A stretch of DNA of 64,000 bases from Fimbriosthenelais zetlandica (GCA_977030845.1 OZ365112.1:12772001-12836000), one strand, 5' to 3'; shown: positions 1-64,000, counted from the first letter of the stretch. The notes: generated by a model from the letters alone, not told the origin. Program-made: numbers and translations.

Positions 1-434
1 ACTGGCAGCGGGGCCATCTGGAACACTGGTCTCTATCAAGGCAATACCAACCAGGGAGACAGCTGCCTCTAACCTGACACACTCAAGCTGCCCTTTCTTC
101 CCTCTATCCCACTCTCACTGACACATAAGAGAAACTCTTCAAACATTTGTGATTGTCAGGTCAGGGTGTGTGTTATCTTTTCTGATGACTTACTTGGTCC
201 TATATGTACCAATCGACCAGCGGGGGTGATCATTTTGACTGGTGTTTGACAGATACTGTCTCTCTAGAAATTCACTCTTCACATTTTCTCTTGTGTAGTT
301 GAGTTGGTTCTGACAAGGTCTTACTATAGGTTTTCTTGTGATGCTTATTCAAGGGATTCCACATACTTATGCGTGGGAAAGAAATTTTACTTTAGCTTTA
401 AGTAAAGAGAATTTACTGACACAAAATTACATAC

Positions 435-3400
435 CTTGGTTAAGGGGAAAGGACATTGTCCTGCACAGTAGTGAGCTTCGAAGGACTTAGGATTTATGAT
501 CCAATCGCTCCAGCCAATGTCAGCGAAGTCCACCACCAATTTTCGTCGCCCACACAACTTATCTCTGTTGGTCCGGCTTGAAATACTCTCTTTTTTTAGC
601 TCCGCTTCCCAGGCAGGTGGTAACGGAAGTTGCCGATCTTGATGTGGTCGCCTTCTCCTGTGCTTTCTATTCTTTCGCCTGTTTCGTCGTCTGTTTTTTC
701 TTTCTTTTTTAAAATCTTCTGGGTAAGGTATCAAGTCATAATCCCTGTCGTCAGTATCAACTTTTTTCTTATTGTCACCTTTGTCCAAATTTGTTTTTTC
801 ATATTTGGAATCTGGTTTCTTGAGTTCTGTGTTGTGGTCTTCCCTTTCTTGACTTGTGTTTTGGGTTTCTGTTGGTATCCGTTCCTTCACGTCTATGGGG
901 TTGGTTAAGGGGACGTTGAAGGGCCCTCCTTGTTGGATTGTCTCTACTGGTACATCTGGGATTTCATTATCAAATATGGACCTCCGCTTTCGGGCTTGTT
1001 CTTCAGAGTCTGAATCAGAATAGGACCCAAAACCTTTAAATGAAAATATATCACTTTTATCCTTCTTTCTTTCGTCAGATTCATCCGAATCATAATCTGA
1101 GTCAGTGTAATCAAAAACTGTTCTTGTGTGATGCTCAGAGTGTATGGGAAGGGCAGGATCATATCCGAACTCAGGGTCCACGATCTCCTCCTCTAAATCT
1201 GAGGCCCGGAAGTGTGGGTCCACGTGATCAAGAGTGATATTTTGTGTGTCATTCGAGTAGAGAACCAGGAAAGGCAGCGTCATGTGATCCATAAAGCGAT
1301 GCAGCGACATCGCACGCGACTTGCGTGAGTTCATCTTTAACTTCCTGAACGTCACAGCAAGGGCGTCTGTTGGTGACCGTCGTCGAGCGATGCTAGATTT
1401 GACAGCGGAAGTGACGTCAGTGGAGTGCCATCCGCGTCCACTGTTGTGTAAATCGACGCCACCTGCGTCATACATCCTGCCCATTGATACTCGGTGAAGG
1501 TGCAGGGAGATGGAGGAATTCCTCGTCTTTATTCGCTTTCTGAACAGATGAATTTCTGCATTAAATAATCTCTCTGTCCGTGCCACAGAACTCAGGTTGA
1601 AGATGAACGCTTTATCTTCACCAACTGACCCTGCAACGATACAATTCATATAAATAATTATATGGTGTGAAATGATATAATTACTAAGTGTTAAGTTAAT
1701 TGACATCATGTAGGCTAACATATTTACACGTTTCTCACGTATATATTCTTAATGTGTGCTAATTCAAAGAACCCAAGCTCCAATATCAGTGAGCTGACCA
1801 CTCCCTTCGCAATACTGAACGTTAAATTCATATACCTTTAATATAGGACATACACCACATCTGAACCAAGTACTCTCCAGAACTCAGCAGGAGACTTGAA
1901 TTAAGGATCCCATACCTGTTTAACCCGCCCCTTTTAATCGCCTACTGCCGTGCGTGCAGTTCATAGAAAAACCCTCACATTTATCGCTCTGTTGAGCCTT
2001 TGCAAAGATGCTTGCAAAAGGGCAACAGCAGCACAGCGGGCGGGCTTGGTGCCCTATAGGCCAAGCCATAGGGTCTATGGCGGACACACGAGCTGGTTTC
2101 TCATCACCCAATAATACCAGGGGTGATACCTTCCGGGTAGAAAAGCAACTAACAATAAATCAGCTCCTGGTGCGGAAACTCGAGACAAATTGGGTTAAAA
2201 AAGACCATTGTGCTCGTTGATCTCTTGGTCGATCTATTCTCATGAGATATAGGGGTACATGTCTGTGCTATACATAGGGTAATAAATGCCAGCACATAGA
2301 TTAAGATCTCCCCTGTTATGCCCCAAGCTTTCCCAACCTTGTGTGATTTAAAAAAAAATAGATGAAATTTTTTTCGAAGAAGCCAACTTCACAATAGGTA
2401 TTGCTCATGAAGTTTATCTAGACTATAAGTATTTCTCCTTGAATTTATCTATTTCGTAAAGAAAAAACATCATTAATATTTTAGCGACTTGTGTGATTCA
2501 CCACTTGAAATAAATCTGTTTTATTTGTCAGTCATAGGCTGTGTTGTCCCGTACATCAATATTAACATGGATTACTCATCACATGGCTCAGGTAAATAAG
2601 AATTATATATTAGTGATATGCGTCATCTCTTCCTTTAATTATTAAGTCCGGCATGGTAACTTCCCATATTTTAATTAGCAGACCCCATATCAACCTTCTG
2701 CTCCCTCCATTTCCGTTAGGACCCCCAGTGAGACGGCGCCATGCCTCGATCAATGGGGTAATTAGGAACTAAAGAGAGCCATTTCATATTTATATAGACT
2801 TGACGCATGTCTTCTCAATATTTTATCTTTTGATAAGGCGTAGATTTTAAGATTTAATAAGTACTAAACTATAAGTTTTATATCACTATTCTATGACTTG
2901 GTGTATCATATTGACTATAATTGAATTTTAGCCCGGCTTCCCTCATGTTATTGCCATCTCATAACCATATTATATATAAGTATCATGTATATATTGATAA
3001 TGAGTTTGCCAATTTGTTTTCGATTTATTTGCACAATATCATTATACGTGTATGAAGCAGATAACTATGAAGATAACGTAATATTTAGTCGTCTTCCCTG
3101 GGCTTATGATTGACATTTAAATTTATTTTTCTGTATGTGTTCATAAGCCTGGCAGGCATCTACATTTCCCTTTCTATTTAGTTCTTTTGTTAGGTGTAGT
3201 TTGTTTTTCCCATCTGTTATTGGGGGGAAAATTAACACATGCCCTGTTGATAAAGGTTTCCTTATTGTGTCTCTTAGCATCCATGACTGTTGGTTTTTGT
3301 TATCGGTATCTATATCTGTGAGCCACATCCCTCGGGGATGTTCTGTATAATTATATACCCACCCCGGCCTATATGCTCATTAGCAACCATTTCTTTATTC

Positions 3401-6400
3401 CTCCTTGCCGTATTCCATTTCAATTGTTGATAAACAGATAAGTGGGGAGTCGTAGGCTTGCCTGCAGTAACCTATGATATGCTTGAACCTTGTGCTCCTC
3501 TCCGGGCTTCCGTGTCAGAGAGGGAGAGAGGGAGGGAAGATGGAGGAGTATGCAGTATAGCTAGTGAGCAATAACACCAGATGAAGTACAGTCATATATC
3601 TTAGCCCTGGGGATTATTTATACACAAAAAGGGCGAGGCCAATCTACTTTATCCAGGAGCAATAAGCAACACTCGCAGGCAAACGAGGAAAGGTTTCCAC
3701 ACACGGCCAGACAAGCATGTTTGAAGCTGGGTATAAATAATTCATGATTTATTGATTCATGTCAAACAATTGCTTCCTTATAAAGATAATCGGATGACTG
3801 CTTCCAAACGAAGTGCAACAATTGAAAGACTATGGAACATTTATTCCATTGTGATGAACATATTTTTCAGCAAGTCAGAATTTAATGATTTGAATTCTAT
3901 TTGGTTAACAAACACCCTGTATTCCAAGAGCCCAGCATTCAAACAGTAATTATCCATTTCAAGGGTAATTAAATATTTCCAAGAAAAGGGCCCAAACAGT
4001 CTGGTGTGCAGTGAGCTTGGAGGGCAATTGCCCCTGGCCAATGCCCATTTTGTCCAGGGCGATCATTAGAAGTTCCATTCAGGGAGCGTGTGGGTGGTCC
4101 CCACTAACCAGGGCTTCAAGATGGGTTATATTTGAAAAAAAAACCCATGTAACGTCAAGCCTTCAGTAGGTCTACTGTCAGACTAAATGGTTGAGAACTT
4201 GCCCATCCCCGCCCTTTTGCTAATAGTTTTATCCCACCAATAAATCAGGGAAGCTAAGATATATATGGATAGCACTTGTTAATATAAATAATTGCGCTAA
4301 CAACCACTCATTTTTTTCATAGATTTGTTTTTGTCTGTACACCTGAGAAGTATAGATCGGGTGCGGTGAGAGAGAAGAGGGTGTGGCAGAGGGGAGTAAC
4401 TTTTTCCTGGCATCTTCCATACAAGTGAACTTTTTTCCAACCACTCGCAGCGTGCATGTGTTTAAAGGCGCCTTGGTAGAACCCAAACCTACTTTGAACA
4501 AAAAACGTATACGTTGTGTGTGTAACATATGCTTTCAGTGTTTTGGTGGGATTGTGCTGCTTGGATACACTGTAGAGCGTTTTAAATGTGTTGCCATCTG
4601 GCCACCTGAAATGATGGAATGTCCGCCCATGAGGCAAGATGGGATACACGGGTTAAGTAGGCGAAAAGAATGATGAGACCATTACGAGGAGAGAAATATG
4701 GTGAAGGGAGTTAAATAGGCTTAATTGAAGGAAGTAGGGGAGGGAAAACAATAAGGCAAATGAAGAAGCTGAAGTTGAAGTCAGAAGAACTTCATCGAGT
4801 CTGACAGAAGGGATGTATGTATGAATTTAACACATATCTTTCCTCTAAAACTTTAACTTCTTCCTCCCCTTTTCCTTATCTATCTCCTTCCTTCAACAAG
4901 CTGAAACATTGACCAGAAAACTACAAGTGTATGCTTTCACCGAGGCCAGTGTTAGATAAACTCTTTCCATGGCTCGGGTGGTTTCAAACCGGTCATTCTC
5001 TCATCGCGTCTTTGAAGATCTGACTGTTGGCTGTCAGACTTTAGGGTTAACTTTCACACCCTTCATTGCTGTGATCTCGTTGAGTTCACGCTGATGTTGA
5101 TCCCCTCCAGGAAAGTTGAATCACTGTAGATTGTCAACGCATCACAAGGATTTCAAAAGAGGTAGTTACACCGAAAACGTGTGATGTTTCTCGCAAACAA
5201 GTGACCTATAAACCCTAAATTTAGTCTAAAGCCTCGTATCTTATGGCTGTTAGAAAACTTATCTTATGGCTATTCAATTATACTGTAAAAGATATACCCA
5301 TAGTACACTAAAGGACATTGGAACCTCATGTCCTGAAATTTCTTTGCCATATATACAATTGGGATATTCTAACTTCATATGCAAGGCAAAGGAAGTTCTA
5401 ACTGATACAAATATAACATAGCAGTAAAATGTCTTTCGCTGAATAGGATAACCTTCTCTTACGACCCCATGATAAAAGCAACGTCTATAATCGTTGGTAA
5501 AAGGCAGCTCTTACAGCCTATAATCAAACGGTTATAAATGAAGACGTTGGAAATACCAGTAAATTCAACTGCTGGTCATTTCACGCTAGTTTTACCTAAG
5601 TAATTTCTAAAGTATCCCGCTGATGATCCATCCTTGACATGATGGATCGCCGATGACTTTTACTACTCAATCTAAAGGTCTCCACAGCAGGGGTACATAG
5701 ACACTTCATCCATTTCTAATTTGGTCCCTGGCCCTCTCAGAACGTTATCACCATCTCTAAAATACCAAGTAAGAGCCATAAAAGTAACAATGTTCAGTAG
5801 TCAGGTCTCTAGAAACAGATAGAAACGAAATATTTATCATTTTCGTTCACATTTCTGAAGATGGTTTCCATTATAGTATTTCATGATTACCTATGACTGA
5901 AAGGAATAATTATATTATATTCCATGAGCAATCTAAACTATATATATGGATGGAGACTTCATTCATGAGGAATGCATTGCAAGACTGCCCCGTGGATCTG
6001 TTACAAACTTAAGACAACCTTCAAACAGAAGTAACAGTTTTATGTTTGTAGAAACATTTTAAGGACATTTTGAATGTGACCCATAGAAGTAGGGCTCTTG
6101 CTTTGGGTATGGATGTGGGTGGCGACTTGAGGTTTTGCCCACAGCAGCAGGCTACTGTAAACCAAGCCAGGCCCTCTCCAAGTGGGTTTATATCCTCACG
6201 AGCCTTCTCCTGGGTTTAAACCCTTTAGTCCTGCTAAATTGTGATGATTATGGGTGCCCTGTCTCTGCAGGGTTAACAAGATCAGCGCGTGCACCATTTA
6301 GAGAATAGATAACTGGTTGAAATGCTCTATGGGATTTAGGGTTACTCGGTCTTCTGCCTCGGCACAAGGAGCATGTCAATGTGCAATGTGCTTTATTCTT

Positions 6401-9400
6401 TGGTACACTAAACTTTGACAAGGAGAGTAAATAATGTAGCAACCCCAGAAAGCAACAAAGAGAGATGGCTTCAATGCATTCTAAGGAATTTGATGCCTCT
6501 TTCCAGTGTTTCATTCTAAAACTTCCAATTAGTCGTAGAAATAGATGCTATGAAAAATAGGATCAATCTATTTCACATTGCCCTCTTGTGTACACACGTA
6601 GAATGGTCAACTGGTTTAGATTGACATTGGAGAATACTAATCAGGGCCATGTTGTCATGAACCCAGAGAACAGTACATTCTTGTACAGCTCAGAGGTCTT
6701 CCAAGTTATTCCAAGGTCAGACTTCACCAATGATATTCACATATGGACCTTGCAAAAATCAGCTAATAAACTAGCCTTTGTCCATCCAACCATGTGTTGG
6801 ACACAGTAAGGTCAGGACTTAGTGTACGAAGGTCACTCTTACTTTCACACAAAGGTCAACTCCTGCAGGGCTGGCCCAGGAGACAGTGGTTAGTGTATTC
6901 TAATAGGTCGCCTCGTCAAACTGACCCTCTGACTGGTCAATGTTAAGCCATGCTTTCTCCTCGGGCTATGAGTCTTTCAGCCAACTCTGGCACGTGTAAA
7001 GAATATGGCATTAAAGAAAACCCTTGTGTTATATTTATCTTAGCATATCATTAGTGAACCAAAAAATGTTTACAAAGAAAGCTTATGTGAGCATTGGAAT
7101 CGACCTTTTCCAGGTTTGTACATGAAACAAAAAATTCCAATTTGCCTTTATGAATGTATGTATGAGAGTTATGAGATATTCATTGAGATAAGGACTAATA
7201 GACCATAGATTGACTTAATGAATGACACATGTTACAATACAGTATCAGGCAGAATGGGTGTTGTTTGGCAAGCAACAAAGGACTTAGAGATATGTGTCAT
7301 TTATCCCATATCTGCCCATGTAGATGGTCATTGTCAAGGTAGGATGCCAGGCGCCATGCCTAGCCCAAACATCGTCAGACTGTCATGGTCTAGAACTTGT
7401 GAAAATGATACCATGTTTATAGTTATAATTTTATTGCTCTCAAAGTGAGACAATTAGTCATGCAATTGTAGATGCATGGAGATAAAGGGAGAGTCTATTG
7501 CTTCATGTATGACTTGTATGAATGAAATGACTAGGCGGATATTGGGTTCCAACCTTTAAGAAATCTATATTAGCCATTCAAAGACCATCATGAGACATCA
7601 TGGATCTTAGCCATGTGTTGTAGTTGATGGGAGTTTGGACCGGGTCCTTGTTATGTGGGGACTAGGCCCGAGGCTAGAAACATCTTAGACCAAGGGGCAT
7701 TTCATAATAAATATCCACATCATTGGACAATGGTCCGTCTATATGGGCTGATGATGTATCTTTACCTCAAAAAAGGGGCCAGTGCTTAACTCCCAGACTT
7801 AACATTGTTAATCATTGTTTTGAAACAATGATTTTTAAGAACATTTAAGATTAAAGGTAATTTTCCCTATATAGAACACATAAATTAATTATTGAGACTG
7901 AACAAGGGAACTTTCGTCAAATTAAAATTGGACTTGAGCTGTGAATCTGCAGCATGCTGGGAGAAGGACTGTAGCCATTCAATGAGGGCTAACTGGTTAC
8001 TCCTGTAGGGAGCAGCTATAGGGGGTTGTCACGGCCAGTCACACGGCCCCACCTGGAGGCCCATCCTGGATCTGTTTCCCCTCACCTGGAGCCCGCCAAA
8101 CTGTCACCCACACCCCAGTACACCAGGCCTAGCCAGGTACTAATGGCCTCTCACGGCCTATAAAACTAGGGGATGTCCCTCAGCCAAATTGGAAAGGATA
8201 AAAATACTTAAATACTTATCTCTAGTATTATGTAATAATGGCAAACTAGGGGTTGCCCCTCGTTGAAATGGGAAGGATAAAAATATCCTTATCTTTAGTA
8301 TTATATAATATAATATCAATGGTCTATGCCTGGTCATTGGGATGTAGGCCTAATTGAGTCCTTGAGATAAGCTTTTGAGATTTTCCCATGATCATGAATC
8401 GGGAAGAATTTTGGATACTGATAGTTTCGGCTGGGAGAAAATCCATGGAAGAATACCAACACCTGAAAGCTACACCAGTTTCTAGATTGTTTAAATTGTG
8501 AACTTTTAGGTTCATTCTATTTCCCTAGAAACACTTTTGGACATTCCCAAGCCTTCACGGACGATGTAGATTTCCGTGTGTGCCTCTCTCCACCTCTTCT
8601 CTGTAGAGAGATGGAGAGACCTTTGGGAATATTATACCACCCTGGGATCCAATATATTACCCAGGTGCTTCATGGACAGGTGTCCAGTCAGGTGATCAAT
8701 CTGTTTATAAACAATCTCTAGGATGAGATATATGAGAGATGTGATCCCAGAGTATAAAGACAGAGAGAGGTGTGTACCTTAAAGGCGTGCACCCACTGTT
8801 ACGATAACTATTTAACATGAGTTACACCATAGAAGAAACACCTACAACGTAGTCAAAATTTATCTACATTCAAAGTAATTAAATTCGTTCATATGTATTC
8901 AGATTTGACTGTAAAAATGAATGTTGGCTGAATTTTAGGGGTCTCTCCCTCTTAAGTGCTCAGTGGTCGCTCATAATAGTGGATGCCCGGCCTAACCCCC
9001 ACCAAAAACAACAGACGCGCTCAATGGGCAAATAGAGGAGGATGAGAGGTGTTTGTTGGTGTTTATATATTGCTCACCCTGAACGTGGTGGTTAGTTTTG
9101 GGCTGCATGTTGTGCGTGATGACTTGATCTTTACACTGTCCCAAAGACTTGCTCAAGACTTGCCCCACCCCTTTCCAAAACCCTTGATTTTCCATTACTT
9201 TCCATGATTTCTTTTGGAGGTGTACTACATTGCTTTTATTAAAAAAAGAAATGAAGACCTCGACCTGTTTGTATTATGAGAAAATGTAAAATATTTGTCG
9301 TGAAGAAACCAATATTTCACAGAGATGCTCCTGTTTTGTGGGTAAAAATCATACAGTGGAAGACCAGTCATGTAGGCATGTGAATATGAAGATGAGTAGG

Positions 9401-12400
9401 GCGACATTTGGAAAGCTGTGACCACATCTGTTGCCGTATGCTGTAAGGTGTCAGAGTTTGACAGACTAAAACCTCGCCTGACGCTAATTGCTGGCTCAGG
9501 TCATGACGGATAGAAAGGGACCATAGTTGTGACTTCCATCCGCCAGTCAAACCTCAGCTCCTGTCACACACCTTACCTTCTTACCTTTCTTTGCCTGTAA
9601 AAGTGTGAAACACCACACAGGTATAAAAAGTCAGCACCTGTAGACGGTGAAAAGGGCACACTTCTGGTTTAAAAGCTCCCGCTTGTCATCTAAGGTGACA
9701 TATTGAGACTTGTCAAAGCCCTTAATGGCAGATTTTCTTTATAAGAAAAGAGGGATGGGTCCACCATCCCTAGTACTCTTAGGGAGTCATTTTCTCTTTG
9801 TCTCTCATTTATACCACACCTGAATACATGTAATATGGATAACAGGCTATGCTCTGAAGATGTTCTGTGGCCTTGAATATTACAAACTGAATTGGTGAAA
9901 AATGTGTTTAATATTGTAAAATGCCACAGGTTCGCCCCCATAAATATATATGAACATTATCATTCATATTAAAATGAAATAATATTCATCAAATTAATTA
10001 TAATAGATCGTTTTTACTTTGGACCAGGAGAAGACTGTGTGTTATATACCTGGTGACCATAACAGTATGTAAAGGACTATTATGCAGGTATTATATGTAA
10101 ATATGAGGGACTACACTTTTTATCCTCCCAATGTCAACACAGACCACAGTTTATCGTTAGGTGGGCGGAAGATATACGTCAATATTTCCCCTTGTTAGAC
10201 CTGATCTGCTTTGATACAGGTGTCCTTGACATCACCGGATTTTCTTTTATAAAAGGTTTTTTTTTACCCAATTGAATATTCCCATCATGTATGCATAAAC
10301 AGTATGAAATATTAGTGCATGTGTGCCGAACCTTTGGTAGAAAAATATCAATGTCAGTTGGTGCACTAAGCACATGGCTTCACAATACACGGAACATTCT
10401 TCTGTGGGGAATGGTATGTGTGTATCTGTGGCCCTATAGTCACCCCACTAGAACCTAAATTAGGATACACGCTTGGGAGATGTAGGCCTTCATTATTTCT
10501 TTTATCTCACAGATCAAAACAAGCTGATAATCTATAATAAACAGGGCCTTGTTATTTGGTAATACGTTACACTTTCCCTTGTACCAGTGTCCCTTCGTTC
10601 CTCTAAATTATAAGGTCTGACCTTTTTATGATAGACTTCATAGTTAGAATAACTTTTAAAGAATTGGAATGGGTGGAGGCTGGCACTGCATTGGAGTGCC
10701 AAAGGCAGTTTTAAATGGAAGTAGTTTAGTTGTGGATGTTCCTGTGGTAAGCACTGGAGAAAATGATAGTGTAAACTGAGGACAGGGAAGGCAGATGAGG
10801 TTTTGAGGAGAGGATGTACACAACAATAGGTGCCAATTAAAGGTAGCGTCCCCAGGCTACATGAAACCTCGGCTTGGTCCATCTCTGCTTGCCTTTAATG
10901 GTCTAATTCAAAACGATGCTTTCACCCTCACAGCAAAGCCTAATTACCAGCAATGTGTGTGAAAGCATTGACATCTCGGTTATAATAGAATGGACAGAAT
11001 GAAGAAAAAAAATGTACAATTAACCAAAGCAGGTTAGGCTATTAGGCTCCAAACGATGCTCCCTGTATGCCATTATGATGAGCTATAAATCAACAAAAGT
11101 TAATTCTTCATGAAAGTTTGTAATGGTTGAACAATCTTTCGATTTTTCCAGCCAAACTTATATGACAGTGGCTCTAATGCTGTCTTTGGCTCCGTTAACC
11201 CATGATTATGGCGAATACTTTGAGAATTAAAACATGTCTCAAGGCTATGTACTTGTAATGGTTAAAAGCGTCCAGAGGACGTGTAGCATTTCAATGCTGG
11301 CAGGAAGAGGTGAATGGTCAATATTTCTAGTTTGTCTGTTTAACTGCCTCAGCCTGCAGGCTACCTGCTGACACCGCCATGATGAATGTACAGGTGGCAA
11401 GCATCTTATGATTGAGTATTGTTTAAAAGTTTGTGTAATAGACATATGGGGGTGGGTTGTATGTGCACACATCTGTGTATATATATTCACCACACTGCCG
11501 GGTATATATGTAGAGAGATGTCCTATTCACTGACACCCCCTATGCCTCTGGGCATGTCCTTAAAAACACCACCAATCTTAACTCGCGCGCGACCCTTTTG
11601 AGAATCGCACCTCAGAATTTCCCCCCATAACCACCAAAAGATGCGGTAAGAAGGTGGAATATAAATTGTGGTAACATCACAATATGGTGCTAAGAGCACT
11701 TGGAGTGTCTTCTACTACAAGCAAACCATTTCCTACATACACCCGCGACCGCATTCAATTCACATCAGGGAGGCTCAGTGAAAAAGGGGCCTGAAAACGC
11801 AGGTCATATAGGTCTCACTATGAGCCACCTCGCACATTTTAGTCATTCTCTCTCACCCATCCAACCTTAGTTTACAAGCCTTCATTTTATTATCATAACA
11901 ATAATCCAAATAGACTGCGTTTTCTAAGCACGTCCGATCGGCTGTGTTGAAATCAAACACAGATATTCGCCAATTCTGACTGGAATAGGCAATGTCTTCA
12001 ACTGGTGAAGCGGCCTCCGCTCCGGGATCGTTTTCCGGAGGTAGTGTGTATTTACAGGTACTCAGTTTTGAGGAAACTTATTCAAAGCCAACTCTGATAT
12101 CAGGATTACAGTCATTCTAGATGCTCCTCTCACGCCCTATACTCCATAAATCTACACTTTTGGCCCACTCAGCTTTTTCCCCTTTTCCCAGCTTCAAAAG
12201 GTCCTATAACTCTAAGCGCATGTTGGCAGAATCGGACCAGATTGACACAAAGGGATGTCATGACGCCAGAGAAAATAAACCCAGTCTGTTTACCCGGGTT
12301 TTAGATCTTCGATCCCCTCCATAAAAAGACCCATGTGTGTCGCTCAGTACTTCAGGTGGTCATAGTTGCCAATAAGACATGTCATTTTTCACCATCACTG

Positions 12401-15400
12401 CCTGGAATGTCACTTGTATATACATGTACCTTCACCTCTTCACTGACCCTTTGATATTTCTAAAACCATCGATACATGTGGGTTATGTATGATGGTTCCA
12501 CTTAAGGCACCATCGCCTGCAGGCCCCACCCTCTTTCAATAAAGGCAAAAGGGGTATTTCCCTGACCTTGCAGGAAGGGAAAACACCACATACAATATGT
12601 TAATTTATCGACAACGGACATGAGGCTTTTGCAGTCGTTATCAATGCAGAAGCTTCCATCTTATTGGTTCCTTCTGTTTGACACTGCATTCACTGCATGC
12701 AAGATGGTTCATTTTGTCTGAATTTGTCGTGCAGATTCCAGATCAGAATCTGATATGCTCGTGACTATTTGAAATACGAAATAGTCGCGACATTTTGAAA
12801 CGTCGAGGATAGTGATCGTGACGAAATCTTTCCGTTGGATAATTCTCAAGTAAATGTTATCCTCATTGTCATATGTATAGATCATGAAAACTATCGTAAA
12901 CTGGTGACGTGATGTTTGGAAAGTTTCCGCCCATGTGAATGTTGAACTTCCAAGTAGGAAGGTTGGATCTCGGTTGGATCTCTCTGTGTAGCTCCAGGCC
13001 TCGGCCCCGAGATATCCACAGGATAACTTGCCTCGGGTTGTCATTGACCAGAAAGTGAGAGAAAAGTCACAAAGAGCTGTCGATGTGATGTCTCAGAAAC
13101 CCTTTCTGGGCAGAAGGTCATGGTCTTGTGTGTCGCGGGGTGTGTAGGAAGTGTAAAATATCAAAACAGGGCGCGTCCAAGCCGGCCCGCGCCCATCAGC
13201 CAGCCAGCGCGTGGCTACACAGAGGAATGTATAAATGTAGACCCAGCGGCCACCACTCCAGTCTAACCTCACTTCAAAATATCCCCAGCTACATGGGGGG
13301 TCCAAAATAAGGCAGAACACTCAAAATTGGCAATATTTACCTGCCTTGTCAAATATATCGTCATTTTAATATGACGCGTCAGTGAAAAGTGTTTCACATT
13401 TTGACATTTGGTCGCGACTTATGTCCCATTTGTTATTTGGACTTGAAATGTTTAGAATGTGGAATTTGTTTAAAATTTCAAAATAATTATATCATGGGGG
13501 CAGAAACCATGAATTTACGTGATAAAATCTTTGTTCATGTGAAGCACTGAAGGAACTAGCCACCACGATTACCAGTAATCATTAATAATCCCATTTCCCC
13601 TACGAGACTAAGCTTTAAAACTCCACTATGCCATTATAATATCATCATGACATACCCAGGAGGGTTTTACAAGACAGCCTCACACCTCAATGATTAACCT
13701 CGTTAAATCAGGCAGCGTTTATCTTTAGAGATCAAGTATTCAGTTGCATTACCAAGAATTCTGATGATTCATATAGAATATAATTATAGAATTAATTTAT
13801 AGGGACAGACTGAAGGCAATTATCTATCTCCTGTCCAGGTCGCCAATTACAATCAGCCTAAAACTTGTGTACATAACAAAGACCTTCTTTGAGAGAAAAT
13901 GTGTTTTGAGAGGCAGACTGAAAACCTTAATATTTACATACAAACTTAATATATAAACCAGCGTTTCTTAATGCCTGTTACTCTATAGTAAAATACACTT
14001 TGAAATTTAAATATTTCAAAAATTCACATTTTGACATAATTCCTCATGCAAGGACTAAGTGCTTTCCAAACATAGACAAAGTAAAATCTTTAGTTCTAGG
14101 CCCATAGACACACCTAAATCCATCTTTTTGTAATTCCTATTCCACTATGTGTAAAGTAAACATTTTCAAACTTCTTTCAACACTCTTGTCTCTAAGCAGG
14201 GATGCTCCAGCAGGCCTACTTAACTACTGTCACAACACCGCCCCCTAGCCCTTCTAATTCTCCAGTCCTGCACCCCCCCCCCCCTCCCCCAGACGGCAGT
14301 CAGACCTGCTACCTGCTAATTGCTGCAGGTGCTACCTTGAACTTGTCTTAAATTTTTGTGTATTCAAAAGCATAATTAGAAAGAATTACTGGACTGCATA
14401 ATGCACTACATGTATGCAAAGGTCTATTTATGTGCTTCATTTTTTGTAATTCATACTAAGCTCTATCTTTAAAAATAAACTTGCCAGAGTGAAAAAAACA
14501 TGAAAATATTGACCAAAATGGAAAATATTAACAAATTCATAACAAATCAACTTATGAGTGGAATGCATAATGCGATATAGGTATCAACAGGTCTTTTTAT
14601 GTACTTTAATTCATCTAATTCATTTTAAGCTTTATCTTTAAAAATAAACTTGCTGGATTAAATAAACTGAAAATATTGGGTTAATTAGATTTTACATCAC
14701 TGTGACGTCATCTTACGTCGTTTCAACCAACTACAAAGTATATTTCTCATATACGCCTCACCCACTGACTGCTCATGAACCAAGTGTAATCACTCTTGAA
14801 TATTTTTAATCTGGCCGAAATAGCATTTAAGTGATTTCATACCCCTAACCTAATTCCATGTAACTAATTAGGTCAAAGGTCAAATATGTAGGTCAACTTA
14901 TAGTCCATCATGTATCTTTACACTACATACCATTCATCTTATTCTAGATCCTCATGGGTCCAAAAAAATTACAATCAAATTTTACCAATTTGGCTGGTTT
15001 GGTGACGTCATGTGACGTCATGTGATGACGTATGACATCCATTCATCACATGTGACCACTTCTTACTATGGTCTACAATATGTGTGAAAACCAGATTCCT
15101 AGCTCTAATATAAACCCGTTTTTCATCAGTTGTCTAACTACAACATTAATAAAAAAAAAAATAATAGTGTAGAACAACGAGCACAAAATTTACAACCCCA
15201 TTTTCCCCATAAAGGGGAAATGGGATTAATATGTTCAGTATTGGTGTCGAGAGGCTGCATGGGAATAGTGGGTACCCAGACCTCTCTGTAGGTATCTGGC
15301 GTATTCCGTCCATTTCTCTAAAGTCCTTCAGTAATGGTCGTGGTTCTTTCATGTAAACAAAACATTAGGAGACTGAATACACAAGGGTCACTATCGAGTT

Positions 15401-16444
15401 CCTCTTTCAAATTCAGCGTAAACAAAATATGACCCTGATGATAAAGGTCGTTGCTTGCCTTTACCCACTGTTTATGTACTACATTCGCCTTGATACAATG
15501 AAAAGTCAACACTCGGTCAAAGCCATCCACCTTCCTCCTACATGGACGTGAATAGGACTGGGTCGGGAGCTTCCTTGATGAACGAGGTGACATTTACAAG
15601 ATTTCAGAGAGAGGGGTTGATGCATGAGTGATCTGCAGTGACACCATCTATAGAGATTTGACACATTTTTGCCTTGTGAAATCTCTTTGATGAAGTCTGC
15701 AGCTGGTCCTTAATTTGTGCGCGCTTCACCCTACACTGCCCATAGTGTACAATACATTGTCAATGTTCACGTTAAAAATGTGAATTGCCTGTTCCATAAT
15801 ATATATCTTCTCTGGATGTACCTTGCAATGTTTTAGACGTACAATCCTGCACAAATTAGGATGCAACCCCCCTCCTCCTATTCTACTTAATGTGAAAATT
15901 TCTCCTGAAATATGAAATACCATGAATGCGACTGTACAAACGCACTGGTCTGTTCAAGGCATCAGAATTTAATCCCAGAATTTAATGCATTTTGCACCAT
16001 AGAAGCAGGGATTTCTCCTATTTGACATTGTGAATACTTACCAATATGAGCGTTGATGCACCTGACCGTATTGCCCGTCATCTGGCCGTGCGATATGGCC
16101 CCGTGTTTATACCTCTCGTACAGGTCCAGCATATACTGGGGAGGCACGAGTGTTAAACTGTTAGATTTCCCATTCACTCGTCCTCCACCTCCCACAATAA
16201 TCTTCTCCCCCACACCCTTCACTTCATGGGGAGCATCTTTAAAGCCTAATAATTTCTTCACAGCGTGATGTAGCGCTACAGTTTGTTTTTTGTTTAATTG
16301 GGTGGTGGCCACCGTCTCCAAGTCTTTGTCATTATGTCTGTGACTTTTAACTCCTTGTATGATAGAAGATAGGGTGAATATTAGCAAACCAAGGACCACC
16401 AGAGTCCGAGGTTGTGATCCTTTCTGGCCTGTTTGAATAGCCAT
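435..16444 (-). CDS. BMP3: BMP3/GDF10-family TGF-beta ligand, 3'-partial. Exon 1 is 16444-16042, exon 2 is 1630-435, and the final exon lies left of the window.
   Basis: Exon 1 encodes a hydrophobic signal peptide ([15 protein letters not shown]) and the prodomain motif [12 protein letters not shown]. The splice ATT G|gtaagt joins ttgcag|GG as a phase-1 junction. Exon 2 encodes the prodomain ([14 protein letters not shown]), an RKRR-S furin site and the knot start [40 protein letters not shown]. This matches vertebrate BMP3 [40 protein letters not shown], and the phase-0 intron falls after the equivalent Lys. 533 codons lie in the window. Confidence 0.9.
8163..8312 (+). repeat. Diverged tandem duplication, period about 80 bp
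   Basis: aaactagggg..ggaaaggataaaaa..ctagtattatgtaata recurs as aaactagggg..ggaaggataaaaa..ttagtattatataata. Confidence 0.7.
14388..14680 (+). repeat. Diverged tandem duplication, period about 169 bp
   Basis: tgcataatgc..aggtct..tatctttaaaaataaacttgc..tgaaaatattg occurs twice, starting at 14388 and 14557. Confidence 0.7.
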
Positions 16445-16637
16445 TGTGTACGCTCTCTATCGCGACCAACTCCGCTTAATGCTTAAATATGATTTACTAA
16501 TCCTCCTTTATCAGGCTTTTATCCAGCCAATATTGTATGTGGATTAACGTGCATTATCCTTTCGATGAGTCACTCTTATCACCCACTGGTGCAACTCTCC
16601 AAACAAGCATCACACTCTTTCAACACACAACAATTGC

Positions 16638-16645
16638 CTTTTATA
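16638..16645 (-). promoter_or_regulatory. Candidate TATA box (TATAAAAG) of the BMP3-like gene
   Basis: Exact TATAAAAG on the minus strand, about 195 nt upstream of the ATG at 16444. Confidence 0.4.
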
Positions 16646-19600
16646 AATCGTACCCTTCCACGAGATCACCACCTCTCTGCGACCAATGCTGTAGTAGCTC
16701 GTGTGAATGTGTGAGGCAAGTAGTATGAGTGTCTTTCACTTTTCGCACGCTGACAGAGACACTTGAGTGAGTTATATGACTTTTGTGTATGATATGACTC
16801 TTGTAGTTACAATGTCTTCCAGCTTCAAGAAGTCACGCCATTGGTAGAAGGTAAAATGAATTGACGCGGGGAGACTGCGGGCAGGGTTTTGCGTGCCGCG
16901 TTTGTTAATGCTTTCCCCCGTCCTTAAAGAGCCTTCACTCCGCTTTCTGTATCCACTGAACACCTCCCAGTGTAGTACTGAATCTAATGTATGACTTTAT
17001 GCCCTACTGCCTTCCCTATATATACTAGAGAGATGGATAATTATTAATATTATGCTTGCATCAATTCCTGGATGTATTCCAGCGATGGTATAGAGTCAGA
17101 GATCCATAAATGACATGTGCATTGTTTAAGCAGGCGCCATCCTTGCAATGATCACCACATCAGGTATGATTATATTCCAAAGGGAGGAGAGTCTCACTGC
17201 TTTATGGACCTTCCCTCCAGCAAGGATCACAAGTAACCCCCGGCTTCCAGACGCGCCTCAGGCCAACTGGATCCCTGAAACACAGTGTGAAAGGTATATA
17301 TAAAGATAACTAGCAGGATTATCGTCCATTAAGCTATCGTATTAAGCGATAGGAGATAAGAGAGATTATTCATCAGCAATTGGGAGGACTTTCCGTCCTT
17401 CAAACTGACTTGTCAGATAAAGTAATTCACAGTTTATTGGCAGGTGATATAACCGCTCCACGTGATTTTCAACATATTGCAGCAATGCATTTACCTCCCA
17501 CCCACTCCCCCACTCCCATTTGGAATCATAGGAAACATGACCAATTCATTTTTCCATTATGAACAATATAGCAAGAAAAATGTTGGTCTTTGGTCTCTTG
17601 GAACTTCAGAAGTATCTAGCAATAGGAAAACATATCTTTTTACCAAGGTAACTCCCCTATCCATGAAATCAAAGACATTTGGTGTGAGTTATAGTAACAG
17701 AAAAGCGCAAGCATCTGATGTGAGTTGTTCTCAAAGTAAGAAACACATTTACAAATAGAGCACAACTTACCTGGATCAATCTGGCATTTCCCGGTATAGT
17801 CCAGATTTATCTCCACCAGTGAGTTATCAAGGTATGGGGTTCGGACAGTTTTACCATGAGTGAATCACACACCATCTGGCCTTCACTCCTCCTGGGCACC
17901 TTACTCTATACGCCTTCTTCCCTCTCTAGTGGCTACAACCATTCTGTCTGCGCTAGTTTACACACATGCCGCCACATGAAAGTAGTCCGATCGCGTCTTG
18001 TCCAATCAGAACGCGGCGCATGTGTACATCATTTCATCACAAGTTCCCTTTATAAATAAATTTTGCACGGCAGGCCATGTAGGGGCCCCAGGCATTCCTT
18101 ACAGCCAATGGAAGATAGTTTATAGCAAGTTATACGGGCTTATAATAGAGCTTTTTATCCCCACCTTTATACTTTTATGCCCCTCTTTCTTTTCTTTTCT
18201 ATCTTCCCAATAGTGTGAATCAGCAGGGGTAGTAACGTCAAAAACAAATTGCGACGCCAGACTTAATGCCAGACTAGCATATATAGATACTGCGCCTACA
18301 TCAAAAGTAGGAACATCCTTCCTCATGCGATTGAACAGATAGAAAGTGGCAGGAAGCTTCACAAGTAGAACGCACAACGAGCTAAATTACAGTATTGTCG
18401 CCACCAGTCAATCGTACAGGCGAGATAGTAAGATGATGAAGACGTCTTAAATGTCCTTAAAGGGGCTCAGGCATTGGCTGGTCTCAAGAGGGGGAAGATT
18501 CGTACAGCGAGCACGCCCATCTCCATTGACCATTCAGTTCACTGGCAATTAGCAGATTTCTTTCTCCAAATAGTAACTTGGACATATAACCTTTGACTGG
18601 TGCTGGGGCGCCTCTGGCTGGTGCTGGGGCGTAGAGAGGGTTGGAGAGGTCGCTGGGGGCTGATTGCTGGCAAAAGGCAATGCTGGAAAACGCCTCTCGA
18701 GAGAGGCAAAACGAGGGGCTAAACACCTCATTATTGGCCATACCAGGGGGTAAGCTTCTCCCTGCAATAATCTCCATGCAATCTCATGCAATTCAGGGAA
18801 AGAACACCTCACCTCCACCCTGGAGAATGACCATCATGAGTCATTTATTTGAAGTGATGCGCCGGGGAATGTAAATCTGTTTTGTGGCCGTGACCTGTGT
18901 TTGCTATTGGGATGATTGTTTCCAGGTAAAGGATCTGGTCTAATGCTCACAGATTGTTCCTCTTATCATCCTCATATTGATATCGATTGACGAGAGTGAT
19001 GTCCATAGCCTTTCAGAATAATAATTAGCTCTTCTTTCAACATTGTTTATTGAATTGTTTAGTCATCGATTGCTCATAGAACAATGCATGCATTTGGTCA
19101 TTGCCCTAGAGAGAGAGAAGGGGTATATATTATCAGTTTTTGTAATGACTAGGTGAAATGTCGACTTTTGTGCTGAAAGCAATCACTATAATTGAGGGGA
19201 CATAAAATATTGTTTTCGATATCTGATGTTTTCGCCAGCTTAATCCTGCTAGAAGCATGTCATGATACATAGACCTGGGAATATTGTTGCGATAAAAAGC
19301 AATACTGTCACCTATAGTCTTTTCTCTGGTCAGCGCCCCATAAACAGGAAGTCATTATATCCGCTAGGGGTCGGCTCTCAACTACTTCCGGCGCTATAAG
19401 GTGTGAGGGCACATCGTAAAAGGTAGAAAGTGTAAGAGAAGGAAGGAGGGAGCATATCCACCGTGAGGCTGATTTATTCACGCTAACGATGCAATTACTC
19501 GCGGCATTCTTTAACTTACAACCTCTATTGTCTGCTTCCTGGAGCTATCCTGCCTTGGAAATGTCAGTATAGAAATGAGGGTTTGGAATTTGGCTTCGCG

Positions 19601-22600
19601 CCCTTTCTATACAAAGGGATGGACCCACTCTGGTCCTTTAATGCAAAGAGGTTTGTAAACCTGGATCTCTCCCTTTATTTAATCCTATGTACTTGGTGCC
19701 CTTTCACTTCTTGGCAGGTCAATCATAGGATTAAACCATTACACTCACTCTTTCCCTAAGCCTAGCTGATCCTTTAATACCCATTATAGGTGAGAGATCA
19801 TGTTCAGTTTTATCTTGTCTCCCTGCGGTTATCATCCCGCTATTAAAGGATTAGTAAGCTTGATCATTTCTCTTAGAGAAAATCTGCACAATGACATATA
19901 TGGGCATTAAGCCTGATTAAAATAGGCCCTGATCTGGAAAATCAGATTGTATTCACAATTATACTGAACGGTGTAATTAGGACAGATTTAATGCCCATTA
20001 TATACAGGGGAGTCCACACCAGAATGACCAGATCCCTCCATACTGATTGTCATTACGATCCTATGAATATCTTGAACATTTTGTGTTGCATACCTATATA
20101 TATAGTCCCTTGTGGACCATATCCGTTCTCGAAACAATGCAAAAATGCAATGAAACAATGCCAAAACGAAGGGATAGGTCCTATTTTTTAGGCAATTTAC
20201 TTTCTTCATGGTGGGAGGAAAAACTCTGAAAGAAGCAATTAATCTTCTTTCATGGCCTTTGTGACTTTGCCTCCTCACAATTGCACTGCATGTTTACATG
20301 CTAGGGTGAATCCTCGCATGTTTTAGACTGCCTTTAAGGAACCTCGTGTCTCAGGGGGTAGTGCGTGACCTCTGATGTAACACAAACAAAAATGAGAATG
20401 ACAAAGGAAGGGAATGCAGTGTGTGGAAAATTGACACAAACCAACTTAGCTATTTTACCCAGTGCGATACAATGAAATGCCAGGTCAAATTTTGTGCATT
20501 GATTGTTGAAACATTCAATGATGGGTCGAATTGACTTAGAAGATACTATATTGTTATTTTCTCTGAAACAATATCACAGTTAATGTTGAGCAGAACTAAG
20601 ATGCTCATTCGTATATTGGGGAAAAACAATTGCAGTAGGTTTTATATTGGCCTATCTAAACACTACATTGATTTCTATTCCATTGTATCTCTACTGAAAT
20701 GGCCTGCAATGGAACGAACCCAATACATTATCAGAGGTCGCCAGCATTTCAGTCTTCATTGACTCTTGAATGTTGCTTACATGTACATTAGTGACTGGGT
20801 GGCTTCTACCGTTTTAGCAGCCCTTCAATCCCGGATACAAATCTCCTTAAGGGAGGAGATACGATCGAGCTATATGCCTTCTGTCGTGGGAAACCCAGCC
20901 AAGGCCCATAAACAGAACTAATCCCGAACAATAGGTCTAATGAGGAATCTACTTTAGTGGAGGGGAGCCGCGTCTCTAAGGCGAACGATACAATCTAACT
21001 TCCAAGATGGAGACTGGCTTCTGGAGAGGGTGTTAACAATAGGCGATTTAATGCTGATTTCAAGTAACTCTATGATATTAGGCACAGGGCTTGTATTTCT
21101 GTTTGAGTCAGCTTTTACTGTATTTAAAGATTCCTATCAAATAGTATGCTTATGACTTAAGAATGCTTGGAATTAACTTTTATTGAATAAATGCTCTCAT
21201 TCGCGATGTTGCCAAAATCGAGGAATGGTTTTCGCTTCACTTCTTCGCGAGCAATGCAGCAAAAAATCATTTCTATTTATCATATATACATTTGTGGCAA
21301 TATTAGTATATCAACACTATTTCTTATATGACCTTAGTGCAACCAAGCTTATAATATAATTGTCCTCACTACAAATATACCTTGGTACATCTGAAATGAA
21401 TCGTGGAAAACTGTATCAATGTACTTTGTAGAATGCAGCAGTTTTTTTTGTAAACCGTTTCTTTCTTCCCCTCCATGGGAACAGCTGAGAACGCAATCCC
21501 ATGCAAAAGAGACAAAAACCTCAAGGATACATATGTGTATTCCCTCCTTGGGACTTTTCAAGCTTTCCGTCCGACTTGGCTGGGACTATCCAGGTATGCT
21601 AGAATGGCTCCAGACCTCAGATCGCCCTTGATGGCACGGACTGATAACATTGAAAACTTCTGGGGTGTTTATACCTGGTTTGGAACCGTCAAACAAGTCC
21701 ATGTTGTGGTAGTATATAACATGGTGGTAGGTATATATGTGCCCCATGTATATACAACCATGTGGTTTCTACATGCAAAAAATAACTGAACTTATATATT
21801 GGGCGAACGTAAACATGGCACGGTTTTAAAAATAAATTCCTCATATTCTTGAATTTTCTATTATAAACATTCTTTATTTTTGAATAATAGATTTTCTCTG
21901 GTTTCAAAAAGAGAGATATAAGTGGATTTTGAAGGTTAGAAATAGTTCGAATTATTGGAAGTTTTTAGTTTATATTTTTCTTAAGTGACTGAGAAAATAT
22001 ATGGCATGGTTGTTCCAACCAACGTGACAGGACAAATTATTTTGATAAAAGTTCTTAATGATGTCCTCTTTTGGCCTCAGGTGGCGTTGAAATTGCAACT
22101 TGTCAGGGAACGATAAAAACATGAATTATACCCAGAAATGTGCCCGGAGAGTGACATATGGAAGATGTGTAGTGGCTAGTTGCTGTATTGGGGGGTGGGG
22201 GTGTCTATATCCTTCCCTTTCTCACCGTCCTTGACAATCATCCCTCCCCAGTATTTCACAGAGGCGTGACAAAGCCTCCAAAAAAGGTCCCCACAGGTGC
22301 CAAATTCTAAAGTGTTGGTTAACTACATACAAATTTTCTCTATAAAAAAAATTAACTTTGATTTATATAGCACAAAGCCCCTTAATTGTATTCTGTGTCT
22401 CCCTGAGGAAAAGGAAAATGAGAAGAAAGAATCGACAGGCTATCAGTGTTATTTTCTTGAGTGAGTGGAATGTGGGTGACTGAAGCACTGCGCCGAGTGT
22501 TGGTATAGGATGTGAATGGTTACACTATAAGATCTACAAATTACCTAACTCCACTAGTTTGACAGTGTAAACCTTCAATGATACTAGGATAGTACGCTCC

Positions 22601-24248
22601 GTGAGATCATTCCACTCCTCTAAACATTATCTCTAGTCATGTAAAAATAGCAAATAACACTGATAGCCTGTCGACTCACCCAATGCTTCTGGAACGTGAA
22701 CCAAACTTTAGTTTATGGCCTTGCAGAGTGCTTCCTGTAGATTCCCCACTGATAACTATTTTTCTTGGTGATAAAATATCTTATGCTCATGGGAGGAGAG
22801 CTTATCCTCACCAATTGGATAAATAATCGATTGTATCGTGATGATAATCATATTGGTCAGGGAATTGGTATAAAGTATTAGGTAGTTCTAACCTTAGATA
22901 ATTGATTTCACTTAAAGATATAGCCGTCTGATGTCACAGTAGAGAGAAATTAATGTGATGGTTTACCCCAAAATAAGAAATGTCTAAGATGTTTGACTAG
23001 CCAATCAGAATGGATGATATAATATCATTTATATCCACTAGAGGTCACCTTTGTACACAACAGAGATAGCAAGGGGGGATTGGTGACTTCTGATTGGTCA
23101 GAGTTGATCAGCAGCACACATGTCGTCACTTCCTGGCGCGATTTTTAAAAGACATGAATGGTGGCCATCAGATTAAAATTCATAGCGCAGTGTTTACTTG
23201 ATATTTCTCTTAGGATATTGCATATACGGGTCACCACGTTTCGCCAGTCTACAAATAAATCCCCACTTTATGTATTTCGTATCCATTTAACCTACATGTA
23301 TATGACAACTTAATATTTATTTCTGTTTTTATTTAGGATATTTGGGCCCTGAATATATTATTATCATAGGAATGTTCACCACATAACCAATATTGGATTC
23401 GAATCATATTTTATTTCACATAAAGTAATTTCTAAATCAATATCGTGACATAAAAATTCAATAAGGGAGAGGCTAAATTAACAAAGGGTGACGAAATTAA
23501 GGCAGAGTGACCAAATGTGTAAAGCAGAGTGGCCAAAGGCAAGGTTTGCGAAAGTTTCGAAATTTTGACCATTCTTTGCTGTACAATCTTTCCTATCCCT
23601 TCAGTCATGCACTAGCAATAAGCTCTCTATTTCTGTTACAATCATCGAAAAGAAATTAGTACCAAATCTGCTGACTACATGAGTATGAAGTGCGGTATAT
23701 TAGGTTTACAATTTCAAATGTTTGAGCCGAGATCCTGTTCGCTAAAGCATGCCATAAGTAGATTATTACAATGAAACAATGGAATGACTACATAGACTGG
23801 ATGATGAGCAGGCTCTATATTTGATGCAATAACAATAGATATCAGAAACATTCCCTAAAATTAATTTGTGATATAAATAAATAAATAAAAATACAAGAAA
23901 TAAAACCTCGCGCAAATACAAGAATCAAACGGCATATATAGGCTACAATCTAACAATCGTGTCCATATATAATTTATAAACAAACCAAGAAATCATTTTG
24001 TAGTAGAGCGTTCTGTATGAAGGGCTACATACACTGTCCAGACTTTTTGGGAGCTGAGCCGAGTGATGGCCTGACTTTTTAGTACGAATTCTAGCACACA
24101 GTCGGATTCGATATCCACATCAACTTGGCCAATTTTGGACCAGAATGCAGGCTGCCACCATAACATCGGTGGCGGTTTGCAGTGGTTGTTGCCCTTCAAA
24201 AATAAGCCAAGAAACCATTTTGAAGTAGAGAGTTGTGTATGAGGTGAT

Positions 24249-27200
24249 TTAATGATTTAAGACTTGGGTCTGGAGCGCCACGTGAGACAGACGTTGATGT
24301 TCCTTGGTGTGAACGTCGAGGATGTGACGTTCTTCCCGCGTCACGTCCCGATGTTTCTGGAGCGTTATGAAACTTTCTTCACGTTCAGCATGCAGCTGTA
24401 AAACAAAGACATAAATATTAAATCTTCACATTCCTACCAAGTCATTAGATCAAATTGCCCACATTTTAATGCCCCAAAATATCTGAAATCTTCCAAATTT
24501 AGTTTCATGGATTTGGAGGTTTTTCATTTGGCACTGTTCGAAAGGGAAAAGTTATAGGCAATGCGAGCTTCTTTTATCATTTTGTATTGTATAAAATAAC
24601 ATTATACGAAGGGTGGGAACATAACAAATATACATGACAAGTCAACAGGGGCACAAATAAGCATCTTCGGATGTCATCTCGTTTTCCCTAGAAAGTTCAC
24701 AGAGAAGTTCATCATTACAATGCTCACGTTTTAAGGGAACTATATAGAGGGTATATATGTATGTTTGCCACATTTTTGTTAATAGAAAGTGTTTGTTTCA
24801 AAGAGAAATTATCAAATTTTGAATTAAATTTGGAGGTCTTAAAGCTATATGAGGAGGATTGGAAGTACCATTTAACTGTGTGTTAGTTTACTGAGTGGTA
24901 TATTCGGTTGAGCCGAGCTTGCTCTTTCTCGTGTTCTGACAGAATATGCCTGTCTTTCCGCAGGCTCTCCCTTTGCCTTTGCAGTTCCGCGTAGTGCTCT
25001 TCCTTCTCAGCGTGAGCCTGTCAAAACCACGAGAAAAGCGTTTAAGCATAAATGATGAAATGGCTGCTCTATGTGTGGCTACTATTAGTCTATGGGGTGG
25101 TTGGATTATTGTAGCTACATGCAGGATATCAGCATCATTTCAAGTGTGGCATCTAAAATAAAAAATACCATAAATACATTACATAAAGAGTAAATTATTA
25201 CACAAAACACACCTACATAAATTACCCAACAAAATATACAAATAATTACAGCAATCATTAATGATCACTTTCAGCATTTTCTGAGATGTTATATAAAATG
25301 TACACAACAGCAGCATTAGTACTGATATATTTCCTGGTAATTTCCCCTAACAGTGGCCTTATATTGCCCCAGTGCAGCACAGCAAGTATTCTGTACCTAG
25401 TTGTGATTTATGAATAAGAATGCAGCCATTCATTACTATGAGGACTGCTTGGCCTTTCGGTCACTGCTGTGTAGGGACTCCTTGCTCTCCGTGGTACGGT
25501 GGCGGGTAACTGCTCGTTATGGCCTTATTCCCGCCCTGGGCACCAGAAGCTCTGGCTATAGCTTCTCTTATGGATGGAACAGACCAGATCGTTTTTGCAG
25601 TGGCGCTCATGGAATATGCCATTAATTTATAAATATACTCGCCTTGGTCAGTCTCCTTGTGCAACAGCCAGCCGAGGGTGCGTGCACCTCAATCAAGAAA
25701 CGTATAAACCATAGCCTTTACGACTTGATTAGATTGATACACTCAATTCCTGGCATTTTTCTTCTGAAGTTGCATGACAAGAGAAACACAACCCACCAGA
25801 GGCGTCTACACTGCAGTATGTTCTAGCCATTATGGGTTAGATCCATTGGGGTTCTTTTGCCTTGTCAGTGTTGCGATTTTGTTGCGGGTAGACTTTGTTT
25901 CAGCCTATTATATGGCTTCAACTACCATATCTACCACACATCTGCACTATAATTATATAGGCAACCCTCGCAAATAGCAAGATCCTATATAAAAGGGCAG
26001 ACATATTTTAAGACATATCTTACATAGTGTAGATATCATGTCCACATGATCCCAGTTAAAGAGTACATTAAAAATGGCCACGAGAAAGTGTGCAAAGGAG
26101 GCTAAACAAAGGAGGTAATACGTCAAAAGTGTATTTAAGACAGGCAGCACAGTCTGTGGTGGAATTACCCTAGGGGAATCATCTCCACCACAACCAAGTC
26201 TGGCACACAATCAGAAAGCTGACCAATAAATACCACTTTCCTCCACAAACTCATTTATATCCTCTCTTGACAAATAGGCATATGATGTCATATATCACTC
26301 AGGTAATTGGTGGATAGCCTTGAGAATGAATAAGATTTCCTCAGGTAAAAACTCTATGATTTCCTGGGTTTCTTGAGGAACTGGTATTTATCATAAACAT
26401 AAAGGTAGATAACCCCGGCAAGTACAGATCTAGAGATTATAGATCCTAAAACTGCGCAGTTATGTTAACCCTTTCGCGGCGAGCAATGCCTCAAGGCACT
26501 CCCGTGCAGTGGACGGACAATGCATTAATGCATTGTGAGCTCTTTTTGACCGATTTAGAATGAGGAATTTGCTATATTTTGGTGAAAATTTTGTTTCAAT
26601 ATTCCAACTGAAAGCCGAGATATTGACTTTCGAATTCGGTAATGTCCATTGTTTTTCAGAAATATTGATTTCCCGAAAGCCCAATATTTATATAGAAAAA
26701 ATGACTCTACATTTGGAAGAAAAAAGTTATAGGAAAACTAATATTAAGTATTTTGTTCACTATTTCCTAAATTCTGATCCGATTAGTGCAAAGTAAATTT
26801 TATTTGGTAAGTCAAATTCTTGGCTTGGGATATTTACTCGTATTTTAGAATTTCTTTTGAAGACCGTTTCCATGGTAACAACCAAAGTCAGGGACCTCAT
26901 TTTTTCAGAAAATTTTGTTGCCATGGTAACCAAAATATCCAGTTAGAAAATAATTGTTCTGCCAAGAAAAAAATGTTATTTAATTCGGGGGAACATTTTA
27001 TGTCTGAGAGATTTAGGGGTTTTTGAGCGGATTTTTAGAAATATTTTCTCATTTTCTTGCCCTAAATATTATTATAAAAGGGGCCAAAGTTTTGAAAATA
27101 TTGTTTTAAATCTTATGCTAGTAGCTGTTCACAGATGTATGGCACTGAAATAATTGTTAGATAGTTGGATTCAGTGAATCTGGTTGAACAATAAAACAGC

Positions 27201-30200
27201 TGGTATTAAAATGTTGTGAAAGCTTTTGGGGGCATTCATGGTGTCTAAAAACTCTGAAAGATCCCCGTTTTGGACCCTATGGCAGTAACCCTCGTCCTCT
27301 CAGGGGATGCACTAAATTTGTGGCCGTCCCGAAAGGGTTAAGGGTTTGGCTGGTCTACCTTTATTAAGGGACATGTTAAAACATAGGGCAAACTTCGGGC
27401 AAAGTGGCATGTCCGAAGCCTCCATAAAGTACAATATTTCTTATCTGTTGTGTTAACAAAAGCATTATCTTGTCAATAGGTTGGTAATAGCTCTCATGAA
27501 CATGCTCTCAGACACCCTCCTCCGGGCTGGGAGGAGATAGCAGGGGTCCTCTTTGAATGCCTCTAGTGTCTAGCACGTCAAAGTGAAGCCAGTTTTTCTA
27601 AGATTGATCCCCTTCCTGCCAAAATAGCCTGCTTACTAGGGAGCCTTTTATGTGTGGGAAGAGGCTATCAGATAAGACATGCAGCATGAAAGATTAAAAA
27701 AAGAGAAGCCCTGGTGTGTGCAAACGATACCTGGAGATATCATCTTCCGGGAGGTGGAGTTAAAGTGAAAGTCTACACAAAATAATAGAGAAATAAGATG
27801 CTACAAGGGGTGGGGAAAGACCAATGTGATAAAGGTCAAGGTTCAACTTACCCTACAAAGTTTTGATTTGCTAATTAATTTCTTGTCACAAATCCAAGAA
27901 GTGTGACTGGAATATATAAAGTCATCAACAAGTCAATTACTAAAGGCTACAGAAGGCAATAGTTACCCCCTTTAAGATGATGACATGTGTTTAGGGAAAC
28001 CTCTAGGAGGGAAAGCCTGGCATGGGGCGAAGTCCTTAACTAGGGGGGAAACGATCCTCACTGTCATGAGGCCTTGTTAAAGTGCTGAATGGATCGACCA
28101 AGTCGACACGGTCGACAGGCAGGCATAATGAAATACCTGTAAGGGCACATAAATGGTAGCGGAACCGGAAGATAATGACTTTGTCATGGCAACAAAGACG
28201 CCATAAACGCCACCGCCACAATGCCTTCAAAGGAGGGGCACAGAGGGAAGGTCCGCTCCCGAGAGAGATAGATTATATAGGGAGATCTATTTAAGGTTGT
28301 TAGAAATCCCTGATATAGCACATCAGGCCGGATCAAAGATTGCCCAAGAGATGGTTTAGCGGAATGATGAAGTCCAACAGATGAGGGGGTTAATTCCCCC
28401 TCTATTATATCATGTATATAGGCCTAATTTTATGTTTTATTTGAGGAAAACCAGCTGTGATGTTGACATTTTTGGGACAATGTAAAGATTACGTACAGTG
28501 AAAATGATAAGCATGCACAGTTTTCTAGGAAAAGTGTTTGTTTGCTGCTTGGACTTTGGCATGCAGATTCTAGTCCCTTGTCTTGACGAAAAAAACCTGA
28601 ACCAAAAAATATCTAAAAACTTATTGTGAGTTCGTGTCACGAGCCGCACCTCAGTGACCTTTGACCTCACCTGGCTCCTGGCCGGCCATCTATACAGGTT
28701 GTAATAATGTCCACATGGTGCCAGATGCTACATGATATACACATGCCACTATAAGTATGTATGTCCTACAGGTCTCACCCCCATACCAGCCAACATACCA
28801 GGCTTTTTTCACCTCCTTTACTTACAGGCTTGGCTCGTGCATATTTTATTTTTCTCCAATTTTCCTTTAAAGTATGGAGTAAATTTTAAAGTGTCATTGT
28901 TTTGAAGGTGCCAGTCGGAGGGGTGTATTTCATCCACTTAGATTTAGTATTCCCAGCTTTTGATAAGTAAGTTTTCAGTGATGCTAAAACTGAACTGGTT
29001 ACGATTCTCACTCAGCAGCTTAGCTGTGATCACAATTTGAAAATTCAAGAGTTGATCACGAAAGCGATTGCAGTGACAGTGTGATTGAAGAAGATTGTGG
29101 CCTGAGGCCACCTTTTCAATGAACACAGGTGAGTTGATGACAATGGAGCAGGCAAAATGCAGCCTCGCAGCGAGCCCATTCACACCCGTAACCTAAGATC
29201 CTCTAATGGTAGCGAGTGCCTAAAGTCACTACCACCCCTTCAATTACCTGACAGGGGTAGAGCAAGGGGCAGGCAGGCTTATATTATAGTCCTACCTTTA
29301 ATATGTGAATCATAAGACAGGTTCTCAGTGTAAATACACACCTCTCTACCTACCTTTGAGAGGTGAAGTCAACATAATGAGCCTCTTGACTGAAATGACT
29401 CTATTATATTGAGTGTTCACCCTCCTTTGTATAGCATAGATAAATCAAGGTGTGATCAGCGGTGTAGTGTATATATATGGCTGTCAAAGAGCCTGTGAAT
29501 ATGAATGCTATTTCACATTGTGTGGATATGGAGGGGGACAGGTGAGAGAGCCATGCTTAACGCCTGGGACAATGCTTCTATAGCTGACTGAGGACACTAT
29601 CCTACTTACACTAACGATAGCTAATCACTCAGTGATGAATAACATGCTTTCCTCCACCACTGGACATTGTCCCATAACTCAAGGCCCTTTTTACCGGGGG
29701 ATCAACCAAATAAGGTCCTCACATGTTGACCGCCTTGGGTCATAACTCACCCTAGTTTCTTCTTCATCTCAAGGGCCATATATACTAACATTCACTCCAC
29801 AAGTAAACCATATCGGTTTATTTATGGACATTCAAAATAATATTTTGTATAGATTTATGCTTTTACCTCATGCATAAATCACTCAGAGCTTGAGGCATTG
29901 TAAATGTTGATCATATAAGGCTAAATCTGTAAGGAAATTTGTTAAAACGCAATTTACCATTCATTAGGATGATGTATTTGTGGAAAGGTATTAGGTTCCG
30001 ACATCTCCAAGTTCAAGATGCACCCAGATGTGCCCCAAAATCCTACTGACAATAGAGACTTTTGGTTGATTTTGAAATAGCAGCCAAATAATGTGCCTTT
30101 AAGGGCTCGAGTGCTTCCAGCAAATAAGAAATATATACAGGACCATGGTGAATGGCTGAAAAAGAGACATTAGCAGCTTAATTGGAAGATCTAATGATTA

Positions 30201-33200
30201 AAGATGACAGATTATGTAGAGGAGCACCCCAGGCAGCGTGCTGAGAAACGGTGATGAGCTTCAAGCCTTGATGGGGAGGGGAGATGATGGGGAGGGGGAG
30301 AGGTGGGGAGAATGAGAGGTGTATGTTAAAGGAGACTCCACAGATGATCTGATGTAAAATGATCCAGCTTGTCAGTGTAGATTCATTCCCATACACCTCT
30401 TACCTCTCTACAGTTTAGATGTGTTTGATAAAAGCAGCTTCCTAGGGATAAAGTCTCAATATTAGTTTTTTAGCAAAAATATCACTGATCAATGCCTTAT
30501 ACGAGTTCTCTTGCTTAAAATAGTTTTTACTAAAATCCTTACAACCCAAGATTCACTAGTACTATATAAAGAGATATACCTGTCAGAAACATTGACCATA
30601 ATCTTGTAGATTTCACCATTGAAGCACCATGACATAACTATATATTTTAGTATACCATTGAATGGCTATGTCATAACAGTATAATCTGACATGTGAGCTC
30701 ACCTTGCCGAGTACGGCTTGTTCACGGACAAGGCGTTGCTCCAGCTCACGCTCGTGTTTCTCCAGCTCAGACATCTCTTGCTTGATCTTCTGGGCGTTCT
30801 TCTTCTTCACCTCGTTAAGGCGGCCCTGAATGCGGCGCACGCTCTGCTCCTGTTTCTGACGTGCGTACTCAGCATTACGCACCTGGTTGTACAAATTATG
30901 TTCCTTCTCCTCACCCTTGGTCACCATTTTCTGAATGAAACACAAGATTTCCTGTCACTAACCAATCTCTAGGACATGATTCCTCATGATCAATCAGTAC
31001 AATGAATTTATTTTGTCTGACACCAAATGCCACATATATGTATGGATTCAACGTGGGTCTCTGTTTGGCGGTTGTTTCCTAGCATTTCATGGTCATAAAA
31101 TTGCCCAATTTCTCCAAAATGATCCAGGATGATATTCCATTTTGATGCATCTTCATTTAAGTGAAATTAAGACACTAGTTAACAATCAATTCGGAGTCCC
31201 TTGTATTAGGAATTGTATTCAAATTTCCTGATTTGTTCCAGACTCTAAAAAAGGTAAAGTTCTTTCCCTGATCTTCCATGACAGTTTGTAACCGTGTTGA
31301 GAATGAAATACTGACCTGGAAGAATTTGAGGTGGTCCTCATGTTCACGACGCTGGACGTCAGCGTGACGTAGCTTGGCTTTCTCAGCGTAGATGGCTTCC
31401 TGGGCTTCTGTCCTCTCCTTCTTTTCTCTGTGAGACCGAGTAGCCAGGATCTTCCTTCTGTTCTCATGATCCTGTTTGAATATCAATTGATACAATTATA
31501 TTCAGAACAACAATAAGAGTTTATAGGAATTCGGACAAAAAAGCATAATGTGTCAGGAGGCGGGAAGAATATGAAGCATTATAAGCTCAAGAACGCCTGC
31601 TGTTTATATTTTCCCTGTAAACTCATCCTGAATGAATATTTAAAGAGGAAAGTGGAATACTTATATTCATTTAATATTATTGCCGGCATAAAACATACTT
31701 TATTTTTTGGAACTTAAAGAATGCATAGACGTGGCCATGGCTTTGAGTGCATATAAGGCACTGGGCAGATTACACATTTATTGCAGTTCACAGAAGCTGG
31801 AGTACCATGGCCCAGATTAATGATGAAGATCGGATGTTATGAAAGACTGTAAGTACAAGATATGCTTAACAGTTGTGATGTACGACTACAAGTGTAGCAG
31901 CCCACAAAAATAGCTCACCCTAGACAAAACATCTCTACCAATCTATGAAGCCACTTCAAAACCACTTTGAAGCCACTTGAAATAAAAAGAACTTGCCAGA
32001 TCTAGTGTCATGAGCAATGCCTTGGTTAAAAGAAAAGTGACAAGAAGGAAGAGAAAAATGAACTTACACTCATTTTCTTTTCGATATGTCGCGCCTTGAG
32101 GTCAAGATCGGCGTTTATGGCCGCCTCTGTCAGGGCTTTTTGTTCAGTAATATTAGAACGTAATCTCGCTTCAGTGTCTTGCAAATGACGTCCCTCTGAA
32201 ATGAAACATGTTAAGAACCGTTTATGGGCAGGAATAAATATTGATGATTGATGGGTTTGAATTTAAGAGTGTATAAATCAAAGTGAAATAGAGGGAACTT
32301 TTTGTTCTCTATTCAGACATGTATGGCAGCCATCCTCTCTTGGATACTTGACCTTGGAGAGGGGGATCTTTAACGTTGGCGCGGACATATTATGTGTGTA
32401 TACACTGATGGTTGTGTATAAAGCAATACATGGACAATGTCATGGTCGGAATTTACTGCACAAATGTATGAAACTCTGTTTATGTAAATCAAATAGAAAT
32501 GCCAACAATGCCTTCTGTTTTGACAGTCCTTGAGAGTGTCATGGGGCCAAGGAGAAAGAGATAGGAAAGAGAAGGAGACCGGAAAGAGGGAGGAGTAAAA
32601 AAGAGGGTAGTGTTGAGAAGTGTAGAGAAGCTTGTTCCTCCGCTGGGTCTGATTTACGGAGCTCTTGCTTGTTAAGTGGAGGCGGGGTTCACATAGTGAG
32701 TAAAGCCACCAAGGAATAGATGAGATAACCCGCGTTATCTCAGATAACCCTCTCAATGCTTCTACACTAATCTCATCTTCCCGCTGGATGTGGGGCTCTA
32801 TTCTGACATCTCTTTCTAAGACTTGTGTTTCTTGTCTCAACTTGTACAGCTCTATCGGCTGTGATAAGTTAGGAAGACATACATTTTAACATTTAGGTTA
32901 ATATGGGGTACATACAAGCTTATATCTATACTCAATTCATCATGCATTGAAGGTTCAGGGTGGGGAATACCAATACATCAATAGAAACCCAAGCTGGTAA
33001 TGCATGTTAAAGGGAAGATTGGGTTAGACTTTGCTTATCCAGAGAGACTTGCATGAGTAGCTCGTCAAATAGATTTGCTCGCTGGGTCATCGGTGGCCAT
33101 GTGTCTCCTGTCTGAGCAGCGACCAACCACACAGTTGTGCCTAAAGGGAGATGTTGCCAGGGGAACACAATAATGTTTACAAAAGCAATTAACACCGTTG

Positions 33201-36200
33201 TTTCCAGGGTTAAGAAAGGCCAAATGAGACGGCTTACCTAGTTTAAATCATTTCAGAGGCTGATGCCAGCTTTCTCATATCGACTCAATGCACTTGAAGA
33301 TTTAAAAGAACATTTAGAGTCGACTTTTAACAATTTTTGGCATTATAAGTCTCTAGCAGTTCGTTAGCTTCAATTTAAAGTCAGAGCTTGAGAATGTTTC
33401 AAGTAGAAGCTGGGGAATTTAGCTGCCTTCAACTCGGCGCATCATTCCACGAAATGACCCAATCATGCAGTATTCATACTGAAATATTCCCCGTTTCCTT
33501 GAAGATGACACTCAGAAGCACAGGAGGGGAGATATCCACAATCCCCAGGACGTCCCCCTACCTCTCAGTCCTCTCTAAACCCTTTTTACCAATCTGCAAA
33601 AATCAACATTGATTTAAACCCACTTCTCTTCCAAGAGATTCCATCCAACCACTATTCACAATCCTTTAACTTGATTAGATTTCTTCCCATTTTAACTCAA
33701 TATTTTTATGAGGATATTTAAACGAGATTAGAGTGTAATGGATGTATAGGGGTGTATGTAGCCCCGGGTGGGGATGGTTAAGTATTGGAGTGGGTGATAG
33801 GGGAGCTATGGAGGGTATGAAGTGATCAGTAAGCCATCATATCTCACGGTCAGGGGGCCAGATAGTGAGAGGTGAGGCCAGCTCATCATCAGCCTTACTT
33901 CTCTTCACCCTTACTTCTCTTCACATTTACTTCTTTTCGACCTTCTTCTCTTGATGACCCTTGATGACATTTCAGGGCAACACAATTCCCGGATTTTTCC
34001 TGATAATTTATCAAAATACCCGGATGATCTAAACCTATTTTTCTGACACCATAAATTATGACGCAGGACAGTATCCCCGATTCTCCTCTGCAAACTCTAA
34101 TCACTGTGGTATTATTCACAGTAAGACATAGACATGCATGGGCCAAATGAATTCCCAAAATCCATTGATTTTTCCCGCACTGTAAAAAGGAAAATTGTTA
34201 TCCCCGATTTTCCAGAATGGCTGGGAACCCTGCCCGGACTCCCGACAATAAAAGCCACCTCAACTCTCCTCGGTTACAGATTTCACCTCAAAATCAAATT
34301 ACTTCTTTCTGCGATCATGGGCTGCTATCACAATTCACTGGTGAAATATTAAACCATCTAACCAATCCTCTGCAGTGTTTTCTACTCCCTTTCCTTTCAT
34401 TGCTCTACGCTCATTGCCTTTGGTCCTCCTGCCCCTCTTCCCCTGTCCCCGATCACTCTCTCCAAGATAGATCCTTGAGGTCTGGAGAAGGACAAACAGT
34501 AGAAATGATGGTTGTTGTGTTGTGACATGGATGGAGGAGAGCTGTCTGACAGCTGACCACTGGTTCCTTAACCTCCAGTTAATCATCTCTACATGACTGA
34601 CAAACAAACCCATCACTACACACTCCTCTATAACTCACCTCTTCATCTCAGGGGAAATTCACAAATGTTCATTTGGGGTTACTATAAATATCTTAAAATG
34701 CACAGGCATGTTTCCTACTGATATATTACTGAAGCATCAGGTAGGAATATGTGATCCATTGATTATGTATTTGAATACACATGGTCGTGATTCATTTGAG
34801 GTATGAATGTCATGAGGTTAGATCACCTGAATCATCTTTGAAATTCATCAGGATTGTACACAAAGCTCAGTAAAGATGTACCTGGTCTCTGTAATTTGTA
34901 CTCCCAAGTTGACTCAAGGAAACATGTAATTTAAATATTTGCAGGCATGGAGATAAGTTAATCTCTTATCTCTGAGCTACACATTTAAGCATTTATCTAA
35001 TCATCAAAGGACCTTGATATTCCTGCACCAGGGGGGCATTTAGTCCCAAAGAAAATCTCATGTTGAGGGTGAGATTTTACTTGGTGAAAGGGACTTGGTG
35101 ACCAACATCAAAGGTGGGCAATATGAACGTGTTTAAGGAGAAATAAAGACAAGCACGGAGGTCTTATGTTAGGATCTACACACTCGGAAGACTGAGGTAG
35201 AGAGAGATGGGTAGTCACCCGTCTCAGCCGCTGATAACATTGTGTGGGTGTGATTCTTATCAATTTGTGATTCTTATCAACTGGCATTGACGGTCGTGAG
35301 TTGTGTACGTGTTGAGGGAGCTGGGATGCCTCAGTTTTGGATCCCAGGTGTGCTCCCTTTGATCCTTTTGCGGCGTCATTAAGCGATGGTCCGGTCTCAG
35401 GTGCACAAGCCGTCCCAACACAAAGAGGGCACTATAGGTGTGTTAAAAGGTGGCCACTGCTGTATCAGTGATGGAAGATCTCTTATGTAATAAAATCTTA
35501 CAGCCACAAAACTCACTTATGTACACCTGTGGATGGATCGGGTCCAAATTAGCTTCCATTCAAAGCCCTGCTTTTATAAGTTCATATATTTTATCCAAAT
35601 TAGGGCAAATTTGCTTCAAAGCAGTATAAACAATCCACTTAGAGTTTTCCTTACAGGTGCCAAATATTTCTTGGCATAGAAGGATCATTTTTGGTTGGTT
35701 TCTTCATCAAGGTTCAGAAACATTAACATTCATTTTGCATTTATTGAACCATTCTATACTAATTGATTGAACCAAAAATGTCTCTGCAGGAATTTGATAT
35801 GGACATAACATTCAGGAACTGAGCAATCGTCCTCTGTTGAAGCAAACCAAGACATTTTATCTAGGGGGCAAGATGTTTCTTGTGTGGAATGGTAGACATA
35901 CAAGGAACGTGGGAGGAGTGTACACATTCTGGCTGTGGCCCCAGGTAGAATGCTACACCTTTATACCTGGCACTTCATGTAAACTGGCACAATGAATCCT
36001 ATCTGATGGGAGACTGGCGTGAGTGGGCCAGCCTGCGGGCTTTATCAGCCGCCTCTATCTTTCCAATGTCGTGCATTTGGAGTCTTTCCAAGCTGAAGGA
36101 AAAGAGGAGAGGGAGAGATTGCTTCCAAAGTTTTCAGTCCCAGTACAATGAGTGAAGTTAGGTTGCGACAAAAGCCTTTTGCAAGGACTGTAAGTGCAGT

Positions 36201-39200
36201 AGTATTAGTATGGCCCTGTCTCTCTGGATCTCTCTTCTTTCCTTTGCTCTTCTGATCCTGTTCTGATCTACTTGCATGCACTCCAATTCCTGTCCCTAGT
36301 TTCCAGAGGGACTGAGAGGGAGGACAGGGACAGAGAGAAGGAGGCACTTATATAGTCATGCTTGCAATTAAGCAGGCTTCGCTCTCTGATGCTAAGTGCA
36401 TGCAGAGAGAAAACCCAAATGATCTTATCTTCACGGATGCTTTCACTATTCAGCAGAGATCTACCTTGACATGTTCTTAATGTAATTCTACCAAACATTC
36501 CTCCAAGAATTCATCATCACCCAAAGTTAAATCTTAGTTAAATCTTGGTGGAGCACTTTGGTGGTTGAAACCAATCATTTAATCCTCAACTTTTGAAAGG
36601 AGTTGTCAGATCCTGCTCTGTTCCAAATGCCAGAGATAATGATGTAAGTCAATTTAACCCCAAAAAATGCATTGACCATTCTTTGAATCATCCATTGCAT
36701 TTACCACGAAGCCTAAATATTTTAATTGAAAAATGAATTTTTGTGGCTCTAGATTGCCTTGAAAATTATAGGGAGTTTAAACAGGCATCTTATCAAGTTA
36801 CCCAGTGGATTTTACAATAGAATGTGTATTAACTATGTGCTTGGAAGTTTACAGTCGAGGTATTTAGTACACAAACTAGAGACCTTCCTGGTCGGAGTAA
36901 ACATAGACTGAGGCAGGCCTTGTGTTAAACATGAGGGTATGGTAGTAAATCTGACTGGAGGATCTAAGATTGGTTGTGAGATAAGATGACCATGTTAATC
37001 TGTGAATACAGGTAGGAGTAGCATTGTAAGACAAGCCTTCCCTCAACAGCTGTCGCCTCTTGTTGCCATTTGACAATCTCATTAGCCTCCAAAATCCAAG
37101 CTTAATCTGATCATTGAAAAATTGGCCACTTCATGTTAAAAGCAAATCATTTGAACAAAACATTCTCCGTTCTCTGCTCTTGTAGCATGCATTAACATAC
37201 CAAGCAAATTGCTTCATATATGGCCAGACTCAAAAATGGGAAATTGCCTCGCTGATGTACATGATGCACACGCCCTCAAAGAGATCTGATCCGAAAATTA
37301 GACCGAGATAAGATTTAATGTGTTTGGAAGGAATTTAATAGAGGAGCAGATGGGGGTGGCTGTGGACGGGGAAAATAACCACATACACCATCATCTGATG
37401 GCTTATCTAAGGTGTAACAAGCGGGTCTGTGTGGTGCCTCAGGTCACATCTAAGTTGACACGGCTTAATTCAATGCTCGCTATTTGAATTAAACAATAAC
37501 ACAGTGGGCTGCGTGTTTCCCTTCACTACATGCCTGACCAACTACTCTCTTACTTTAAGTCCACCCTCCTTTTCTTACCTACTTTTCTTAATCCATTGAG
37601 CAGCCTACTTTCTTTGAAATGAAGGAATTTGAGTATGAAATAGGAATTTAAAACCCCATGCAATTGGATAGATTATGAGATCCCGACCATCCTAGTCTAT
37701 GCTATTTGAGGGATTATTATTGGAGATATGAATATACCCACCTTCTCGTTGTTTGACTTGCAGGTGACCTCTAGTATGGGTTAAATCAGCGCTTAGTTTT
37801 CTGCGATTCATTTCAGCTGCTTTGGAATCACCTTCGCTCTTCCTATAAATAACAAGATTGGAAATTGTATATAATAAATAATGAAGCATATGCCTGTAAG
37901 TTAAGCCCGAAATTATTTATACCCTTGCCAATTTTGAGATCGTTTTGACAATGCCATTTAAGGAACAAACAACTTTTGTCATAGGGCTGAACCCCCAAGA
38001 GGAGCTGCTCCCATCTGGTGTTTAACTATCAGGACTCACCCCAATTTATTCTCCAATGAAGTATCAGCATTCCTGTCATCTTTTATACGATTCGTCCCAT
38101 GCTTCTTCCTATCCCTGTCATCATATAATTTCATCAGTTAGTATAATGGCTAACATAAAACTTCCTGCAGGCATCTTTACACATTGCAATATCTACCAAT
38201 AATAAATTCTGTCTCCATGCATTTCTCTTAAGCGGAACAGAGTATTGACGAATGTAATATGTATGAGATAAGGAAATAGTTTGAATATTAATGTAACAAT
38301 TGATGACATTAGAAGTGAAAATAGATTGTATGATTAGAGTTGCTCACTTGGAGACGTCTGCCTCCATCTGGCGTCCTTTTTGGGCCTCCATGTTCAGGTT
38401 GATTGCCAGGTCGGCTAACTCCTGCTTGAGGCGGAACTGTTCATCCTAGTAAAGCATCAATAAAGCAGGTAATCAGTAGCGAGTCATTACAGTCTAATCC
38501 CCAATCCTTATACCAGCACCACCACTGATGGGATTACTGCTTCATTTAATCATCATTTTAATCTAGTTATATTTAGATATTCTACTGGAAAAGCCAATTT
38601 TCTGACTTCATAAACTGTGAGGTAACTTCAATTAAGGTGATGATAGGATTTAATTCATGCTTAGATTGGAACTGGAATCCAATGAAGTTTATTACAGAAT
38701 ATCTCTGGAATTCATTGGTACATAACGTTATTTCATATTACTCAAGAGAACTGATTACTTATCGGATCCTTTCTAGAGGATTTGTCCTTAACTTGAGTAA
38801 CTCCACCTTTATAATTTAGTCCTAATGTCCTAATGAGTATTTAATAAGAGTCCCTAGGAAATGGTTGCGATCATACCCTGGACATCTTTCCATACATTTT
38901 TCAATACCGTATCATTTTAGAATATTTCTAGCATATTTCCTCCGCTCACCTCCTTTGCCTTGATTTTCGCCTCGTACTCCTTACTCAGTCTTTCTGATTC
39001 AATCTTCTTCAATTCTAATTCTGTTGCTTTGCTCTTGAACTGCCGAGCCAGATGAGACCTAGAAAAAAAACCACATTTTATGATTTAATATCATGAATAG
39101 CATCAATATGATTTTTCTCCATGTTTTGGATATTTCTAAGTAGTTTTCAATGATTAATAATCTTACTTACGTTGTTAACTGTAGCTTTCTTCCCATATCC

Positions 39201-42200
39201 TTTTGACTTTGACTAGCTGTTAAACTTGCTTCAATTCTTTGCTTTGTTTGCTGAAAGAAAACAATATTTCCGCAAATTATTACAAACATATACATGTATT
39301 TATACAGGCTAATTGGGAAGAAAAATAAAATAATTACCTCACCTAAAGGTTATATTTTGGGAACCATACATTATTCTGAAGGTTATGTTCACGTACCTCT
39401 TCTTTCCTATGAATATGAGTGTTTTGAAGTCTGGTGTATTTTTCAAGTCCTGAATTTAATTTCTTAGTTTCTTCCAGTCGTTTCCTGGTCATTGCTGGAA
39501 GAGAATAAATTATATTTTATTTAGGATCAGCACAGAACAATCATGTTACAAAAGTTCACTTACCACAGTTAGTTTGTGTTGTAAAAAAGGAACCCATTGC
39601 ATATAGTTGATGTCCCAAGACACTTCAATACAATGTGCACTTGTGATAAATACCTGAAAGTGATACAACTTCGACAACCCTGTATGTCTGGAAGACAATT
39701 AAAACCAGCTTGTCTTTGCTGATGTTTTCCAGAATAAATACATGTTATAAAACATGATGTACATGATATTTACACAATTTTAATTGGTTTAAGAAAACTG
39801 CATGTTTTCTCTTGCCGCTGTTAGGTGACATCTTACAAGCCGAGCACTCCTTCAGTCCCTCATTCTGTGTCGACAATGATTGAGGGATAGGAGGGATAGG
39901 AGGGATAGTAATCACAGGAGGAACTATTTCATAATTCTCAATGTCCTCTCCTCCTCCTCCTCCTTCTCCTTCCCCCTGCTCCTCATTGGAGTCTATAGTT
40001 CTCACCTCCACTCTTATAGAATGCAGAGAATCTATTGGTTCAGTCATCAGACTACATGCAGAATGATTCACAGAGTGGTCAACTAGATCATCTTGTGACT
40101 TCAAGTCTTTCTCGGGTGTTTCAGTGTAGATTGTGATATTAGTATTAGATCCATTAACTGTGTTATATCTATTAACTGTTTCCCTATTGTCTTTCTCTAG
40201 TCTATCTTCTTGCCCTTCATTATGGTAATTGTCAGTGGGTATTTTACCTGGGAGAGGAATACCATCTCCCCACACCAACCTACTCTTCTTTGGACTGACT
40301 AGGTTTGAATTTATTGCACAATCAACAGTCTGCTCCATATTGCCTGCAGGATCAAAGTTACTTTCCTCAGAGGCCACTGTAGCGTTCTCCTAGAAATAGC
40401 ATTTGGACAAACCAAAGAGGTTTCTTTATAAAGAGTGTCTACAGTGTCTTTGATTTCATCTATCACAATGTCTTCTCCTTGGGAACTCTCCCCTCGCGTG
40501 GAAAACTTACTACCTTATACTTCAAGGCCATTGATTGCACTATTCCCGCCAATTGTGGCTGATCCTTCCTCGGCTGAATAACTCTAGGAGAGACCTCCGT
40601 GCTATCTCAGTCAGTGCTTCAATTATTTACCATGATACAACACCGCTAGTGTTAATGGCTATATGATTGGATATTGGTCTCCATTTATCGACTTTATTAA
40701 GTGTATATATCATGATAGTAGCTACAGAAATATTTTATATCCATAGATCATCTATAGATAACTTTACCATTGGTGGCAGTAAATAATAAACGTAGATCAT
40801 AATATTAACTGGAGCTGAAAATATCCTCATATATTTATTAATCCCAGAGACAGGAATATTTGATCCAAGTTTGGCTGGCGCTCGATAGCTATCAAGTATA
40901 ATACATGGATGCCAAAATAATTGCTTTAAGCTATTAATCTCAAGAGAGCTAATCATTTGCCTTATGTCCTGAACAATATCATCCTGAAAGGAGGCACAAC
41001 AAAGTACAAGTACTTAGACATGTTTTTTCTCATGCCTTATATATATTTCCGGATTATTCAGATGTGAGGGCAGCTGCTTTGCCGACGAATATTTTCAAAG
41101 TTCTGTGTGAAAATCCATGGAAAAATCATAACTTTTTCCCGTCTCGGAACACTTTTCCACCTTCAATCATTCGCCTCTCCAGTGGTTCCTTAGATATGAA
41201 CCCTGTTGTCTAAGTACAATTGCAATATCGAATGCATTACATAAGCACACTCAATTGACAAGAAGAATGCAAACAAGTGGCTTCCAAAGACGGAAAGAGT
41301 GAATACTTTGAGCAGTCATGAAGCTTTGCAAAGCTCCTGCCTGCTTCATTTTACTCTCAATTATTCTGGTCTTTTTTCCAGGGTTTGGTATATTCCAGAA
41401 GTAAATAATGAGGGCTGTAGTCGTTATCCCAAAGCCATGTGCAAATACAACTTCATGTAACAAATGGCTTGGCTCCTCACCCCTATACATGGTGTGTATG
41501 AAATAATATACATAAGCTGTGCGTGGAGATTAAATGTAGAGAATAGAGGGTGTGTGTTGGTCCACACAGGAGCCATGAACCAAAGAGGATCAAGTGATCA
41601 GCAACATCAATACAGAGTGAGACCAATCAAAGGAACTAAGCCAGAGCTGGCCTGCTTGACCACAGTGTGGGTGGGGAGCAAATCTAATTACCATTTAGCC
41701 ATGAACAAAAGTAAACGCCTGTAATCTTTTTATCTTCTATTATAGGAACAGTACCCAGAATGAGCCAATTGGTTATTTTACATCAATTTACATGTAGCTC
41801 ATTTTATATAGATTTCATAGATGCTTCCATTCACATGATTGTTCGATTCTGTCTTAGGAAAGTTAAATGAACATGCCAACATGACCAAAATGTCTATAAA
41901 TTGACAAGCCATAGTTATTTTCAAAGGAGTCTTGGGTCTAATCCCCAATATAATGGGGGACTACAGCTTGCTTTAAGTGGCCTGGATTTTTTCCAGAGAA
42001 GGTATTACTGAATTGACTCCAAATCTTTCTTACATACGTGGGATATGCATTACTTGTTGCTTATATATGCACCAATCAATGTGAAGCACCGCAGATTAGG
42101 TAGAATTGGAATGATAGAAACAGAGGAATCAGTCCCTTTCCCCTCCCAGCTGCCCCCCAAGGAATCAAAACTAGATTGTGATCACAGATGCACTTAATAT

Positions 42201-43699
42201 AATATTCATATACATACATATTAAATAGAATTGATAGAAGAATTTTTTGTTTTCTAGGTCTTACGTGTGAAGTACAACATAGAGGACTGAGGTATGTGGG
42301 TGGTACAGTGATACTAGGAAGGTGTAGGGGATGTATTTAAAACACCAAACACAAAAAACCAGAACTAGAATTGAAGGGATAGAAAAACTCACCACACAAT
42401 GTATGCTACAATATTGAGAATGAAAATGGAATATGAAAATATGCTTTTCATTTCGAAATAAAATTAACATAGGTTCTAATCAGATACCGTAGTTTTATGA
42501 TGCATTATATTTCATGTATTATCTTATATTTTAGTTTTTAAAAATAAGATCTATTTTGCCACTACTAAGTTTAAAGCACACAATCGTTAAAGATATTACA
42601 AAAGGTTTCACTCTTTGTCAATCTCAGTCAGGATTATTATGGTAAATTGTCTACTAACCTGATTCAAACTCTCTGATTGTTCTCCTCACAGCTCGCTGGT
42701 TTTTAAGAATATCGCCTTCAACTCTCTTTAATTCCCTCTCCTCTTGCTTATGCTGCCACATATGATCCTTTCAGAGAAGATAAGTATATTATTTTTACTG
42801 ACAATATCATTGGTATCAGAATAGTAGCACTAAGTAACACGTGCAAATTGGAATAGATGCATTTTGGAAAGACTATAACGTTAGCTAATATTATAGGATA
42901 TAATATCTTTATGATAATATCGATAATTTAATAGATTGATTTATGTCTATGATAAAGTCTAAGCCTATTTAATTCCCTCATGTCCAAGCAGGGGGCGCCA
43001 CATTGTGGAGTGGCGCACCCAGCTCACTCACGCCACCTATTGTCCGCCAACATCATCACTTCCTTACCTCAATGATTTTCAGCCGTTTCTCAAATTCTTT
43101 TTCGTCTCTTTCTTTTTTCAGCTGCATGTCGACCACAGACACGGATTGTGGTCGTGAAAGAGCTTCATCTTTCTTCTCAGACTTTAAGGCAAATGTGTGT
43201 TTGAACTTGTTAGAGTCAAGGAAGCCATCTGGTCCACACTGTCTCTCCTTCTCTCTGTTGGGAAAAATGAGGTATACATTAATACTTATGATGAAGATTT
43301 ACTTTTAAAAAAAATAGAAAAATTATTATTAGAAAAAGTATCTTTAATTTTCGCGTCAAATCAGTAAGCAGGTTACATTTCTCAAATATTTCTTTGGTGT
43401 CCGAGATATTTTTTAAGTGACATCCTTTGGGAATACTTATACTAGAGGTCTAAACTAGGTTGTACCGGTAATGTAGAGAAGTAGTGAATATAAACTGTAA
43501 AACCTCTTAACTAAATAAATGTAGAGATTTTATCACATGTTTTACAGGTCTCTTACTTTAAGAATGTAGCGTATTCTTGACTCTTTATCTGTTTTCTTTG
43601 TTTTTCCTCAGCGCTGAGACGATCTTCAGGAGATTTGAGTAGGGTGTACCTGGAGGCCACGGCATCTGGCCGATGGAACGGAAGGTCCGTCAAAACCAT
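24249..43699 (-). CDS. Uncharacterised coiled-coil protein, 527 aa. Coding exons: 43699-43557, 43254-43068, 42767-42659, 39494-39397, 39250-39171, 39058-38950, 38445-38348, 37842-37742, 32195-32068, 31471-31316, 30930-30703, 24395-24249.
   Basis: Twelve exons with GT-AG boundaries and matching phases (2,0,1,0,2,0,2,1,0,0,0) give one 1584-nt ORF. It runs from MVLTDLPFHRPDAVASRY to ALQTQVLNH*. The product is rich in E/K/R/Q and helical in style (e.g. DHMWQHKQEERELKRVEGDILKNQRA, ELEKHERELEQRLVREQAVLGK). I do not recognise a named family. Confidence 0.85.
26469..27337. mobile_element. Non-autonomous piggyBac-type DNA transposon (MITE), 869 bp, in the last intron of the coiled-coil gene
   Basis: TTAA target duplication at 26465-26468 and 27338-27341. 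Terminal inverted repeats begin CCCTTTCG at both ends. The AT-rich interior has no transposase ORF. Confidence 0.8.
33973..34232. mobile_element. Degraded DNA-transposon (CAGGG-ended) fragment
   Basis: One end reads CAGGGTTCCCAG on the minus strand, with subterminal ttcccgga/cgggaaaa motifs. It resembles the fragment at 45917. No target duplication was found. Confidence 0.4.
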
Positions 43700-44581
43700 C
43701 TTAGATGTTGTCGTATAAGTCCTGGAGAGGAAATTCTATTTTAATTTAAAATAATGTTATTCATATTTATGAATATTTTTTGATAAACCAGATTAATTTT
43801 AACTTTTAAATATTATAGATATCTTAGGATGTAAATAGTATTTAAAAAGGCAGACTACTAGACAGTAGTAGTAGTACTCCTAATCCTAGCCTACCTTACA
43901 GTAGGCTACTGCCTGCCTAGTAGAAGAAAGTGTCCAAAGGCTTTGGACACCTTCTTCTAGTTCTAGACAGTTAGTACGTACGGTACCGTAGTACTTGGAA
44001 GTAAAAGTTATGTTTAAGCCTGCTGATATATTCACATGAAGCCGCAAAAATTCATCAAAATTTCAACAAGCATTGAAAGCAAAATGTAAAGCTGGTCTAA
44101 TCATGTATTGACTATTGTTGAGACAAACACATGGCATTGGGCTTGGCCTTGATTTTGTAAAATGGCTTGCCTTAATGTTGTCATAGTTGTTTTTGTCTGA
44201 AAGTCATGGTTAAAATACAATAAATGGATATGAAATTATAATTAAATTAATTATGGGGAATATGGTCTGCAAAATTATGATTCATTGATTGACCTACTAG
44301 TACTACTAGGCCTATGTTCTTTAAAAACAGAGGTGCAGAATTCACTGTCATATGAATTAACTTATGTTGTCAATGTCATATGAATTAAATGCGCGGATAG
44401 TCACAATCACATCTGATTTCCGCCCCGCCCCCTTGGCCTTGTGTGCCGACGGCGACGGATCGAGCACCTGCCCAGGCCCAGGCCCGAGGGAGAGGTGCTA
44501 TTGAATAGCAAAAAGGCACATAATTATAATAAATGTGACTATATCTGTCTAATCAATATATCATATGTATGTTATACTCAC

Positions 44582-44730
44582 CCTTTTTACAAATAATATT
44601 CACGCTTCTTCAGTATCCCTTCCTAAAGATCATACCAGTAATCATAATTAGCAGAATCTCCACTCAGTTGAAAAACAGGTGAAGGCGGTCCTCCATAATG
44701 TAAAGGTCGCCCGGGAAACTACGGAAGCGG
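44582..44730 (-). other. Probable non-coding first exon of the coiled-coil gene (5' end approximate)
   Basis: Strong donor AAGG|gtgagt at 44581. The next exon has acceptor ctctccag|G at 43721, 22 nt before the ATG. An in-frame stop lies upstream of that ATG in the spliced product. Confidence 0.55.
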
Positions 44731-44981
44731 CGTGATCACGTGGGTCGGAGTGCGTAGTAATATATCGGTTGCTAGGGAAGCATACTGCATGTACTTGTCA
44801 TTATTCCATTGAAACATCCCAAAAAGTTTCTATTTGGAATCTTATAGTATGAGTAGATATTTATTATAGATAAAATAGAACGATTTGGAGGAAATCAGAA
44901 GTAGTCCCCTAGAACTATTTTTTCATGTAGTTTATATATTGTTTACTTCCGGTGCTCTCCGGCCTGACAACAACATCAAGA
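44700..44981. promoter_or_regulatory. Bidirectional promoter between the coiled-coil gene and CFAP299
   Basis: Head-to-head arrangement. Motifs seen: ETS-like CGGAAG 44722-44727 and ACTTCCGGT 44945-44953, E-box TCACGTG 44736-44742, and X-box-like GTTGCTAGGGAAG 44768-44780. Confidence 0.6.
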
Positions 44982-47482
44982 ATGGAGGAGGAGGTGGCAA
45001 GTGGAAACGACAATATTGTCACAGAATTCCATACTTATGAGGAATTTCTGGATTCTCAAATTAATGAAGTCGATCTGTTTTATCTAGAGGTAGGTGTCTT
45101 TACGTAGATTTTGGTGCGTTATTCCTGAACGAGCTGATATACACAGTGTCATTATCGATCGATCGGCCGAAGGCGAAGGGGGAGGCTCAGCCGGTTCAGC
45201 TCAGGCTTTGCCAGTTTCTAGCAGGTCTACTACTCTTTGAGGGCAGCTAACACCTTGACACTGGCCGATTTCCTTATGAATGAACACTTTTATTATTGAG
45301 CCAAGTTATGGACATAATAGGAAACGATTTGGTTTCAGCATTGTAGCGTTTTGTTAGTAATTTCATAAAAGAAATCCGCCTCAAAATGTCCCCAAGACCC
45401 CAACCCTCTACTGGCTCTAGGCTCTAACTGGGTGGTGGCAGTAGCAGCAGCTCTAGCTTTGGCAGCATTTTAAAATTGAATTTGTGTCTTAATATATCCA
45501 AAGAGAACGTTCGAAATATTGAAGTGCTCACTTCGTTTTGTGGTCCGACATTATATGAAACAGACCCTCAGGTTCACTTAGCCCTTAGGCCTAATCTCTG
45601 GTCTTTTCATTGAGATGTATACCCTGACTGTGTCATGACTATAATCTATATATCTAAATGGTGTAATCTTTTCTAGGATGAAGAACTGGCGAGACAGTTG
45701 GTGGAACTCGGATATCGAGGAAGTGGAGAAGTCCTTAAAAGAGAAGAGTTCGAGGCCAGGAAGGCTGCAGCTGAAGCAAGTCGTTTATCTAAACGGAGTC
45801 AACAAAAGTACGCTCTCTTAATTCTCTTAGACTAGATCCATAACATAAAATTCATAAGTTGAGGTAATAAACTAATTTAGATCTAGATTTACTTTTGTTT
45901 AGCGCAATAAATTTATGGTTCCCACAGGTCCGGAAACCGGGAAAAGTCCGGGAATTTTTTAATATGTCTTCCGGGCCGGGAAATGTCCGGGAATTTGTGT
46001 ACGTTACCGTACAAATGAGTGGACGTAGTACAAAATTAGATTGATCTAGATCTCAATTTACTGTTGTATCTACAATATTTATATAATAGCGTGATTGATA
46101 TAAAATGCCACTTCGCTATGCTTTGTTTGTGATGCCACCACGCGGCTTTCTCGGGAATCAGGGCGCTCTACCCATTACAACCGCTGGATTTGCACCATTT
46201 TTTCAAGCGACTTCCGGAAGTAGCCGCCAAAGCCCCTAATATCGCTCACAACAAAAACACTGGCTTCATTCTCTGGCTATAAGCCTGTAAGCTCTATTCT
46301 TTTGGATGCGATAAATTCTTCATGAAAATCTACCCACGGATTTCAGTTTTGGCTCATTTAGGTGCTTTCATAATTCTATAAACGCCGTCTGAAAATTTCA
46401 ATCGACGCCCAGCTTTCACCGATATTAGTTCCCAGTTTTGCCGGTGGTGGAGTAGTAGCATGGGGCCGAAAGTAAACTTATCTTAGTTTCTTCATTTGCC
46501 ACAGGACGATCAACTTTTATAAATTATTTTCCTCACTATTGCTTATTATAAATGCATTATAATCTTTCATTATTTCAGAACACTCGCCAGTTCTGGAAAG
46601 GAACTCGGGGAAGATGATTTTCTGAAGGCATTGTCAAAGCGAGAAGAGGACAACCGAAGTGGGAAAATGACTTCTATAATCTTTATAAGAGATTATAACC
46701 ATAGAGGTCAGGAGATATCTGGATATATTGATTATGCTCATCGATTGAAAACCGAGGACTTTGAACCCTATTTTACTGGAAAGAAAAAACTACTGCCTCG
46801 CCCTTCTGATTTGAGGTAAGATCTATTAAAGGCCCAAACTGGATAATCAACAAATTAACATCGATATAAGTAATCTAATCAACTGAAAACAGCTACCAGG
46901 TTACTTTCTAGCAAGAAACCTGCACCAAAATACCTAAGCCGCCTACCCTGTAGCCTCTGATTTATTTAAATTCAATCAAATTCCTCTGCAGCTTTTACAA
47001 CTGGGAAACACAGACTTCGACATCTAACCCTACTCCAAACTACCAGGTCATAGCTGAGAACGCCACGGGTCTATTATTTAAAAACAAGAGAGATCGAAAG
47101 CCTCTTGATGTCGATCCCAAGGTGAGCAATAATTATCATATAAATAGGGTGTTACTGTATGATATCAGATAAAACAAATTTATTTAAATAAAGATTATAA
47201 AATGGATCAAATTGTCATTTTAAATTACATTTATTTTTCCAATCGATAACGATCTGATAGGCCATTCAAAGTTAATTTTGCCAAGCCATTGACATTTGTT
47301 GTTAAATTTCTTCTTTATTTACAATTTAATCTTTTCATGAAAGCTTTTGCATAATAATTTTTTCTTGGTAATCTTTATTTTAGGCAGCAAAACCTGGAGA
47401 TAATTCAACAAGGACTGTGATCGAAACGAAGAAATACACACAAGTAGTCATTTATGATCATATCACGAGGAGGAAAACTTAG
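44982..47482 (+). CDS. CFAP299: Cilia- and flagella-associated protein 299 (C4orf22), 234 aa. Exons: 44982-45089, 45677-45807, 46579-46815, 46992-47121, 47384-47482.
   Basis: The phase-consistent 705-nt ORF contains [11 protein letters not shown]...[69 protein letters not shown] and C-terminal [12 protein letters not shown]. These motifs are characteristic of C4orf22/CFAP299. Confidence 0.93.
45917..46000 (+). mobile_element. Terminal fragment of a similar GGTTCCCAC-type DNA element in CFAP299 intron 2
   Basis: ggttcccacagg followed by repeated ccgggaaa / tccgggaattt motifs. Confidence 0.4.
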
Positions 47483-47852
47483 TATTTCTTTAAGGATCTA
47501 AAAATATGGTGAAGGCGTAACTTGGCAAAAAGTAAATCTAGCGAAAATAATTCTACTGATAAATTTAAGTCATGAATAACTGGCCCTGCTTTGCAACTTT
47601 TTTTATATGTAATTCTTTGCTGTGAATTATCCGTCTTTTTACCTTCATGTCTCCCACGTAAATAAAATAAAACCTGCAGAACTGACTTCGTGTTAATTTA
47701 CCGGTAGTCATTTTTATAGTTGTATTTTATCTTTTCAAAGAAATAACACTCCCACTCGCCTCAGCAAATCAAACGAAAAACAAACAAAGCCCAAATCAAC
47801 ACTGCTTAGCCGAAAAAATGGGTAGCGACCCAGGGAGCAGTGAAAATTGATT

Positions 47853-47922
47853 TACTAGACGGGGAATCGAACCCCGGTCTCTCGCGTTCCTAGCAAGCAC
47901 GTTACCTCGAGACGACCACGCT
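47853..47922 (-). pseudogene. tRNA-derived (Asp/Gly-like) 70-nt cassette, copy 1; SINE-head-like or pseudo-tRNA
   Basis: Read on the minus strand: AGCGTGG TC GTCT CGAGGTA ACGT G CTTGC TAGGAAC GCGAG AGAC CGGGG TTCGATT CCCCG TCTAGTA. The B-box and T-arm are intact and the acceptor stem pairs poorly. Confidence 0.7.
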
Positions 47923-49235
47923 CATACACTCTCAATGCCCCCTGTAATTTAGAATGAACTACCCAGGGAAAGGTTTAATCACAATGTTTATTTATAAGTT
48001 TGCCCCCTAATCCCTCTTCGTCCCCCACCCCATCTCCATGTTCACCATCTATCACTCCCAGCAACTCCATCCATAAACCCCTGGCCCAATTTGAAACGGC
48101 TAACCTGTCAAAATCCCTCGGAATAGCCCACTGTTTAGGTACTGTCCCAATGTTATTTTTTTTTAGCCCCTTGGCCCCTCCCTGGCCCCCAAATACCACC
48201 CCCACCTCTATGTCTACCCCCGACATCCACCCCAACACCGTCCCAAAAATCCAGCTCGATTCTATGCTTCTAACCGCCAACGCCGGACCAACAGACCGAG
48301 AAGGGGCTAGATCATAGTACATGTAGTTCACTGTTTCGCCGCTATAAATCTCGGGTCGCTTCATCGCGCTAGCTTGCTCCTTCCATAGAGATCAATGCTG
48401 AAGACCTCAAATTCGCACCATTTTCAAAAATCGAAATTTTAAATTAATTTGATTTGCACAAATATTACATAGATACCTGGAGATGCTTCCAACTAAGAAT
48501 AATCCGTTTGAATTGTAATTTTAGACCCGTTATTAACAAAGTTATTCAACTTTTTCGACTTTTAGTGAGAGGGCGCTGTTAAGGTTTTTAAAAGGCCAAA
48601 TTATAGGCCTGTATACGCACGGCCGATTTGGCAACTTCGCAGAAATCGGGGTTTTCCACGTCTTTCGTCTCCGATCTTTTGAGATTTATCAGTAGATGTC
48701 ATAAGTTATACGTAACCGTGGTCTTGTGTGAAAATAATATGTATTAGGTAGAGTAAAAGCCGATTGTAGTGGACTGGTAAATCGGCTTTGTAGCACACAT
48801 TCCTGTAATCGTGAGTGATTTTTAACATTGCGCCTATGGGCGGGACACTTTTGCTGAATCGAATGGATTTAGACATGTTAGCCTTTTCGAATCGGGCTGG
48901 ATTTTTAGGAGGGAGTTGGGGTGGGTGCCGGGGGTAGACATGGGGCTGGGGGTGGACATTGGGGGCCGGGGAGGGGTCCCGGGGGCTAAATATTTTTTAG
49001 CATAGGAGCCTATGGGCGTTACCTACACATTGGCCTATTCCAAGGGATTTTAACAGGTTAGCCGTTTCAAATCGGACTGGGGTTTTTGAAGGGGTTGGTG
49101 GGACTGCTGGAGAGTGGACATGGGGTTGGGGGACGGGGAGGGGTCCGGGGGGCAAGCTAATTATAAACATTGTGATTGAGCCTTCACATTTGAGGGATTG
49201 TCCTGCAATGACCTAAAAGGCAAGGGGAGTGTGTG

Positions 49236-49305
49236 TGCGTGGTAGTCTAGAGGTAAGACTCTCGCCCGGAATGCGAGAGACCGGGGTTCGATTCCACATT
49301 TTGTA
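49236..49305 (+). pseudogene. tRNA-derived 70-nt cassette, copy 2
   Basis: TGCGTGG TA GTCT AGAGGTA AGAC T CTCGC CCGGAAT GCGAG AGAC CGGGG TTCGATT CCACA TTTTGTA. D and anticodon stems are perfect, the T stem is damaged, and the acceptor pairs mostly by G-U. Confidence 0.7.
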
Positions 49306-49964
49306 AATCACTTTTCGCTGCTTAGAGTGTTGATTTTGGCTTTGGTTTTGGTTGTTTGAGTTGCTGATGAGAGGAGGGCGGGGGCTAGAGGAACTAAGTT
49401 CCATAGAGTTAACGTTGGCCTCTTTGTCATAATAATAGCTAGATATATATCCAAGCTTAGATATATATATCCAGCCTTGCGACCTTGCGGCGTCTCTCTT
49501 CCTCTGTCCTCTTCATTCTCCGCTCTCTCCGTTCTCTGTATCCAATGCCACACCCCTTCAGTGCCCCTCAATCTGGCTCTGCGAACCTCCCACCCGTGGC
49601 CTCTTGAAGCTCTCTGACCACTGAAGCGTTATGTATTGGTATGCTATGCAAAGGTATAGGCCTATGCATAGATGACAAGCTGGGGACATGCACCTACCCC
49701 CTCTCATGCTTCAGTGCGCAGTGACTTGGACCACCCGCCCACCCACTCTCCGAAACCCACGACTGGAATCAAACTAAACATCAAATATAGGAGGACAAGG
49801 ACTTGTCAAATCAGTGTCAAAACTCGGACATCGAAAAAGTATATCACTGCGTATTTTTACCTCTGTGGGATAATGTCTAGTGGGTGATCTAAGTAAATAC
49901 GAAACTAAAAGGCCAACTTCAACTGAATGGAGCTTAGTTCCTCTAGTGGCCTTAATTATGCGCG

Positions 49965-50470
49965 CCTCGATCGATTGTGAGTAGTTCATAAAAATGACGA
50001 TTTTTTTATTTTTCTAATTTCTCGAAAACTACCGGGCCTAAAATTACGATCTCTTCGGAATATTCTTAGTTGGGAGCCGAACTAGGTTAGGACATACCTT
50101 TTGAATCAATAAAGTTGATTTAAAACTTTCGATTTTCAAAATTGACCGAATTTTCACCCTCAGCATTGATCCCAATGGAAGAAGCAGCAAGCGCGACAGT
50201 GGCGACCCGAGTTGCAGCGGCGACTAGGTGAACTACCAGTGCTCTCTCTATCCAGTTTCAGTGAAGCTATTAGACGATTTAGCATTGGCGGTGTCAACCC
50301 CGAAAAATCAGCACATTTTCAAAATCTCAAGTTTTAAATCAATTTTATTCATTCAAAAAGTGTGTACTACCATACTTCGGCTCTCAACTAAGATTTCCCC
50401 TAATTTTAGACCCCTTAGTTTTCGAGAAAATAAAGAAATAAAAAAAACACATACAATTTTGCTCGATGTT
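49965..50470. mobile_element. Palindromic MITE-like element of about 500 bp, related to the spacer of the neighbouring repeat
   Basis: tttctcgaaaacta..cctaaaatta..cttagttgggagccgaa (left) is inverted against ttcggctctcaactaag..taattttagacccc..tagttttcgagaaa (right). Segment 50150-50240 is an inverted, diverged copy of 48320-48410. No target duplication was identified. Confidence 0.6.
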
Positions 50471-51528
50471 ATTTAGCCCAGCCCCCAACCCCAGCCCCGC
50501 CCCATCCCTAAATCCCAGCACAAATCTGACCCACTTCCCATACCAAACAATCCCACCCACTCTGATATCAGCCAGGAGTTGAGAGCGTTGTATCCTTGGG
50601 TAGATCATAGTAGTGTAGTTCATCTTTTTGCCGCTATAAATCTCGGGGTCGCTTCAAACGCTCTGGCTTGTTCTTCCATAGAGTCCAATGCTAAAGACCT
50701 CATTTGGCTGCATTTTCAAAAGTCGAAATTTTAAATAAAGTTTACTTGAACAAAAACCATATGGATACTTGGAGATGCTTCCAACTAAGAATAATCCGTT
50801 TGAATTGTAATTTTAGAACGATTATTTACAGAGATATTAAACTTTTTCGACTTTTAGTGAGAGGGCGCTGTTAAGGTTTTTAAAAGGCCAAATTATAGGC
50901 CTGTATACGCACGGCCGACTTGTCAACTTCGCACAAATCGGATTTGTCCACGTCTTTCGTCTTCGATCTTTTGAGATTTATCAGTAGATGTCATAAGTTA
51001 TACAAAACCGTGGTCTTGAGTGAAAATAATATGTATTAGGTAGAGTAAAAGCCGATTGTAGTGGACTGGTAAATCGGCTTTGTAGCACACATTCCTGTAA
51101 TCGTGAGTGATTTTTAACATTGCGCCTATGGGCGGGACACTTTTGCAGAATTCAATGGATTTAGACATATTAGCCTTTTCGAATCGGGCTGGATTTTTAG
51201 GAGGGAGTTGGGGTGGGTGCCGGGGGTAGACATGGGGCTCGGGGTGGAGGTTGGGGGCCTGGGAGGGGTCCGGGGGGCTAAATAATTTTTAACATTGGAG
51301 CCTATGGGCAGTGCCAACACAGTGGCCTATTCCAAGGGATTTTAACAGGTTAGCCGTTTGAAATCGGACTGAGGTTTTTGGAGGGGGTTGGTAGGACCGC
51401 TGGAGGGTGGACATGGGGTTGGCGGACGGGGAGGGGTCCGGGGGGCAAGCTAATTATAAACGTTGTGATTGAGCCTTGAAATTTGAGGGAGTGTCCTGCA
51501 ATGACCTGAAAGGCAGATTGTGTGTGTG

Positions 51529-51598
51529 AGCGTGGTAGTCTAGAGGTAAGACTCTCGCCTGGAGTGCGAGAGTCCGGGGTTCGGTTCCCGGTCTTGTA
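51529..51598 (+). pseudogene. tRNA-derived 70-nt cassette, copy 3
   Basis: AGCGTGG TA GTCT AGAGGTA AGAC T CTCGC CTGGAGT GCGAG AGTC CGGGG TTCGGTT CCCGG TCTTGTA, followed by TTTT at 51605-51608. Confidence 0.7.
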
Positions 51599-51844
51599 AA
51601 TCACTTTTCGCTGCTTAGAGTGTTGATTTTGGCTTTGGTTTTGGTTGTTTGAGTTGCTGATGAGAGGAGGGCGGGGGCTAGAGGAACTAAGTTCCATAGA
51701 GTTAACGTTGGCCTCTTTGTCATAATAATAGCTAGATATATATCCAACCTTAGATATATATATAGGCCTATCCTGAAGCTTGAGACCAAAATAGCTTTAC
51801 TGTTTTTATTCAATCCCGAGAGTGACTTGAGAGCTTCAGTGTGT

Positions 51845-51914
51845 AGGCAAGTAGTCTAGAGGTAAGAAACTGGCCGGTGACGCGAGAGACCGGGGTTCGA
51901 TTCCCTGTCTCGTA
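51845..51914 (+). pseudogene. tRNA-derived 70-nt cassette, copy 4
   Basis: AGGCAAG TA GTCT AGAGGTA AGAA A CTGGC CGGTGAC GCGAG AGAC CGGGG TTCGATT CCCTG TCTCGTA, followed by T6 at 51922-51927. Confidence 0.65.
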
Positions 51915-53219
51915 AATCCCGTTTTTTAAACCTGGTGCCTTTTTGAGTTTAGTTGTGTCATCAAATTATCGATTCCATTTCGATAGGGGTATAAGTGATA
52001 TAACTAAGTTTTTATTGAATCCCGAGCGTTTGGTTGTACAAGGTGGAAGAGGAGTTGGTTAACCTGGCCTACATACAAGGATTATTTCACAGCCTTTATT
52101 ATCCAGACATGACGAATAGACGAATCGACAGAGATGATAAAGATAAAGATGATTAGAAGGAGTAGGTGGGAGTAGGCTACAGTAGGTGCATCTCCTCCGC
52201 CGGTCAGTGGTAGTGTGTTTTGGTGGTCAGCCGTGGACAGCCGTGTTTACTCAGGGTAGGACATAGGCCTACAGCCATGGATCGAAGAGGTGGAACCATT
52301 ACCATATGTTCGACACTAGGCCTAGACACAATCGCAACACCTGGAAAGAATCGATAAATTAAAAAAAATGTTGAAATGGCCCCAAATAGGATTGGAAACG
52401 GTTGCCACATTTCAAGATGTGCATGCAACGTTACATAGGCTATTAAGCTACTCTCTATCAGATATGGTGATACAAAATCTATGATAAAAAAGGCACATAA
52501 AAGAACTAGGGCCTATATGCTAGGCCTAAATCTGTGACGAAAGTGGGAGGGGGACCTATTTTAATGAGAGCTGATTAGCCTACGCCTAGGCCCCTAGGCC
52601 TATAGTGTCGTAACCTCCGGATGAGTGTCATTTTCTTATCATTGTAAAATGTCTATCTAGGCCTAGGCTCAGGGTTAATTAAGATAGGATTAGGTTAGGG
52701 TGAGGTAATGGTTTAGGGTTATCATAGTTACTAAATATTTGAACTCAAGATTAGGCCTACCCAGTTGACCATTCACTGAGCATTGGGCATTAGTTCCCGC
52801 TTTTGCCGGTGGTGGGGTAGGCGCATGGGGCAGTTCATTCGTTTGCCGTTTACTTTCCCGTTTATTTTTTGTTTAAACTGGGGGATGGGGATGGTATATT
52901 TTCTTTTTTTCCGAAGAGTTCTTGGCTAGTTCATAGAACTGCAGCAAAGCATCTTTGAATGTAGCCTGTAGGCCCTAACTCTCTACTTCTATGGTTTATG
53001 ATAGGCTACTGCCACAGGCGGTAAGATGGGGAACTATCAAGAAAGCAGCTGATTATCGTAAAATTTAAATCAAGAAATATATGATTTTATAGCATTATAT
53101 CATAGTATCACGACGTTACATCGACGGGCTGTTTAAATCAGTCTTCAATATAATCAATATATCAATATAATGCCAGTTTCAGTTTGCTGCATTTACATCC
53201 GAACAATTTCCGGCAGTCG

Positions 53220-53227
53220 TGACGTCA
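53220..53227. promoter_or_regulatory. Palindromic CRE (TGACGTCA) immediately upstream of the WBP2 start codon
   Basis: Exact TGACGTCA ending 16 nt before the ATG, with TTCCGG at 53208-53213. Confidence 0.35.
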
Positions 53228-53243
53228 TGTGTACACAGACAAG

Positions 53244-55617
53244 ATGGCGTTGAACACAGCTCATGCGAGCGGGGGTGTCCTCATTTACAGCGGAGAAAGG
53301 TATAGTATCTTTGTTGATTGGACGGTTTCTCCTCAGTAAACTAACATTTGTAATCCCCTCTGTGTCTATTTTGATTTTGATGATCTATCACGGCTGTAAA
53401 CTCGTAAAACTACCAACAAACTTGATAGATATATCGCTGTTCGCCTAACCTCAGGCTCAGCCTGGCCCAGCCCAAGAAAACAAGAGTGCGTCATTTGATA
53501 AAAGTTCTATTTCAACTTCCTCATGATATTAACAACTTCGCATTGGTTGGTGGTCCCATATGTTATGTATTTTAATGTAATAATAATCGTGTTCTGAACA
53601 ACAGTCAATAGACTAGTCACATGCACACAAACATGGACTTGTCATCACAGTCATGTGACTATTTAATTTTTAGGCTAACTCAGTACCGGTAGGCCTACTG
53701 GTACACATAGTCATTTAAGACGTTTCTTGTTTTGTTCTAGAATACTCATCTTTCATGATGGAGTGGAAATGTCTTTTGACATGGACTGCAACATGCCCCA
53801 CTTCAAGGGTACGAAGAAAGGAAGAATTTACCTTACTACCCACCGGGTAAATATTTTTGTTACGGAGCCTATTTAGGCCTATATAATGTTAATAATAGGC
53901 ATATTTCTCTTAATAATTATTCATTTACCTGCTGGAACCTTATTTTCTCGGAGTTCAACTTCGAGTGCAGGAATAAACATACCGCTCTTACCGGCCAGTG
54001 ACATGAAATATAGAATCAAATAATTCTTGCAATCTTTTGTTTCTAGGTAATATTCAACAGCAAAAGTGACAAGGACACATTGCAGTCTTTCTCTTTGCCT
54101 TTCTACTGTATGCGTAGAGTGGAGCTGGAGCAGCCCATATTTGGAGCTAACTACATCAAGGGTCAAGTCCGGGCGGAGCCAAGTGGTAAGTTTCCCACTT
54201 TGGGTCATAAAATAAATTAATATTTAAGTCAATTTCACTCCAAACCCCATTCATTAATTACCGTACCGGTACCGGTACATAATATTATATTATTAGCTTA
54301 TACTATAAATAAATCAAAATGCATAGATCTTAGAGTAGCCGATGTCCTATAATATTACTTTGTATCTTTGATTTGCAGGGAACTGGGAAGGAGAAGGGAA
54401 ATTTAAACTTGTTTTTAAAGATGGAGGCGCTATTGAGTTCGGCCAGGCAATGTTAAAGGCGGGACAACTTGGTAAGTATTTGTAATTTTTCTCTTTTTGC
54501 TGGTACCTAAAAATACAAATGTATTTCAGTATTGCAAATGTTTGTTGAATATTTTCAGCCACACGAAACATGAGAGAGCAGCCTCCCCCATACACCCCGC
54601 CTACAGGGCCGTACTACCAGGCGCCCCCGCCGGCCTATGCTCCACCTACAGACCCACAGTTTGGATTCCTTCCACTAAATACCTTCCCCAACGCACCTCC
54701 AGGTAATTCAATTAAAACATAAATCTTTAAAGTTTAAATTTCTCTACTGATTTGAAGAATAAAGATAAATTAATTTAGTAATTTATCATTTTAATACTTG
54801 TTCTAAATTAACATTTTTATACTAATTCACAAAATGAAGATCAATATAAACTAAAGAGTAAATTAATTCAATACTTTGTAATTTTAGTACCGTACAGTAT
54901 TGTTACACAGTATTTATTCCATTAGATATTTATTTTATTATTTATTTTTCAGCTAATGGTGTCTTTATGACTGAAGCTCCTCCACCTTATCCAGGAATGA
55001 ACCCTGCCTACCCTCCTCCTCCTCCCCAGCAGAATGTTTACCCTCCTCCAGGGCCAAACTACCCGCCACAGGCTGGTCAGTACCCCCCACCACAATACAA
55101 TGGCTACCCACCACAGTACCCTCCCCAGTACCCCCCTCCTCAGATGAACGGAGCCATGGGTGGAGGACCACCCATGTCTTCTTCAGGTACTCATGATTCT
55201 ACCACTCATAGAGATTCATAACTAAAGGAACTTATGGAAATATTAGGGTAATACTAATAGAAATTGAGAGCTAGTTAAACTGTTGGATTGTCCCTTTTAA
55301 ATTTATATTTGTCTTTTCTTTTTCAATTTTAATACCCATGTGTTTCTGGGTTGGATTTAAAAAAATATTTTTGCGTGTTTTAATTGTTTTGTATTTTATG
55401 AATTTTGTATTCCGATTCGGTCCAAACTGTAAATTTAATTAATTTGTTTTCGTAATTTTCAGATGCTAAAGCTGCGGAGGCAGCCCAGTCGGCCTACTAT
55501 AACCCAGCTAACCCCAGTAATGTCTACATGCCTCAGCAGGACCCATACGCTCCACCAGCCTACAACCCTGGCTATGCTCCCCCTCCTTATTCTGATGTTA
55601 ACAAAAAGGACCAGTAA
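53244..55617 (+). CDS. WBP2: WW domain-binding protein 2, 308 aa. Exons: 53244-53299, 53741-53846, 54047-54185, 54379-54471, 54559-54702, 54953-55186, 55463-55617.
   Basis: N-terminal GRAM-like region ([51 protein letters not shown]), then a Pro/Tyr-rich region and [18 protein letters not shown]. All match human WBP2 motifs, and the splice phases are consistent. Confidence 0.95.
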
Positions 55618-58580
55618 AATAATATGGAGAGGAATCATCTGGAGAAATGTCTAGCATTGTGTATTGACCGACATATTGTTATTCCCTTAGGGACTATTAT
55701 GATTATAATCATGGGCAGGACGAGCTTGAAGAAAGTACTCTGCTGTGTTAATATTTCATAAAACCTTTGTGATTATGGCTCATGTGAATGCCAGCGATTG
55801 TCATAAATAAATTTCAAGTCATATTTAATTGTTCAGTAAAATGGCATTCAATATTTGGCTGAGGTAATATTCGTGAATTCTACGTATACACGTCTATAAT
55901 AGTTGATATCTGTTATAATTATATTGTTTCACGAAATCATGTTGTGTATATATGCATGTATAGCATTTGAGTTGATACCTTGTCTAGGATAGCTCAGACT
56001 AAGAAAATCGTTGATAATTCCACGAGTTACATATTCAAGGAGGGTGAATAGAAACGAGCGGCGACTCTTGATTAATATAGCACATGCTATATATATTACA
56101 TATTGTACTGAACACTATTACGTCATATTGTAAGACTGTAATCCCTCTCTGTATTGTACCGCATTTCTCCACTTTAATCTAGATCGTCTTAACTGGACAA
56201 ATTAAAATTACTACGGTTAATATTCCTGGTTACCGTCAATAATGCAGCCATGATAGCACAAAACATTTACCAAAACATGAATGGTTTATTGAAACGACTT
56301 ATTCCATATGTTAATAAAATATGGTGTTTTTAAGGTGGCCATTTTACCAGCTTAAAAGTAAATTTCTTCTAGATTTGTATCAGATTTCTAGGGCTAATGC
56401 AACCAATGTCGTGTTAAGGGAATTGAACTGTTAATAGTGATGTTAGACTGCGTCTCCTATTATTATGTGATTGTGTAAATATAATGTAATTTATGTATCC
56501 ATCTTAAATATTCATAGTATTATGAACGCAACTTATTCTATCATGATATAACGATCTGTCCTGGGATCTGTAGATTACAAATGTTAATTCTCATGCCTTA
56601 AAATAGATCTTTATTCAGAAGCACTGAATCTGTCTATAACATTTAGTCAATTCAATTCCCATATCTTTTCTCCATTGTAGTAATTGATTTCGTCGAATAA
56701 AAAAATAAAAACGTTAAATGAAAGCATCAGGGAATGTTTTTTTCTTTATTTTGTACAAACTTTTTAACAGCTATGTACATATTTCTCCCATTATAAAATA
56801 TCTAAGGTCTCAGCAGACCAATATGAGCTCAAACTCAGCAATCACGCATATCTCATTCATAATTAATACATGGGTGAAATTATACACAAACTAACCCACG
56901 ACCCAAATAAATATTCATGAACATGTCTAAAGTCAGATGAAATTGTATTCAAAATACATTATAACATTAATACTTCAACATGAACAATTTCTCAAATTTC
57001 AATTGCAAGAAAAAATATGGGTAAAATATATTTGTCTAACTCCTATCATTATTGTACCTGCATCTCAACCACACTTAGTCGCTTATAGATTACAACGAAA
57101 CAGAGACCAAAGAGTGACTTACATTCTAAGTTAATTTCATCATTAATGATGAAACAGACTTAAATTTAGATAAACATGAGTTATTTCGTGCATAAATAGA
57201 ATAATTCATTCTTTCTTACCGTCATCTATTGTACATGATGATCTTGGATCATTTTTTTTTTCATTTTGTTATTAACTGAAGATTGCACACCGACTTGAGT
57301 ATTTTCAATGAGGAGTATTATATTTGCTTCAACAAGTTTGGTTTGAGGGCCTTCATGAAGTGGAGATTCAATATATCTTATATCAACCTAAATCTGAAAA
57401 TACATTAAATATTAACCAGGGAAAGTACAAATCCTATGAAATACATACATGTACATATATAAAATATCCCCTGGCTTTAAAAGCAACCTGAATGTCAATA
57501 TTTAAAAATTTTAGGAACAATAACCACTTATTCATGCTCACATGATTCAAGATAAGAATGAACTACGTCAAGATAAGAATAAACATAACTCCATGAGAAG
57601 AGGGAAGCACCGTTTTTTCATTCAGGCCCTCAGTCGATAACTCCTAAATCAATTTTGATATGTCGCTTTTGTTTAAGTACATTCCATTGGCATGCAATGA
57701 AAATCCATCTAGTTAATGAAAGAGTGTATAACCTAGGATCAGATAAAAAAAATAATAAAATCACACTGACTTGCAATGTCAACTAAGAAGAGTAAAAGAA
57801 ATCTTTGCGAGTAAATAAATTCATCTAGAGACCACCACTTGCATGTTTTGACGTATATATGTCATTGTCAGGTCAATATTACATATAATGACTTATTATT
57901 TACAGTATACACATGGTGCAAACTTACCACACACGTCTACTTTATTTATTTAGAAGATCACAGACGGATTGGACTGAAAAGCCAGGCATTCGTAACTCAT
58001 TTTAGAGGATAGTCTCTACATGATTCCCATCTATACTTTTTGGTAATTTGATCCATTATTTAGTCGCATTTATTGCTTTTTCATTTCGCACAACATTCCC
58101 TCTCATTTACGGAGCAAAATCTGGTAAACGTCAACAGGGAGCTCCTTTTAAGTCTCTTCAACATGTTGCACCGATTTTGGAAACGCATCCAGTCATTTTG
58201 GCTCAGGAAAAGACGGAAGGATCCCAAAGTAAAAATATAATATTAATGCAATAAAAATCCTTGAGGGGGATCCCAGCAGTAGCACGCTGTCCTTCTTTGC
58301 ATAGTTGGTATGACTTACCATTGAAGACATTTCCTATTCAAATACACATTAAGTGATGATTTGTTTTAAGTCTGTCATACTTGAACCCCAGCAGCAGTAA
58401 TTTAGAGAGGATCCAAGTATTCTCTATATAAACAAGGGCATGAATGTCCATTCAAACACTGAAGGCATTGGCTGCCATTTCATGGCTATGGCCCACATGA
58501 TGAGTTGGTCCTCTTCTGCTTCCATATTTCCATGGAATTGTGCATATATGTGTCTCCATGGAAAGTATGAAATACCTGGG

Positions 58581-61500
58581 TTATACAAAGGAGGAGAATC
58601 CAGGGAGGGGTGCTCGGGAGCCGGCCATATTGTTCATGATAACATGACCACCATTCATGGTGACGGCATACTGGCTCTCTGGCTCAGAGTCTGTGTAATT
58701 ATAAGCAGCATGACGTGAGGGTAAGTGATTATTACGGTGCCATGACTGCTGTATGTTACCATTGGTGTAATGGTTGGGGAAAGGTGGTGGTGGTAGCTCC
58801 TTCTCACTCTCAGCTTCGCTCTCACTCGCCTGAAGTTGGAACAGGTATAAAAATCAATTTTAAAACATTCCTTCTTTACGCTTCTTGTAGGCTAATTTTT
58901 GCCTAAGGAATAACAAATTTTAAATGTCATTTTACTGCAAGTCCAAAAACATGATAATCAACAGCAACTTGGAACATGAAACAACAACTGGAATTTGAAC
59001 ATTTGAACTGGAGAACAGATTTCCTTTTCAATTATCATTTACCATCCATGACTATATGAACATGATGTATCCAGTCGAACACTTGGATAAAAGAAAATAT
59101 ATTTGATCACAGGAAACAAAAAAAAATCAATTTAAAAATTCAATGGAGCAGAACTTGGTTTTGAGGATGAACCTCAGTATTTCTATAAGTATAAAGGTAT
59201 TTGCCTGTATATAGGAAGTGACTGGTTTATCCCGGTCATTATCATTGAGAGTTACTCACCTGCGAGTCTGAGGCGGAGGAACTGATCTCTGAAGGCTTCT
59301 CTGTTAAACTACTGCTCTCCTCATCCGGGTATTTAGATTCCTCCCCATCCGAGTAGTTCACACTCCCAGGACTTGGTCGTGGAGGCGACCTGCAGGAAGG
59401 GTAGCATGAGCAAGATTATCAAAGGCCTTATTGGAATCTATGAACTATCAACACACACTTCACAGATATAAGATCAAAGCATTCATTCAATCTTTCTTTA
59501 ATTTGAAATAGCCTGGAGGCATCTAGATACTTTCAGCACAAAAACTTACATATAATTAGATCTGGTATAAGGAGGGAGTGTAGTTTTGGGAGGTCTTCGC
59601 TCAGAGCGCCTCTGTGATCGCCTCATCTCAAAGGTAGGGAAACCTCCATCCTCAGCATTAGAACTGACATTATCTGGTTCTGGCTGCAGGTGTATGGTTG
59701 TCTTCGGGATAGGATCTGTTAAAAGATAATAAGAATATTAAACATTGGATAAATAACTCTATTAATATCACAGACAGACAGGATTATCTTGAAAACAAAT
59801 TATCTTCATTGGTGAAATAGTGAAGTAGTCACCGAATAAAATATTCGGTTTTCAATTGGTTACAAATAGCAATGAAAAATGTAGGCATAATAGATCGATC
59901 TGAACTATATGTAAAAGGAAAAAATATAATTTAAATATAAATGTGATCTAAATATTTCTAAATTTTTAATTCTTAGTAAAAAGCTGGAAGCGGTGGTAAG
60001 GATATGAAGCACTTAAATTTATATCTTATACAGAATAGACAAAAAGTAATTCCTTGATATCTAAGAATTAAACGACCAAATATTAACGTAATTCAACAAT
60101 GGAACAAGAAATTTGAAACGCATATTTTTGGCAAAAGAAAACCCAACTCTGAACAATGATCAGACCTTCGATGTATGTTGGATATTCAATAAAACTCTCC
60201 TCTAGTCCAAAACAGGCACATGGAGCGCTCTTTCGCAATTCAGCAAGTTTGGCTGTGTACATGAGAATATACATATTTGTCAACCATCATTTAAATCACG
60301 ATTATAATCAATAAAATATGTCTTATATGCACAATACAATGTTAGAGTACATAACCATTTATACATTTTGTCAACATATCTCAGCAGAGACCACCACTGG
60401 GTATTAAAACATACACAGTGTAAAATACAGTGGCGTGAAAAGGCAGTATATCAACAAGCATGGTGAACATATGGGGCCTTAATATGTAGGGGATCTGCGG
60501 GGTTGAAGAACTCACGTCTCTCTGACGGTTTATTTTTTGTAATGCATTTACATGCATTTAAATGGCTAGTTTTGTGTGTACTCTCTTAATTTTAAAGTTC
60601 AAAACTTCAATGATAATGATTACGTAATAGACGACCATCCATTTTGGGATTCTTGGATGACCTTTACTTTGAAAACTTGTGAGTACGATAATTTTGACAA
60701 ATGATTAGCCAGAATGACGTGCGTCTTGATGTTGAAAAATATTATATACATAGGTTTGTAGATGAAGTGAGTGTATGTGTGAAGGAGGATGGAGAGAGGA
60801 GGAGAGTGAAAACCTATCAGACCTTTTGAGGCAGTCATCGCCGAGGCGCACACAGAACAAATTAGATCGCCTGTCAAAGACAGCCGAGAAATCCCATGAA
60901 AAAGTCGAAAAAACTCTCGTGTGGGTCTCCAAATAAAACCACGGTAATAAAGGGAAACAATGTACAATGTCTGCTACCAGGTGGGGATGGCTCAAACAAA
61001 ATCCAAGGGGATAGAGGAGATGGGAAATGATAAATCATATCTGATGATCATATTGAAATTATGTATTTCCCTCAGAAAGAATACAGATTATAATATGAGA
61101 AAGTGTCCCTCAGTTAAAGCTAACTATAGCACGGAATTCCACATATTTCACAAACAATATTGATGTATGTAAGAGAATAGTTATGCCTTGACATGTGTAG
61201 CAGGTGGCTTAAAACGTACATCACTTCAGTACAGAAAAGTGAATCATAAACCTGGAGATGATATAGCAATTTTCAAACCCAATAAGCGGATGATCCCACC
61301 CTTGGACTTAATGCTAAATTGATTATGTTAAAATTGGATTGCCCTTAAAAATATATAAAAACTGTTCAAAGCTCGTGTAATTTGCCCTGGCCTTAATAAA
61401 AAAATCTTCCATCAAAGGCACACAAATTAGGATGTGCAGCATGAAAAAAATCACACTTAGCAAAACACCAGGACAATACACGTCTAATCGGTGACAAACC

Positions 61501-63583
61501 TCCTTTCTGTGAAAGTACTTTCCAAAACTTCATGCCAGCTTTGATAGAATGTAATTTCTTTTCAGGTACGGCTGAGTGCAATATATCAAAAAAGGACATC
61601 AGTCAAAGTATAAAACGATCAAGTGTGAGGGCAGTACAAAATGCGATAAAGCTGTCATTTCATAATTTTGATGGGACCACCTTTTTACGAAACAATTACA
61701 CATTTCCTGAAAGCAGCTACTCAAATCAAACACCACAGGATGCCTCCATTCTCTCCCATTTTCTTCATGTGAAAATAGTGTAAGACCCAGTTTGTATGTA
61801 CATGGTTAACAAAAGTTAATTTTCCTTTGAGTTCCAAGTCCACATGCCACCATGAAATGACTGACAAAACTAGAGTTAAAAAAGGAAGCACCCAGGAAAT
61901 GGTGGAAGGAGTTAATGACTTACTAGTAGGGTGGGGGAGAGAGCCTGATACTGTGTCGATCTGCTTGTCTTTATAGGTAAAAATGAGCAGTGGACTAAGT
62001 TCAGAAAATGAGCAATGGACCATTTTTAATTTTAATTTTCCAATGAATAAGAATAAAAATTTATCTCCTTGAAGCAAAGACACAAAGGAAGAACAGAGTA
62101 TTAAGAGTACATGTAGTAATGCTCATTTCCTAAAGGACAACTGATAGCGCCTCTATGATTAGTAACATGCCGGATGAATTAGCAGTATTTCAGACACTAA
62201 AACACGCCCTAAATAAGTAACTTTCAAATATCCTTCAGTATCTTTCAGCCTTCCGCGGTATATGGTCTTTCATCTAACTGTTCAAAGTGATATACCTATC
62301 TACCATTTATTTCACTATCAATTTCTGAGATCAAGTGGTGATAAAGTTCCCTTACCTTTGTATTTATTTTTGCCTTTGCGGCCGGTGAGACAGAGCAAGG
62401 AGATGACAATAATGATGAAGATAACACCAGTTAAAGCTACGATGATGAGGAACCACCACTGCTGGTAGAACGGCTTCTGCTCTATTTCTGTAAAGAAACA
62501 AGAATATTATAAGATAAATGAGATAAAAACTGACTTCACAAAAAAACTTTGCAAGGATCTCATTATTTATTTCATATTGACACTGGCTGGCCTTTGATAT
62601 CCCAGTTAGCAGCACTGGGAGGACAATACAACAGGCATTTTACATTGTGTAATATTATATGTTGAGACTTACTGAGTGTCTTGAAGTGCCGGGAGGGAAG
62701 GCTAGGAGCACTAATGCCCACATTATTGAGAGCTATCACTCTAAACTGATACTCTGAGTTAGGTTTAAGGTTGAGTAGACTAATAACGGCTTCAGGTTCA
62801 GGCGAGGTCTTCCTCATACTCGTGTCCCACTTGGACTCTATAAAGAGACATTGTAGAACATTTTAAAGTCAAAAAGAAGAGCCAAAAAGAAGTAAAGAAA
62901 GACATGTTAACTATTGTTTATAACAAAAGTTCAAAAGTTTTAGAAAATATAAGTGATAAATATAAAATATCATTTTTCAAGAGATACCCACCTCCCCTCT
63001 CCATGGCTTGAATAATGTAACCAATGATAGGCGAGTCTCCTTCCTCGCTATTCTCCCATTCTATAGTTACTGATGTTGGTCCTTCCATTACACTAGGTCT
63101 GCTCGGCCTCTCTGGGGATCCTGTAAAATAAAGATTGAGAGATTGATTTCAAAATATGGCTTCAAATACTGCTATGCTTCTACTAAGTTTTGATGGTAGT
63201 CAACAAGATTGATGTCCCACGAAGTGTATTCAAATTTGGTAGATTTTAAAATTTAAAATTGATGAAATTTCGGGTACATCACATCAATATCGCAATAAGA
63301 TTTGGCAAGTAACAAGTAAGATCTTACAGAATACAGATTAAGTAAATAAGTTAATAATTTGAGTTAATAATTGCATCATTGACTTGCTTCAGTTAGAATA
63401 GTAATAGAACAAAACCTGTACCTTTCTGAGGGCCGGTAGTTATGTTACCAAAGCGAGATGGGCCCCATCCCACACTGGTCTGAGCTCTCACACTGAAGAT
63501 GTACTTGACGTTCTCATTAAGTTCTTTAGCCTCATAATAATGACGATCACCGGAAAGTTTAACTTGTACGCTCCTACTCTCAC
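58581..63583 (-). CDS. SDK: Sidekick cell-adhesion receptor, 5'-partial. Exons: 63583-63422, 63120-62992, 62837-62673, 62487-62356, 59715-59550, 59389-59260, 58829-58581.
   Basis: Fibronectin type III repeats ([15 protein letters not shown]; [20 protein letters not shown]), juxtamembrane/TM segment [16 protein letters not shown], cytoplasmic [14 protein letters not shown], and C-terminal [11 protein letters not shown]. The last is the Sidekick PDZ-binding end. All intron phases match. Confidence 0.95.
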
Positions 63584-64000
63584 CTATACATGGAATGAAC
63601 GAATGTTAGATCACTCTCAATATCAGTGAGACATTTAGAATTCCTTAACTAAATAACAAAAAAGATTGCCTCAAACCAAAACCAAAATCCAAACCAAAAC
63701 AAGCATCTTATCATGCACCCAATATTTACTAATCCTAATAGAAATAAACATAATAAACCACAATGAAGACAACAATCACTATTTACTGTTCAATCACAAA
63801 AAAGAATTCTGGAAAACATTATCTTACTCCTATGAGTTTCATGATTTTAAAAATATTTTCCAAGGAAAATCTGGAGATGATCATGCAGGAAATTATCACT
63901 GCAGTTATTGATAAAGACAAGGCATCTAAAATGCACGTCAATATTCGGCAAGAAAAGTTGTTCATCACAAATTTGAAAAAGATTTACCAAAATATCAAAC

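What the first reader, a model, noticed from the sequence alone, without database searches (positions are those of the whole stretch)
47755..51930. Palindromic cassette with outward-facing tRNA-like Pol III units, then partly re-duplicated
Seen in sequence: two arms of about 500 bp form an inverted repeat. Each arm carries a 70-nt tRNA-like unit near its outer end, so two putative Pol III promoters point away from a shared spacer of about 600 bp. Spacer plus right arm is repeated 2293 bp downstream, and a fourth unit follows. All four units keep identical cloverleaf spacing with no indels, while their flanks carry indels. Each has a T4-T6 run 6-7 nt downstream. Known: tRNA-derived SINE heads keep the A/B boxes and lose the acceptor stem, but they normally lead into a body and tail and do not sit inside terminal inverted repeats. 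Inference: this could be an undescribed composite mobile element with tRNA-like units in its arms, a source of short (~80 nt) Pol III RNAs, or a TFIIIC-type boundary between CFAP299 and WBP2.
Basis: partly seen in the sequence, partly recalled or inferred. Interest (0 to 1): 0.75.

Follow-up and report, generated by a model that had tools for sequence, protein, structure and literature searches.

The report
Mosaic of tRNA-tipped foldback/tandem repeats
The "palindromic cassette" is real sequence, but it is three neighbouring pieces of different age from one non-coding repeat family of this (probably annelid) genome. Its tRNA-like units are worn SINE-type modules that keep only their RNA polymerase III promoter boxes and stop signal, and nothing shows that they do a job here.

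Summary
In detail: four tRNA-like units, two inverted arms of about 500 bp, and a direct repeat offset by 2293 bp. The reading as one composite element that was then re-duplicated does not hold.

- **Left arm (47755-48275).** It is an old inverted fragment, about 74% identical to every sampled copy, including the neighbouring right arm. No other locus spans its junction at 48275.
- **The "spacer plus right arm".** This is the H-S2-A-T-b1 part of a 2.29-kb unit that elsewhere forms short head-to-tail arrays. That subfamily is small and regional: 15 of 16 exact signature hits lie on this contig at 5.8-13.2 Mb.
- **The downstream copy.** It is 98-99% identical to copies at other loci but only 92% to the upstream copy, so it is not a local re-duplication.
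- **The fourth unit.** It lies in a separate 186-bp SINE-like insertion with a 20-bp target duplication, and paralogous empty sites exist.
- **Conservation across 51 units.** The A and B boxes are conserved, the anticodon arm and acceptor drift, and there is no covariation.

True foldbacks of the superfamily exist elsewhere, with arms 94-96% identical. This scan has already met the family on other DNA of this genome. Transcription and TFIIIC binding could not be tested: no sequencing run was listed.

The parts
47755..48275 (-). Old inverted arm fragment. It holds body b1 (47755-47815), a 25-nt insertion, tRNA-like unit 1 and part of the G-rich A arm. Its inner end is at 48275.
   Evidence: It is about 74% identical to every sampled copy, including the local right arm. 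Its 100-bp core (48175-48275) is 84-87% identical to copies on C1, C10, C11, C19 and C25, and all those hits stop at 48275. No other locus spans the junction.
47852..47922 (-). tRNA-like unit 1. The B-box block is intact and the A box carries changes.
   Evidence: Alignment A1. Per-region identity: B-box block 22/22, A-box block 12/18. Below the Rfam tRNA threshold.
48276..48555 (+).
   Evidence: 48275-48370 is 92% identical to the centre of an <H.H> palindrome at C13:12536196. H of copy 1 differs from the young consensus at 47 sites in 250 bp.
48556..48817 (+).
   Evidence: Module map. Nearly identical to the young consensus.
48818..49199 (+). G-rich arm A, made of two subrepeats of 167-176 bp.
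   Evidence: Direct-repeat family D4 with spacing 167-168. Self-hits q519-687 and q695-873.
49200..49379 (+). SINE-like module 1: a leader of about 35 nt, tRNA-like unit 2 (49236-49306), T4 runs at 49299-49302 and 49312-49315, and body b1.
   Evidence: In L040, L044 and L046 the body b1 is followed directly by a second leader plus unit, which sets both ends of the module. Rfam tRNA 34.8 bits. Alignment A2.
49301..51763 (+). Young tract of 1.07 units, in the order b1, M1, M2, <H, B3, H, S2, A, T, b1, M1'.
   Evidence: No difference from the young consensus after 49300, except 4 sites in the TA microsatellite. It is 97.3-97.6% identical to L032, L033 and L038 over 1.9-2.2 kb, and 96.5% to L031 over 1.5 kb.
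49440..49472 (.). TA-rich microsatellite inside the unit. The array ends in its second copy at about 51763.
   Evidence: Read. The same site is expanded to about 1.1 kb of (TA)n in L032.
49699..50249 (+). Unexplained tract of very low diversity inside the unit (M2 plus <H).
   Evidence: pi is 0.00-0.02 here against 0.06-0.18 elsewhere among 11 full units, and this is not a CpG effect. No Rfam hit and no unusual fold.
50001..50446 (.). Internal palindrome of H-type modules: <H at 50001-50236 and a partial H> at 50302-50446.
   Evidence: Inverted repeats I4 and I10. Self-hits.
50598..51763 (+). Second copy of H-S2-A-T-b1-M1', including tRNA-like unit 3 (51529-51599).
   Evidence: It is 91.8% identical to copy 1. 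It is 98.6%, 98.3% and 97.9% identical to C13:11235704, C19:37604861 and C13:10812977. Rfam tRNA 33.8 bits.
51823..52008 (+). Separate 186-bp SINE-like insertion carrying tRNA-like unit 4 (51845-51915) and a T6 run at 51922-51927.
   Evidence: It is flanked by 20-nt direct repeats at 51803-51822 and 52009-52028 (18/20, read). Five paralogous sites join the two flanks with the 20-mer present once. The same element sits in other contexts in L050.

Best explanation
The block 47755-52028 is not one element. It is a mosaic of three neighbouring pieces of a genome-specific, non-coding repeat superfamily.

**The superfamily.** Its basic form is a foldback: inverted arms built from module H, module S2 and a G-rich arm A made of subrepeats. 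A SINE-like module of about 180 bp lies beyond the outer end of at least one arm. That module is a leader, a tRNA-derived A-box/B-box mini-gene with its own T-run, and a body.

**Piece 1 (47755-48275).** An old, inverted outer-arm fragment.

**Piece 2 (about 48276-51763).** One and a half head-to-tail units of a 2.29-kb derivative that is confined almost wholly to a 13-Mb stretch of this contig. Its upstream part is old and patchily converted. From 49301 onward it is a young tract nearly identical to copies elsewhere.

**Piece 3 (51823-52008).** An independent SINE-like insertion with a 20-bp target duplication.

**How it most likely works (inferred).**
- The 74-nt tRNA-derived core was, or still is, a Pol III-driven SINE-type retroposon. 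That would explain why its A and B boxes and terminator survive while the anticodon arm and acceptor drift.
- The kilobase units spread at the DNA level. Homology-driven copying (ectopic recombination or gene conversion, perhaps through circular or rolling-circle intermediates) places them into or beside resident older copies.
- This would give permuted blocks slightly longer than one unit, no target duplications, mosaic ages and regional confinement.
- The palindrome in this window is a by-product of that juxtaposition.
For: **Shown.**
- Every part is multicopy: about 800-1500 first-look matches each.
- The canonical order M1-M2-<H-B3-H-S2-A-T-b1 recurs head to tail at more than 20 loci whose flanks are unrelated.
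- The left arm is equally distant (about 74%) from all copies, and its junction is unique.
- Copy 2 is 98-99% identical to distant copies and 92% to copy 1.
- The old-to-young switch falls inside homologous sequence at 49300, with no scar.
- Young blocks are permuted and slightly exceed one unit: L038 is one unit plus 22 bp, L031 is 1.15 units, and the window tract is 1.07 units.
- No target duplications were found at 11 block ends.
- The exact signature of the subfamily has 16 genome hits, 15 on C13 at 5.8-13.2 Mb and 1 on C19.
- True foldbacks have arms 94-96% identical.
- Unit 4 has a 20-nt duplication, and five empty paralogous sites exist.
- In 14 old units the A-box block is 87% and the B-box block 92% conserved, against 72% for the anticodon arm and 59% for the 5' acceptor.
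- There is no covariation: 81.5% of cells are paired against 82.0% in shuffles.
- The block shared between SINE subtypes runs exactly from the A box to the T run, 74 nt.
- No ORF exceeds 129 aa, and the two longest ORFs, the only ones scanned, have no Pfam domain.
Against: - The DNA-level copying mechanism is inferred from pattern only. No intermediate, empty site or polymorphism was seen for the 2.29-kb unit.
The termini of the superfamily and a possible autonomous partner were therefore not determined.
- Recurrent break points (q24, q1085, q1331, q1432, q1945, where q = window coordinate minus 48299) could be real transposon ends that I failed to recognise.
- The very low diversity of 49699-50249 is unexplained and might point to a different active element or to selection.
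- Regional confinement also fits local hopping of a cut-and-paste element.
Confidence: 0.7

Rival explanations
1. The cassette is one composite foldback transposon whose terminal inverted repeats carry tRNA-like units. On this view it is old, its left arm has lost its inner half, and its right arm has been overwritten by younger copies.
For: Both arms end outward at the same family coordinate, the end of b1 (47755 and 49384). The young tract starts only about 85 bp inside that end. Foldbacks with the order <T <A <S2 <H. H> S2> A> T> exist (L049). On other chromosomes, inverted pairs of the arm core recur about 1.66 kb apart.
Against: The arms are 74% identical, against 94-96% in clear foldbacks. 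No target duplication brackets 47755-49384. The junction at 48275 is unique. The left arm is no closer to copy 1 than to any other copy. In L051 the unit lies outside the palindrome, on one side only.
Confidence: 0.15
2. The tRNA-like units are working Pol III mini-genes or TFIIIC-bound sites. They would be sources of RNAs of about 80 nt, or a boundary between the upstream gene and the WBP2-like gene, and selection would maintain them in place. This is not exclusive of the main reading.
For: The B box matches the consensus GGTTCGANNCC perfectly. The A box matches 9 of 11 positions, the box spacing is suitable, and a T4-T6 run follows each unit. The boxes are conserved across diverged subfamilies. 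All 100 listed matches, of 104, to the A-box to B-box pattern have the same 17-nt spacing, although 15-19 was allowed.
Against: Within the young subfamily, private changes are not rarer in the B-box block (0.50 per site) than in the flanks (0.24-0.30). Among 11 full units the unit is the most diverse module (pi 0.121). There is no covariation. Box conservation is what SINE source-copy selection alone would give. No RNA or ChIP data could be obtained.
Confidence: 0.1
3. The duplication offset by 2293 bp is an assembly artefact.
For: Repeats of this kind are hard to assemble, and no reads could be laid on the region.
Against: The two copies differ at about 8% of sites and belong to different age classes. 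Artefactual duplications are normally near-identical. The same tandem layout recurs at more than 15 other loci with the same period.
Confidence: 0.03
4. The block is a decayed remnant of a tandem cluster of genuine tRNA genes.
For: Units 2 and 3 pass Rfam's tRNA threshold, and the units sit in kilobase tandem repeats.
Against: The acceptor stem is not formed: 65.6% of cells pair and two positions are mismatched in most copies. The 'anticodon' varies (GGA, AGA, GCA, TGA, GTG). The called Ser identity lacks the long variable arm that tRNA-Ser has (established knowledge). The unit lies inside a mobile 186-bp insertion at 51823-52008.
Confidence: 0.02

Closest known systems
tRNA-derived SINEs (heads that keep the A and B boxes and lose the acceptor stem)
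   Same: The 74-nt core has an A box, a perfect B box, intact D, anticodon and T stems, and a degenerate acceptor. The boxes are conserved and the rest drifts. The core is dispersed over all large contigs. One copy (51823-52008) shows a target duplication and empty paralogous sites.
   Different: A T4-T6 terminator follows the core at once, so a Pol III transcript would stop before the body. A leader of about 35 nt precedes the tRNA part. No poly-A or LINE-type tail was recognised. Most copies sit at fixed positions inside kilobase foldback or tandem units rather than as solo insertions.
Foldback (FB-type) elements, such as Drosophila FB and sea-urchin TU (from my own knowledge, not tested against reference sequences)
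   Same: Both have long inverted arms that contain tandem subrepeats. Both show variable arm length and no coding capacity. Both show frequent rearranged, nested and partial copies.
   Different: No fixed termini or target duplications were found. The arms carry Pol III-type tRNA-derived modules at or beyond their tips. The derivative here forms head-to-tail arrays with a 2.29-kb period. No transposase partner is known.
SINE-derived satellites and tandem repeats (scaled reptiles, PMC10702118; the limpet PcH-Sat, PMC11121367)
   Same: In both, tRNA-SINE-derived sequence is incorporated into tandemly repeated units, blurring the line between dispersed and tandem repeats.
   Different: In those cases, by title and abstract, the repeats derive from portions of the SINE itself. 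Here the SINE-like module is under a tenth of a 2.29-kb unit. Arrays here have only 1-4 units and are scattered over many loci.
tDNA and ETC-type TFIIIC insulators (from my own knowledge)
   Same: Perfect B boxes lie between two genes.
   Different: No binding or boundary evidence exists. The sites belong to a family of about a thousand copies with no positional conservation shown.

Membership tests
tRNA-derived SINE | Internal Pol III A and B boxes in a tRNA-related head | tested here: met
   Alignment of 51 units. The A-box/D-arm and B-box/T-arm columns are at least 90% conserved, and the B box reads GGTTCGATTCC.
tRNA-derived SINE | Discrete insertions flanked by target-site duplications, with empty sites | tested here: inconclusive
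   Met for the fourth unit: 20-nt duplication at 51803-51822 and 52009-52028, and five empty paralogous sites. Not shown for units 1-3, which sit at a constant junction inside the larger unit.
tRNA-derived SINE | A LINE-related, poly-A or simple-repeat 3' tail, and a body transcribed from the head | tested here: not met
   The elements end without an A-rich or simple-repeat tail. A T4-T6 run lies 6-7 nt after the tRNA-like part. A LINE partner could not be searched.
Foldback-type transposon | Long, closely matching inverted arms with internal subrepeats | tested here: inconclusive
   Met in the superfamily: L049 94%, L051 95% over 887 bp, L050 84-99%. In the window the arms are only 74% identical and of different origin.
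Foldback-type transposon | Defined termini and a target duplication of fixed length | tested here: not met
   No duplication at 11 block ends. Block ends fall at many different unit coordinates.
Foldback-type transposon | An autonomous relative that encodes a transposase | not testable with these tools
No ORF over 129 aa, and no Pfam hit for the two longest ORFs, the only ones scanned.
Genuine tRNA gene | A full cloverleaf with a paired acceptor stem and a stable anticodon | tested here: not met
   Acceptor helix 65.6% paired. No covariation. The anticodon calls vary among copies. Units 1 and 4 fall below Rfam's threshold.
Helitron / Helentron derivative | 5' TC and 3' CTRR ends with a short 3' hairpin | tested here: not met
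   The recurrent block ends read show none of these.
Penelope-like element or retrozyme | Hammerhead ribozyme motifs in the repeated ends | tested here: not met
   The Rfam scan of 46000-54000 at E up to 1 found no hammerhead.
Satellite or macrosatellite DNA | Head-to-tail arrays of one unit | tested here: met
   Arrays of 1-4 units with periods of 2.29, about 1.73 and 2.57 kb at more than 15 loci. They are short and dispersed, not long blocks.

The most novel reading that the evidence does not exclude
The superfamily could be a mobile carrier of working Pol III/TFIIIC sites. Its A box, B box, fixed 17-nt spacing and terminator would be kept by selection because TFIIIC binding or a short Pol III RNA is needed. 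The need could be the spread of the foldback units or a host use such as chromatin boundaries. Chromosome-specific variants would then mark locally homogenised sets of such sites.
Probability: 0.1. Interest if true: 0.7.

Novelty: new variant of a known kind. Interest (0 to 1): 0.3.

Why it matters
For this locus, little. The cassette is repeat debris between a gene noted as CFAP299 and a WBP2-like gene, and it should be masked rather than annotated as tRNA genes or as a new element.

At genome level the family is more interesting.
- About a thousand copies combine foldback arms, kilobase tandem units and self-contained Pol III-type mini-genes.
- Subfamilies are specific to chromosomes or regions, and copies show mosaic, conversion-like ages.
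- I found no paper describing this combination in four searches of the held library.
- It could serve as a system for studying how SINE modules are recruited into DNA-level repeats, and whether dispersed B boxes recruit TFIIIC in a spiralian.

Tried and rejected
- **Helitron reading.** The recurrent ends lack TC/CTRR and a 3' hairpin.
- **Penelope-like or retrozyme reading.** This was prompted by tandem copies with an inverted 5' piece. No hammerhead was found in Rfam.
- **LTR-like reading of the L031 copy.** Its terminal redundancy of about 365 bp has no TG..CA ends and no duplication.
- **A MITE at 49385-49946 bounded by the 43-nt inverted repeats.** Independent copies on other contigs run straight through its supposed right end, so this was left open.
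- **LINE-type element ending in the TA microsatellite.** L038 reads through that site.
- **Target duplications at block ends.** None were found.
- **Sequencing runs for expression or assembly checks.** None was listed.
- **Pfam on the two longest ORFs of the block and on three WBP2-like ORFs.** No hits.
- **RNA folding of the low-diversity tract.** Nothing unusual.
Only L051 was obtained.
- **One pattern search.** It returned nothing because I had miscounted the gap. It was corrected.


Full report
**Observation.** I read 47400-52400 and ran repeat, tRNA and Rfam scans. The inverted arms, the direct repeat offset by 2293 bp and the four tRNA-like units are all present.
- The arms match at 74% over 444 bp by gapped BLAST. 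Gapless pieces are 76-85% complementary.
- The direct repeat is 91.8% identical over 1169 bp.
- Units 2 and 3 pass Rfam's tRNA threshold (34.8 and 33.8 bits against 29). Units 1 and 4 do not.
- Each unit is followed after 6-7 nt by a T4-T6 run.

**What the pieces are.** Every part has roughly 800-1500 first-look matches in the 447-Mb genome. This holds for the 'spacer', the arm, the unit and the stretch between the copies. I fetched 51 loci and mapped modules on them. The recurring unit has the order M1-M2-<H-B3-H-S2-A-T-b1 and is 2.29 kb long. Variants of about 1.73 and 2.57 kb also occur. The units stand head to tail in arrays of 1-4.
- H is a 250-bp module that always appears as a palindrome, <H ... 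H>.
- A is a G-rich arm of two subrepeats of about 170 bp.
- T is the tRNA-like unit.

Flanks of the blocks are unrelated between loci, so these are discrete dispersed blocks and not large segmental duplications.

**The palindrome is a juxtaposition.** The left arm (47755-48275) is about 74% identical to every sampled copy and is no closer to its neighbour. A 100-bp core of it is 84-87% identical to copies on five other contigs. All those matches stop at 48275, and no other locus spans that junction. True foldbacks of the superfamily look different. L049 has arms 94% complementary over 487 nt. L051 has arms 95% over 887 bp, in the order <A <S2 <H. H> S2> A>. L050 has arms of 84-99%.

**The 're-duplication' is not local.**
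- In the H-S2-A-T-b1 region, the downstream copy is 98.6%, 98.3% and 97.9% identical to copies at C13:11.24 Mb, C19:37.60 Mb and C13:10.81 Mb. The upstream copy is at most 92.6% identical to anything.
- I compared copy 1 site by site with the consensus of the young copies. Differences are dense in H (47 in 250 bp), sparse in S2 and moderate in A and T. They stop at 49300, the 3' end of unit 2. After that only four differences remain, all in the TA microsatellite.
- The young tract is therefore 49301-51763, or 1.07 units, and it joins the older copy inside homologous sequence without a scar.
- Other young blocks are likewise permuted and slightly longer than one unit: L038 is one unit plus 22 bp and L031 is 1.15 units.
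- No target duplications were found at 11 block ends.

An exact signature of this subfamily's anticodon arm occurs 16 times in the genome. Fifteen hits are on this contig between 5.8 and 13.2 Mb, and one is on C19. A looser A-box to B-box pattern has 104 exact matches and none in the control. These show contig-specific variants, and arrays with other periods occur on C27.

**The tRNA-like unit.** An alignment of 51 units (A1) shows near-invariant A-box/D-arm and B-box/T-arm blocks and a variable anticodon arm and acceptor.
- In 14 diverged units, identity to the consensus is 87% for the A-box block and 92% for the B-box block. It is 72% for the anticodon arm and 59% for the 5' acceptor.
- There is no covariation: 81.5% of cells pair against 82.0% in shuffles, and the acceptor helix pairs in only 65.6% of cells.
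- ARAGORN's anticodon calls vary among copies.
- Within the young subfamily, private changes are not rarer in the B-box block than in the flanks. The unit is the most diverse module among 11 full units (pi 0.121).
That holds across the family (48 of 52 units are 71 nt long), and the unit is not better conserved than the arm beside it.

This is the pattern expected of SINE heads. Source copies need the promoter boxes, and inserted copies then drift.

The unit is part of a module of about 180 bp with set ends (49200-49379), because in L040, L044 and L046 the body is followed directly by a second leader plus unit. The block shared between the two body subtypes runs exactly from the A box to the T run, 74 nt.

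**The fourth unit.** It lies in a 186-bp insertion (51823-52008) flanked by 20-nt direct repeats that match at 18 of 20 positions. At five paralogous sites on C11 and C27 the two flanks are joined, with the 20-mer present once. The same element also occurs in other contexts. This is the one clear insertion signature in the block.

**Mechanism (inferred).** The core is a Pol III-type SINE module. The kilobase units seem to spread as DNA. The evidence is regional confinement, permuted blocks just over one unit long, the lack of duplications, mosaic ages, and young tracts that abut older family copies (the window, L031, L033, L034). I favour homology-driven copying, possibly through circular intermediates. 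Local hopping of an unrecognised transposon is not excluded.

**Not tested.** No sequencing run was listed, so neither expression nor the assembly could be checked. The 8% divergence between the copies argues against an assembly artefact. No ORF in the block exceeds 129 aa, and the two longest ORFs, the only ones scanned, have no Pfam domain. Downstream ORFs at 53727-55221 (+) carry motifs that I recall from human WBP2, but no tool confirmed this. The upstream CFAP299 assignment rests only on an earlier first-reader note.

**Earlier work of this scan.** Several follow-ups on other DNA of this genome describe the same 'tRNA-tipped foldback' family of about 1,000 copies. I reached the multicopy, drift and box-conservation results independently. 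From those follow-ups I took the foldback reading, and I tested it on L049 and L051. Four literature searches found SINE-derived satellites and mollusc SINE families. None found a description of this combination.

Noticed in passing
window 49699-50249: A 550-bp tract inside the 2.29-kb unit is almost invariant among 11 units (pi 0.00-0.02), while the rest of the unit has pi 0.06-0.18. This is not a CpG effect. There is no Rfam hit, no ORF and no unusual fold. Related copies of about 480 bp exist on their own on C1, C9, C10, C11 and C19 at 81-85% identity.
   Followed up: partly
window 49385-49427 and 49904-49946: 43-nt inverted repeats (84%) bound 562 bp inside the unit and look like MITE ends. 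The left arm's homology stops exactly at 49384-equivalent. Independent copies elsewhere, however, run through the right 'end'.
   Followed up: partly
window 47663-47730: Weak Rfam match to mir-10 (27.2 bits against a gathering score of 47.5) just left of the block. Most likely chance.
   Followed up: no
window 53727-55221 (+): ORFs carry motifs that I recall from human WBP2: a GRAM-like stretch with FKGTKKG and FGANYIKG, then PPPY-rich segments. The repeat block would then lie about 1.7 kb upstream of the first such exon. Pfam gave no hit on these short pieces.
   Followed up: partly
L032:8238-9326 (C13:5.805 Mb): In this copy the TA microsatellite of the unit has expanded to about 1.1 kb of (TA)n.
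   Followed up: no
genome-wide, e.g. C27:4346585-4352797 and C27:3107330-3110075: The tRNA-like core has contig-specific anticodon-arm variants. On C27 it stands in arrays with periods of about 2054 and 1350 bp, so other regional subfamilies exist.
   Followed up: no
L044 (C13:6.73 Mb) and L046 (C13:6.95 Mb): Two blocks 220 kb apart, in opposite orientation, are 97.4% identical and share the same rearranged layout. This suggests an inverted duplication of a whole block.
   Followed up: no
L050:2741-3609 and 5871-6849: A local direct duplication of about 3.1 kb (90-99% identical) carries the SINE-like element and its downstream flank.
   Followed up: no
one search hits, e.g. C25:9779979-9781796 and C21:19881651-19882055: Convergent pairs of tRNA-like units about 206 bp apart recur on several contigs. 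An earlier follow-up read these as meeting ends of inverted arms.
   Followed up: no
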